This document shows positions 1 through 64,000 of a DNA stretch of 64,000 nucleotides, piece by piece. The notes under the pieces were generated by a model, which was not told where the DNA came from, did no database searches, and worked only from the letters and a program-made list of their open reading frames with translations. Made by a program: the position numbers and the translations under genes. Where the stretch lies: positions 7,512 through 71,511 of the forward strand of contig CANQXD010000002.1 in NCBI GenBank assembly GCA_947627755.1, written 5' to 3'. This stretch comes from an uncultured Clostridia bacterium. GTDB taxonomy: Bacteria; Bacillota; Clostridia; TANB77; CAG-508. How positions within the stretch are numbered: the first letter of the stretch is position 1; each line of letters opens with the position of its first letter.

Positions 1-118
1 CTACAAACCAATCGTAAGAGTCTTTTTGGACTTTAATTAAGTTTGGCATTTCAATAAAATCGCCAATTTTTGCAAACGTTTTACGTGTGCATTTTTCGTG
101 TTTGATATCTTTTACCAA
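1..118 (-). CDS. rpoB: DNA-directed RNA polymerase subunit beta, first 39 codons only (gene runs off the left edge)
   Basis: Not in the ORF track because no stop lies in the window. Minus-strand reading from TTG 118-116 (AGGGGG about 7 nt upstream) gives LVKDIKHEKCTRKTFAKIGDFIEMPNLIKVQKDSYDWFV. The R-x-x-F-x-K-I ... MPNLI-x-VQ-x-x-SY-x-WF block is the conserved RpoB N-terminus. Confidence 0.6.
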   Translation of the reverse strand, partial: MVKDIKHEKCTRKTFAKIGDFIEMPNLIKVQKDSYDWFV

Positions 119-363
119 AACAAATACCCCCTATATTGAATTTAAAGCAGACTTAAAAATTTGAATAAAATTTATGTTTCAAAAGAAGTCCCTCTTGTTA
201 TCCCCTTTTTACTATAAGAAAATGTTCCTTTCCTGCTTACTTAAAGGCTTATTTCCCTAAGAAAAAAGAAATACAATTCCTCTTCTTTCTTAAAAATTTT
301 CATGAATTTTTTTATAATTACTTTTGTGTATTAAGATTATTTTAAAGTTTTGTGACGCAAAAA

Positions 364-402
364 GGCTAGTTGGCAGACTTTTTTAATTTTTTGCCAACTA
401 CC
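364..402 (-). terminator. Hairpin in the long rpoB upstream region (terminator or attenuator)
   Basis: GGCTAGTTGGCA...TGCCAACTACC, an 8-9 bp stem. The minus strand is followed by CTTTTTG. Confidence 0.4.
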
Positions 403-656
403 TTTACTTTTGTTTTTTATTTTTTTAAAGTTAACATTTCTCTTTTTATATTAACCAACCCCACTATTTTCTTGGTTTCTGAGCTAATATGCTTGTGTTA
501 TTTTTATATAAAGCAATAAAATGCCTTATACTATTTTAGTATAACCTATTTCCGTAGGGCTTGTCAATAGTTTTGGGAAAGAAATTTATGGTTTTTTGGC
601 AAAATTTTCTTTCCTAACTCAATAACTTTTTTTTCATTATCATTATATATAATAAA

Positions 657-688
657 CCCTACATAGAATTTTATTTTTCCATGTAGGG
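657..688 (-). terminator. Candidate terminator downstream of the Fic gene
   Basis: CCCTACAT...ATGTAGGG stem about 70 nt after the stop at 759. The U-tract is weak. Confidence 0.4.
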
Positions 689-758
689 CGGTTAAATTAA
701 AGATTTTTTATTATCATACTAAAAGATAAATCTATTATGATAAAACTTAATCCCATTA

Positions 759-1442
759 CTATTTTTCGCTATATCCAAATTTTTGCATTCTTTCTTTTTC
801 CTTTTTAGATAATTTTTCAAAAAATTCTGCTAATGCTGTTATATCTTGATTATTTAAAAATTCAAAATATTGTACTCTATCATCTTTTGAAATAACAATT
901 GGACTTACATTATTTTTTATCAACTCATAATTTAATAACAATCTACCAGTTCTTCCATTTCCATCTTCAAAAGGGTGTATTCTTTCAAATTCAATGTGAT
1001 ATTTAGCAATTTTAGAAAAAACATCTTGTTCATCATTATTATAATTATATATAAAGTAATTCATTAAATTTGGTATTTGCTTAGCTTCCGGTGGAATATA
1101 CTCAGTACCATTAATAAAAACTTGTACTTTTCTATATCCTTCACTATCCTTTATGTCTTTATTTATTGTTTCATTTAAATTTTTTATAAATCTTTCGTCA
1201 AAATCTTTACATTTTTTTAAATTTTCAAAAACAATTTCTAATGCTTTCTTATGATTAATAGCTTCATATATTTCTCTTGGCTCTCTTCCTTGTATTTTGA
1301 AACTATTATCATTATATAAAATAGCATAAGTTTCGGCGTAAGTTAAAGTACTTCCTTCAATTCCGTTCGAATGATATGTACTTCTTGTAATTAAATCTTC
1401 TAAATATTCTTTATTATTTAGAATGAACTCTAAAATTGTCAT
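759..1442 (-). CDS. Fic/DOC family protein (Fic domain with N-terminal auto-inhibition motif)
   Basis: HPFEDGNGRTGR matches the Fic motif HxFx(D/E)GNGRxxR. SNGIEG near the N-terminus matches (S/T)xxxE(G/N). Start moved from 1481 to ATG 1442 (MTILEF), which has GGAGAA upstream. Confidence 0.85.
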   Translation of the reverse strand: MTILEFILNNKEYLEDLITRSTYHSNGIEGSTLTYAETYAILYNDNSFKIQGREPREIYEAINHKKALEIVFENLKKCKDFDERFIKNLNETINKDIKDSEGYRKVQVFINGTEYIPPEAKQIPNLMNYFIYNYNNDEQDVFSKIAKYHIEFERIHPFEDGNGRTGRLLLNYELIKNNVSPIVISKDDRVQYFEFLNNQDITALAEFFEKLSKKEKERMQKFGYSEK

Positions 1443-1459
1443 TATTTTCTCCTTAAACT

Positions 1460-2734
1460 TTACTCTACTTTTTCTCCACAATTACTGCAAAACTTAGCAT
1501 CTTTTTCTAATTTTGTATTGCATTTTTTACAGAATTTTGGTTTTGGATTTCCACAATTTGCACAGAAGTTTCCTTCGTTTTCAACTCCACAATCGCATTT
1601 CCATTTAGTTGTTTCTGCTTTTTGTTCTTCATTTACTTGTGTATTTGCTGATTGTGTTGTGTCTGCTTGTTCTTGTGATAATTGTTGTTTATTTGCTTGT
1701 TGCTCTGCCTTTGCTTCTTCTTGCTTACTTAAATCCATACTACTTTTTTCTGTGTTTTGCCATACTCCTTGTACTGCTTGTCCCATTACATTTCCTGTTG
1801 ACATATTCATCATACCAATTCCCATAAAGCCATTCATAGCACCATTACTATTTTCTGCTGCGCTTTTTACTGCTTCTGAATATGCTTCTACCATCTTACC
1901 TTGTTGCATATAAGCATTTGAGCTTAATTCGTAATCGTCTATTTTCTTTTCTGATTCGTCATCTAAGGTAACAGATTCTACTGCAAAGCTATCTATTTTT
2001 ATTCCTCTTTCACGAATTTTTTCGTCAAATACTTTTTCATCCATCATTTGTCTAATTTCATCTGTTTGGCTTGGCATTTCTAGTACAGGTACTTTGTAGT
2101 TACTTGTTCCTAGTTCATTTGTTACATTTTGAAATACTGCTAATACTTCACTTCTTAATTGTTCTACTAATTGTGATTTACGATAGATATCGGCTGTTCC
2201 TGCAATTTTTGTCATAAATAATGCTGGGTTCATAATGCTAAATGTATAAGTTCCAAAGCATTTAATTTCTACTCTTAAGGGTGTAAGAGTGTTTGTCATT
2301 TGATTTGGAATTGGGTGTGACCAATCTTGAAATGGAATTGGTGCAGGTGTTCCAAATTTGTTATCAATAATTTCTTTAATATTAAAGAAGAATACGGCTT
2401 GTTCTTTTGCTGTTGCTCCATCAAATGTGAATCTTTGCCACATTTCTTTAAATACTGCTCCAAATTGTCCTCCGAAAAAAGATGGTGATGATGATTCATC
2501 AAAAGTGTAAAATCCATCTTCTGCTGTTGCATCAATTACTCTACCGTTATCATAAATAACAGCGCATTGTCCCGGTGCTACAATAATTGTACTTTTTTTT
2601 GTAATTACTCCTGTTTCTGTTGTTTTCTTTACCATTAAGACATCATTCGTCATATCATCACAACGAATTGCTTCCTTCCATTGGTCATGCAAAGTGCTTC
2701 CTATTGCATCTTTTGCTGCTTTAATTAATCCCAT
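1460..2734 (-). CDS. SPFH/band-7-like (YdjI-type) protein with Q/E/A-rich linker and C-terminal double zinc ribbon
   Basis: The N-terminus MGLIKAAKDAIGSTLHDQWKE resembles the YdjI/virion-core-like SPFH family. The C-terminus CDCG..CANCG..CKKC..CSNCG gives two CxxC zinc ribbons. A GGAGG RBS lies before the ATG. Confidence 0.7.
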   Translation of the reverse strand: MGLIKAAKDAIGSTLHDQWKEAIRCDDMTNDVLMVKKTTETGVITKKSTIIVAPGQCAVIYDNGRVIDATAEDGFYTFDESSSPSFFGGQFGAVFKEMWQRFTFDGATAKEQAVFFFNIKEIIDNKFGTPAPIPFQDWSHPIPNQMTNTLTPLRVEIKCFGTYTFSIMNPALFMTKIAGTADIYRKSQLVEQLRSEVLAVFQNVTNELGTSNYKVPVLEMPSQTDEIRQMMDEKVFDEKIRERGIKIDSFAVESVTLDDESEKKIDDYELSSNAYMQQGKMVEAYSEAVKSAAENSNGAMNGFMGIGMMNMSTGNVMGQAVQGVWQNTEKSSMDLSKQEEAKAEQQANKQQLSQEQADTTQSANTQVNEEQKAETTKWKCDCGVENEGNFCANCGNPKPKFCKKCNTKLEKDAKFCSNCGEKVE

Positions 2735-2768
2735 AATTTTTTCCTCCTATTCTTTTTTAAGGGCTGAT

Positions 2769-2814
2769 ACCAATTGTCCCAATTGGAACAATTGGGGACT
2801 GTCCCAAATTGTCC
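2769..2814. repeat. GGGAC-core repeat element (type C variant, nested palindromes)
   Basis: ACCAATTGTCCCAATTGGAACAATTGGGGACTGTCCCAAATTGTCC. Contains GTCCCAATTG/CAATTGGGGAC and GGGGACTGTCCC inverted repeats. Ends 4 nt from the stop of the 2819..3766 gene. Confidence 0.7.
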
Positions 2815-2818
2815 TTTT

Positions 2819-3766
2819 TTAATTTCTTAGTGGCTCTAAGCCAGATAATACCCACGTGTTAGCACCTGTTGTAATTATGCTTCCACAATATGGACATTTT
2901 CCTGCTGACGTAATTTGTGTTGGCGCTCCACAGTTTGGACAGTTAGTAGTTTTTACTTGTTCTGCTCCTTCTTGTGTTAGCACCCCTGTTTTTCTTTCAA
3001 AGGTCATTTTATAGACTGTTGTTCTATCTTGTGTTTTGCTTCCTTCTAGTAGTTCTTTTGTAGTTGCATCTATAATGTAGTCTTTCATAGTAGATTTTAA
3101 TGCAATTTCTAAAATGTCCCTATCGCCTTCTTGTCTAAATTTATAAATTGTTGCATAATTTACTGCAATACGGTCCATTACGTTGATACGATTGGTGTCT
3201 ATATAACCTTGTACTTGGTTTTTGTGTTGTTCAAATAAACTTTCTGTTTCAAATGGTCTCATTGGTTCCCAGTCTCTTGCTGTCCATGCATTTTGTAATT
3301 TCACAAATAAATCTTTTGCCCAAGATAACATTTTTTCTTCTGAGAAGTTTGGATCTATTTGCTTAATTTGGTCTACGTAAATGTGTGATTGGCTAACATC
3401 TACTATTGGTGTATGTCTTACTGCTTGATTTCTATAGTATGGTATGTTTCTTGGCCCCCTTGGTCCTGTATTTCTGCTTTTGATTACTCTTATTATAATG
3501 TAAATGATGATAATAAGAAAAGCTCCTCTTCCTACATTGTTTCCTAATAGCCATCCAATTAAGAAAAATAAGTCACCACTGGAACTTGAGCTGCTTGAAC
3601 TCCAGTCAGAGTCCCAATCGGAATCCCAACTAGAAGAACTAGAACTCCAAGAAGAACCTCCGCTATCATAGCGGTCAAAACTTCCTACATCTGCAAACGA
3701 TAAGGTGTGCAAAGCAAAAATAAGTACAATGCTTAGAATAAAAATTCCTATTTTTCTTTTTTTCAT
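2819..3766 (-). CDS. Membrane protein with Ser/Trp/Asp-rich segment, Tim44-like C-terminal region and zinc ribbon
   Basis: Signal/TM MKKRKIGIFILSIVLIFALHTLSFA, then the low-complexity stretch SSWSSSSSSWDSDWDSDWSSSSSSSSG, then a second TM. The C-terminus has CPNCG-x13-CPYCG. The Tim44-like assignment rests on pattern memory only. Confidence 0.55.
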   Translation of the reverse strand: MKKRKIGIFILSIVLIFALHTLSFADVGSFDRYDSGGSSWSSSSSSWDSDWDSDWSSSSSSSSGDLFFLIGWLLGNNVGRGAFLIIIIYIIIRVIKSRNTGPRGPRNIPYYRNQAVRHTPIVDVSQSHIYVDQIKQIDPNFSEEKMLSWAKDLFVKLQNAWTARDWEPMRPFETESLFEQHKNQVQGYIDTNRINVMDRIAVNYATIYKFRQEGDRDILEIALKSTMKDYIIDATTKELLEGSKTQDRTTVYKMTFERKTGVLTQEGAEQVKTTNCPNCGAPTQITSAGKCPYCGSIITTGANTWVLSGLEPLRN

Positions 3767-4020
3767 TTGTTTTGCCTCCTCTTATGTTTTATTTTTTATT
3801 ATATTTACGTTTGTTTCCTATACTTTAATCATACACTTTTTTAGGGAATTTTGTCAATCGTTTTTTATTACCTGTTTTGGTGAACAGAGGAAAAAAGAGG
3901 TCTCCAAAAATAGGTTTGACATTTTACTTTTCTTATATTAGAATAGATTTCGATTTTAGTAATAGATTTATTCTTATATTGTAAAAATTAGTTAGTAATT
4001 TATTTAGAAGGAGTTTCATT

Positions 4021-4512
4021 ATGATAAAAAAATATTTATTAGTTTTTTTAGTATCTATGATACCACTAATTGAATTAAGAGGTGCTGTTCCTATTGGCTT
4101 AAGTACTCTTTTAGGCGACCCCCTTCCTTTGATTCCTCTTTACATTATTTGCATTATAGGAAATATGCTTCCTGTTCCTATTATCTTTTTCTTTGCAAGA
4201 AAAGTTTTGTTATGGGGTGCAAATAAAAAATTTATAGGGAAGTTCTTCCGCTTCTGCATTGAAAAGGGCGAAAAAGGCGGTAAGAAGTTACAAGAAACTG
4301 CAGGCTCAGGATTATATTTTGCCTTGTTTCTTTTTGTAGGAATTCCTCTTCCTGGAACAGGGGCTTGGACAGGAACGCTTGCTGCTAGCTTTTTAGATAT
4401 GGACTTTAAGAAAAGTGTTATTGCTGTTATGGCAGGTGTTATTTTAGCCGGTATTATTATGGGGCTAGCTTCTGCTGGCGTTTTCGGTGCTTTAGGTGCA
4501 ATGATTAGTTAA
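4021..4512 (+). CDS. Small multidrug-export-like membrane protein (COG2426 family)
   Basis: 163 aa and polytopic. The N-terminal MIPLIELRGAVPIG motif is typical of this family. RBS GAAGGAG lies upstream and a terminator follows. Confidence 0.7.
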   Translation: MIKKYLLVFLVSMIPLIELRGAVPIGLSTLLGDPLPLIPLYIICIIGNMLPVPIIFFFARKVLLWGANKKFIGKFFRFCIEKGEKGGKKLQETAGSGLYFALFLFVGIPLPGTGAWTGTLAASFLDMDFKKSVIAVMAGVILAGIIMGLASAGVFGALGAMIS

Positions 4513-4533
4513 AGAAATTATTTTATCTTCGCC

Positions 4534-4566
4534 AAAAAATCGGTAGTGTTTTACTACCGATTTTTT
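4534..4566. terminator. Rho-independent terminator (bidirectional, between convergent genes)
   Basis: AAAAAATCGGTAGTGTTTTACTACCGATTTTTT. Confidence 0.8.
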
Positions 4567-4619
4567 AGGTTAAAAGGAGTTTTTATTTTATATTAAAAAA
4601 TTGTTTTTCCTATTAAAAT

Positions 4620-4701
4620 GGACCTCACAAATGGCAATTTTAGCATTTTTTTGAAGGGGTGTCCCCAGCGTTCCAAAATGGAACGAAAAGGGGCGTCCCT
4701 A
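4620..4701 (-). repeat. GGGAC-core repeat element (type C)
   Basis: Minus strand: TAG GGACGCCCCTTTTCGTTCCATTTTGGAACGCTGGGGACACCCC...ATTGCCATTTGTGAGGTCC. Shares the 22-mer TGGAACGAAAAGGGGCGTCCCT with 57361-57382. Overlaps the histidine kinase stop codon. Confidence 0.8.
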
Positions 4702-6762
4702 CTGTTCGCGTTTGAATTTTAAGATTACTTTGAATAAGTCTCCATCTAGGTAGATTTGGAAGGTTCCTTGTTGTAATTCTGTTAAGCTTTGTGCTATGGA
4801 TAGGCCTAATCCGCTTCCTTCTGTGTTTCTAGAAGATTCTCCTCTTACAAAACGCTCCATTAATTCTTCTGCTGAAATGTTTAGTTTTTCTTTTGATATA
4901 TTTTTTACGTTGATTTCTACTATTTCTTGTTCCAATAACACATCTACATATACTCGCGATTTTGGAAGTGCATATTTTACAATATTAGAATATAAATTTT
5001 CTATTACGCGGTACAAGTAACGACTATCGGCTGTTATTGTAACGTTTTCTTCTGGTAGATTTAATAATAAGTCTAATTTTTTTTCTTTTAGTTTGTCTTC
5101 AAATTCGCCAGATACTTGTTTTATTAGTTCCTTTACATCTAATTTTTCCATATTTAATTTGATGCTTCCAGATGAAGCTTTAGATGCTTCCACTAAGTCT
5201 TCTGTTAAATGCTTTAATCTTTGCGATTTTTGGTCTAATATGGTTAAGTATTCTTCTGCCTTTTTATTTGGCATTTTTTCTTTTTTTAGTAAGTCTACAT
5301 AGTTAATAATAGAGGTTAGTGGTGTTTTTATATCATGTGATACATTGGTAATTAATTCTGTTTTCATCCTTTCGCTTTTTAAGCTTTTGTTAATAGCAGT
5401 TTGTAGACCTCCTGCAATGTCGTTTAAGTAAATGCATAATTGTTTTAGTTCTCCTGTGTATTGACTTTCATCCAAATGAACTTGTGTATTTCCTTCGTAT
5501 AATTCTTTTATAGTTTCTTTTATTTTCTTTATTTTTTTTAGGTATTGAAATGCCCAATAGAACATGACACCCCATAGTGCAAGTGTAAACAATAACATTC
5601 CTGGTCCTAATGCTATAATTAAAGATACGCTAAATAATAGTATTAAACTATATCCAATAATTACAATTGCTATTTCTAAAGACAAACTAATATTATTAGA
5701 AATGTTATTGACACCCTTTTGTATGAATTTATAGATTCGATATATTATAGTGTTTTTCAATAAGGTATGTGTTTTTATTCTTTTTACAGTAGTTAAGTAA
5801 AATAACATTCCAACTACATAATAGATTGCAACTAATCCTATTATGATTATGCCAATAAAATCAATTTTATCAGTACGCATACCTTGAAAATTGTCTATTA
5901 GAACTAAGGCAATTCCTGTTGCAAAAAATAGAAAGGCAAGTACGAATTCATAAGGTATTTTGTCTAGCACATCTAGTTCAATTTCTTGCTTTCCTCTTTT
6001 CTTTCCTGCATAAGTGGTTATAAGAATCATATATAAAAAAATAAGAATAATATTTATTATAAGCGTAATGATAGCAATTTCATAAAGAGGAAATACATTA
6101 TCATGTAAAATTTTATAATTGTAATAATAGTCTTTATATGGCAAAGGGTCTTGTATTCCTGTATAAATAGTGCAATCATATTGTTTTAAGTCTGTATATG
6201 GAGATTGATATGCAATATTTTCAAGTGATAATAATGAAACATTGGTATTTACATTTCCTTGCTCATAACTCCAAAAATAGGAGTAATTATTTAACTCATT
6301 TTTGATTTCTTCTGTGGTGTCTGTACTTAGTGTTTGACTTACATTGGTTATAGCTTCTTTCGTTTTATTATCTATAATTAAAAATTTTAGGTTTTTATTT
6401 TGTAAATAGTTTTTATAATAGATTTTCTGTCCTTGCACATTACTTTCTACAACGTCATAATAATTTGGTATATATAAAGTGTATTCATTATTTTGTATTA
6501 TGTTTGTTACCTCTCCTACATTTTGATATTCAACCTGTACTTCTTTTCGATAACTTGCTTCTACATTATTGATAATAGATTCTTTATATAAGTTTGCAAA
6601 TTGCTTAGATTCAAAGAAGTTATACTCTTTTACGCTTGTGTCTTCTTGCTCATAATACCATATAGAAACAATGGATCTCAAAATTGAAAATATAGCAAGT
6701 GGAATAAGAATATAGCAAATTGTGCGAATTAATGCTGCATATTTATTGGGCGTTTTTTGCAT
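4699..6762 (-). CDS. Sensor histidine kinase (multi-TM sensor, HisKA plus HATPase_c)
   Basis: H-box SHDIKTPLTSI, N-box/ATP lid region and G-box GSGLGLSIAQ are present, with several TM helices. The start overlaps the response regulator stop. Confidence 0.9.
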   Translation of the reverse strand: MQKTPNKYAALIRTICYILIPLAIFSILRSIVSIWYYEQEDTSVKEYNFFESKQFANLYKESIINNVEASYRKEVQVEYQNVGEVTNIIQNNEYTLYIPNYYDVVESNVQGQKIYYKNYLQNKNLKFLIIDNKTKEAITNVSQTLSTDTTEEIKNELNNYSYFWSYEQGNVNTNVSLLSLENIAYQSPYTDLKQYDCTIYTGIQDPLPYKDYYYNYKILHDNVFPLYEIAIITLIINIILIFLYMILITTYAGKKRGKQEIELDVLDKIPYEFVLAFLFFATGIALVLIDNFQGMRTDKIDFIGIIIIGLVAIYYVVGMLFYLTTVKRIKTHTLLKNTIIYRIYKFIQKGVNNISNNISLSLEIAIVIIGYSLILLFSVSLIIALGPGMLLFTLALWGVMFYWAFQYLKKIKKIKETIKELYEGNTQVHLDESQYTGELKQLCIYLNDIAGGLQTAINKSLKSERMKTELITNVSHDIKTPLTSIINYVDLLKKEKMPNKKAEEYLTILDQKSQRLKHLTEDLVEASKASSGSIKLNMEKLDVKELIKQVSGEFEDKLKEKKLDLLLNLPEENVTITADSRYLYRVIENLYSNIVKYALPKSRVYVDVLLEQEIVEINVKNISKEKLNISAEELMERFVRGESSRNTEGSGLGLSIAQSLTELQQGTFQIYLDGDLFKVILKFKREQ

Positions 6763-7471
6763 GTTTTGGTACCTCCTCTATTTTTTCTATTTTATATCCT
6801 ATTCCCCAAATGACTTTCAAGTATTTTGGCTCTTTTGGGTTAATTTCGATTTTTTCTCGAATGTGCCTAATATGTACTGCAATGATATTGTCTGCACCAT
6901 AAGCCTCGTCTTCCCAAACATTTTCATAAATTTGGTTAATGGAATATACTTTTCCTTTGTTTTTCGTTAGAAATTTTAGAATGTTGTATTCTGTTGGCGT
7001 TAGTTTTATTTCTTTTCCTTCTACTTCTACTTGTTTTGTATCGTCATTTATGATTAAGTCTCCTGTTTGGTAAATTGTGCCTTCTTCTTTTTTCTGAAAA
7101 GAACCTAACGAAGTGTATCTTCTAATTTGTGAGTTGACTCTTGCAATTAGCTCTACAGGATTGAATGGCTTGGTTACATAGTCATCTGCCCCATTATTTA
7201 AGCCTGCTACTTTGTCGTAATCTTCAGATTTTGCAGATAGCATAATAATAGGCACTGCTTTTGTTTCTCTTATTTTACTTGCGGTTGTCATACCATCCAT
7301 TTTTGGCATCATTATATCTAAAATCACTAAGTGAATTTCTTCTTTTTCCATCATGTCTAATGCTTCTTTTCCATTGTAAGCTTTGAATATTTTGTAACCT
7401 TCTTTGGCTAAATAAATTTCAATGGCATTTACAATTTCTTTATCATCATCACAAACTAAAATATTATACAT
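6743..7471 (-). CDS. OmpR-family response regulator
   Basis: Receiver domain MYNILVCDDDKEI...LDIMMPKMDG and a winged-helix C-terminus (LTPTEYNILKFL...IWGIGYK). Confidence 0.9.
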   Translation of the reverse strand: MYNILVCDDDKEIVNAIEIYLAKEGYKIFKAYNGKEALDMMEKEEIHLVILDIMMPKMDGMTTASKIRETKAVPIIMLSAKSEDYDKVAGLNNGADDYVTKPFNPVELIARVNSQIRRYTSLGSFQKKEEGTIYQTGDLIINDDTKQVEVEGKEIKLTPTEYNILKFLTKNKGKVYSINQIYENVWEDEAYGADNIIAVHIRHIREKIEINPKEPKYLKVIWGIGYKIEKIEEVPKHAKNAQ

Positions 7472-7672
7472 TTTTTCTTTCCTTCCTTTGCTTTGTATGC
7501 ATTTTTAACTTAATTTTTTGCTTCTTATTTGTTTGTACTTTTCGGCACAATGTGTTTTTCTGTTTTCTAGTATAACATACATTTCTTAAGAAAAAAGTAT
7601 TTGGTTTCTTAAGGTTTTATTAAGAAAAATATCTTGTCTTACTATATTCTTTTTATTTTATTATAAAAAGAA

Positions 7673-7709
7673 AGCGCATTCTAAATATTCCTTAGTTATT
7701 AGAATGCGT
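7673..7709 (-). terminator. Rho-independent terminator after the AI-2E transporter gene
   Basis: CGCATTCTA...TAGAATGCG 9-bp stem. The minus strand is followed by a T-rich run. Confidence 0.6.
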
Positions 7710-7714
7710 ATTTT

Positions 7715-8848
7715 TTATTCTTGTATTCTATTTTGTTCTCTATATTCTATAAAATCTTCTATTAGAACTTTCACTATTGCAATGACTGGCACTGCTAAAA
7801 ACATTCCAACTATTCCGAAATATGCTCCTCCAATGGTAACTGCAAGAATAACTAAAATTGGATTGATTTTTAGAGAGTTTCCTACAATTTTAGGGTTTAT
7901 AATGTTGGCATCAATTTGTTGTAAAATGGTTACAATAATTAACATCCAGATTGCTTGAGATAAGCCTCCTGTAAGCAAAGTAATAATTGCTGCAATAACT
8001 ACTGCAATAATTGCTCCTATGTATGGAATTAAGTTGAAAATTCCTATCATAAAGCCTAATAATACTGCATATTTTACTCCTAATATGCTCATGGCAATAG
8101 ATGTTAAAATTCCTACCACAACGGCATCTAAAAATTGGCTTGATAGGAAGTGAAAGAAAATTTCATTTGTTCTATGAAAATATTTATCCAAATTTTGATA
8201 TGCTTTTTTATTGAATATAGAGCCTGCCAATCTTCTAAAGAAGGTTAAGATTTCTGTTCGACTATTTAGAACATAGATGGAAACTACTAGTGCAACGAAT
8301 ATGTCAAATATTCCACTTGCAAAACTAATGGCTCCTTGAGCATATTGTGTTAGTACATCCACATTTATAATTTGCTTAATATCTATATTTTCTAGTTCTT
8401 TTACTACTCTTGTAATGACTTCTGTTTTCCAAAAGGAGTCCTCTGGAAGTTCATTGATTTTCGATACAGCTGTTTCATAATAAGAAGTAAAATTATTGGT
8501 TAAGTCAATAATGCTCTGCACAATTGGTGGTACAATGAAATTGATTAAAATTACCAATAAAATTAGTGCAATTAAATATACGGTAAAAATACTTAATGGT
8601 CTTGCCTTTTTTGAGATGATAGATATTTTTTTACTTTTTTTATAAGTTATTTCTACTTTTTTGCAAGGAATGTATAAGATGTAGGCTATTAAAACTCCTG
8701 CAGCAAAAGGAGCAAGTATATTTAATAAATTTTGCACCCATCCCATAATTTGTCCTAAGCTATCTATGGTTTTATAGACAAAGATAGTAGCAATAGCAAA
8801 TGTAAACCAATATAACCATTTTGCCCAATTTTTTGTTTTTTTCTCCAT
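7715..8848 (-). CDS. AI-2E family transporter (PerM/YtvI-like permease)
   Basis: 377 aa polytopic membrane protein. The C-terminal pattern NLIPYIG...INPILVILA...GIVGMFLAVP is typical of the AI-2E family. Confidence 0.8.
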   Translation of the reverse strand: MEKKTKNWAKWLYWFTFAIATIFVYKTIDSLGQIMGWVQNLLNILAPFAAGVLIAYILYIPCKKVEITYKKSKKISIISKKARPLSIFTVYLIALILLVILINFIVPPIVQSIIDLTNNFTSYYETAVSKINELPEDSFWKTEVITRVVKELENIDIKQIINVDVLTQYAQGAISFASGIFDIFVALVVSIYVLNSRTEILTFFRRLAGSIFNKKAYQNLDKYFHRTNEIFFHFLSSQFLDAVVVGILTSIAMSILGVKYAVLLGFMIGIFNLIPYIGAIIAVVIAAIITLLTGGLSQAIWMLIIVTILQQIDANIINPKIVGNSLKINPILVILAVTIGGAYFGIVGMFLAVPVIAIVKVLIEDFIEYREQNRIQE

Positions 8849-8876
8849 TTTAAATTATATTCCTTTCTTTCCCTCT

Positions 8877-9632
8877 TCAAAGTTCAATGTCTAATTCTAC
8901 TGGGCAGTGGTCACTTCCAAGTATATTAGCATGAATTTTACTGTCTTTTATTTTGTCTTGGATGGAGTTTGAGGTGATAAAATAATCTATTCTCCATCCT
9001 ACGTTTTTTTCTCTTGCTTTCATCATATACGACCACCATGTATAAGCATTTTCTTTTTCTGGATACAAATAACGGAAGGTATCTGTAAAGCCTGCTTGTA
9101 ATAACTGCGTCATTTTGTTTCTTTCTTCATCAGTGAAACCTGCATTGTTATGATTTGTTTTTGGATTTTTTAGGTCTATTTCTTTATGTGCTACGTTAAA
9201 GTCTCCACAATAGATAACTGGTTTCTTTTTATTTAAGGAAAGTAAGTATTTTCTTATTTCATCTTCCCATATCATACGATAGTCTAATCTTTCTAATTCT
9301 CGCTTAGAATTTGGAGTATAACAATTTACAAGATAAAATTTCTCAAACTCTAATGTTATGACTCTTCCTTCTTGGTCATGTTCTTCTTTTCCTATTCCAT
9401 AAGTAACGTTTAATGGTTTCTTTTTTGTGAAGATTGCTGTTCCTGAATAACCTTTTTTTACAGCACTATTCCAATATTGGTAATATCCATCTAATATAAG
9501 TTCTATTTGGCCTTCTTGCATTTTTGTTTCTTGAATACTAAAAATATCGGCATCGATTTCTTGAAAGAAATCCATAAATCCTTTATTTAATATGGCTCTT
9601 AAACCGTTTACATTCCAAGATATTAGTTTCAT
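8877..9632 (-). CDS. xth: Exodeoxyribonuclease III
   Basis: MKLISWNVNGLRA N-terminus, QETK, and C-terminal GSDHCPV are signature blocks of the ExoIII/APE1 family. Confidence 0.9.
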   Translation of the reverse strand: MKLISWNVNGLRAILNKGFMDFFQEIDADIFSIQETKMQEGQIELILDGYYQYWNSAVKKGYSGTAIFTKKKPLNVTYGIGKEEHDQEGRVITLEFEKFYLVNCYTPNSKRELERLDYRMIWEDEIRKYLLSLNKKKPVIYCGDFNVAHKEIDLKNPKTNHNNAGFTDEERNKMTQLLQAGFTDTFRYLYPEKENAYTWWSYMMKAREKNVGWRIDYFITSNSIQDKIKDSKIHANILGSDHCPVELDIEL

Positions 9633-9780
9633 TATAAGTTTTCCTCCCTATTATTGTTTTATATTATAGCATGTTTCTAGGTTTACTACAAGTAGAATAA
9701 AAAAAGAACAGTAGGGAACTATTTTTATATAATTTGCAATAGTAATGCTAATTTTTTTGAGGTCTACTTTTTATAACAAC

Positions 9781-9806
9781 AAAAAATCCGCTATAGCGGA
9801 TTTTTT
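9781..9806. terminator. Rho-independent terminator (bidirectional)
   Basis: AAAAAATCCGCTATAGCGGATTTTTT. Confidence 0.8.
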
Positions 9807-9854
9807 GTTAATTTTACTCTCAATTGTTTAATGCTTGGAACAGCATCTCAAAAT

Positions 9855-10287
9855 TTATATTTTCTCTATTTCTTTTCTAGTTAATCCTGTTATTTTTATA
9901 ATTTCTTCTATTGGTAGATTTTTTGCCTTTAATTTTTTTGCTATTTCTTTTTTTCCGTTTTTCTATTCCTGCCCTATATATGTCTTTCTCATCCATTATT
10001 GCTTTTTCTCTTAATTCTGCTAGTTTTCTTAATTTTTCATCTTCACTCATTTTTCTTACTTCTACTGTTGCTTCTTTTATTTTTTTATTTTTTTCTACCA
10101 CTTTTTGCACCTCCTCTGTATTTGGATTGTTTATAAACATCATCCATTGTGCTTTCTCATTTGTGTTATCTTTTTTATATTCTTCTAATACTTTATCTAA
10201 CTCTATTATATGTATCTCTATTTTATCTGTCAATATCAATTCTAGAGAAGTCAATATTGAATAAAGAGTATTTTTTACAAATTTCAA
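9855..10287 (-). pseudogene. Rpn/YhgA-like (PD-(D/E)XK) recombination-promoting nuclease, C-terminal remnant with a frameshift
   Basis: Only the C-terminal part is present (DKIEIHIIELDKV...). The N-terminal nuclease domain is absent. The frame breaks after GIEK (CGG 9957-9955), and the +1 frame continues GKKEIAKKLKAKNLPIEEIIKITGLTRKEIEKI to a stop at 9857-9855. Confidence 0.7.
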
Positions 10288-10459
10288 AAATAGACAAATA
10301 AAAATATTGTGAACTAAAATTTATATTTCTTTCTTTTGAAATATAACGATTTTATTATATCACATATTTTTTATTTGTCTACATAATTTTATCGACACTT
10401 TTTTCCATTTTTCATCAATACTTATCTTTATAAGTATTGATTAGTATATATTTTTTCTT

Positions 10460-11452
10460 TTAAAATTCATATACATAAGCTTCTAATGATTTTCTACCAT
10501 ATTGTAAAGCGCTAGTGTGAGAGTTCATGTAAATATCTAGCTTGCTATTTGAAATAGCTCCGCCTCTATCTTGTACTACAAACCAGCCACCATTTGGCTT
10601 GTCTTTTAATGCTGGAATATAAATAATTGTACCTATTGCATAGCCACTACCTGCTGCTACTGTGTACCATTGTGTTGCTTTTGCACCTGAAGCTGTAATT
10701 CCATTTGTTTTTCCACAACATTTCATACAAGCACAGTATGCAGATGTGTTAAAGGTTTTTACTGTTGGGGTAATTCCTTGTACCTTTTGTGCAAGAGTGG
10801 TAGATGCTGTTACTGCTGGATTTGTTGTTGCAATTCTTTCTACTGCACTTCTTGAGGTAACTTGAGCTGTTCTTACTTCTACTATTTTTGTAACTGGTTC
10901 TTTGATTATTTTTGATGAAATTTCTATTCTTTCAATTTCTACTTCATTTTGATATTTTGCTTTATAAGTAATTTCTTTTAAGCCATCAACACCATTTTGG
11001 ATGACTCTATTTTGTGTAGTTCCTTCTCCTGTTGCTTCTTTTGTAATGGTTTCATACGGAATTACTACTTGCTCTGTTACTAATTTTTCAGTAATTGTTC
11101 CATAAGAACTTAAAATTTCTTCTTTTGTAATAATGTTTTCTCTTTCTGCAATTTCACCTTGATAGTCTGATTTATTATAAATATGGATTGTTTTGTTCTC
11201 TGTAATATTTTTCTCTAAGTCTGGAGTTACCATTTCTTCTTGTGTTAGAGTGATGTGATTTTCATTTAATATATCTTCTACTTTCGTTTTTGAAGTTAAT
11301 ACTATCATTTCGTAGTCGTTTGAAAGTATGATTTTTACATTTGTTAATCTAGCATTTGATGCCATAACACCGATTCCTGTAATGAAGATAAATATGCAAC
11401 TAATGGCTAATATTTTCATCATAGATACAGATGCTTTTTCGTTTTTGTTCAT
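10460..11452 (-). CDS. yabE: YabE-like cell-wall protein (DUF348/G5 region plus C-terminal 3D domain)
   Basis: N-terminal TM and G5-like middle (GVDGLKEITYKAKY). The C-terminal 3D/RlpA-like block is TASGAKA...VAAG...GWFVVQDRGGAI...LDIYM. It lies next to tatD, as in Bacillus yabD-yabE. Confidence 0.75.
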   Translation of the reverse strand: MNKNEKASVSMMKILAISCIFIFITGIGVMASNARLTNVKIILSNDYEMIVLTSKTKVEDILNENHITLTQEEMVTPDLEKNITENKTIHIYNKSDYQGEIAERENIITKEEILSSYGTITEKLVTEQVVIPYETITKEATGEGTTQNRVIQNGVDGLKEITYKAKYQNEVEIERIEISSKIIKEPVTKIVEVRTAQVTSRSAVERIATTNPAVTASTTLAQKVQGITPTVKTFNTSAYCACMKCCGKTNGITASGAKATQWYTVAAGSGYAIGTIIYIPALKDKPNGGWFVVQDRGGAISNSKLDIYMNSHTSALQYGRKSLEAYVYEF

Positions 11453-11784
11453 AAAACTTTTCTTCCTCCTCTTTGGATTGCATCGCCATTATATCATTGT
11501 TTTTTTTGTGTGTCAAATTTTTGATTTTCTTACAGTCTTATGGTTTTTACGGTTTTTTATTTTGCTTTATAAGGCTTGTAATGCTTGTCTTTACTATATT
11601 ATATGTTTTACTTTGGTATTTTATTCTTTTTTTGAGAATTTTTTCCAAAATTTTATTATTTATTAATTACATAAATAATTTTAAATTTTTATTCTTTTTT
11701 ATCATATAAAAACATCCAAAAGTAATTTTTATAATTGCTTTATGGATGTTTTGCTTTTTATTTTTTATATTTATTCTTTATCTT

Positions 11785-12573
11785 TTATTTTTCTATTTCA
11801 AAAATCTTTATTGCATTTTCGTAGGTTATTTTTGCTACTTCTTCTAATGGTATATTTTTGAATTCTGCTATTTTTTGTGCTACCAACTTTACATTTCGAC
11901 TATCGTTTCTAGTTCCTCTTTTTGGTTCTGGTGCTAAGTAAGGGCTATCTGTTTCAATTAATATTTTATCTATTGGAACCATAGAAACTATTTCTTCTGC
12001 ATTTTTTGAATTTTTGAAGGTAATTGGTCCTGCAAATGATATATAATAGCCTAATTTTAATGCTTCTTTTACTAATTCTCTGTTAAGTGGGCAACAATGA
12101 AATACACCTTTTTTACTTACTTCATTCTTCTTTAACATTTCTAATGTATCTTGAACCGCTTCTCTTGTATGAATAACAATTGGTAGTTTATATATATTTG
12201 CAAGTTCAATTTGCTTTTCAAACATTTCTTTTTGAATTTCTTTATTTTCCTTATTCCAGTAGTAGTCTAGCCCTATTTCTCCTACTGCTACTATTTTTTT
12301 ATTTTCATTTTGTTGCAACATACTTTCTATTTCTTGTAACATTGTTTTTATGCTTTTACTATTCTCTGGTACATCATTTGGAGATATTCCGCAAATGCTA
12401 TATATAAATGAATATTTTTTAGAAAGTTCTATACTAAATTTTGAAGATGGTATATCATAGCCGAACACAATTCCATTTGCTAATGCCTGCTTCTTTGGTT
12501 TGTTTTATTATTTCTTTTCTATCTTCCTCAAATTTTTCATCATTATAATGCGAGTGCGAATCAAAAAATTCCA
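11785..12573 (-). pseudogene. tatD: TatD-family metal-dependent DNase/hydrolase, interrupted by a +1 frameshift
   Basis: The N-terminal 39 codons (ATG 12573: MEFFDSHSHYNDEKFEEDRKEIIKQTKEAGISKWNCVRL, stop) are in one frame. The rest (..GYDIPSS...GEIGLDYY...IHTRE...ETDSPYL) is in the +1 frame (ORF 11785..12468). The two frames overlap across 12455-12500. Confidence 0.8.
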
Positions 12574-12638
12574 TGGTTTTCTCCTTCTTTATATTACTTA
12601 TAGCATAGTTTCTTATACAGGTCAATCAACTTTTTTCT

Positions 12639-12677
12639 AAAAAATACCTAAAATCAATGATTGATTCTAGGTATTTT
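12639..12677 (-). terminator. Rho-independent terminator after the 62-aa ORF
   Basis: AAAAATACCTAAAATCA...TGATTCTAGGTATTTTT (one mismatch). Confidence 0.6.
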
Positions 12678-12714
12678 TAGTATTTCTAATTTTTTGTTGA
12701 GAGTACTTAGAAAA

Positions 12715-12903
12715 CTACCTTATCAAGGTTTTAGCAAGTTTTTTTCTGCTTTCTTCTGTAATGATAGTTTTTAATTCTTTTCCTCTTTCATTTAAGAACA
12801 TACCAAAATAATCTGGCATAGGCTCTTTAAGGAATTTGTCTATGCTTTCCAAATTTGCCTTACCAAAGTTACCTGTTTGCCCTTCTTTGAATTTTTGTGC
12901 CAT
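12715..12903 (-). CDS. Hypothetical small protein (62 aa)
   Basis: ORF 12715..12918. The likely start is ATG 12903 (MAQKFKEGQ), with GGAGGG 6 nt upstream. A terminator lies downstream. I recognise no family. Confidence 0.45.
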   Translation of the reverse strand: MAQKFKEGQTGNFGKANLESIDKFLKEPMPDYFGMFLNERGKELKTIITEESRKKLAKTLIR

Positions 12904-12993
12904 CTTTTTTCCCTCCATTACAATAATTATTGTTAATAGTTACTATTTAAATTTATTTATATTGTATTATATCTTTTATAAAATATCAAGTAA

Positions 12994-13371
12994 TTATTTT
13001 ATTATAATTACACACATTGCTGTTGCATATCCTTTTAAATGTGAAAGACTAATATCTATTTGCTCGATGTTAGTACAAAATTTTTTATTTAAAAATTCTA
13101 CTTGTGGTTTTCCTTGCTCATTGTTTACTATTTGTACATCAGTCCATGTTATTTCATATTTGTTTTGTAGTACTTCTGAAATTGCTTTGAAAATTGCTTC
13201 TTTTGCTGCAAAACGAGCTGCAAAATGTTGATATTTCATTTGCTTTTTGCTATTGCAATATTCTATTTCTAAAGGAGTATATATTTTGTTTATGAAGTTT
13301 TCTCCTAAGTTTTCAATTGATTCTTGAATTCTATTTACTTCAATTATATCTGTTCCACAAGTAATTTTCAT
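12994..13371 (-). CDS. acpS: Holo-[acyl-carrier-protein] synthase
   Basis: 125 aa. GTDIIEVNRI and FAARFAAKEAIFKA are the AcpS signature blocks. Confidence 0.9.
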   Translation of the reverse strand: MKITCGTDIIEVNRIQESIENLGENFINKIYTPLEIEYCNSKKQMKYQHFAARFAAKEAIFKAISEVLQNKYEITWTDVQIVNNEQGKPQVEFLNKKFCTNIEQIDISLSHLKGYATAMCVIIIK

Positions 13372-13387
13372 TGTTTATTTTCCTCTC

Positions 13388-14635
13388 CTATATTATAAAA
13401 TTTAAAAATAACAACACAAAATTCACAATATTGAAAATTAAAGCTCCTACTAAAATAACTAATAAAATGCGATTTGTTTTTTGTGTTTTTTCAATATTTA
13501 AATCTTTATATGCTATATCGTATTGTTCTTTTATTTTTTCAAACAAATCTTCTAATTCTAAGGTTTCTTTCCACTTATTGCAAAGCATACTTCCTTGTTC
13601 GTCTTGTGTAATTTCTTGCATTTCTATATTTTTAATAAAATCTAGCAATTCTGCTCTTGCTTTTCTAATTTTTTTACCTTTTTTTAATTCTAAGTTCATC
13701 TTTTTTAAATAAATTTTCTTATATAATAATAATAAATATGTGTATAAATATTCCTGTTCATAAGCAAAAGGTAATTTTGTATAATTTTCAGTATTAATGC
13801 TTGAAGTAAATAGTGTTGTTCCTTGTTTGGTAAAGCCTAATTTTACATATTTTAGTACCTCTAAGGTTTGTTTTTTATATATTTCTTCCGTATAATTTAT
13901 TTGATGATTGCTTGGCAAAATATTGCTAAATTTCATAAATTCTTCTTGTAAATTATTAAAATCTTCTTCTTTATTCCAATTTTCTTGTTCTAAACATACA
14001 TAAGAATATGTAAGAAATCTCTCTTCTTCTAAGTTCATTTCTTTTGCATCTTTACTTGGAGATGTTATGTTTTTTATAATATTTGTTAATTCTTTTATAT
14101 CTTTTAAGTTATTGGTTTGAATTCGGATGTTTTCATAGTTTTTTAACGAATTGCTTTCTGAGTATATATCTCGAAATTTATAATTAAAATTTAATACATC
14201 TTCAAAATTATTTTCATTTTCAATAATTGTTTTAAATATTAAAAAACATATTCCTGTTTTAAAACATACTATTTCCATTTTTGGAATATCAAAAAATATC
14301 CCATTTTTTTCTCCAACTTTTCCTTGTACTTCTTTTCCTAGTGTGTATTCAAACATAGTACAAGGATATTTGGAAAGTAAAGCAGATTTCATACTATTAT
14401 CTAATTTTTCTAATTGATTTCTTTGCTCCTTACTATAAAGAAAAGATGAAAATAGATAGTTTCTTACACTTGGTAAAAAATATGTATAAATATTCAAATC
14501 TTTTTCTTTTTCCCATATTTTTAATGTACAATGCTTATCTGTTAGTAATTTTAATAAATATTGATTATATTTTTTTTCGTCTATTACATAAGGGTAAATA
14601 AAATAGGAATATTGGTATTTTATCTTTCGTTCCAT
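13388..14635 (-). CDS. Hypothetical protein, large soluble N-terminal region with a single C-terminal TM helix
   Basis: 415-aa ORF with RBS AGGAGG upstream. The C-terminal TM is ILLVILVGALIFNIVNFVLLFLNFII. I see no recognisable motif. Confidence 0.6.
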   Translation of the reverse strand: MERKIKYQYSYFIYPYVIDEKKYNQYLLKLLTDKHCTLKIWEKEKDLNIYTYFLPSVRNYLFSSFLYSKEQRNQLEKLDNSMKSALLSKYPCTMFEYTLGKEVQGKVGEKNGIFFDIPKMEIVCFKTGICFLIFKTIIENENNFEDVLNFNYKFRDIYSESNSLKNYENIRIQTNNLKDIKELTNIIKNITSPSKDAKEMNLEEERFLTYSYVCLEQENWNKEEDFNNLQEEFMKFSNILPSNHQINYTEEIYKKQTLEVLKYVKLGFTKQGTTLFTSSINTENYTKLPFAYEQEYLYTYLLLLYKKIYLKKMNLELKKGKKIRKARAELLDFIKNIEMQEITQDEQGSMLCNKWKETLELEDLFEKIKEQYDIAYKDLNIEKTQKTNRILLVILVGALIFNIVNFVLLFLNFII

Positions 14636-14711
14636 TTTTTCCTCCTAAAAACGCATTTGGCATTTTTCCATAATTTATTATTGGAAATAGGGCTAGTTTA
14701 TAGCCCTTTTT

Positions 14712-16235
14712 TTATTTTGTATAATAATTTGCATTGATATCGCCTGCTAAATGCCATTTGCTAATAAAATCTACTACTAATACATTTTCTAATGTATAGT
14801 TACATTCACATACAACTTTTCCTTTGGCATCTAGGCTTCCCCATTTTCCGTTCTTTTTAACTGCTACATAGCCATATTTGTTTTGTTCTGTTGCATCTTC
14901 ATATATATAATCTACAACTACAACACCTTTTTCATTTACATATCCATATTTTCCATCTTTTTTACTTAAGAATATTGTGTTTGTTGCTAGTATTTCTGTG
15001 TTTTCTTTTTGCTCTAATTTGAAGTTATAATATTTGTATTCGCCATTTTCTCTTACTCGAATATAGTTTTTGTCTTGGTTTATTTCTGTTATTAGACCTG
15101 TTACTTTTACATTAAAGTCTTTGTCTAATAGTTGTGATTCTACACTGTCGCTTTTTTCTACTTGGAATACTCCTATATTTGATAAATATGTAATATTACT
15201 ATAGTTAAATGGAAGTGCTTCTTCTTTATCTATTGTAATAATTCCATATTTTCCATCTTTTTGCGCAATGTAATAGTTTGAAAATGCATAAGTTAAATTT
15301 TCATACTCTGCTGGTATTTTTTCTTCGCCTGCTTTATTAATTACACCATATTTTCCATTTGTTTTTATAATGAAGTTATCTACATTTATTTCTTTTACTT
15401 CATTAAATTTATTTTCTATGAAAGATTCACCATTAGCGTTTACTACTTTTACTATTTCTGCTTCTTTTACTACATACATACCATTTCCATAAATATTGCT
15501 AATAGCATCGTATTTTGGCTCTAATGCTGTAGTTGTGTCGTAATTAATTACGCCGTATTTTCCTTGGTCATTTTTTACAATAAAGCCATCTTCATATTTT
15601 TCTGTAAGAGATGTAATTTCTTCGTATTGATTTTCTATAATTACTTTTCCTATGCTATCTACTAGCCCTTTTTTGCCATTTGTTGTAGTAACAAATACAG
15701 ATTTAGTTCCTATTATTGGTTCAATTGAATCTTGTGTGCAACTTACAAGCTCTTTTCCTTCTAAGTTAATAAGTCCGTATTTTCCGTCTTTTTGCACTTT
15801 CAATACATTGCTTTCATACCACAAATTATTGTTTTTATCATGGTTATAAATAACTTCTACTTTATCATATTCTCCAAATATTGTGTTGCTTTTTTCATTG
15901 ATTGCTTTTGAAGTATATGTTCCTTCTTCATAATTGACATTTTGCGTGCAAATAAAAATTGGTTTTGTATTGTCTGGAATGATTATCATTTCTTCATAGT
16001 TTGGTTGTACTACTGTATTTCCTTTTGTATCAATTACACCCCATTTACCACCTTCGTAAACTGCGTAATATGCTAAGGAAAATGCCTTGTCATTAAGGTT
16101 AGAATCTCCTTTTAATAATTCTTTAATTCCTATAAAAAACATAATAATGACTAAAAATGCCATAATTACCGCAATTACTTTTTTTATATTTAACTTTTTT
16201 TCCCCGTTATATCTTCTTGCTCTAGTTCTTCTCAT
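14712..16235 (-). CDS. WG-repeat (KWG) protein, membrane-anchored
   Basis: N-terminal TM, then more than 10 repeats of the GKWGVID/GKYGLIN/GKYGVIN type. Confidence 0.8.
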   Translation of the reverse strand: MRRTRARRYNGEKKLNIKKVIAVIMAFLVIIMFFIGIKELLKGDSNLNDKAFSLAYYAVYEGGKWGVIDTKGNTVVQPNYEEMIIIPDNTKPIFICTQNVNYEEGTYTSKAINEKSNTIFGEYDKVEVIYNHDKNNNLWYESNVLKVQKDGKYGLINLEGKELVSCTQDSIEPIIGTKSVFVTTTNGKKGLVDSIGKVIIENQYEEITSLTEKYEDGFIVKNDQGKYGVINYDTTTALEPKYDAISNIYGNGMYVVKEAEIVKVVNANGESFIENKFNEVKEINVDNFIIKTNGKYGVINKAGEEKIPAEYENLTYAFSNYYIAQKDGKYGIITIDKEEALPFNYSNITYLSNIGVFQVEKSDSVESQLLDKDFNVKVTGLITEINQDKNYIRVRENGEYKYYNFKLEQKENTEILATNTIFLSKKDGKYGYVNEKGVVVVDYIYEDATEQNKYGYVAVKKNGKWGSLDAKGKVVCECNYTLENVLVVDFISKWHLAGDINANYYTK

Positions 16236-16343
16236 TTTTTATATCAATCCCTTCTTGCCTACTTTATTAATGTGCCTTTAAAGGTATAAGTTTATTTTTT
16301 GTTCGGCAATTTTTCCTCTTCTTTACTATACCATATTTTGCCA

Positions 16344-16376
16344 TAAAAAAACAAGGTTTTACACCTTGTTTCTTTT
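16344..16376 (-). terminator. Rho-independent terminator of spoIIE
   Basis: AAAAAAACAAGGTTTTACACCTTGTTTCTTTT. Lies downstream of the repeat at 16392-16448. Confidence 0.7.
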
Positions 16377-16391
16377 ATTTTTATTATTTTT

Positions 16392-16448
16392 GTACCAAAA
16401 GTGACAGATGTACCAAAAGGAAACGTCCCCAATGGTACCCAATGGTAC
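16392..16448 (-). repeat. GGGAC-core repeat element (type A unit)
   Basis: Minus strand: GTACCATTGG GTACCATTGG GGACGTTTCCTTTTGGTACATCTGTCACTTTTGGTAC. Abuts the spoIIE stop codon and lies upstream of the terminator at 16344-16376. Confidence 0.85.
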
Positions 16449-18941
16449 TTATTTTATTTTGGCGACGATGACTGTCATGTCGTCTTTTGGTTTGCCGTAG
16501 TTGTTGTCGATGGCCTCTTGCAATATGATGTCGGCTATTTTTTGTACGTCGTCGGTTTCTATTTCTTCTAATAGGAATTTTAGCCATAGTTCTTTGTTTG
16601 TGTATTCTTCTGAGGATTCTATTATGCCATCTGTGCACATTACTAAAATATCGCCTACTTGTAAGTCTTTATCGTATACGACTAGGTCTATGTCGTTTAG
16701 TATTCCCGCTGGCAATGATAATGATTTTAGTACTTGTACGTTTCGTCCGTTTTTTATGTATGTTGGACAGGCTCCATTTTTTATGAATTCTAGGTTGCCT
16801 GCGTATAAGTCAAATACTCCCAGGTCTAGTGTGGCATACATTTCTTCTTCGCTTATTGTGTTTAGTGTAGAGTTTATTAGTCTTAAGGATGAGTCTTTGT
16901 CAAAGCCAGAGGATAACAATTTTTCTAGCATTGTTATTGCTGTTTTACTTGCTTTTTCAGCTTCTTTTCCTGATCCTTTTCCATCGCTTAATGCTATTAG
17001 GTATTTGCCGTCTTCTAGTTTTGTTTGTAATAATGTGTCACCAGAAATGATAGATTCTGCTTTGGTTTGTTTTGCTATTCCTATTTGTAGCATTTGCTTG
17101 TCTTGCGCTAAGTAGGTGTATACACATTCTTGTCCTTTTTGTCTAAGGGCACATTCTTGTTTTTGTAAAATCATGTTTTCTCCATATATTTTGCTTAAGA
17201 TTTTGCCCATTTTTTTGACGTCACAAGCTGGTTTTTCTAGTGTTTCACAAGGTTTTGTGTATAATACTACTTTTCTTCTTCCTGATGGTTCTTTTTTTAT
17301 TGTAATGTTTTGTACTTCTATTTCTTTTTCTTGCAATAAGGTTTTTATTTTTTCTTTTTCTTTTTGGTCATAATCTGTGCTTTCTTCTTTTTGCTCTATT
17401 TCATTTGCTAAGTTTCCAATTGCTTTAGATACTTCTTCTAATTGGCTAGATACTGCTTTTTTGTTTTCGTCTAGTTTTTTCTTCCAAATGAAGTTTAGTT
17501 TACTTACTTTATATGAATAGTTTATAGTTTTTACAATTTGCTCAATGTCTTGTTCTACTTTGTCATTGATATATTCTTTTTCATATCCAATAATGTAGTT
17601 ATTGTGCATTGCAAGTGTGTCTAGTAAATCTCTTCTGGTTATTTTTTCTTTTTCTAATAATATTTCAAAAATGTCTTCTAGTAAATTTTCTTCTGGCATG
17701 TATATATCATCAAATAGGATATTTTCTTCCATGCCTTCCATATCATTTTCTAGTTCTTTTTCAAATATATTGAAGTTGTCCTCTTCTTGTTTTTTTAGTT
17801 CTTCTTCGTCTACTATGGTAGCTGCTGCTTCTTGATATGTTTTTGCCATTTCAAAGATAGTTTCTGACATACTATTTAGTCTATAAACTGCTTCTTTATT
17901 TTCTTCTAGTGTATGTCCTGTATTATCTGGTAATAGTTTTACTTTTCCATATAAGTCTTCTATTTCAATTTTTATGCTTTTTGGCACTGCTAGCAAACCT
18001 AAAGATGCAATTAGTATTTCTTGCATTGCTATTAGTGAGTTCGTGTTTCCATTTGTTATGTATGATACTAGAATATTTCCTAATATGAAGCCCATTATAA
18101 CTCCTATTTTTCCTAGACGTTGAAATATTCCTGCTACCATTCCTGAAAGTGCATAAGTTGCAATAATGCTAGGCTCTAGCCCTCCTATTATGCCTATTAC
18201 ACTTCCTATTGTAACTCCTGATGTTGCTCCTACTAAGATGCCATTTTTCCAACCCATTATTAGTACCATTAATATGCATAGTATATTACGAATTGAATAG
18301 CCATAAATACTAACATTTCCGATTGAACAAACGCTTATTGCTACCATTAAACTAGCGCCTAATACTTCCTCTACTGAATAAGCTCTACGTTCTCCTAAGT
18401 TTGTAATAACACTTATACTATTTACAAATATTTTATAGAAGATGTAACTAGCTATACTATAAATTAGTCCAAGTAGTATGTCATAAACCATAACGTCTCT
18501 AAAAAATACTGGTAATACTTGCACTATAATACAGCTAATAAATAAACGAAGTCCTAATTTTCTTTTTTCATTATTTTCTGATTCATATTTTGGAGCTTTT
18601 ACTAATATGCTAACAAATACTAATAATAGTATTAGAAGTACGTTTAGCATAGCTGATGCACCAAAAGATAAACCAGTTCCAAGTAAAACAAGAAGGCTAA
18701 CTATTCCAATTGGAATGCTACTTGCTAAAATTGCAACTAATATTGCTATTCCAAATGGCGCTAGTTCTTCATTTCCTCCAAAACTAACAAAAGAAAGTAA
18801 AAATGACATTATATATAATAGCACCATTTTTTTTGTAAAACATGCTTTTATTACTTCTTTTATTTTCTCTTTTTTATTAAGTTCAACATCCTTTTCAAGG
18901 TTTTGATTTTCCTCAAAGTCCTTTGCTATATTTTGAAACAT
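16449..18941 (-). CDS. spoIIE: Stage II sporulation protein E (PP2C phosphatase with polytopic N-terminal domain)
   Basis: 830 aa with about 10 TM helices, a central regulator region, and a C-terminal PP2C fold (LSDGKGSG...MCTDGIIES...DDMTVIVAKI). Confidence 0.9.
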   Translation of the reverse strand: MFQNIAKDFEENQNLEKDVELNKKEKIKEVIKACFTKKMVLLYIMSFLLSFVSFGGNEELAPFGIAILVAILASSIPIGIVSLLVLLGTGLSFGASAMLNVLLILLLVFVSILVKAPKYESENNEKRKLGLRLFISCIIVQVLPVFFRDVMVYDILLGLIYSIASYIFYKIFVNSISVITNLGERRAYSVEEVLGASLMVAISVCSIGNVSIYGYSIRNILCILMVLIMGWKNGILVGATSGVTIGSVIGIIGGLEPSIIATYALSGMVAGIFQRLGKIGVIMGFILGNILVSYITNGNTNSLIAMQEILIASLGLLAVPKSIKIEIEDLYGKVKLLPDNTGHTLEENKEAVYRLNSMSETIFEMAKTYQEAAATIVDEEELKKQEEDNFNIFEKELENDMEGMEENILFDDIYMPEENLLEDIFEILLEKEKITRRDLLDTLAMHNNYIIGYEKEYINDKVEQDIEQIVKTINYSYKVSKLNFIWKKKLDENKKAVSSQLEEVSKAIGNLANEIEQKEESTDYDQKEKEKIKTLLQEKEIEVQNITIKKEPSGRRKVVLYTKPCETLEKPACDVKKMGKILSKIYGENMILQKQECALRQKGQECVYTYLAQDKQMLQIGIAKQTKAESIISGDTLLQTKLEDGKYLIALSDGKGSGKEAEKASKTAITMLEKLLSSGFDKDSSLRLINSTLNTISEEEMYATLDLGVFDLYAGNLEFIKNGACPTYIKNGRNVQVLKSLSLPAGILNDIDLVVYDKDLQVGDILVMCTDGIIESSEEYTNKELWLKFLLEEIETDDVQKIADIILQEAIDNNYGKPKDDMTVIVAKIK

Positions 18942-19211
18942 CCTTTACCACCTCTTACTTTTTTAATTTCTCTCTTGTGTTATATAACTAATTTTTTTGC
19001 ATTGTTTTCATTTTGTATTTTAACTTTTAGCATCTATTTTTCTTGCTTGTCCTATTTTAGTACAAATGATGCTCATTATTTGTCGTTTTTAGGTTTGAAA
19101 TTAAAAAAGTTTTTTACAACTTGTGATATTTTTTTCTTTTTTTATTTTTTATCTCTCTTTAGTTTTCTTGTATTTTATCGTAAAATGTGGAAAAATACAA
19201 GATATTATAAT

Positions 19212-19255
19212 AAAAAACACCAAAAACTTAAATTAAAGTTTTATGGTGCTTTTTT
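19212..19255 (-). terminator. Rho-independent terminator after the 169-aa ORF
   Basis: AAAAAACACCAAAAAC...GTTTTATGGTGCTTTTTT (bulged stem). Confidence 0.55.
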
Positions 19256-19341
19256 GTTTGTTTTTTACTTTGAAAGAACGCTTTTACTTTTATAAAGTTA
19301 GGTTTTTTTAATATCAAATTTCTATATAACCTAAAACACAA

Positions 19342-19851
19342 TTATAAATTTGGTGTTTCGGTTATTAAATAGAGTGTTTTTGTATATTCTACATTATCCA
19401 TAGTTAAAGAAAAAGTAATTTCTGTAGGTTCTTCTAACTCCTCTTCTACAACCATATAATAATAACATTTTCCTTTTCCTACTTTACATGCTATTCCAAA
19501 ACCTAAGGAGAGCTTTACATCCTTTTCTTCATTAAAGCATAAAACAATGCTATCTCCTTCTTTTAAAGTATATTCTTGCTTATCTTCTAGCAAAATTCCT
19601 TCTTTGGTATTACAATTCCAAACTGTTAAAGTAGGCTCATTCCGATTTACCGATTTTGCCCAATTTAACATAGTTTGTATTGTTTCTGTATTTGCTATTT
19701 TAGAATTCTTTTCTTCTATTAGTCTTACTCTAGCTAGCTTTTGAGGAGCATTTTGATTTTTTTGTGCATCAACGAGACTAGCTATTATAAGAACTAAAAT
19801 GAAGATAATTACAAATTCCATTGCAAAAATCTTTTTCCGTTTCTTATTCAT
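19342..19851 (-). CDS. Hypothetical membrane-anchored protein (169 aa)
   Basis: N-terminal basic stretch plus TM (KKRKKIFAMEFVIIFILVLIIASLV). RBS GGAGGA upstream. Contains an in-frame CGG at 19644-19642. Confidence 0.55.
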   Translation of the reverse strand: MNKKRKKIFAMEFVIIFILVLIIASLVDAQKNQNAPQKLARVRLIEEKNSKIANTETIQTMLNWAKSVNRNEPTLTVWNCNTKEGILLEDKQEYTLKEGDSIVLCFNEEKDVKLSLGFGIACKVGKGKCYYYMVVEEELEEPTEITFSLTMDNVEYTKTLYLITETPNL

Positions 19852-19956
19852 TGTATCCTCCTTTAGTTAAAGAAAAATTCTTATAAATATGCAACAGACG
19901 TTATTATATCATTTTCTTTTAATTCCGTCAATCCGAATACAAAAAAATTTTGTAAA

Positions 19957-19984
19957 CAAAAAAGCGATATAAAAATCGCTTTTT
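19957..19984 (-). terminator. Rho-independent terminator of the giant surface protein operon
   Basis: AAAAAAGCGATATAAAAATCGCTTTTTG. Confidence 0.75.
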
Positions 19985-19998
19985 GTTTACTTTTAGTA

Positions 19999-22900
19999 TT
20001 ATTTATTTAGTACCTTTTTCTTAATAAAGATAATGCCTCCTATAATAATTCCTGTAGCTACTATTACAATAATTGAAATAGCTATGTAAATACCTGCATT
20101 ACCAAATGGTGGTAAGATTTTTACTACTTCTGCCATATCGGTATCTAGTTCTTGTGGTTCTTTACTTGGGTCTTGATTTCCGACAACTGAGAATTCATTT
20201 CTTCTACCTACTGTATTGCTTGTTTTTACTATCTCTACAAGGTTACGATAGCTTAAGTCATCCGTATCATTTTCTGAAGTTATTACTTGTGTTAATACTA
20301 ATGGAACACTAACACTATCTTGTGCACCTTTGTTTAATTTTTCTTTATATAATTTTGGTACTAAATTTGCATTTAGTTTGTCTGTTATAATAATCGTATT
20401 ATAATTTTCTACTTGACTTTCTAATGTTGCATTTATTAAGCCTTGAGTTTTTAAGTCTGCTAAATTTATTGCTTTCCAATTACTATTGTCTTTTTCATAG
20501 AATTGTAAATTGTTTGCTACATAATCAATAACTTGATTTGCTTTTGTAGTAACTACATTAGCTGTATTTCCTACATTTCCTGTATAATAGAATTTATTTT
20601 CTTTATAATCTACTTCTCCTATGTTGCTTACTGTTATTTGGTAAGTAATTTGAATGGTTGCACCATGCATTAATTCTTCATCCAATGTTAATTGAACTAA
20701 ACCAGACTTACTTGCATTTTTATTTCTAATATTTTGTAAGTTTCCAAATTTACTTGGGTCCATTTGATTTTTGCTATAACCTTCACTATATGCTTTATGT
20801 CTCTTCCATAATACGTTATTTGTCTTATCTGAAGCATCAAATAGTATAGAACCATCTGCTAAAGTAAGTTTTACATTTGTTACTTGCTTATCTATAACAA
20901 GTTGTGCTTTTGGTCTTTCCTCTAGTCCTAAATCTACATTGTTAATTGCATAAGATGTTTTATTATTTACTACTTGATTTCCTGTTTGCTCTCTATTATA
21001 CTCTATTTCCATAACCATAACGCCAGTTTCAGCTCTCATTTGTGTATTTGCCATTAAGTCTTTTAATAATTGTTCTCTATTATTCATAGGAGTATAATCT
21101 GTTTTGTGAGATGCTAATACTTCTGCAATATAGTTTGTAACGTCATTATCAGAATAATCATTTACAGCATTTCTTCTACTTTCAATATCTTTTGCATCTG
21201 ATACGTTATTTTTGCTATCTGATGCTGCTATGTCATATAAGTATCCTTTATGTTGTTCTGCTGATTGTCCTGCTTTTGCTGTTTCGTTGTTTGATGCATC
21301 TGCATTAAATGTAGGAATTGTTGTTACTATATCTTCTTCGTTTGTTATCTCTTGTCCTAAGTTCCAAGTTGGTGGTAGTCTCCATGTATAAGTTTTATTT
21401 TGTGTAATTTCTTTTTGATAAGTAGTAGACTTATAATCTTGACCATTATAAGATTTTTCGTTTAATCCGCCTAAATTTAATGCACTTGGTGTTGCTGTTT
21501 TTACTGTATCTCCATAAATAAATCTTACTACATATTTACCTGGTATGAATGATTTGAATGCATAATCTCCATCATGTTGATTTCCAAAATTATAATTTGC
21601 TACTAGACCATTATAGTTAATAATTGGAGTAGTGCTACTTGCTGTTCCGGAACCATTTTCAAATGTTCTCCAAATAAACTCAGTTCCATTTTCCATTAAT
21701 TCTACTAATTGTACTGTAACACCATTAATACGTTTTTCATTATTTTGTTTGGTACCATCTCCTGTTGCTGTTACTCCGTTTTCCTTTCTTTCGTCTTCCC
21801 ATACTGTTCCTGCAATAACTCTGTTTGCTGAATCATCTCTGTATAGTCTTAAACGAAGATTTGGCGCTTTATCGGTGTCGTCTTCAAAGTTTTGATATCT
21901 TATTGTTCCATCTTTTGGTACATCTTGTGGATTAATATTACCTGGATTAGAATCTCTATCTACAATTCCTGCTGCCATTCCACCTACATTTCCTGCATTT
22001 GGAATAGTTGTTCCTGGTGCATATTTAGTAGAATATCCGTTGATTTCTATGATATTTTCTTTTCCTACACCATCTAGTGCTCCGCTTTGGAAGTTTTCAT
22101 CTAATTTTAACCAAGCTTCATTATCTCTTGTATCTTTCTTTACTTTGAATGTTAAATAAACATAGGCTGTTTGTCCTGCTTTTAAGTATTCGCTATCTAG
22201 TCCTTCTATGTATAATTTATCATAACCATTTAATGTTGTTTGTGTTGCAGTTCCATAACGACTGTTGTCTTGTTTTCTTACTGACACCCTTGCTCCGTTT
22301 CTTTCAAATTGGATATAAGAACGTGAATCTACATATTCATAATCTTGGTCAAAATAATCTACTAACTCATTCACTCTCATTTGAATACTTAATGATTGAT
22401 TACGTACCATTATTTTATATGTTACATATACTTCTAATTCATCTGCTTTTGCTTTTCCATATTGTGCAAAGTTTGCACCATAATTACTTACTTTATAAAT
22501 ATAGTCTGATTTATAGATTTCTCTTGAATAATTAGTATTGTAATAAGCATCTGATAATCTTACACTAATATCCCAAGTACCATCTGCATCTGGCTTATTC
22601 TCTAATGTATTGTAAGTATATACTTGTTTTTGTCCATTAATTTCCAATGTTACTTTTTCAATGTCCTTCTTAATTGCTAAGTCTGATTCTTGTCTTGGAT
22701 GTAAACCTAAATTAATATAGTATGCTGCATCATATAATGTAAATACTGATGGTGTTAATGAGCTTCCGTATTGCATTCTATCAATAACAAATGAGGTTGG
22801 ATATGGATAAGTATCATAAATACCATTTCCGCTTCCTGTACTTGCCTTAATTCGACAGTCTTTTACATATTGAATCATTTTTTGAGTTGTAGGATCTGAT

Positions 22901-24771
22901 GAATTTTCTAAAATTAAATTTCCAAATCTATCCATTACAGGCTGTCTTGTTTTACTATATTGTCCATTACTTCCTAATGTATAACCTAACAATTCTTGCT
23001 TTGTAAAGGTTTGATTTTTACCTGCTAAGCCTGTATAGTTTTCAGGTGATGATCCTATGGTTTCAAATCTATTGTTGTATGCAATTCTATCATTTCTAAT
23101 ATCGGTTGCATTAGAATTGGTTGTCCAGTTAGTTCCTCCCCATGTATTTGATGCAGAGTAATTTGTTGGTTCGTAATATTGTCCATTATATGTGAAAGTT
23201 ACATAGTATCTAGTCATAGCATTTAAGTTGTTAAATCTATATTGTCCATTGTCATCTGTTGTTGTTGATGCAATATGTCTATTATCTGAAGAATATAAGT
23301 CAACAATGATATTTTGAACTCTATCTTCTGCATTATCAAAAATTCCATTTACTATACTTTCTTTTCCTCCATCTTTATCTACCCAAACATATCCTCCAAG
23401 ATTCATAGTTAAATCGATGGAATTAGAAATTGTTGCGTCTCCCCAATTTTTAGATAAAGCAGCACCTGCTTCTCCGCCTCCTTCTTCTGTTATTTCTATT
23501 AAAGTTTGTGCGTCGTAATAACCTATAACTACATTTCTATAATGTGATGAAATGTGAATAATTTTACAATTTTCTACTATATCTATATCTTTTCCCGTTT
23601 TTGGATCTTTACGAGTCCCCACAACAGTTTCATGTTCTTCTTCTTCTTTGATAGAATATCCTACAAATTGATGGATATCTCCTATTCCTTGATTTATTGT
23701 ATAGCTTGCAGATGTATTTGCTAAATATGCAAATTCTATATTAAAACTTACAGAAGAAGGGTTTCCTGCTTCATCTGCATTAAATTTTAAGAAGAATTCT
23801 TCTCCTGCTTCTGGATAATTTCCATTACTTGTAATTACTTCAGTTGATACTTTATTTCCATTTGCTCCTATTACATAAATATCTTTTATAAAAGAAAATC
23901 TATGATCATTTAAATAATTAATTCTGTATGGTCCTATTGTATAACTTCTGTCATTTTGGTTGACAATTACTTGCGGAGTAGTATCTAAGAAATATGGATT
24001 ATAGTTTGTTAGTTCACCTACTACATTTTGGTAAGCATACGCCTCTTGTAATAGACTTTGTGCTTCTTCTGGTCCAGATAATATGTTACCTTGATTTAAA
24101 GGAGAACACCATATTGCATCTTGTATCAATTGTGCTGTTGCACTATCACTTACTGTTCCTTGATAGTTTCCTCTAGGATAAGGTGGTGTTACCCATGAAC
24201 CAGCACTTAATAAATAAGATTCCCAAGAATTACTTTTACTTTCACTTCCTGTTTGGTGATATTGTGGTGTTGTACAATATGGAGTAGCCTCCATAAAGAA
24301 ACTTGCATTTACTCCTAATACTTGCATAGCGGAACTTTTATTATTCCAATTCGTGCTTGCTCCATAGTCATACCATATACCAGAACCCACTCCAGCAATT
24401 GCTTGTTCTTCTACATTCATGTGATTCATAATTTCTAGTTTAATCCCAGTTTCCACACCAACTATTACTGCGTCTGGATCACCATCACTTTCTCCACATG
24501 ATGTATTCATATGTACTGTCACTTCTGTTCCATCTGAATCTCCTGGTTGATTTGCAGGTGAAAAACGTAAAGCGTGACCTTTTTGAATACAGAATGTACC
24601 ACCTAATGCACTATTTGCGTTTGGATTTCCTTGCATCATTAATTCTGATTTTCCTGTATATGGATCATTATGGTGTGAATTACTTACGCTTAATGCAAAA
24701 GATTGCTGTGCTATTACAAGGCATATAATAAATGCTACAATACTAATTGCTATTTTTATTTTTTGCTTCAT
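19999..24771 (-). CDS. Giant surface protein (1590 aa) with candidate thioester (TED/TQXA-like) module, SdrD-B/Cna-B-like domains and C-terminal membrane anchor
   Basis: Signal peptide MKQKIKIAISIVAFIICLVIAQQSFA. GGTFCIQKG plus AQLIQDAIW resemble the Cys and Gln motifs of thioester domains. SdrD-B-like blocks are GGYVWVDKDGG...DNGQYRF and IAGTVWEDERKENG. The C-terminus is ILPPFGNAG plus TM plus FIKKKVLNK. Confidence 0.8.
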   Translation of the reverse strand: MKQKIKIAISIVAFIICLVIAQQSFALSVSNSHHNDPYTGKSELMMQGNPNANSALGGTFCIQKGHALRFSPANQPGDSDGTEVTVHMNTSCGESDGDPDAVIVGVETGIKLEIMNHMNVEEQAIAGVGSGIWYDYGASTNWNNKSSAMQVLGVNASFFMEATPYCTTPQYHQTGSESKSNSWESYLLSAGSWVTPPYPRGNYQGTVSDSATAQLIQDAIWCSPLNQGNILSGPEEAQSLLQEAYAYQNVVGELTNYNPYFLDTTPQVIVNQNDRSYTIGPYRINYLNDHRFSFIKDIYVIGANGNKVSTEVITSNGNYPEAGEEFFLKFNADEAGNPSSVSFNIEFAYLANTSASYTINQGIGDIHQFVGYSIKEEEEHETVVGTRKDPKTGKDIDIVENCKIIHISSHYRNVVIGYYDAQTLIEITEEGGGEAGAALSKNWGDATISNSIDLTMNLGGYVWVDKDGGKESIVNGIFDNAEDRVQNIIVDLYSSDNRHIASTTTDDNGQYRFNNLNAMTRYYVTFTYNGQYYEPTNYSASNTWGGTNWTTNSNATDIRNDRIAYNNRFETIGSSPENYTGLAGKNQTFTKQELLGYTLGSNGQYSKTRQPVMDRFGNLILENSSDPTTQKMIQYVKDCRIKASTGSGNGIYDTYPYPTSFVIDRMQYGSSLTPSVFTLYDAAYYINLGLHPRQESDLAIKKDIEKVTLEINGQKQVYTYNTLENKPDADGTWDISVRLSDAYYNTNYSREIYKSDYIYKVSNYGANFAQYGKAKADELEVYVTYKIMVRNQSLSIQMRVNELVDYFDQDYEYVDSRSYIQFERNGARVSVRKQDNSRYGTATQTTLNGYDKLYIEGLDSEYLKAGQTAYVYLTFKVKKDTRDNEAWLKLDENFQSGALDGVGKENIIEINGYSTKYAPGTTIPNAGNVGGMAAGIVDRDSNPGNINPQDVPKDGTIRYQNFEDDTDKAPNLRLRLYRDDSANRVIAGTVWEDERKENGVTATGDGTKQNNEKRINGVTVQLVELMENGTEFIWRTFENGSGTASSTTPIINYNGLVANYNFGNQHDGDYAFKSFIPGKYVVRFIYGDTVKTATPSALNLGGLNEKSYNGQDYKSTTYQKEITQNKTYTWRLPPTWNLGQEITNEEDIVTTIPTFNADASNNETAKAGQSAEQHKGYLYDIAASDSKNNVSDAKDIESRRNAVNDYSDNDVTNYIAEVLASHKTDYTPMNNREQLLKDLMANTQMRAETGVMVMEIEYNREQTGNQVVNNKTSYAINNVDLGLEERPKAQLVIDKQVTNVKLTLADGSILFDASDKTNNVLWKRHKAYSEGYSKNQMDPSKFGNLQNIRNKNASKSGLVQLTLDEELMHGATIQITYQITVSNIGEVDYKENKFYYTGNVGNTANVVTTKANQVIDYVANNLQFYEKDNSNWKAINLADLKTQGLINATLESQVENYNTIIITDKLNANLVPKLYKEKLNKGAQDSVSVPLVLTQVITSENDTDDLSYRNLVEIVKTSNTVGRRNEFSVVGNQDPSKEPQELDTDMAEVVKILPPFGNAGIYIAISIIVIVATGIIIGGIIFIKKKVLNK

Positions 24772-24789
24772 ATATTTTTACCTCCTTTC

Positions 24790-27700
24790 CTATCTTAATA
24801 CTTTCTTTTTAATGAAGTAAGCTCCTACTCCAATAATTGTTATAATAGATATACTTAATCCTACAAATAAGATAGTTTCACCTGTTTTTACAGTAACTAA
24901 TACGTCTGCTGAAGAAATATCATCTTCATTTGACATTTTATTTCCTGCAGTAGAATCTATATCTTGTATGCCTAAATCGTTATAAGCTTCGTATATTTCT
25001 GCCGTATTGTTGTATATGCCTAAATTATTTTCTGATAGTTTTTTACTTAATAATAAAGTTACTTCTTTGCTCTCTCCTGGATTAATGATAGTATTTGCTA
25101 AACTTGAATTATAGATTGTTCCATTTGTATCTGCATACCAATCTTTATTTAATTCTGAATTAAATTTCATTTCTGTTGGTATATAATCTGCTATTTTCTT
25201 TACATATCCAGATATTGCTCCCTCGTTGCTTACTTTTATTTTATACTCTACTAAAATAGTTGTTTCATTAATACGTTTTCCTACTAAATCTCTTTTTGCA
25301 AGTTTTACATCTTCATAATTATAAATTGTTGTTCCAGTAGAATCTTGTACTGTTATTTTAGAAACTGTTTTATCTAATTTTAAGTCAAATTTTGGATTTT
25401 CTACTAAACCTATGTCAATGTTGTAGATGTTTTTATCTGAAATAGTAATTTGTTCTGTAATAGCTGCAATTCTTTTTTCTCCATCTAATGTAATTTCTGT
25501 ATCTATTCCATCTGAATTTTTTGTTTCATCTACTTTTTCTGCATGGTAAGTAGTTGCACTATAGTTTGCAACATCATATAAGAAGATAACTGTATAAGTT
25601 CCTTGTTTTATTCCTGCAAATTCATAAATTCCATCTGCGTTTGTTACTTGTGTTACTCTATTACCTTGTCCATCTGTTACTAAGTTACCACTTGTTTTAT
25701 CAAATAACAACACTGTTACATTTTCCACTGGCTCTTCGTCTATATCTTTTACACCGTCTTTATTTTTATCTTTCCAAACTTGACCTGCAATTCTTCGTGT
25801 ATTCTCTTCTGGAATTTGTGGATTTTCTGAATCTTCTGGTTCAGGATATACTGCTTTTTCAATTGTATGTGTTATAGTATTAGATGTTAATGTTCCTATC
25901 ATATTTGAAGAAATACTTGCATTGCTTGTTACTGTTGCATTTTCTTCTAATTCCTTAGCAATAACATTAATTGTAACTTTTGCTGTTTGTCCTTTTTGTA
26001 AACTAAAGGATGCTTGTACGACATTTCCTTCATTCATACCATAATAACTATTTTTATAATCATCAATTTCTACTGTAGTTATTATATATTGTAGTTGTTC
26101 TGGTATTTTAGTTTTTAATGTAATAACATCTGTTTCTCTACCACCTGTATTTGTAATTTCATATTTGTAACTATAGTCTTCCCCTGCTGAAATTGTTGCT
26201 TTATTAGCTATGGTAGATGTTTGTGAAATATCTACTTTTGCTTTTCCTACTTGATTTACTAATTTGTTTGATGTTTCTTCTGCTATTCCTTCGGCTTTTA
26301 CAGTAATAGTTGCTTCAATTTGTTTTTCATAAATTGATTGAGGTAAAGCATCAACTATAGTTGTAATTTGAATTGTACCTTTTATAATCTTATCTGAATT
26401 GATTGTTAAGGTTCTTGTTTGTTCATCGTATGTAATGCCTTCTCGATCGTATGTAGATTCTTTAGTATCTACATCGTAAATGCTAATAGTAGCATCTTGA
26501 TAAGTTAGTCCTTCTGGTATTACCATAGTTACTGTAGTATTTTCTACATTTCTATTATAATCATATAAACCTACTCGATAGTTATATTCTAATTTTTCGC
26601 CTTCACTTAGAATTTTGCTTGCGCCTTCATTTCTTGTATATGCTTCTATTTTAAAGTAGGCTTTCTTTACTGTATTTTTTACTTCGGCTGTTTCTATTTG
26701 TTTTTCTAAGTCGGTTGCGTTAATAACTGCTTTTACACCTATTTGTGTTTTATATTCTGTATCTGTATGTGTAAATTCTGATTTATGATAAGTAATTGTC
26801 TTTCCTTGATATTCACCTTGTGCATAATGTGTTTGATCTTTACAAATATCTTCTACAGTTAGGTTGTTTACTATTACCCAGAATGTTTGTGTTTTTGTTT
26901 CTCCAACTGCGATATTTCCAAATTCATAATTAAGTTTTGTTCTTGTTGTGTCTTGTGTATAGTAACCTTCTCCTTCTTGGTCTGCAAATTCTACATAAGT
27001 TACACAACTTGGTAAATCAACACCTGCTACTACATTTTCTGCTACTTGTTTTCCTGTATTGGTTACTGTTAATGTATATTTAATAAATTTTCCAGTTGGT
27101 ACTTCTACATTTCCTTCTATATTAGAAGAAAGTTTTGTTTCTAATACTGGTCCTGTTGATGTAGCAATACCTGTTTTAGTTGCTATTGCTCTTTCTTGAG
27201 TAGTTCCTGTTTGTAAATTATTATTGAAATATACAGCATAAGTTTCATAAGATGCTTCGTTGTGTTGTAAATTTGCTGGTATTTCAGCTGTATAGTTGAA
27301 GTTTATAGCTTCTGCTGTGTTTAATGTTGTGTTTTCTAATACAATTAAATAAGATTTTACTTCTGCTAGATTTTCTGGTGATGTTGTCCAGCCATTTGAA
27401 GTTTCATTTAAATCTTTTGTTGCATTTGCATTTGTAGAATAATATGTTTTTACTTTGCTTGATTCTATATTGTTTACTGAAATATTGCTTGTTAGTGGCA
27501 TATTAATTGTAGAACCTAAATCTTTTCCAGTAACAATGTCAGTATTTCCCTTAAAGTTTGTTCTTCCTAAAATACTAATATTTTCTATTGTATTATTATA
27601 ATTGTTAATAACATTCATAGAGAAGTTAGTATTTCTTGCAGGTGCAACTGTTTCAACTATTGCTGTTTTTTCTTCTCCACTAATAGATGTTAACTCTTGT

Positions 27701-29856
27701 GCTCCTTCTGCATAGCCTGATACAGTACTTGTTGTTACTACTCCTGTTGGTGCTACAAATTTTATTTGTGTAGATACTTCATTTGTTTGAGAAGCATTTT
27801 TACTTGTAGCATTATTTATGTATTGCATTGTTACTTTATCTTCTTTATTTGGCGTTAATTTGTTTACTGTAATATCTGTTGTGATTACTACATTAACACC
27901 TTTTGATACTGATGCTAAAGTGTATTCTGTTTGAGTTCCTTCTAATACAACTACTATTGTTTTACTTCCATCTGCATTTTGTACTACTTCATAAGATTTA
28001 GCTGTTAGCTTTGAACCTTCTTCAGTAAATAATACTTCTATGTCTTTTACATTAATTTGCTCAATATAGTTTGGTAGTGTGATTTTTAATGTAGGGTTTT
28101 GATATAACATACAATTTAAAGTATCTGTTTTTAATATTGCTGTTATTTTTACATCTTGATTTGTTACTACAGTTGATAATTGGTTACTATCTATGTTAAG
28201 TTCTGCTTGTAGAGTTGGTTCTATAAGTGTGATTTCTTTGTTCATTGTTTGCTCTACAAAATTTATTTCTGCGTTTCCTACTCTTCCTACTACATTTAAT
28301 TCTAGTTTGCTTATATTTTGCATTTGTGATTGTGTGTAGCTATTTTCTGCTTTTATTGATTTTGTAATTGTAAAGTTGATTATTCCTTCTACTTGTGGCT
28401 TAGTTGTCTCTATTCTTAAAGTATTTACATTGTTTTTTGAAACATCTACATTTAATTTTCCTTGTTTATCTGCTTTAGTTTGTGCATCGATTTGAGCTAT
28501 CTTTGTGTTTCCTACATAGAATGCAACTTCTCCTTCTTGTCCAAATATTTTATCGAATACTTCTTTTTCAATACTAATAGTTTTATAATTATTTTCAGTT
28601 GCTTCCGCTTTTTTATTTTTATTTGTTATAAAGTTATCTTTTTTAAGTTCTAGTACTACTTTATCAATTAATTGTGCAAGTCCAATATTAGCTGATATTG
28701 TTTCTTGATATTCTGTTTCTATTTTGTTACTTGTTTGGTAATTTGCATATATTTGACCTTTGCTCAATTCTTCTACATTTGTTTTTAATTCAAAGTCTAC
28801 TAAACTTCCTATTTGATCTTTTAATGTAATTTCTCCTTCAAATGTTTTTGCTACTGTTGCTTCTTGTTCTTCATAAGTTGTTATTGTATTAACAGCATTA
28901 ATAGAAACTTTATTTCCTTCTTCTAAAAGACTATTTAAAGTTTCTTCTGAATATAAATATGTAATAATAAATTCATCTTGTGCTTGTTTTTTCCATGAGA
29001 TTTGATTTTGCTCATCTGCTTCATTTTTTACATTTATTATTAATTTGTTGTTATTTTCATCATAGTTATAATTTTCTTGTGTAAACTGAAGTCCTGTTTC
29101 ATCTCCATTTGTTGCCTTTGTAGTATTTGCTACTACTTTTACTTGTTCTGGCTTATTACCATTAATAATTGGTACTACAATTTCAATTTGGTTTTCTTTT
29201 ACTGGTAAAATATTATCTTTGATTGAAGATTGTACTTTTGTTTGAAAAAGTAAGCCTTTGTTTTCATTAATGTTGTAAGGAACAAATTTTGAAACTTGCA
29301 TATTAAATTGTGCTTCTTTTTCTTTTTTCCATACTAATTCTAATGAAATTTCTTTTTCTATTTGTTTCTCTTTACCTTTTCCATCAATATAGGTTGCAGT
29401 TAATTTAACTGTATTTTTCTTATTTAATTGTTCTATTGAAATGTTTTCGGTTTGTAATATTTCAATAGGAAGTGCTACTTCTATGACATTTCCGCATTTT
29501 ACTTGGCTAAAGTAAATTTTGTTTGCTTCGATTTTTTCAATTTGTTTATTATCTATATTCTTTATTGTAAAATTAGCATTTTCAATTGTTACTACTGCAT
29601 TTTTTAAATATCCTGCTTCTTTTACTTGAATTGCAGTATATAGATAATTTTCTTCTCCTATTGTTTTTGTAGCAGAATGCTCTTTTTTATTTTCGTTCAT
29701 AAAATAAGCATCAAACTCTACATTTTTATTGTTTGTTGGTTGTAGTGTTTGATTTCCTAAATTACTAGCAAATGCTTCTCCTAATATGCTTACATTAGTC
29801 ATCATTAGTATTAATACTAAGATAGTTGCTACTATTTTTGTACTTTTTTTGTACAT
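24790..29856 (-). CDS. Giant surface protein (1688 aa) with DUF11-like repeats, an SdrD-B-like domain and C-terminal membrane anchor
   Basis: Signal peptide present. DUF11-like blocks are FIKYTLTVTNTGKQVAENVV and YSYKYEITNTGGRETDV. RIAGQVWKDKNKDGVKDIDEEPVENVTVLL is SdrD-B-like. The C-terminus is VTVKTGE plus TM plus FIKKKVLR. It lies 18 nt upstream of the 1590-aa gene. Confidence 0.8.
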   Translation of the reverse strand: MYKKSTKIVATILVLILMMTNVSILGEAFASNLGNQTLQPTNNKNVEFDAYFMNENKKEHSATKTIGEENYLYTAIQVKEAGYLKNAVVTIENANFTIKNIDNKQIEKIEANKIYFSQVKCGNVIEVALPIEILQTENISIEQLNKKNTVKLTATYIDGKGKEKQIEKEISLELVWKKEKEAQFNMQVSKFVPYNINENKGLLFQTKVQSSIKDNILPVKENQIEIVVPIINGNKPEQVKVVANTTKATNGDETGLQFTQENYNYDENNNKLIINVKNEADEQNQISWKKQAQDEFIITYLYSEETLNSLLEEGNKVSINAVNTITTYEEQEATVAKTFEGEITLKDQIGSLVDFELKTNVEELSKGQIYANYQTSNKIETEYQETISANIGLAQLIDKVVLELKKDNFITNKNKKAEATENNYKTISIEKEVFDKIFGQEGEVAFYVGNTKIAQIDAQTKADKQGKLNVDVSKNNVNTLRIETTKPQVEGIINFTITKSIKAENSYTQSQMQNISKLELNVVGRVGNAEINFVEQTMNKEITLIEPTLQAELNIDSNQLSTVVTNQDVKITAILKTDTLNCMLYQNPTLKITLPNYIEQINVKDIEVLFTEEGSKLTAKSYEVVQNADGSKTIVVVLEGTQTEYTLASVSKGVNVVITTDITVNKLTPNKEDKVTMQYINNATSKNASQTNEVSTQIKFVAPTGVVTTSTVSGYAEGAQELTSISGEEKTAIVETVAPARNTNFSMNVINNYNNTIENISILGRTNFKGNTDIVTGKDLGSTINMPLTSNISVNNIESSKVKTYYSTNANATKDLNETSNGWTTSPENLAEVKSYLIVLENTTLNTAEAINFNYTAEIPANLQHNEASYETYAVYFNNNLQTGTTQERAIATKTGIATSTGPVLETKLSSNIEGNVEVPTGKFIKYTLTVTNTGKQVAENVVAGVDLPSCVTYVEFADQEGEGYYTQDTTRTKLNYEFGNIAVGETKTQTFWVIVNNLTVEDICKDQTHYAQGEYQGKTITYHKSEFTHTDTEYKTQIGVKAVINATDLEKQIETAEVKNTVKKAYFKIEAYTRNEGASKILSEGEKLEYNYRVGLYDYNRNVENTTVTMVIPEGLTYQDATISIYDVDTKESTYDREGITYDEQTRTLTINSDKIIKGTIQITTIVDALPQSIYEKQIEATITVKAEGIAEETSNKLVNQVGKAKVDISQTSTIANKATISAGEDYSYKYEITNTGGRETDVITLKTKIPEQLQYIITTVEIDDYKNSYYGMNEGNVVQASFSLQKGQTAKVTINVIAKELEENATVTSNASISSNMIGTLTSNTITHTIEKAVYPEPEDSENPQIPEENTRRIAGQVWKDKNKDGVKDIDEEPVENVTVLLFDKTSGNLVTDGQGNRVTQVTNADGIYEFAGIKQGTYTVIFLYDVANYSATTYHAEKVDETKNSDGIDTEITLDGEKRIAAITEQITISDKNIYNIDIGLVENPKFDLKLDKTVSKITVQDSTGTTIYNYEDVKLAKRDLVGKRINETTILVEYKIKVSNEGAISGYVKKIADYIPTEMKFNSELNKDWYADTNGTIYNSSLANTIINPGESKEVTLLLSKKLSENNLGIYNNTAEIYEAYNDLGIQDIDSTAGNKMSNEDDISSADVLVTVKTGETILFVGLSISIITIIGVGAYFIKKKVLR

Positions 29857-30271
29857 AGAAATTCCCTCCTATTTTTCTTTTTATTTACTTTGTTTATTTT
29901 TTATTTATTTTGTTTCTGTATTTTTAATATAAAAAAACAATTGGCTATCTTTTATTATACGCCTTTTTTTAGTATTTTTCAATACTTTTTTGTCGTTTTT
30001 TAAACTTTTTATGTTTCGCTCTCTTTTTATCTACTTTTTCTTTATTTTTTAAATTCTTTTAGACGCAATTTCCCTTAATTATTTATTTTTTTATATTTTC
30101 TTATATTTTTTTTTATTTTTCAAGTGCTGAAAGCCTAGCAACGTGTGTTATATTGCTTTTTCCTTTACGGAAGCTCCCTTTACTCTCTTTATATTAAATT
30201 TTTATTACAATATTACAAAATTTGTAACACTTTGAAATATTCTTGCATATCATTTGTTAAGAGGTGATTGG

Positions 30272-30625
30272 ATGATGAAGAATGAGAAAAGTTTTGAAGA
30301 TGAATTTCCTGATTTTGAACAGTTTACTTCTTCTTTTCATTTTGATGATAATTCTTCTAATTTTGCTAATGATGCGTCTTCTCAATCTAATACAAATAAT
30401 CCTTTCTCTAATATTGATATGAATACTATTTTAAAAATAAAACAAATTATGGAAAAAATGAATCAAAAAAAGGACGACCCAAGAGCTAATTTACTTCTTT
30501 CTTTAAAGCCTTATTTGAAACCTAGTAGAAAACAGAAGGTAGACCAGTATATTGAACTTTTTCAAATGGGCTCTGTAATGGAAAATTTAGGTCCGATGTT
30601 CATGGGTGGTGAAAAGACAAAATGA
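30272..30625 (+). CDS. Hypothetical protein (117 aa), N/S-rich N-terminal half
   Basis: ORF 30254..30625. Start set to ATG 30272, after GAGGTGA. The conserved-looking C-terminal half is ANLLLSLKPYLKPSRKQKVDQYIELF. I cannot name a family. Confidence 0.5.
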   Translation: MMKNEKSFEDEFPDFEQFTSSFHFDDNSSNFANDASSQSNTNNPFSNIDMNTILKIKQIMEKMNQKKDDPRANLLLSLKPYLKPSRKQKVDQYIELFQMGSVMENLGPMFMGGEKTK

Positions 30626-31080
30626 TGTATTCTTACCCGTTCTTTGGTTTTCCGCCTTTTCGAAGGCCTTACCATTATTACCCTAACTATTCTTTGCATA
30701 ATGATATGCAAAATAAAAATATGAGAGCAAATTCAAGCTCCCCTAGTAGTTTTTCTGCAAATAAAAAAGAAAACTTTCAGGAAAATTTACATACACCAAA
30801 TTTTTACAATAATAATACAATGGGACATCAATTTTCTAATTTTTCTAGTTTTGTGCAAGATTCAAAGATTAATGCTTCTAATTATTCAAATAATTCAAAG
30901 ATTAAGTCTTCTAATGATTTTCAAAATTTTGAGGTTGAACAAGAGGAGTGTTTTGAAATTTTGGGCTTAAAGCTTCACTTTGATGATTTGCTTTTAATTG
31001 CTTTGCTGTTTTTCCTTTATAAAGAAGATGTAAAAGATTCTTATTTATATGTTGCACTTATTTTGCTGCTTTTGAGCTAA
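30622..31080 (+). CDS. Hypothetical protein (152 aa), N/S/F-rich with C-terminal hydrophobic segments
   Basis: The start overlaps the preceding stop (ATGATG). The protein is low-complexity. The C-terminus is LLLIALLFFLY...YVALILLLLS. Confidence 0.45.
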   Translation: MMYSYPFFGFPPFRRPYHYYPNYSLHNDMQNKNMRANSSSPSSFSANKKENFQENLHTPNFYNNNTMGHQFSNFSSFVQDSKINASNYSNNSKIKSSNDFQNFEVEQEECFEILGLKLHFDDLLLIALLFFLYKEDVKDSYLYVALILLLLS

Positions 31081-31155
31081 AAGAAATGAATGAAAATATT
31101 TTGATTTTAATAACGAGGGTATTTTCTTTAGAGGAAATAAACATATTATAATATT

Positions 31156-31198
31156 AAAAAAAGGAAAAATTTGGACTCGTCCTAAATCTTTCCTTTTT
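31156..31198. terminator. Terminator between the convergent 30622..31080 ORF and minC
   Basis: AAAAAAAGGAAAAATTTGGAC TCG TCCTAAATCTTTCCTTTTT (imperfect stem). Confidence 0.55.
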
Positions 31199-31201
31199 AT
31201 T

Positions 31202-31837
31202 TTATTCTACTATCATTTCATTTTGTTCATTTATATAGGCATAACTTAATTTTGCTCCTTCTGTTTCTTGTTTCTCAAATTCTTTTATTTTGTCTGCAAT
31301 ACGGATTTGTGGGCAATCTATGATGTTAGCTGCTATGATGGCTTTTCTATTTCCCTTAGCTCCTGCATGCGCTAAACCTCTTAAGTCTCCTAAAATAACT
31401 ATATTTTCTCCTGCCATAATTTCAGCACCTGCATTTACATCTCCAAGAATTACTACACTTCCTTCATATTCTATTTTTTGCCCTGAACGCAATGCTCCTT
31501 TATAAAAGGTTGTTTCAGAAGATTTTATTTCTTGTTCAAAACCTTTTTTTATTCCATGAAGTCCTAGTGTTTTTGGACTTTCAAATTCGATTGCTACATC
31601 TATTTGTTCTTCTATGATTTTTTGAATTTCTTCCATTTCTTTATTTTTTAATATTTTTCCTACTACTTTTATAGGTGTGGTGTCTCCTTTGTATAATTTT
31701 TTTAAGTCTACTATTTTTTCTTTTAAACATTCTAAAATTTCATTTTCTTCTGCTTCTTCGTTTATTTTTATCCATATTTCATTTGTCTTTAGTTGAATGG
31801 TTATACAATTTTTCATTTTTTGTTTCATTCCTTCCAT
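31202..31837 (-). CDS. minC: Septum site-determining protein MinC
   Basis: The C-terminal beta-helix block GALRSGQKIEYEGSVVILGDVNAGAEIMAGENIVILGDLRGLAHAG is diagnostic. The exact start is uncertain among three nearby Met codons. Confidence 0.85.
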   Translation of the reverse strand: MEGMKQKMKNCITIQLKTNEIWIKINEEAEENEILECLKEKIVDLKKLYKGDTTPIKVVGKILKNKEMEEIQKIIEEQIDVAIEFESPKTLGLHGIKKGFEQEIKSSETTFYKGALRSGQKIEYEGSVVILGDVNAGAEIMAGENIVILGDLRGLAHAGAKGNRKAIIAANIIDCPQIRIADKIKEFEKQETEGAKLSYAYINEQNEMIVE

Positions 31838-33970
31838 TTAATTTTGTATTTGTGTTGTTGGTTTTGCACTCATATCTTCTGTTACTTTACTTGCATTCAT
31901 TCCAAAGTATTCTGCTATCATATCTCTTGCAGGTATTGCTGCATTGCTACCACTTTGTCCATTTTCTATCATTACTACTATTGCAATTTCTGGTTTCTCA
32001 AATGGTGCAAATCCTACGAACCAAGCATTTGTTATGTCTTTTCCATTTTGGTCTTTTCTTTCTGTTTGTGCTGAACCTGTTTTTCCTCCTACTTCTATGT
32101 TAAAGTTTTTGAATATGGAATATGCTGTTCCTCCTGATTCTGTAGTAACTCCTTTCATTCCTTCTAATACTGCATTTAAATTTTCTTGTTTGAAGGTTAC
32201 TTCTTGTTCTGGTTCTTCTTCTATTCCAATACGATTTTTTAAGTATTGTTCTACTTCTTCTTTTGGCACTTCGTTTCCATTTGCGTCTATAACAGATTTT
32301 ATGATGCTAACATCAATGTTTTTTCCTCCATTTGCAAGTATGCTTGTGTATTTTGCCATTTGTATTGGTGTGAAGCTATTGTTTCCTTGCCCAATGGCTG
32401 CTGGAAGTGTGTCTCCTCCGTTCCATGTTTGTCCAAATTTTTTGGCTGTTTCTGGTGTTGCTATATAGCCTGTTTCTTCTCCTAATAATTCTACGCCTGT
32501 TTTTTTGCCTAAGCCCAATGCTTTTGCATATTTTTCTAAGTTGTCTATTCCTACTCTATAGCCTACTTCATAGAAGAAATAGTTGCAAGAGTGTACGATT
32601 GCTTCGGTTACGTTTAAAGGTCCATGTCCATAGCCATAAGCATAAGTCCAACATTTTGGCTGATAATCTGCATATCTTCTATAAATTCCGACGTCATTAA
32701 TTTTTTCGTTTAGGGTAATTGCTCCTGTTTCTAGACCTGTTATTGCAGTTACCATTTTAAATGTTGAGCCTGGTGAGGTGGTAGAGGCTATAGCTCGGTT
32801 AAAGAATGGTTGTTTTTTTGCATATACTGATTCTTCTTGTTTTGTGTAGTAGTTCCATTTTTCGGTGCTTATACCGTTTGTAAAGTCACTTGGATCAAAG
32901 TCTGGATAACTTGCCATTGCTAAGATTTCTCCTGTTTCTACTTTCATTACTACAGCTGATGCCCCTGTTATTTCTATTTGCTTTTCTTGTTCTATGCTTT
33001 GAATGCTACTTTTTAATGTGTTTTCTGTAACTTGCTGTAAATTGGCATCTATGGTTAAAATGACATTACAACCGCTAATTGCTTGTTCTGCAACGTATTC
33101 GTCTGTAACGGTTCCATCAACTGCCATGTCAATTTGCCTTTTACCATTTTCACCTTTTAAGTAATTTTCCATGATGTATTCAATTCCTGTTCTTCCAATG
33201 ATGTCATTCATTGTGTAGCGTTCTTTATTTTGATTTAGTTCTTCTTCATTTATTTTTCCAATATATCCTAGTATGTGTGAGGCTAAACTTCCTGATGGAT
33301 AACTTCTAATTGGCTTTGTGGTAATGCTGACTCCTGGAAAGTTAGCACTTTGCTCGTTTAATTGTGCTATTGAGGTTTCATTTAGATTGCTTGCTAGTTC
33401 TACTGACCTTGTACTACTATATCCATTTTTTGATATGTAATAGCGCAACGTCATGATTTTCCTTGCTTCTTGCACATTTTCATTTGTGATTTTATATTTT
33501 TCTTTTAGTATTGCAAAACATTCTTCTGCTGTTTTGTTTTCTTCTATATCATTTTCTTTTTTCCATTCTATTTGTTCTTCTTCCTGCGTTGTAAAGGCAA
33601 ATGGCTCTACTGTAATTGGAAGTGTATCTACATATACATTGTTATTGGCTTCTAATAGTTTTGCTATTCGTAGTAAGGTTTCGTTTAGTGTTTGTGTGTC
33701 TATTTTTGTTTTATATAATTCTAGGCTATAGCCTAATTTTGTTGTGGCTAGTTTGTTTCCAGATTGGTCTAATATGTCCCCTCTTGCCGCTTCTAATGTA
33801 CTTTCTCTTGTAAGCCTTGTGTTGGATTCTTCTCTATATTCTTCTCCATGTACTATTTGAAGATTGAATAGTTGAGCAAAAAGGATGATGAATATGGCGT
33901 AGACTAATAAAGATACTATATTGTATCTTATTTTTTGTTTTTCATTATTGGTATTATTCAGTCTAGCCAC
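31838..33970 (-). CDS. Penicillin-binding protein 2 (class B transpeptidase, MrdA/SpoVD-like)
   Basis: N-terminal TM and dimerisation domain. Transpeptidase motifs are STFK (PGSTFKM), SCN (HSCNYF) and KTGS (GGKTGSAQ). The start codon is uncertain: the GTG lies inside the GGAGGTG RBS. Confidence 0.9.
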   Translation of the reverse strand: MARLNNTNNEKQKIRYNIVSLLVYAIFIILFAQLFNLQIVHGEEYREESNTRLTRESTLEAARGDILDQSGNKLATTKLGYSLELYKTKIDTQTLNETLLRIAKLLEANNNVYVDTLPITVEPFAFTTQEEEQIEWKKENDIEENKTAEECFAILKEKYKITNENVQEARKIMTLRYYISKNGYSSTRSVELASNLNETSIAQLNEQSANFPGVSITTKPIRSYPSGSLASHILGYIGKINEEELNQNKERYTMNDIIGRTGIEYIMENYLKGENGKRQIDMAVDGTVTDEYVAEQAISGCNVILTIDANLQQVTENTLKSSIQSIEQEKQIEITGASAVVMKVETGEILAMASYPDFDPSDFTNGISTEKWNYYTKQEESVYAKKQPFFNRAIASTTSPGSTFKMVTAITGLETGAITLNEKINDVGIYRRYADYQPKCWTYAYGYGHGPLNVTEAIVHSCNYFFYEVGYRVGIDNLEKYAKALGLGKKTGVELLGEETGYIATPETAKKFGQTWNGGDTLPAAIGQGNNSFTPIQMAKYTSILANGGKNIDVSIIKSVIDANGNEVPKEEVEQYLKNRIGIEEEPEQEVTFKQENLNAVLEGMKGVTTESGGTAYSIFKNFNIEVGGKTGSAQTERKDQNGKDITNAWFVGFAPFEKPEIAIVVMIENGQSGSNAAIPARDMIAEYFGMNASKVTEDMSAKPTTQIQN

Positions 33971-33974
33971 CTCC

Positions 33975-34508
33975 TTAATAATAAGTTGTTAATATTTTTG
34001 GTTCTTTAAATGTTTCTTCTAAATATTGACCTATTTTTTGTATAATTGGGTATAAAATAATTGTTAAAATTGCATTATAAAATATTTCTATTAGCAAAGT
34101 AATAAGAAATGGAAGTGGTTCTATTAAAATTGATAGTTCTATGATTTGCATGATATAACTTCCTAGTTCAAAAAAGCAAGTAACGCCCATTACCATAAGC
34201 ATAATGGTTATTCTACTTTCCTTTGAAAAGTTTTTGTCTAGGTAACCTGCTACAAAGGCTATAATGCCAAGCATAACTGCATTTATTCCTATTGTTTTTC
34301 CAAGGAGTAAGTCACAAAATAACCCTATTATAATTCCGTAAGGAATGCCTACTTTTGTTCCTGCAAAGAGGCTGACAAATAGTGTTAAAATTATGAAAAG
34401 ATTTGGTTTTATGCTTGCAATGGTAAACCATGAGAAAAAGTTTACCTGAAGAAGGTATGTTATAAAAAATGTTAAAATTAATATTAATATAGCTACGGCT
34501 TTTCTCAT
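33975..34508 (-). CDS. mreD: Rod shape-determining protein MreD
   Basis: 177-aa polytopic protein between mreC and pbp2. Its start overlaps the mreC stop. Confidence 0.8.
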   Translation of the reverse strand: MRKAVAILILILTFFITYLLQVNFFSWFTIASIKPNLFIILTLFVSLFAGTKVGIPYGIIIGLFCDLLLGKTIGINAVMLGIIAFVAGYLDKNFSKESRITIMLMVMGVTCFFELGSYIMQIIELSILIEPLPFLITLLIEIFYNAILTIILYPIIQKIGQYLEETFKEPKILTTYY

Positions 34509-35350
34509 GTTCCTTCTCCTTGATTTGATTCATTGTTTCCAACTATAACTAACATTGTTTCTAATTTATTAAAGTCTACTGCTGTTTGTATTATGGCATA
34601 GCGATCTGTAATGTTTTTTGTGTTGATGATTTGTGATATGGTTCCTATGTGGATTCCTTTTGGATATATGCCTCCTATTCCTGAAGTTTCTACACTATCG
34701 CCTTCTAATATTGTTGCTTCTGTTGGAATAAATGTTGCTTTTAGTGTTGAATTTTGTTGTAAGGTTCCTCTTGCTACCATTTTGTCTCTTGAACTGCTAA
34801 TTGTACAGCTAATGGTGCTTGCTGTATCGATAATGGTTTGTACTTTTGCAGTATGGTCAGTAACAGATATAATGTGTCCTACTAAGCCTTGCTCCGAGAT
34901 TACTGGCATGTTTACTTCTATTCCTTCTTTTGAGCCAATGTTTATTATTATGATGTCACTATAATTACTAATATCTCTTTGAATGACATAGGCTGGCAAT
35001 GTTTTATATTCACTATATTTATCTGTTAAATTTACATATTCTCTTAGTGTATCATTTTCTGATTTTATTATTTCTAGTTCTCTTAATGATTGTTCTAATT
35101 CGATATTTTTTTTCTTTAATGCTTCATTTTCTTCTTGTAAAGTATTTATATTGCTAAAAAAGCTATTATTTCCTGATATCCAATTTTTTAGGTAAGTAAG
35201 CCCATTTTGTATTGGCATAATAACAACGCCTAGTGCGTTTTCTATATACGCTACATCTTGTATTTTTATGTTGGAAATAATGACTATTATGATTAAAATA
35301 ACAATAGTAATGATAATGCCCGTTATACTTGTTTTTTTGTTTTTATACAC
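34505..35350 (-). CDS. mreC: Rod shape-determining protein MreC
   Basis: N-terminal TM, coiled coil (LQEENEALKKKNIELEQSLRELE), and C-terminal beta domains (GLVGHI...VQTIID...GGIYPKGIHIGTI). Confidence 0.85.
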   Translation of the reverse strand: MYKNKKTSITGIIITIVILIIIVIISNIKIQDVAYIENALGVVIMPIQNGLTYLKNWISGNNSFFSNINTLQEENEALKKKNIELEQSLRELEIIKSENDTLREYVNLTDKYSEYKTLPAYVIQRDISNYSDIIIINIGSKEGIEVNMPVISEQGLVGHIISVTDHTAKVQTIIDTASTISCTISSSRDKMVARGTLQQNSTLKATFIPTEATILEGDSVETSGIGGIYPKGIHIGTISQIINTKNITDRYAIIQTAVDFNKLETMLVIVGNNESNQGEGT

Positions 35351-35430
35351 TATTTCTCACCCTTCTTGTTTTTTATTAATCTGTTTTTTTATTTGCTTTT
35401 CTTTTTATTTTTTGTATTTACTACTTTATT

Positions 35431-36462
35431 TTAACGTCTTTTTCTTGCATTAATTAGCACTGTTTTTAATCTTTCTAGGTCTTCTATTGTTTTTTCAGTA
35501 CCTTTTACTACACATTCTAATGGATTTTCTGCTACATATACTGGAATTTCCGTTTTCATACTAAGTAGTTTGTCTAAGTTTTGAATTAATGCTCCGCCTC
35601 CCGCAAGCACAATTCCTTTTTCCACTATATCAGATGCTAATTCTGGTGGCGTTTTTTCTAAAGTTTGCTTTACTGCATCTATAATTTCTGATATGGATTC
35701 TTCCATTGCTTCTTGAATTTGTGATGAGTAAATTTCTACATTTCTTGGTAAACCTGTTGTTAAGTCTCTTCCTCGTATTTCCATTGGTACGTCTGTCATT
35801 AATGGAAGTGCACACCCTATTTGCATCTTTATTTGCTCTGCTGTTGTTTCTCCGATAGCTAAGTTTAATTCTTTTTTGATATAGTTTACAATGTCTTGAT
35901 CTAGTTCATCTCCTGCTACTTTTAAAGAATGGCTTACTACAATACCTCCTAAAGAGATAACCGCTACTTCTGTGGTTCCTCCTCCTATATCTACTATAAT
36001 GCTTCCACTTGGCTCTGCTACGTCAAGGTTAGCACCAATTGCTGCTGCCATTGGCTCTTCTATTAAATATACTTCTTTTGCTCCTGCTTGTAATACAGAT
36101 TCTTCTACTGCTCTTTCTTCTACTTCTGTAATGCCTGATGGTACTCCTACTACTACTCTTGGTCTTGTAACATTGTATCTTTGGCATACTTTTGTAATTA
36201 GGTTTTTTAGCATTAATTGAGTTGCTGTGAAGTCTGCAATTACACCATCTTTTAATGGCCTTACTGCTTTTATTTGGTCTGGCGTTCTGCCAAGCATTTC
36301 TTTTGCTTCATGCCCTGTTGCTACAATTCGGTTTGTTTTTCTGTCGATTGCTACTACTGATGGCTCTTTTAGTACAATTCCTTTTCCTCTTAGTGCTACT
36401 AATGTGTTGGCTGTTCCTAAGTCGATTCCAATGTCTTTGCTTTTTATTGAAAATAGTTTCAT
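35431..36462 (-). CDS. mreB: Rod shape-determining protein MreB
   Basis: Actin-fold motifs DIGIDLGTANT, DIGGGTTEVAV and LAGGGALI are present. Start set to the second ATG (MKLFS), which has better spacing to GGAAGGA. Confidence 0.92.
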   Translation of the reverse strand: MKLFSIKSKDIGIDLGTANTLVALRGKGIVLKEPSVVAIDRKTNRIVATGHEAKEMLGRTPDQIKAVRPLKDGVIADFTATQLMLKNLITKVCQRYNVTRPRVVVGVPSGITEVEERAVEESVLQAGAKEVYLIEEPMAAAIGANLDVAEPSGSIIVDIGGGTTEVAVISLGGIVVSHSLKVAGDELDQDIVNYIKKELNLAIGETTAEQIKMQIGCALPLMTDVPMEIRGRDLTTGLPRNVEIYSSQIQEAMEESISEIIDAVKQTLEKTPPELASDIVEKGIVLAGGGALIQNLDKLLSMKTEIPVYVAENPLECVVKGTEKTIEDLERLKTVLINARKRR

Positions 36463-36536
36463 GTTATTTTTCATCCTTCCTAGTTTTTAACTGTTTAATA
36501 ATTTGCCTTATATTATTGATTGTTTATGTATTATAA

Positions 36537-37241
36537 TTAGCATTTGTTTTTCTTTTGTTCTTCTTTTAATTTTTGTGTAAAAATACTATGAAATTCGCCG
36601 TCTCCTATTATTATATGGTCCAGCATTTGTAATTCTAATAATTTCGCACCTTGCTCAATTTCTTTTGTTATTTTTAAGTCTGCTTTGCTAGGAGTTGAAT
36701 CTCCACTAGGATGATTATGTACTAAAATAAACTTTCTCATTCCTATTTTTATTGTTTCTTCAAAAATTTTGTTTGTGTTCATGTTTGCAGATGAAATATT
36801 CCCATAGCCAATATTTACTATTTTTTGTATAATACTTTTTTCATTTAATACAATTACTTTTATTATTTCTCTTTTTTCATATCTTAATTCTTCCATAAGT
36901 AGTTCAGCTACGTCTTTAGGTGTCTTTATAACTGTACGAAAATGAAGTGGCCTTGCCATTCTTTTTGCAAGTTCACATACTGCTTTTATTTGAATTGCTT
37001 TTACTTTTCCAATTCCTTTTATTTTTTGTAGTTCGTGTAACGATAGTTCTTGAAGTCCTCGTATGTCTTGGATGTTAGAGGATGCTAAAATGCTTTGGGC
37101 TAGTCCAACTGCAGTTTGTTCTTTTGTTCCTGTTTTTATTATAATTGCTAGTAATTCTGCATTAGATAATGTGCTTTCTCCGTACATTTCTAATTTTTCA
37201 TAGGGCCTTTCTGAATTTGGTAATTGTTTTATAGATAACAA
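36537..37241 (-). CDS. radC: RadC-like JAB-domain protein
   Basis: HhH region (LQKIKGIGKVKAIQI) and JAMM motif HNHPSGDSTPSKAD. It sits upstream of mreB, as is usual. Confidence 0.85.
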   Translation of the reverse strand: MLSIKQLPNSERPYEKLEMYGESTLSNAELLAIIIKTGTKEQTAVGLAQSILASSNIQDIRGLQELSLHELQKIKGIGKVKAIQIKAVCELAKRMARPLHFRTVIKTPKDVAELLMEELRYEKREIIKVIVLNEKSIIQKIVNIGYGNISSANMNTNKIFEETIKIGMRKFILVHNHPSGDSTPSKADLKITKEIEQGAKLLELQMLDHIIIGDGEFHSIFTQKLKEEQKKNKC

Positions 37242-37273
37242 TTTTTCTCTCCTTTCTTTGAGCCCTATTTTTT

Positions 37274-37531
37274 CTATATTTTGCGATATACTAATATTGC
37301 TATTATCATTCCTATTATACTTGCTATGTTGATTTTAAATAATAAGCCAAATGATATTTGTACAATGCTTAAGTCTAATTGTACTGGGTTTGATAATCCA
37401 AAATCTTGCCCGTAGCCAAGCCACCATAAGAAGTCTACTCTTCCTGCAAGTTCTCCTAGTAATCCCCCTATTACTAAGCCTGATAAAATAAATATTAATA
37501 AAATCCATATATTTTTTTCTCTTGTTGCCAT
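37274..37531 (-). CDS. DUF4321-like small membrane protein
   Basis: 85 aa with two TMs. ILSGLVIGGLLGELAG...FGLLFKINIASIIGMIIA matches my memory of DUF4321, which commonly sits next to radC/mreB in Clostridia. Confidence 0.6.
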   Translation of the reverse strand: MATREKNIWILLIFILSGLVIGGLLGELAGRVDFLWWLGYGQDFGLSNPVQLDLSIVQISFGLLFKINIASIIGMIIAILVYRKI

Positions 37532-37722
37532 ATTTTTTTTCTCCTTTTCTGTTTCTTTTGTTTTTAACGCCTTTATTATATATTTATTTTTGTTTTTTTT
37601 CTAGTTATTTGCTTTACTTTTTTGATTTCCTGTGGTATATTCTTTAGTACGTTTTTTAATATTTTTTCATATCATATATTAATTACCAAATATTTCTCAT
37701 TCCTTTTCTTTAAGGATAGTGC

Positions 37723-37728
37723 TATAAT
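37723..37728 (+). promoter_or_regulatory. Candidate extended -10 element (TGcTATAAT) for mecA
   Basis: TGCTATAAT lies at 37720-37728, about 30 nt upstream of the mecA ATG and just ahead of AGGAGG. The -35 (TTCCTT) is weak. Confidence 0.3.
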
Positions 37729-37758
37729 AAAATTATGAAAGACTAGGAGGATACAAAT

Positions 37759-38382
37759 ATGCGTTTTGAAAAGTTAAATGAAGATAAAATTAGAATTACT
37801 TTAAGTCATGAGGATTTAGTGCAAAAAGATATTGATTTTCATTCTTTTATGTCTAATTCTATGGAATCTCAAGATTTATTTTTTGATATGTTAGAAGAAG
37901 CTGAAAAACAAATTGGTTTTGTTACTAAAGATTATTTAATTCGCATTGAGGCTTTGGCAATGGCAGGTGGTGATTTTATTTTAACTGTTACTAGAAGTCT
38001 TCCTGAAAAAAGTACGATGAATACTAGAAAAAAAGTACATATTAAAAGAAAGAAAATGAATTTGTCTACTACTCAAGTTATTTGCTCTTTTGCTACTTTT
38101 GAGGATTATTGCTCTTTTCTTGATTTCTTTAAAAAGAATGATTTTTCTTATGCTAAGTTGGCAGAAAGTATTTTATTATATGAATATAAGAATGCATTTT
38201 ACCTTGTATTAAGTGCTCTTAATCCTTCTTATCCTAATTTAAAAAGGTTGATATCTTCTTTAACAGAGTTTGCTTCTTTTGTTGACCGCTCTAATGTTTT
38301 TTCAAGCAAACTTTTGGAGTCTGGCAAGTTAATTATGAAGAATAATGCGATTCGCACTGGTATTAAACATTTTGTAAGTTAG
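37759..38382 (+). CDS. mecA: Adaptor protein MecA
   Basis: The N-terminus MRFEKLNEDKIRITLSHEDLVQKDIDFHSF is the MecA signature. 207 aa, AGGAGG RBS, terminator downstream. Confidence 0.8.
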   Translation: MRFEKLNEDKIRITLSHEDLVQKDIDFHSFMSNSMESQDLFFDMLEEAEKQIGFVTKDYLIRIEALAMAGGDFILTVTRSLPEKSTMNTRKKVHIKRKKMNLSTTQVICSFATFEDYCSFLDFFKKNDFSYAKLAESILLYEYKNAFYLVLSALNPSYPNLKRLISSLTEFASFVDRSNVFSSKLLESGKLIMKNNAIRTGIKHFVS

Positions 38383-38427
38383 TGAATTAATAAGGTTTTG
38401 ATATTTTTTTATTATAGATTTTTAAAT

Positions 38428-38482
38428 AAAAATAGAGAATATTTTGCCATATAGTTGGTATCACAAATATTCTCTATTTTTT
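38428..38482. terminator. Rho-independent terminator between convergent mecA and the M23 peptidase gene
   Basis: AAAAATAGAGAATATT...AATATTCTCTATTTTTT. Confidence 0.8.
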
Positions 38483-38487
38483 GATTT

Positions 38488-39477
38488 TTAGTATAAGTAG
38501 TTTTGTGGGTTTTGTGCTACTCCATTTACTCTAATTTCTAGATGTAAGTGGTTTCCTTGTGAATTTCCTGTATTTCCTACGGTAGCAATTACTTGACCTT
38601 GTTCTACATATTGACCTACTGTTACATTTAATGATGTACAGTGTCCGTATAGTGTTTGAATTCCATTTCCATGAGAGATGATAACATGGTTTCCATAGCC
38701 TCCACCATAGCCATATTGAGCAAGTGTTACTGTTCCTGATGCTGCTGCCTTTATTGGTGTGCCTTTTGGAGCGCCTATATCTAACCCTTTATGGCTTCTT
38801 CCCCATCTTGCTCCAAACCTAGATGTTACTGTTCCTGCGATTGGTCTAATTAGCGAAATGCCTAAATCTATTTTTTGGCTAGATGTATTCATTCCTGTTG
38901 CTGCTACAGTATAAGATTTTTGTACTACTACTTTCTTTACATATAAGTCTGCTACACATTTTTCTACTGTTGCAAATTCTTTTAATTCAGTTTCATATTT
39001 TTCTATAATGGATAATTGGTCTTTATTATTACTATCTTTATTTTTTAGTTCATTTACTACTTGCTCTGCTTGTTCAAATGTAGATACATATTCTTTTTCT
39101 TCATTTGAAATGCATATTGCATAATATTTGTAGTATGCTTGACCTTGTTCTACTATTTTATTAAATATTTCTTCGTCATTGGTGGCTACATCTTTTTTTA
39201 GAAAACAAAGTTTATATTCTGGTAATTGATTGATATCTACAAATGCTATATTTTCTTCGTTTCCTTTTTCTATGTATTCGTTAATTTTTTGTTGTAGTTT
39301 GCTTTTGTTTTCACTATATCCAATAAATTCTCCATTTAACGTGACTCTATAGATTGGTTTATAGATATAGGAAATTGCTCCTACTGCTAAAAATGCAGCT
39401 AAGAATATTACAATGGTGAATTTTGTCCAAGTACGTATATGAACTATGGTTTTTTTAATGGTACTAATTTGAAACAA
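38488..39477 (-). CDS. M23/LytM-family metallopeptidase, membrane-anchored
   Basis: N-terminal TM. The C-terminus has HKGLDIGAPKGTPI...GNHLHLEIRVNG, with the HxxxD and HxH zinc ligands intact. The start codon is uncertain: TTG abuts AGGAG. Confidence 0.85.
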   Translation of the reverse strand: MFQISTIKKTIVHIRTWTKFTIVIFLAAFLAVGAISYIYKPIYRVTLNGEFIGYSENKSKLQQKINEYIEKGNEENIAFVDINQLPEYKLCFLKKDVATNDEEIFNKIVEQGQAYYKYYAICISNEEKEYVSTFEQAEQVVNELKNKDSNNKDQLSIIEKYETELKEFATVEKCVADLYVKKVVVQKSYTVAATGMNTSSQKIDLGISLIRPIAGTVTSRFGARWGRSHKGLDIGAPKGTPIKAAASGTVTLAQYGYGGGYGNHVIISHGNGIQTLYGHCTSLNVTVGQYVEQGQVIATVGNTGNSQGNHLHLEIRVNGVAQNPQNYLY

Positions 39478-39624
39478 CTCCTAACTTATTTTTTCACTTT
39501 GATAGTGTTATTTTATATAAAGTTGTTTTTTTTTACAAAGTTTATTTTCGCTTATTTTTGTCGTTTTTTTGTATTTCCGTAAGATTATCTCTTTTTTTGT
39601 TCCGTATTCTTCCTTTTTCAAAAT

Positions 39625-39722
39625 GCACTCCATTCCTTTAGGGCTTCACTCCATTGGCACTCCATTGGGGACGTTTCCTTTTGGTAGGTCTGTCACTTTT
39701 GGTAGGTTTCACTTTTGGTAAC
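39625..39722 (+). repeat. GGGAC-core repeat element (type A unit, flipped orientation, extended)
   Basis: Plus strand: GCACTCCATTCCTTTAGGGCTT CACTCCATTGG CACTCCATTGG GGACGTTTCCTTTTGGTAGGTCTGTCACTTTTGGTAGGTTTCACTTTTGGTAAC. Confidence 0.85.
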
Positions 39723-39725
39723 TTT

Positions 39726-39775
39726 AAAAATGAACTTCAATGAGATAGCCTAATACCTCATTGAAGTTCATTTTT
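39726..39775 (-). terminator. Rho-independent terminator overlapping the 3' end of the CotF-like gene
   Basis: AAAAATGAACTTCAATGAG...CTCATTGAAGTTCATTTTT, a 19-bp stem. The distal arm encodes the last codons VKNELQ. Confidence 0.75.
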
Positions 39776-40000
39776 CACTGTTTGAATTTCTTTTTCGCTC
39801 GCTGCTTGTGCTGGCTTATAATAACCTTTGGTTTGTGCTACTTTGAATAGTTCATATTCAAAGCTTTCGTCGTTATTGCGTATTTGTTGAATTGTTTGCC
39901 TTAACTGCATATTTTCTGTTTCTGAAATAACATTCTGATATGTAGTAAGACTTGCTTTTACATTATTTAAAATATCGTTTACCATGGTTTTTTCGTCCAT
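39758..40000 (-). CDS. CotF-family spore coat protein (80 aa)
   Basis: Start set to ATG 40000 (MDEKTMVNDILNNVKASLTTYQNVISETEN.QLRQ), after GGAGAAAGGAG. The Coat_F pattern is present. The upstream extension in the ORF track is basic junk. Confidence 0.65.
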   Translation of the reverse strand: MDEKTMVNDILNNVKASLTTYQNVISETENMQLRQTIQQIRNNDESFEYELFKVAQTKGYYKPAQAASEKEIQTVKNELQ

Positions 40001-40158
40001 TTTTTTCTCCTTTCTCCTTTTTATTTTTCTCCTGCTCATGTTGTTGTAATGTTTTATCCTTTTTTGAAATATTTTTGTTTTTGGCGATGACACTTAAAAT
40101 TACGTTAAAAAACGAAATTTTCTGTTGATTTGCTTTACTTTATTTTAAATATCTTATC

Positions 40159-40193
40159 AATGTCTCTTTAGGAAACGTCCCTAAAGGTACATT
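40159..40193 (-). repeat. GGGAC-core repeat element (type B hairpin)
   Basis: AATGTCTCTTTAGGAAACGTCCCTAAAGGTACATT. Ends 1 nt from the stop of the 40195..40383 gene. Confidence 0.8.
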
Positions 40194-40194
40194 T

Positions 40195-40383
40195 TTAGTT
40201 ATTTAAAAATGACATTAGTTTTTGTTTTGTGTTTAGGGCATCTTGGGCTGATTTTGTAAACATTTGCTTGATTTGTGGGTCTACTGCTTGTGATGCGTAG
40301 GTGTTTAGTTTTTGGTATGAAGTTTCGTGCACTCCTATTAGGTGTCTTAAGTTTTGTAATTCTATTTGTGTTAGGTTTGCCAT
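40195..40383 (-). CDS. Small spore-coat-like protein (62 aa, CotF-related partner)
   Basis: LTQIELQNLRHLIG.HETSYQKLNTYASQAVDPQIKQMF resembles the short coat proteins that pair with CotF-like genes. RBS AAGGAAG upstream. Confidence 0.55.
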   Translation of the reverse strand: MANLTQIELQNLRHLIGVHETSYQKLNTYASQAVDPQIKQMFTKSAQDALNTKQKLMSFLNN

Positions 40384-40661
40384 ATTTTTCTTCCTTTCTT
40401 TTCACGTTTTGTTATTAGTGTTTCCTTTTTTTGTTGTTTTATACTTGATTTTATTTAAATTCTTATTTTATTTAAATTCTTAATTTATAGTGCTTGACAT
40501 TTTATGTTAAATTTTGTAAAATACTATTGATATAATTGTACTTTAGGTTATATCCTAATCCAAATTTGCTAACTAGTAAGGTGGATGGGATATTCCTCCT
40601 TACTATTAGTTTTACTATATATAACATCATACATCACAAGAGCTAATTAAAGGAGGAAAAC

Positions 40662-41084
40662 ATGTTAACTATTATCATTGTTGCGTTAATTATTTTGGTA
40701 ATTTTTAAAAAACAGTATCGGAATATGTTGGTAGTATTGGTTTTGTCTTTATTCTTTTATTTTGTTACTGCTGCAGCATATTGTTCTAATATTGTTAATG
40801 CACGAAGTGAATTAGTGCAAGAGCAGCAACGTCTTCCTGTACTAGAAAGCCAGTTAGAAGCTTTATTATCGGATTTCCGGTATGTTCCTGCAGAAGGTGA
40901 TACTTTTGAAAAGTTAGAGGCGTTTGAAAATAAATATACTACGCTAACTAATAGCATTGAACAATGCAAGAACGAAATTGCTAGACACCAAAGAAGGGTG
41001 AATCCACGTTCTATAGGTAATCAGTTTGCAAGATTTTTACTTGACTTTGGCATTACAGAAAAAATTTTATCGCTCACGCAATGA
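40662..41084 (+). CDS. Hypothetical membrane protein (140 aa, two N-terminal TMs, coiled-coil tail)
   Basis: Strong RBS AAAGGAGG and a terminator at 41090-41134. Contains two in-frame CGG codons (40719-40721, 40878-40880). Confidence 0.55.
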   Translation: MLTIIIVALIILVIFKKQYRNMLVVLVLSLFFYFVTAAAYCSNIVNARSELVQEQQRLPVLESQLEALLSDFRYVPAEGDTFEKLEAFENKYTTLTNSIEQCKNEIARHQRRVNPRSIGNQFARFLLDFGITEKILSLTQ

Positions 41085-41089
41085 TGTTA

Positions 41090-41134
41090 AAATAGACCAA
41101 GTTTCTTTTGTTTTAAAGAACTTGGTCTATTTTA
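41090..41134 (+). terminator. Rho-independent terminator after the 40662..41084 gene
   Basis: AATAGACCAAGTT...AACTTGGTCTATTTTATT. Confidence 0.8.
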
Positions 41135-41236
41135 TTCTATTATATTTATTATATTTTTATGCTAAATCTTTACTTATTGTTATTTTTATTTGTTATTTTA
41201 TCATTATATAGTATTTTATTTTCACTATATTTCTCA

Positions 41237-41350
41237 CTATTTATATAACAATGCTTCGATTTCTTTCCAACTATTTACACGAATAACTCCTTGTTTTTCT
41301 AGTTCTTCTTGTGATATTTCTTTATTACTGGTGAAATGAATGGTAAATTC
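41237..41350 (-). pseudogene. Possible 3' fragment of a HAD-type phosphatase gene
   Basis: A 37-codon open stretch with no start lies directly after the pcrA stop: EFTIHFTSNKEISQEELEKQGVIRVNSWKEIEALLYK. It resembles the C-terminal ..S.EELEK.G......EI..LL tail of PpaX/PGP-like HAD hydrolases. Confidence 0.3.
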
Positions 41351-41362
41351 TCATATAAATAT

Positions 41363-43703
41363 TCAAATAATTTCTAAGCCTGCATACTTTGCCATTAAAC
41401 GTTTATGTCCTGCTTTGTCAAAGTTGATGTCTACTTTTGCATCTTCTCCTTCTTTTTCAATGCTGTTTATTGTGCCTTCTCCAAATTTTTTATGATATAT
41501 TCTCATTCCTTCTTTGTATTTTGAAATGTCTACGTCTTGTGATGGTTTGTTTAAAGAATTTAAGAAGCTTTCTGCTGTTCGAAATGCAAAACCATTTGTA
41601 TTTGCTGTTGTTTTATTTCCTATTTTATTAGAAGAATTATTTGCTATACTTGATGCTGCTACATAACTATTTTGTGCTTCTTCAAATTTGTACGTTTTTA
41701 CTTTTCCTGCATAGTTGGTTCCATAAGACCAACCATAGTTACTGTCTTCAAAGGTTTCTTCTTGCTTACTTTCTAAGTCTCCATAGCCTTCTAGATTTTC
41801 TTCTGGTATTTCTCTTACAAAACGAGAAATTGCATTATAACTGGTAGAGCCAAAAATGGTTCTATGTTTTGCACAGGTTAGGTGCAAATATTGCTTTGCT
41901 CTTGTAATGCCTACATAAAATAAACGTCTTTCTTCTTCTAACTCTTTTGGCTCGCCAATAGATTTATAGCCAGGGAAGATTCCTTCTTCCATTCCTACTA
42001 AGAATACAACTGGGAATTCTAGCCCTTTGGCGCTATGTAATGTCATTAAGGTGACACTATTTTCTGTATCTTCTAGGCTATCAATGTCGCTTGATAAACT
42101 AATGCTTTCTAGGAATTCGTTTAAGGAATTGTCTGCAAATTCTTCCTCAAATTCCATTGCTACTGTTACTAATTCTTCTATGTTTTGAAGCCTACTTTCT
42201 GCTTCTACTGTGTTTTCTAGCTCTAAGGCTTTTATATACCCACTTTGCTTTAATACCATTTGAAGTAGTTCTGAAATTTGTAATTCTTCTTGTTTTTGTC
42301 TCATTTCTTCGATTAAGTCGATGAATTCTTTTGCATTTACAGCTACACGATTTAGCCCGTATTCTCCTGCTTTTTTGATTACTTCATACATGGAAAGTCC
42401 TGTTTGATAAGAGATTTCTTCTACATTGTCTAAACTTGTTTTTCCAATACCACGTTTTGGTTCGTTAATTATTCTTTTTAGTGAAATGTTATCGGAAGGG
42501 TTTGCAATTAAACGTAAATAACTGATGGCATCTTTTATTTCTTTTCTTTCATAGAATTTTAAGCCACCTACAATTTTGTAAGGAATGTCCTCTCTTCTTA
42601 AAATGTCTTCAATGGCCCTTGACTGGGAGTTCATACGATATAGGATAGCAAAATCGGAGTATTCAAAGTATTCTTCTCTTTTTAGGTGATTGATTTGCTC
42701 TACAATATACCTTGCTTCGTCGTATTCGTCGTCTCCTTGGTAGATGCATGGAAGATTTCCTTCTTCGTTTTCTGTCCATAATTTTTTGTCATATTTTACT
42801 TCATTGTTTTTGATGACTGCGTTTGCTATTTTTAATATATTTTGCGTGCAACGATAATTTTGCTCTAGTTTGATGATTTTCGTTCCTGGGAAGTCTTTTT
42901 CAAAGTTTAGAATATTTGAAATGTCGGCTCCGTCTAAAGCTATAAATTCCTTGGTCGTTATCTCCAACTACAGTGATGTTTCCGTATTTGGATGCAAGTA
43001 TAGTTACTAAGGTAAATTGTGCTTTGTTAGTGTCTTGATATTCATCTACTAAAACATATTTGAATTTGTCTGTATAGTATTCTAAGGCATCTGGGTTTTC
43101 CGTTAATATTTTTATTGTGTAGTTGATGATATCGTCAAAATCTAAGGCATTGTTTTCTTTTAAACGTTTTTGATATAAAGTATAGATTTCTCCTATTTTT
43201 TCTTTTCGAAAGTCTCCTGCATATTTTACGCAGTATGCTTTTGGTTCAAGCATTTCATTTTTTGCATTGCTAATTTCGGCTAAAACGCTTCTATCCGTAA
43301 ACATTTTGTCATCTATGTTAAGTGATTTTAAACATTCTTTCATTAATGTTCTTTGGTCTGATGTATCAAATATAAGAAAAGAAGAATCGAAGCCAATTCG
43401 GTCTATGTATTTTCTTAAAATGCGCACACAAATAGAGTGGAAGGTTCCCATCCATATATTTTTTGCTGCATCTCCAACTAATTTTTCAATTCTTTCTTTC
43501 ATTTCGTTGGCTGCTTTGTTCGTAAATGTGATGGCTAATATATTCCATGGTGCAATGTTTTTTTCTGCAATTAGATATGCAATTTTATGGGTTAGCACTT
43601 TTGTTTTTCCGCTTCCTGCTCCTGCAATGACAAGGCATGGTCCTTCGGTTTCTAGCACTGCTTCTTTTTGCTTATTGTTTAGTCCTTCTATTAACTCTTG
43701 CAT
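41363..43703 (-). pseudogene. pcrA: ATP-dependent DNA helicase PcrA/UvrD, split into two ORFs by a single-base +1 frameshift
   Basis: ORF 42900..43703 carries Walker A AGAGSGKT up to VVGDNDQGIYSFR, then out-of-frame residues RSRHFKYSKL and a stop. ORF 41363..42967 carries GADISNILNFEKDFPG...QNYRC...VGITRA and the C-terminal Tudor-like tail. Removing the C at 42932 fuses IYSFR-GADI (helicase motif III). Confidence 0.9.
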
Positions 43704-43873
43704 TTTTGTTTCATTCCTTTCTGGGTTTAGTAAAGTTTTTTTGGTTTATTTGCTTTTGCCTAAAACAATAACGATTGCATCTGCTTTTCTCATTTTCTAT
43801 GTTACTTAGTCTATCTTATTTTTTGTTCTTTGTCTAGCGAACATTCAAAATTTTTACAAAAAATTTGTTCTTA

Positions 43874-44332
43874 TTATTTTTTTAGTTTTTCTATTATTTT
43901 TTCTAAGCATTCTTTTATTTCTTTTGCACAATGCTTGTACACATTTAAATCATAACCCCAAGGATCTTTAATATCTAAATCTTGCCCTTCTTTATCTATG
44001 CCAGCATATTCTTTCATAGTATAAACTTTTCCTTTTAGTTCTGGATATAAATATAGTACATTTTGTTTGTGTGTATTTGTTGCACACAAGATTATATCCA
44101 TTTCTTTTATTTTTGAATCTCTAATATTAGTGGCTTTATGAGATATAATATCTACATCATAGTCTTTCATAGCATCAATTGCGTTGTAAGTTGCTTCATC
44201 TCCTGTTTCTGCATAAATTCCACAAGAACAAACTTCTGCTTTCATTTTTTCTTCTTGCAACATCTTTTTTAACATTCCTTCTGCCATGGCACTTCTGCAT
44301 ATATTTCCTGTACAAATAAACATAATTTTCAT
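43874..44332 (-). CDS. Low-molecular-weight protein phosphatase (arginine/tyrosine phosphatase family)
   Basis: P-loop CTGNICRS at residues 7-14; 152 aa. Confidence 0.88.
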   Translation of the reverse strand: MKIMFICTGNICRSAMAEGMLKKMLQEEKMKAEVCSCGIYAETGDEATYNAIDAMKDYDVDIISHKATNIRDSKIKEMDIILCATNTHKQNVLYLYPELKGKVYTMKEYAGIDKEGQDLDIKDPWGYDLNVYKHCAKEIKECLEKIIEKLKK

Positions 44333-44442
44333 AATTTTAATATCCCTTTCTTGCTTTTATTTCATTTTTTATATCAGTAACAAATAAGTTTTATTTTCTT
44401 TTTTATTATACCAATTTTTATATTATTATGCTAATAATTTTG

Positions 44443-44492
44443 AAAAAAAGAGATACATTTTCTGTTATTGGACAAGAAATGTATCTTTTTTT
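44443..44492 (-). terminator. Rho-independent terminator of zupT
   Basis: AAAAAAAGAGATACATTT...AAATGTATCTTTTTTT. Lies downstream of the two repeat units. Confidence 0.75.
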
Positions 44493-44521
44493 ATTTTTTA
44501 CAATTATTTTTATAGAAAAAA

Positions 44522-44574
44522 GAAACTTACCAAAAGGGACAGATATACCAAAAGGAAACGTCCCCAATGGTACC
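44522..44574 (-). repeat. GGGAC-core repeat element (type A unit)
   Basis: Minus strand: GGTACCATTGGGGACGTTTCCTTTTGGTATATCTGTCCCTTTTGGTAAGTTTC. Nearly identical to the copies at 16392-16448 and 39658-39710. Confidence 0.85.
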
Positions 44575-44582
44575 AGCAAATA

Positions 44583-44617
44583 AATGTCTCTTTAGGAAAC
44601 GTCCCTAAAGGGACATT
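44583..44617 (-). repeat. GGGAC-core repeat element (type B hairpin) overlapping the zupT stop
   Basis: AATGTCTCTTTAGGAAACGTCCCTAAAGGGACATT. The last zupT codons ATG TCC CTT TAG lie inside it. Confidence 0.8.
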
Positions 44618-45357
44618 GCTAGCATACCTAGTAGGAAACCAAATATGTTGCCTACTGCTGTCATTCTGCCGCGATATAAGCTGTTTGATTCTGGCATTAG
44701 TTCGCCTGATACGATATATAGCATAGCTCCTGCTGCAAAACTTAAACATATACTTATTACTTCTTTTGAAATTCCTCCTACTAATGCGCCAAAGAATGCT
44801 CCTATTCCTGTGGTTACTCCAGATAGTATAACATAGATGACTACTTTTATTTTTCCCATTCCTCCATTTTTCATTGGTACTGCCATAGATATTCCTTCTG
44901 GTATGTCATGTAAGCAGATTGCTATGGCAAGTGAGTAGCCTAATGTTATGGATGCACCAAATCCTGAGCCAATGGCTAATCCTTCTGGAAAGTTATGAAG
45001 AGCAAGACCTATGCTTACTATGATTCCTGTTTTTAATAAGCCACTTGCTGCATTTTTTCTTATTGGATTTTTATTAAATTTGTTTTGTACTAGAATGTCA
45101 CAGATAATCATTGTAAGAACTCCAAACATAATGCCAACTAATACATTTAAGATGCTTGCCATTTCCATTGCTTCTGGTATTAAGTCAAAACAGATAATAG
45201 CAAGCATTAAACCAGAGGCAAATGCTAGAACAAAACTTAAAAATTTATTAGAGGTTTTTTTGAAGCATACTCCTATTATGCCTCCTATTGTGGTTCCAAA
45301 GGTTCCAAAAAATAATCCGATTAGTGTTGTTTTGATTAAATAATCCAATCGTTCCAC
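44605..45357 (-). CDS. zupT: ZIP-family zinc transporter
   Basis: 250-aa polytopic protein. HNFPEGLAIG and LHDIPEGI are ZIP/ZupT signatures. The last codons and the stop lie inside a repeat element. Confidence 0.85.
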   Translation of the reverse strand: MERLDYLIKTTLIGLFFGTFGTTIGGIIGVCFKKTSNKFLSFVLAFASGLMLAIICFDLIPEAMEMASILNVLVGIMFGVLTMIICDILVQNKFNKNPIRKNAASGLLKTGIIVSIGLALHNFPEGLAIGSGFGASITLGYSLAIAICLHDIPEGISMAVPMKNGGMGKIKVVIYVILSGVTTGIGAFFGALVGGISKEVISICLSFAAGAMLYIVSGELMPESNSLYRGRMTAVGNIFGFLLGMLAMSL

Positions 45358-45445
45358 TCCCTATATAAGCTTTTTTACTATTTTATTGTAAAAGCTTTTT
45401 TTTATGCTTATTTTTTGGTTTTCTTTTCTAAAATATATAATTATA

Positions 45446-45657
45446 TTAGTTTAGTGCTACTAAAATATATGGATCCGTAGATGATCCACTGCCAGAACTA
45501 ATTTTAACTTCGGAATTTAATGTAATAACTGGACGAAGTCCATTTGTTGGTGTCTGATATGCTGGTTCCCACCACCAATCATCTCTATCATTATATGTAG
45601 CTTCTTCCATATACACATAATCTTCGTATATATTTCCATCTACCAGATATAAATATT
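45446..45657 (-). pseudogene. 3' fragment of a pilin-like/FGE-domain-type secreted protein gene
   Basis: An open stretch of about 70 codons with no upstream start: KYLYLVDGNIYEDYVYMEEATYNDRDDWWWEPAYQTPTNGLRPVITLNSEVKISSGSGSSTDPYILVALN. The GLRPVITL ending resembles the FRPILYI ending of the 55802..57067 protein. Confidence 0.4.
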
Positions 45658-45769
45658 TTTATCTAATTTTAGTCATTATTTGAAAATATAAAAAATAAAA
45701 TAATTTTATATTATAATATTTATATATTTTGGTTACTCGTAAACATATTTGTTAAGGAGGAAAATTTAT

Positions 45770-46123
45770 ATGGAGCTTATTACTGTTCAATCGGAAAAGG
45801 ATATTAAGACTTTGCTTTTGAAGGAAATGGAGCTTGCAAAGACAGAACGTTTGCTAATTATTCTAAGTAAGAGTCGATTTGATGAGTTTCAAACAAGAAA
45901 TGATGTAAAAAAAATTTTTTTCAATAATGGAGATAGATTATTTTTAAGTGATGATATAAACTATTCTATTTACGAAAACAAGCATATTTTATCTTGTAAC
46001 TATTATGGTATTATCACGTTTTGCATTATAGCTGGACTTTATATTGTAAAAGATTTTATTTTTACTAATATACCTTATTTTAGCTATGAATTAGAAGCTT
46101 CAAAAATTCATTTTATTGTGTAA
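45770..46123 (+). CDS. Hypothetical protein (117 aa) with C-terminal hydrophobic segment
   Basis: ORF 45749..46123. ATG 45770 follows AAGGAGG. A terminator lies at 46149-46183. Confidence 0.45.
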   Translation: MELITVQSEKDIKTLLLKEMELAKTERLLIILSKSRFDEFQTRNDVKKIFFNNGDRLFLSDDINYSIYENKHILSCNYYGIITFCIIAGLYIVKDFIFTNIPYFSYELEASKIHFIV

Positions 46124-46148
46124 TGCTTGTTAATGCTTTTCACTAAAT

Positions 46149-46183
46149 AAAAAAGCACTTAAACAATGTTTAGGTGCTTTTTT
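46149..46183 (+). terminator. Rho-independent terminator after the 45770..46123 gene
   Basis: AAAAAGCACTTAAACAATGTTTAGGTGCTTTTTT. Confidence 0.8.
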
Positions 46184-46325
46184 GTTTTTTTATTGATTCT
46201 GACTTTTCTAACTACTTATGAATTTTATGAGTTTTAGCTTCTTTATAAATTTTTAATATGACCTATATTTTAAACATTTATAAAGTTATTCACAATTTGA
46301 AAATTTTAAGACTCGTGCCTAAATT

Positions 46326-47384
46326 TTAATCTTCACCTTTTAGGCGTTCAGCTCTGTCGGCTGCGATTAGATTGTCTATCATTTCGTCTAAGTTTCCGTT
46401 TAGGAAGTCTTCAAATTGATATACGTTGAAACCAATTCTGTGATCTGTTATACGACCTTGTGGATAGTTATAAGTACGGATTTTTTCACTTCTATCTCCT
46501 GAACCTACTTGACTTTTTCTTTCATTTGCAATTTCACTGTCTCTTTTTTGTTTTTCGATTTCGTATAGTCTAGAGCGAAGTAGTCTCATGGCATATTCTC
46601 TGTTTTGTACTTGTGAACGTTCTGTTTGACATTCTGCTACTATTCCTGTTGGAACGTGGATTAGTCTTACTGCAGATGATGTTTTGTTTACGTGTTGTCC
46701 ACCTGCACCAGATGCTCTATATACTTCCATTTTGATGTCTGCTGGGTTGATGTCGATTTCTACATCTTCTACTACTGGTAGAACGGCAACAGTTGCTGTT
46801 GATGTATGTATTCTTCCACTACTTTCAGTGTCTGGTACACGTTGAACACGGTGTACTCCACTTTCGAATTTTAGTCTACTGAAGGCTCCTTTTCCTGTTA
46901 TCATAAATGAGATTTCTTTGTATCCACCTAGCCCTGTTTCATTTTCATTGACTACTTCTAATTTCCAATGTTTCCTTTCTGCATACATACTATACATTCT
47001 AAATAATGTTCCTGCAAATAGTGCTGCTTCTTCTCCTCCTGCTCCACCACGAATTTCACATATAACGTTTTTATCGTCATCTGGATCTTTTGGTATTAAT
47101 AGTATTTTTAATTCTTCTTCTATTTTTGGCATAGCTTCTTTGTTTGCTAGCATTTCTTCTTCTGCTAAGTCTTTCATTTCTGGGTCATTCATCATTTCTT
47201 TTGCTTCTTCATAAGCTTGTTTTGCTTTTTTGTATTCTCTATATTTTTGAACAACTGGTTCTATTTCTGCATGTTCTTTCATATATTCACGCCATTCGTT
47301 TGTTCTTGCTATTACTTCTGGATCACTAATTTTAGCTGTTAATTCTTCATAGCGTTTTTCTACGGTTTCTAATTTGTCAAACAT
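46326..47384 (-). CDS. prfA: Peptide chain release factor 1
   Basis: GGQ motif ([11 protein letters not shown]). The [17 protein letters not shown] tripeptide-anticodon region is RF1-type (P-x-T). 352 aa. Confidence 0.93.
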
Positions 47385-47491
47385 AAATATTTACTTTCCT
47401 TTCTGTTTTTTCCCATAAAACACAATAATATTAAAAGATTTTTTTTTGCGTTTCTTTTCTTTCCTATTATACTATATATTTTTGATTTATT

Positions 47492-47537
47492 CAATAGAAG
47501 ACCCAACCTTTTTAAGAAAAGGTTGGGTCTTCTATTG
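47492..47537 (-). terminator. Rho-independent terminator (21-bp perfect stem) after the 47570..47929 gene
   Basis: CAATAGAAGACCCAACCTTTT TAAG AAAAGGTTGGGTCTTCTATTG. Confidence 0.8.
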
Positions 47538-47569
47538 GAAGTATATTCATTCCTAGTCTTATTCAATTT

Positions 47570-47929
47570 TTAGATGTAACCTTCTAATATGTTAGCTACA
47601 TTTTTCTCATGTATTTGGATAACAGTCTTAAAAGGTTCTGTCAATTCATTAAATTGCTTGATGAGCACATCATTTACCTGATTTTGATACCATTCTACTG
47701 CTCTTAAAAGGTCTTCTTTGTTTTCAATATCTATTAGTATTTTCCGTCTTGAATCTATTACTACCATTTTTTTCAAATTGATACTTCTACACGTTTTTAT
47801 TAAATTCGCATATATGTGTATCTTAGTTAAAAAATCCAAGTTGCCAATACTAAGGACCTTTCTCATTTGCTCTAGAAATAGTTGTTTCTCTATTTCAAAT
47901 TCTTCTACTCTTTCTACAGCTACTTCCAT
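47570..47929 (-). CDS. Hypothetical protein (119 aa)
   Basis: Strong RBS AGGAGGAG and a 21-bp-stem terminator downstream. In-frame AGA CGG AAA at 47749-47741. No family recognised. Confidence 0.55.
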   Translation of the reverse strand: MEVAVERVEEFEIEKQLFLEQMRKVLSIGNLDFLTKIHIYANLIKTCRSINLKKMVVIDSRRKILIDIENKEDLLRAVEWYQNQVNDVLIKQFNELTEPFKTVIQIHEKNVANILEGYI

Positions 47930-48082
47930 ACTTTTCTCCTCCTAATTAGAATTAAGATACTATATAATTACTTTTTTATTATACCATATTTTGTGTGAAC
48001 TGTCAACGGTTACTCTCTCAATAAATACCTTGTATTTGTTTTATATTTTTTATTTTATATTGATATATTATAAACCTATAGT

Positions 48083-50020
48083 TTATATTTGTATTACTTT
48101 ATGCTTTATGTTATATTCCGTTAATATTTCTTTCTCTCTATTCGTACAGGAAAAAATAATAATTTGATTATTGGGAAATTCATTATCTAAGTATTGTAAA
48201 ATATTTTTTAATCTTTCTTCATCATAATAAGCAAAAGCTTCATCTAATATGATTGGCATAGATTCTTGCGTTAGTTCTTTTAACATAGCTAGACGCAAAG
48301 ATAAGTATAATTGATCTATTGTACCAATACTTAGTTTTTCTGCTTCTATATATTCTCCATTTTCTTTTTCTATGATGATTCCTTTGTCTTCGCTTAAATG
48401 AATTTTTGTGTATTTTCCATTTGAAATTTTTTCTATATTTTGTGATAGTTGTTTTGTTAGTTTTGGTGTAATGTTCTGTTTCATTTTTTGATATGCAATT
48501 TCTAAAATTTCTTTTGAAAATTCCATTGCTTGATTGTATTTTTCTAACTGTTCTTCCCTTTGTTTTAGTTCTTCCATTTTTTCCTCTAATAAAGCAATTT
48601 TTTCTAATTTTGGTGAAATGGTATTTTCTTCTAGTTCTAAAGAATGATATTCTAATTTTTGACGATTTTTTTCTTCTTCCTCATTTTCTAGTTGCCTTTC
48701 TATATTTTGCATTTCAAAAAGTTTGTCTATTTCGTTTAATTTATTTGTATTTCTTTTCAAATTTTCTTTTTCTATGTTCTCTTTTACTTGAATTTTGTCT
48801 TTTTGAATTTGTAATTCTTTTTCCTGTTCTTCTATATTATTTTGTAAAATTTTAATTTCTGCTTCTATTGCATCTAAGTTTTGCTTTATCTGTGCGTTTT
48901 GCTTTTGCTCTTTTTGATTTTTTTCATCTTGTTTTTCTTTCTCTTTCTTTTGCTTTCTATTTTCTAGTAAGATAAGGCTACCTGTAAGAATGAAAGTTAA
49001 TGCAAAAATTCCTATCAAGATATTATTTTTTAAAACTAAGATAGTAAAAACTTCTAATAAAAGGCTTACGACAAACAATATTATGATTGATAACATTTTT
49101 TTGCTTTTTTGCAATTGTTTTGGTTGGTTTAATTCATAATTTTGCTTTTCAACTTCTTGCTTTTGTATTTTTAATTGTTCTTCTAATTGTTTTTTTCTTT
49201 GATTTTGAACTTCTTTTAAATTTTCTGCTAATTTTATTTTTTCTACTTCTAGTTTTTCATTTTCTTTGATGTTTTTTACTTTTTTAATAATTTCTATTAT
49301 TTCTTCTATTTGCTTTATTTCTTTTTTCTTTTGTTCTTTTTCTTGTAAGATTTCTTGTTTTCTTTCTTTATATTCTTCTAGCCTACCTATTTCATCTTGC
49401 ACTTTAAATTTTTCCTCTTTTACTACATTGATTGGTCTTCCCTGGGAGCGTGTTGTTCCTATTTCTTCTAATTGTTTTTTATTAATTTTGTCTAACGCTT
49501 TTTGATAAGATATGCTATCGTCCCCGGTACCTGCTAAATTAGCTACTTTTTGTACCATAGTATTTTGCGCACTTTGCTCTAATTTAACTTCTTGTTGCAT
49601 AGAAACGAATGTAGAATAAAACATATTTTCTTCTATATTCGTTTGCTCTATAAAGAATTGATTGCCATAAGTTTTATCGATAGTAAATTGCTTTGAAATA
49701 TCTTCTAGCTGTTCGTTGTAAATAGTCGGATTTTTTTTATTAAAGTCTCTGAATACTTCATATTGATTGCCATTATCTAACGTATAAGATAATTTTCCAG
49801 AAAATTCTTCTTGTGCCCATGGTTTGTACCTATCATAATCTGAAAATTCTCTCCCTTTTTTTGTTTTAGATGCACCATAAAAAATACTAGCAATAAATTT
49901 TAATAAGGTGGATTTTCCACTTTCATTGCTTCCTTGCACAATATTGATATGTTCTGTAAAATGAATTTCTTTATTTTCCAATTTACCAAAGTGATTAATT
50001 TTTAAATGGTTTATTTTCAA
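48083..50020 (-). CDS. SbcC/YhaN-like AAA ATPase with central TM hairpin and long coiled coils
   Basis: Walker A GSNESGKST and a C-terminal signature/Walker B region (QLYLSLRLAM...PIILDEAF). Two TMs lie mid-protein (IIILFVVSLLLEVFTILVL, IGIFALTFILTGSLILL). Start moved to TTG 50020 (LKINHLKINHFG), after AAGGAG. Confidence 0.75.
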   Translation of the reverse strand: MKINHLKINHFGKLENKEIHFTEHINIVQGSNESGKSTLLKFIASIFYGASKTKKGREFSDYDRYKPWAQEEFSGKLSYTLDNGNQYEVFRDFNKKNPTIYNEQLEDISKQFTIDKTYGNQFFIEQTNIEENMFYSTFVSMQQEVKLEQSAQNTMVQKVANLAGTGDDSISYQKALDKINKKQLEEIGTTRSQGRPINVVKEEKFKVQDEIGRLEEYKERKQEILQEKEQKKKEIKQIEEIIEIIKKVKNIKENEKLEVEKIKLAENLKEVQNQRKKQLEEQLKIQKQEVEKQNYELNQPKQLQKSKKMLSIIILFVVSLLLEVFTILVLKNNILIGIFALTFILTGSLILLENRKQKKEKEKQDEKNQKEQKQNAQIKQNLDAIEAEIKILQNNIEEQEKELQIQKDKIQVKENIEKENLKRNTNKLNEIDKLFEMQNIERQLENEEEEKNRQKLEYHSLELEENTISPKLEKIALLEEKMEELKQREEQLEKYNQAMEFSKEILEIAYQKMKQNITPKLTKQLSQNIEKISNGKYTKIHLSEDKGIIIEKENGEYIEAEKLSIGTIDQLYLSLRLAMLKELTQESMPIILDEAFAYYDEERLKNILQYLDNEFPNNQIIIFSCTNREKEILTEYNIKHKVIQI

Positions 50021-50086
50021 TGATTTGCTCCTTATTATACATTTTATTTTTATAATTATTTCATTTGATTGTGACAAAGTATTTTT

Positions 50087-64000: not shown

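Follow-up and report, generated by a model that had tools for sequence, protein, structure and literature searches.

The window, the whole stretch of 64,000 nucleotides that was analysed (G000:C2:7512-71511), stems from the genome of a gut Clostridia bacterium (G000; 1.64 Mb, 69 contigs, 28.4% GC). It carries three copies of a conserved element, the Type A unit, which an earlier note had located at the 3' end of spoIIE, in the spacer between cotF and an M23 peptidase gene, and at the 3' end of zupT. All three were recovered at these positions, and the flanking genes are indeed those named there (SpoIIE, Coat_F, Peptidase_M23 and a ZIP transporter). A search of the window with the 25-mer CCATTGGGGACGTTTCCTTTTGGTA yielded three exact matches, at 16411-16435(-), 39662-39686(+) and 44546-44570(-), whereas none was expected and 100 shuffles gave no match.

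The three copies differ in their state of preservation and in their surroundings (Table 1). Copy 1 occupies part of the interval from the stop codon of spoIIE (16449-16451) to a terminator hairpin at 16349-16371. Copy 2, located after the terminator of the Coat_F gene and inverted with respect to the hairpin upstream of that gene, is degenerate and has partial module repeats on both sides (39625-39661 and 39705-39722); the related genome G012 has only a shorter, degenerate version at this site. Copy 3 is found in the 3' region of the ZIP-transporter gene (zupT), upstream of the terminator of that gene, and the zupT stop codon (44605-44607) is situated inside a neighbouring simple hairpin of the same family, which we refer to as Form B. 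The apex GGGACGTTTCC was found at four further sites in the window (40171, 44595, 60660 and 60802). As a separate observation, the gene of a PcrA/UvrD-type helicase in the same region (41363-43703 (-)) is present as two overlapping ORFs (42900..43703 and 41363..42967), which reflects either a frameshift or an assembly error.

Table 1. Repeat units, hairpins and transposase genes. Positions without a contig prefix are those of the window.
Feature	Position	Strand	Remarks
Type A unit copy 1	16393..16438	-	2 mismatches to 45-nt consensus
Partial tandem duplicate of the unit's first 10 nt (GTACCATTGG)	16439..16448	-	directly 5' of copy 1
Type A unit copy 2, degenerate	39662..39704	+	5 mismatches to consensus
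Form B-type hairpin	40159..40193	-	upstream of Coat_F gene
Type A unit copy 3	44527..44573	-	identical to genome-wide 45-nt consensus
Form B hairpin, simple, loop GACGTTT	44583..44617	-	same family as Type A
Form B-type hairpin with 14-nt tandem partial duplicate (GTACCTTTGGGGAC GTACCTTTGGGGACG...)	60637..60682	+	left member of inverted pair
Form B-type hairpin	60790..60823	-	right member of inverted pair, ~170 bp from hairpin 60637..60682
Type A unit in frame, Mfd	C12:16230-16275
Type A unit in frame, AddA	C35:9351-9395
Type A unit in frame, GH15-like	C7:8480-8525
Type A unit in frame, U32 peptidase	C28:20266-20364
RAYT1, HUH/Y1 gene, 258 aa	G000:C7:6886-7662		single-copy, outside window, on another contig
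RAYT2, RAYT-like, 254 aa	G000:C26:4302-5066 (L042 1102-1866)	-	bracketed by inverted second-family copies GAACAGGAGGGACGCCCCTTTTCGTTCCAAAATGGAACGGTGGGGACACCCCTT

A genome-wide family of hairpin repeats

The three loci on which the earlier note was based turned out to be a large undercount. At ≤3 mismatches the 25-mer has 68 copies in the genome, spread over 30+ contigs, against 0 for the reversed control; an nhmmer profile recovered 61 near-full units of 45-47 nt, and the apex GGGACGTTTCC is present at 112-114 sites. The most repeated 14-mers of the genome come from the Type A family, and those of a second family (~40 copies) come next. Among 63 ungapped 45-mers, 9 are identical to the consensus TACCATTGGGGACGTTTCCTTTTGGTATATCTGTCCCTTTTGGTA, 13 differ from it at one position and 8 at two, a spread that fits a recently amplified population. 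Considering these counts, the control and the presence of the family across the genus, the view that the repeat reflects spread or selection and not chance is well founded.

The Type A unit consists of three CCWTT(T)GG modules arranged around the invariant apex GGGGACGTTTCC, and forms imperfect hairpins. More specifically, two pairings are open to module 1 (TACCATTGGGGAC). With module 2 (CCTTTTGGTA) it can close a hairpin whose loop is GACGTTT and whose stem contains two T·T mismatches, and the alternative partner is module 3 (GTCCCTWWTGGTA). Folding of the consensus in single-stranded DNA gave -6.6 kcal/mol (z -3.1) for the form with the TTTT arm and -10.4 kcal/mol (z -5.1) for the form with the TAAT arm. 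Form B is a 33-nt hairpin (ATGTCTCTTTGGGGACGTTTCCTAAAGAGACAT) that has the Type A apex on a perfect stem (-10.7 kcal/mol, z -6.6). In addition, the units occur as inverted doublets (n=27), which span 104-126 bp between the cores if each arm is a full unit, and one of which folds at -48.9 kcal/mol (z -16.8). The earlier statement that the unit has no strong self-complementarity therefore does not hold. That impression arose because GTCAC takes the place of GTCCC in two of the three window copies, which as a result show no better folding than shuffled sequences.

Some doublets are longer variants, of 182-285 bp (~290 bp if the outer bases are counted), that have internal sequence in common. Those of 186-290 bp were observed at C7:12036-12325, C17:8583-8872, C31:7679-7873 and C44:4519-4704, and their common internal sequence (…AAATTTGAAAAAAGCGTATTGAAAGTGATTGAGCTTAGAAAT…) has no match in Rfam. 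Immediately 5' of the units only a weak A-G preference in base composition was seen, and no clear target motif.

Several further structures accompany the family. Across the genome, ~25 of 85 units have an incomplete tandem copy of module 1, 8-14 nt long, in front of their outer end (in the window at 16439-16448, 39625-39661 and 60637-60650; e.g. GTACCATTGG|GTACCATTGGGGACG), and this copy breaks at variable points within the G run; slippage and abortive strand transfer are both possibilities. A sequence of 52-56 nt (GCCTCTGCATAAGTTGTCCGTAACTCGCTATCCGCTCGAACGGTCAACTCAT) sits exactly in the Type A loop, between GGGGACGTTT and CTTTTTGGTA, twice in G000 (C1:45464-45562 and C1:47470-47550) and also at the AddA site of G012, and likewise has no Rfam match. 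Finally, a third hairpin family (GGAAAGATTTGGGACGTGTCCAAATCTTTCC), perfectly palindromic and with a GGGAC core, was found at C4:20859, C17:10685, C21:15036 and C38:2537, as well as in G012 at the site that corresponds to C10:31761.

Covariation of the stem

One check put forward in the earlier note was to distinguish covariation, as in a folded structure, from strict conservation of sequence. In a set of 165 distinct 35-mers, taken from G000 and from the loci of its relatives, the helix between modules 1 and 2 is paired for 76%, as compared to 48-55% for a slid partner and 68.2±0.6% after shuffling. Double-change cells number 150, against 79±6 in shuffled sets (maximum 98 in 500 shuffles). Between species the lower stem reads TACC:GGTA, AACC:GGTT or TCCC:GGGA, and at one orthologous site GTACC…GGTAG in G000 stands against GAGGCA…TGCCTC in G004. 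The changes in the stem are compensatory while the apex and loop are fixed; therefore the stem covaries, across copies and species alike, and the apex is conserved. Such a combination is as expected of a hairpin that would be recognised by a protein.

Genomic placement and turnover

The units reside mainly outside genes: 43 of 61 are fully intergenic, though 84% of the genome is coding according to a crude gene map. Only 2 of ~55 lie in divergent promoter spacers; the spoIIE and zupT copies exemplify the many that separate a stop codon from a terminator. Single units have no orientation bias with respect to flanking co-directional genes (8 sense, 10 antisense), which argues against a strand-specific role in RNA.

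The occupancy of orthologous sites varies considerably between species. For instance, the spoIIE site holds a Type A unit in G000, a variant in G003 and a second-family repeat in G012, and it is empty in G004, G010 and G014. Many sites that have a doublet in G000 are empty in relatives, or have a single unit or a Form B hairpin instead. Copies are thus gained and lost at orthologous sites, where the AT-rich flanks are too diverged to give exact insertion boundaries. At C10:31761-31869 a comparison with G003:C51 gave the following: in G003 the stop codon region (GGAGAATAG) doubles as the ribosome-binding site of the next gene, and in G000 a doublet has been inserted between the two genes together with a new GGAGAA ribosome-binding site. 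The second GGAGAA could stem from duplication or from later selection.

A number of Type A units are located in frame within long and otherwise intact-looking genes, namely those for Mfd, AddA, a GH15-like protein and a U32 peptidase (Table 1). The intragenic copies are read in several frames, adding peptides such as MYQKGQIYQKETSPKV or VPLGTFPFGISVTFGT, and a diverged in-frame insert in Mfd is common to G000, G003, G004, G012 and G014. The Type A unit with the TTTT arm is free of stop codons in all six frames (P 0.006 vs shuffles), and the same holds for the second family (P 0.011).

These data bear on the possibility that the unit serves the host, either as a protein-binding site or as an RNA structure of the 3'-UTR involved in mRNA end protection or termination, and that it is kept under selection and homogenised by gene conversion. 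The location of many copies between stop codon and terminator, their rarity in divergent promoter spacers, the invariant apex and the in-frame Mfd copy of five species would all be in line with such a function. However, the single units are not biased in orientation, presence, absence and form are swapped at orthologous sites, and copies occur within coding sequence in several reading frames. Moreover, Rfam gave no match for the window at gathering score and none at E≤1 for three repeat-rich loci. We consider a host function unlikely as the explanation of the family as a whole. Some copies may nonetheless have been co-opted as 3'-end structures, which is compatible with their being mobile repeats.

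Two RAYT-like transposase genes

The genome contains two Y1_Tnp genes. The first of these, RAYT1, is bracketed by inverted GGGACGTTTCC hairpins, one ~130 nt upstream and one overlapping the stop codon, and is directly followed by radA. The RAYT1 ORF (L041 1102-1113) and the ZIP-transporter ORF (window 44605-44617) both end in …MSL*, encoded by Form B (ATGTCYCTTTAG), so that the final codons of both ORFs, stop included, come from the repeat.

The protein scores 51.8 bits on Pfam Y1_Tnp (cut-off 23) and 69.3 bits on the NCBIfam model REP_Tyr_transpos, under the curated cut-off of 80, and does not reach the IS200 model. The residues H63, H65 and Y122-x3-N126-P127 are invariant in the RAYT1 alignment of 25 homologues. 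A search of the PDB with the sequence returned nothing, and it was by fold search only that the AlphaFold (AF2) model (pLDDT 87) was matched to 4ER8, the complex of E. coli TnpA-REP with a REP hairpin (E 2.2e-7, TM 0.71 on target); the TnpA proteins of ISDra2, IS608 and IS200 came next. The model includes a confident helical C-terminal part (residues 193-257), and an HTH_23 match (E 0.0055, 16.9 bits) remains below the cut-off of that family. A metagenomic homologue that is 62% identical to RAYT1 has been labelled 'REP element-mobilizing transposase RayT' by its source.

The second gene, RAYT2, scores 77.5 bits on REP_Tyr_transpos (cut-off 80) versus 21 bits on the IS200 model. The second repeat family that brackets it has ~40 copies in the genome, two of which are in the window (4680-4699(-) and 57361-57380(-)).

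Two other observations concern elements related to transposases. A single TnpB-like ORF is present on a small contig (G000:C62:2757-2939 (-), 434 aa open frame, Cas12f1-like_TNB 37 bits); it is unrelated to the repeats, none of which lies near it. In addition, composite elements of 175-300 bp (hairpin, ATTGATAAGA… and Type A) occur at C1:47424, C36:6609, C4:39000 and the Coat_F locus of the window. Their similarity to the region upstream of RAYT1 extends over ~40 AT-rich nucleotides and is no more than a hint that they may be derivatives of the RAYT locus that have lost the gene.

Association of repeat and enzyme across the genus

The genus was represented by 42 genomes, and since the species are related the following counts are to be taken as non-independent tests. 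An orthologue of RAYT1 with ≥59% identity is present in 15 of the 42 genomes, and the repeat family was found in every one of these (15/15; 17-72 copies). In 13 of the 15 it appears as 17-72 copies of the exact 12-mer GGGGACGTTTCC. The other two have a variant of their own, AGGGACGTTTTC in G014 (47 copies) and GGGGACGTTTCT in G043 (21 copies), and in both cases the variant is identical to the copy that abuts the RAYT gene of the same genome. Of the genomes without an orthologue of ≥59% identity, 16 of 17 have ≤3 copies; the exception is G019, with 15 exact-core copies (29 by a relaxed pattern) and no close RAYT1 orthologue in the assembly. More distant orthologues, of 43-47% identity, have another repeat (TTCCCAATTAGGGACAGTCCCCAATTGGGAA) on their flanks and are mixed with regard to the Type A apex. 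The 19-mer was absent from 16 genomes of other families of the order.

The gene context is conserved as well. In most species radA follows the orthologue directly, and the 3' end of the orthologue bears a full Type A unit; inverted copies of the family flank the transposase gene in G000 and the orthologues of 14+ species. Many metagenomic homologues of RAYT1 read into the unit, ending in …MYQKGQI.QKETSP…. The enzyme gene, the copy that flanks it and the dispersed copies show the same species-specific variant across the genus.

The general build of the doublets could also be explained differently, namely by a conventional MITE, a deleted derivative of a DDE insertion sequence (e.g. IS630/Tc1-like, TA-targeting) with terminal inverted repeats of ~45 nt, in which case the RAYT gene would merely occupy an insertion hot spot. 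Indeed, the doublets have an arrangement of inverted repeat, spacer and inverted repeat, the 186-290 bp variants have a common internal sequence, and TA is present at both outer ends in 22 of 27, as an element that duplicates TA would give. The TA, however, is continued by G...C and belongs to the palindrome GTACC...GGTAC, and a search for target-site duplications found no direct repeat of ≥3 nt around the 27 doublets, only this palindromic TA. Furthermore, no DDE_3, DDE_Tnp_1 or rve gene was detected in the 97%-complete genome, a draft of 69 contigs in which insertion sequences may be unassembled. The adjacency to RAYT is conserved, with matching species-specific variants, in ≥15 species. A derivative of a DDE element is therefore improbable. 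Local gene conversion among a few loci, without consequence, which the earlier note would have favoured had the three copies been the only ones and absent from related genomes, has nothing beyond the three window copies themselves to recommend it and is refuted by the copy number, considering the 68 copies on 30+ contigs and the presence of the family in most species of the genus.

A probable mobile repeat with a candidate cognate enzyme

We conclude, with a probability that we put at about 0.8, that each Type A unit constitutes one arm of a non-autonomous mobile repeat of the REP/REPIN-like kind, with RAYT1, a RAYT-type and TIRYT-like protein, as its cognate enzyme. A transposition substrate had been one of the live options of the earlier note, to which the transposase gene, being on another contig, was not visible. 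The pairing of repeat and enzyme gene, the hairpins, the doublets and the turnover at orthologous sites are direct observations. The link between RAYT1 and the family is a genomic association among related genomes, from which we infer the mobilisation. By analogy with E. coli TnpA-REP and with IS200/IS605, RAYT1 would recognise the hairpin in single-stranded DNA, for instance at the replication fork, would cut beside it by means of the catalytic tyrosine Y122, and would transfer singlets and doublets, or copies of them, to new places, chiefly the short spacers that separate stop codons from terminators. The three Type A copies of the window are singlets of this population, one being a fresh-looking consensus copy and two decaying. 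With its ~60-110 copies the hairpin family adds one more case to a known kind of selfish or domesticated DNA and does not amount to a new kind.

Comparison with known systems

Among the known classes, the TIRYT/TIRtron class (RAYT subclass 2.1), described by Di Nocera, De Gregorio & Rocco 2013 (PMC3733652), fits best. According to Quentin et al. 2018 (PMC6006769), TIRYT corresponds to subclass 2.1 of TnpA-Y1, which takes in 291 of 292 sequences of RAYT group 1 of Bertels; the subclass has C-terminal HTH domains, and no REP-like structures were found near the genes. Clostridia are among the hosts of group 1 (Bertels 2017). In line with this tentative assignment, RAYT1 is a low-copy HUH/Y1 protein, longer than the classical RAYTs and with a helical, possibly HTH-like C-terminal part, and its gene is flanked by inverted repeats that overlap the 3' end, have a GGGGAC-type motif and are dispersed as singlets, dimers and clusters. 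The motif GGGGWSAS is fitted at 6/8 positions by the Type A apex GGGGACGT, at 7/8 by the internal AGGGACAG and at 8/8 by GGGGACAC of family 2. There are also differences. The flanking 14-mers have ~62-70 copies in 1.64 Mb here, whereas the frequency of flanking 16-mers was 12 for group 1, versus 57 and 140 for groups 2 and 3 (Bertels 2017); if RAYT1 belongs to subclass 2.1, a structured population of ~60-70 copies would be unusually large. Moreover, the repeats are structured, covarying hairpins, in contrast to the lack of REP-like structures that Quentin et al. noted at subclass 2.1.

The REP/BIME and REPIN-RAYT systems of Enterobacteria and Pseudomonas (Nunvar 2010; Bertels & Rainey 2011, PMC3116915; structure 4ER8) resemble the present system in many respects. 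A Y1 gene, single-copy and syntenic, has on its two sides inverted copies of a hairpin repeat that is dispersed and mostly extragenic, inverted doublets give rise to long hairpins, and the population of copies is quasispecies-like. In addition, two RAYTs are accompanied by two separate repeat families in one genome, and the fold of RAYT1 is nearest to 4ER8. Nevertheless, the GTAG tag is absent, the unit instead starting with GTAC/TACC, and the repeat is 45-47 nt long and composed of three modules, as opposed to a palindrome of 20-40 nt. RAYT1 itself has an extra C-terminal domain and stays just under the NCBIfam cut-off for RAYTs, and the host belongs to a low-GC, spore-forming lineage of the Clostridia.

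With IS200/IS605 elements such as IS608 and ISDra2 the system has in common the HUH/Y1 fold, the presumed use of imperfect DNA hairpins as substrates and the absence of target-site duplications. In contrast to these elements, RAYT1 is single-copy at a conserved chromosomal site, has no adjacent tnpB, and has ends that are inverted copies of each other and not distinct left and right ends. Small palindromic repeats located in frame within intact-looking coding genes, as found here, are reportedly also represented by the Rickettsia palindromic elements (RPE), said to have been described by Ogata and colleagues in 2000. Unlike RPE, most copies of the present family are intergenic and a candidate enzyme is identifiable, and the likeness is one of behaviour. 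An intragenic location is likewise known for REPs, as listed by Di Nocera 2013 (PMC3733652).

Significance

A more specific interpretation, which we regard as tentative and rather less than an even chance, is that the hairpins would be the natural single-stranded DNA substrates of a TIRYT/subclass-2.1 RAYT, and that enzyme and repeats co-evolve as a REPIN-RAYT system passed on by vertical inheritance within a streamlined lineage of gut Clostridia (order TANB77). Its units would have been moulded so as to lack stop codons in six frames, which would let them persist in essential genes (mfd and addA) in an RPE-like manner. The literature on this class records neither a REP-like structure nor a population on the REPIN scale nor any biochemistry.

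For the annotation of genomes of this lineage, the family explains dozens of odd conserved intergenic blocks and many contig breaks, as well as short, foreign-looking peptide inserts in housekeeping proteins (…YQKGQIYQKETSP… and …PLGTFPFGISV…). Of the additions made here, the copies in frame and the compensatory variants between species are the most useful. The little-studied TIRYT branch gains a concrete candidate substrate, a hairpin with the loop GACGTTT, a stem whose changes between species are compensatory and, in the Type A form, a conserved internal T·T mismatch, and it appears that the repeats that go with such an enzyme can reach the density of classical REPINs in a small Gram-positive genome.
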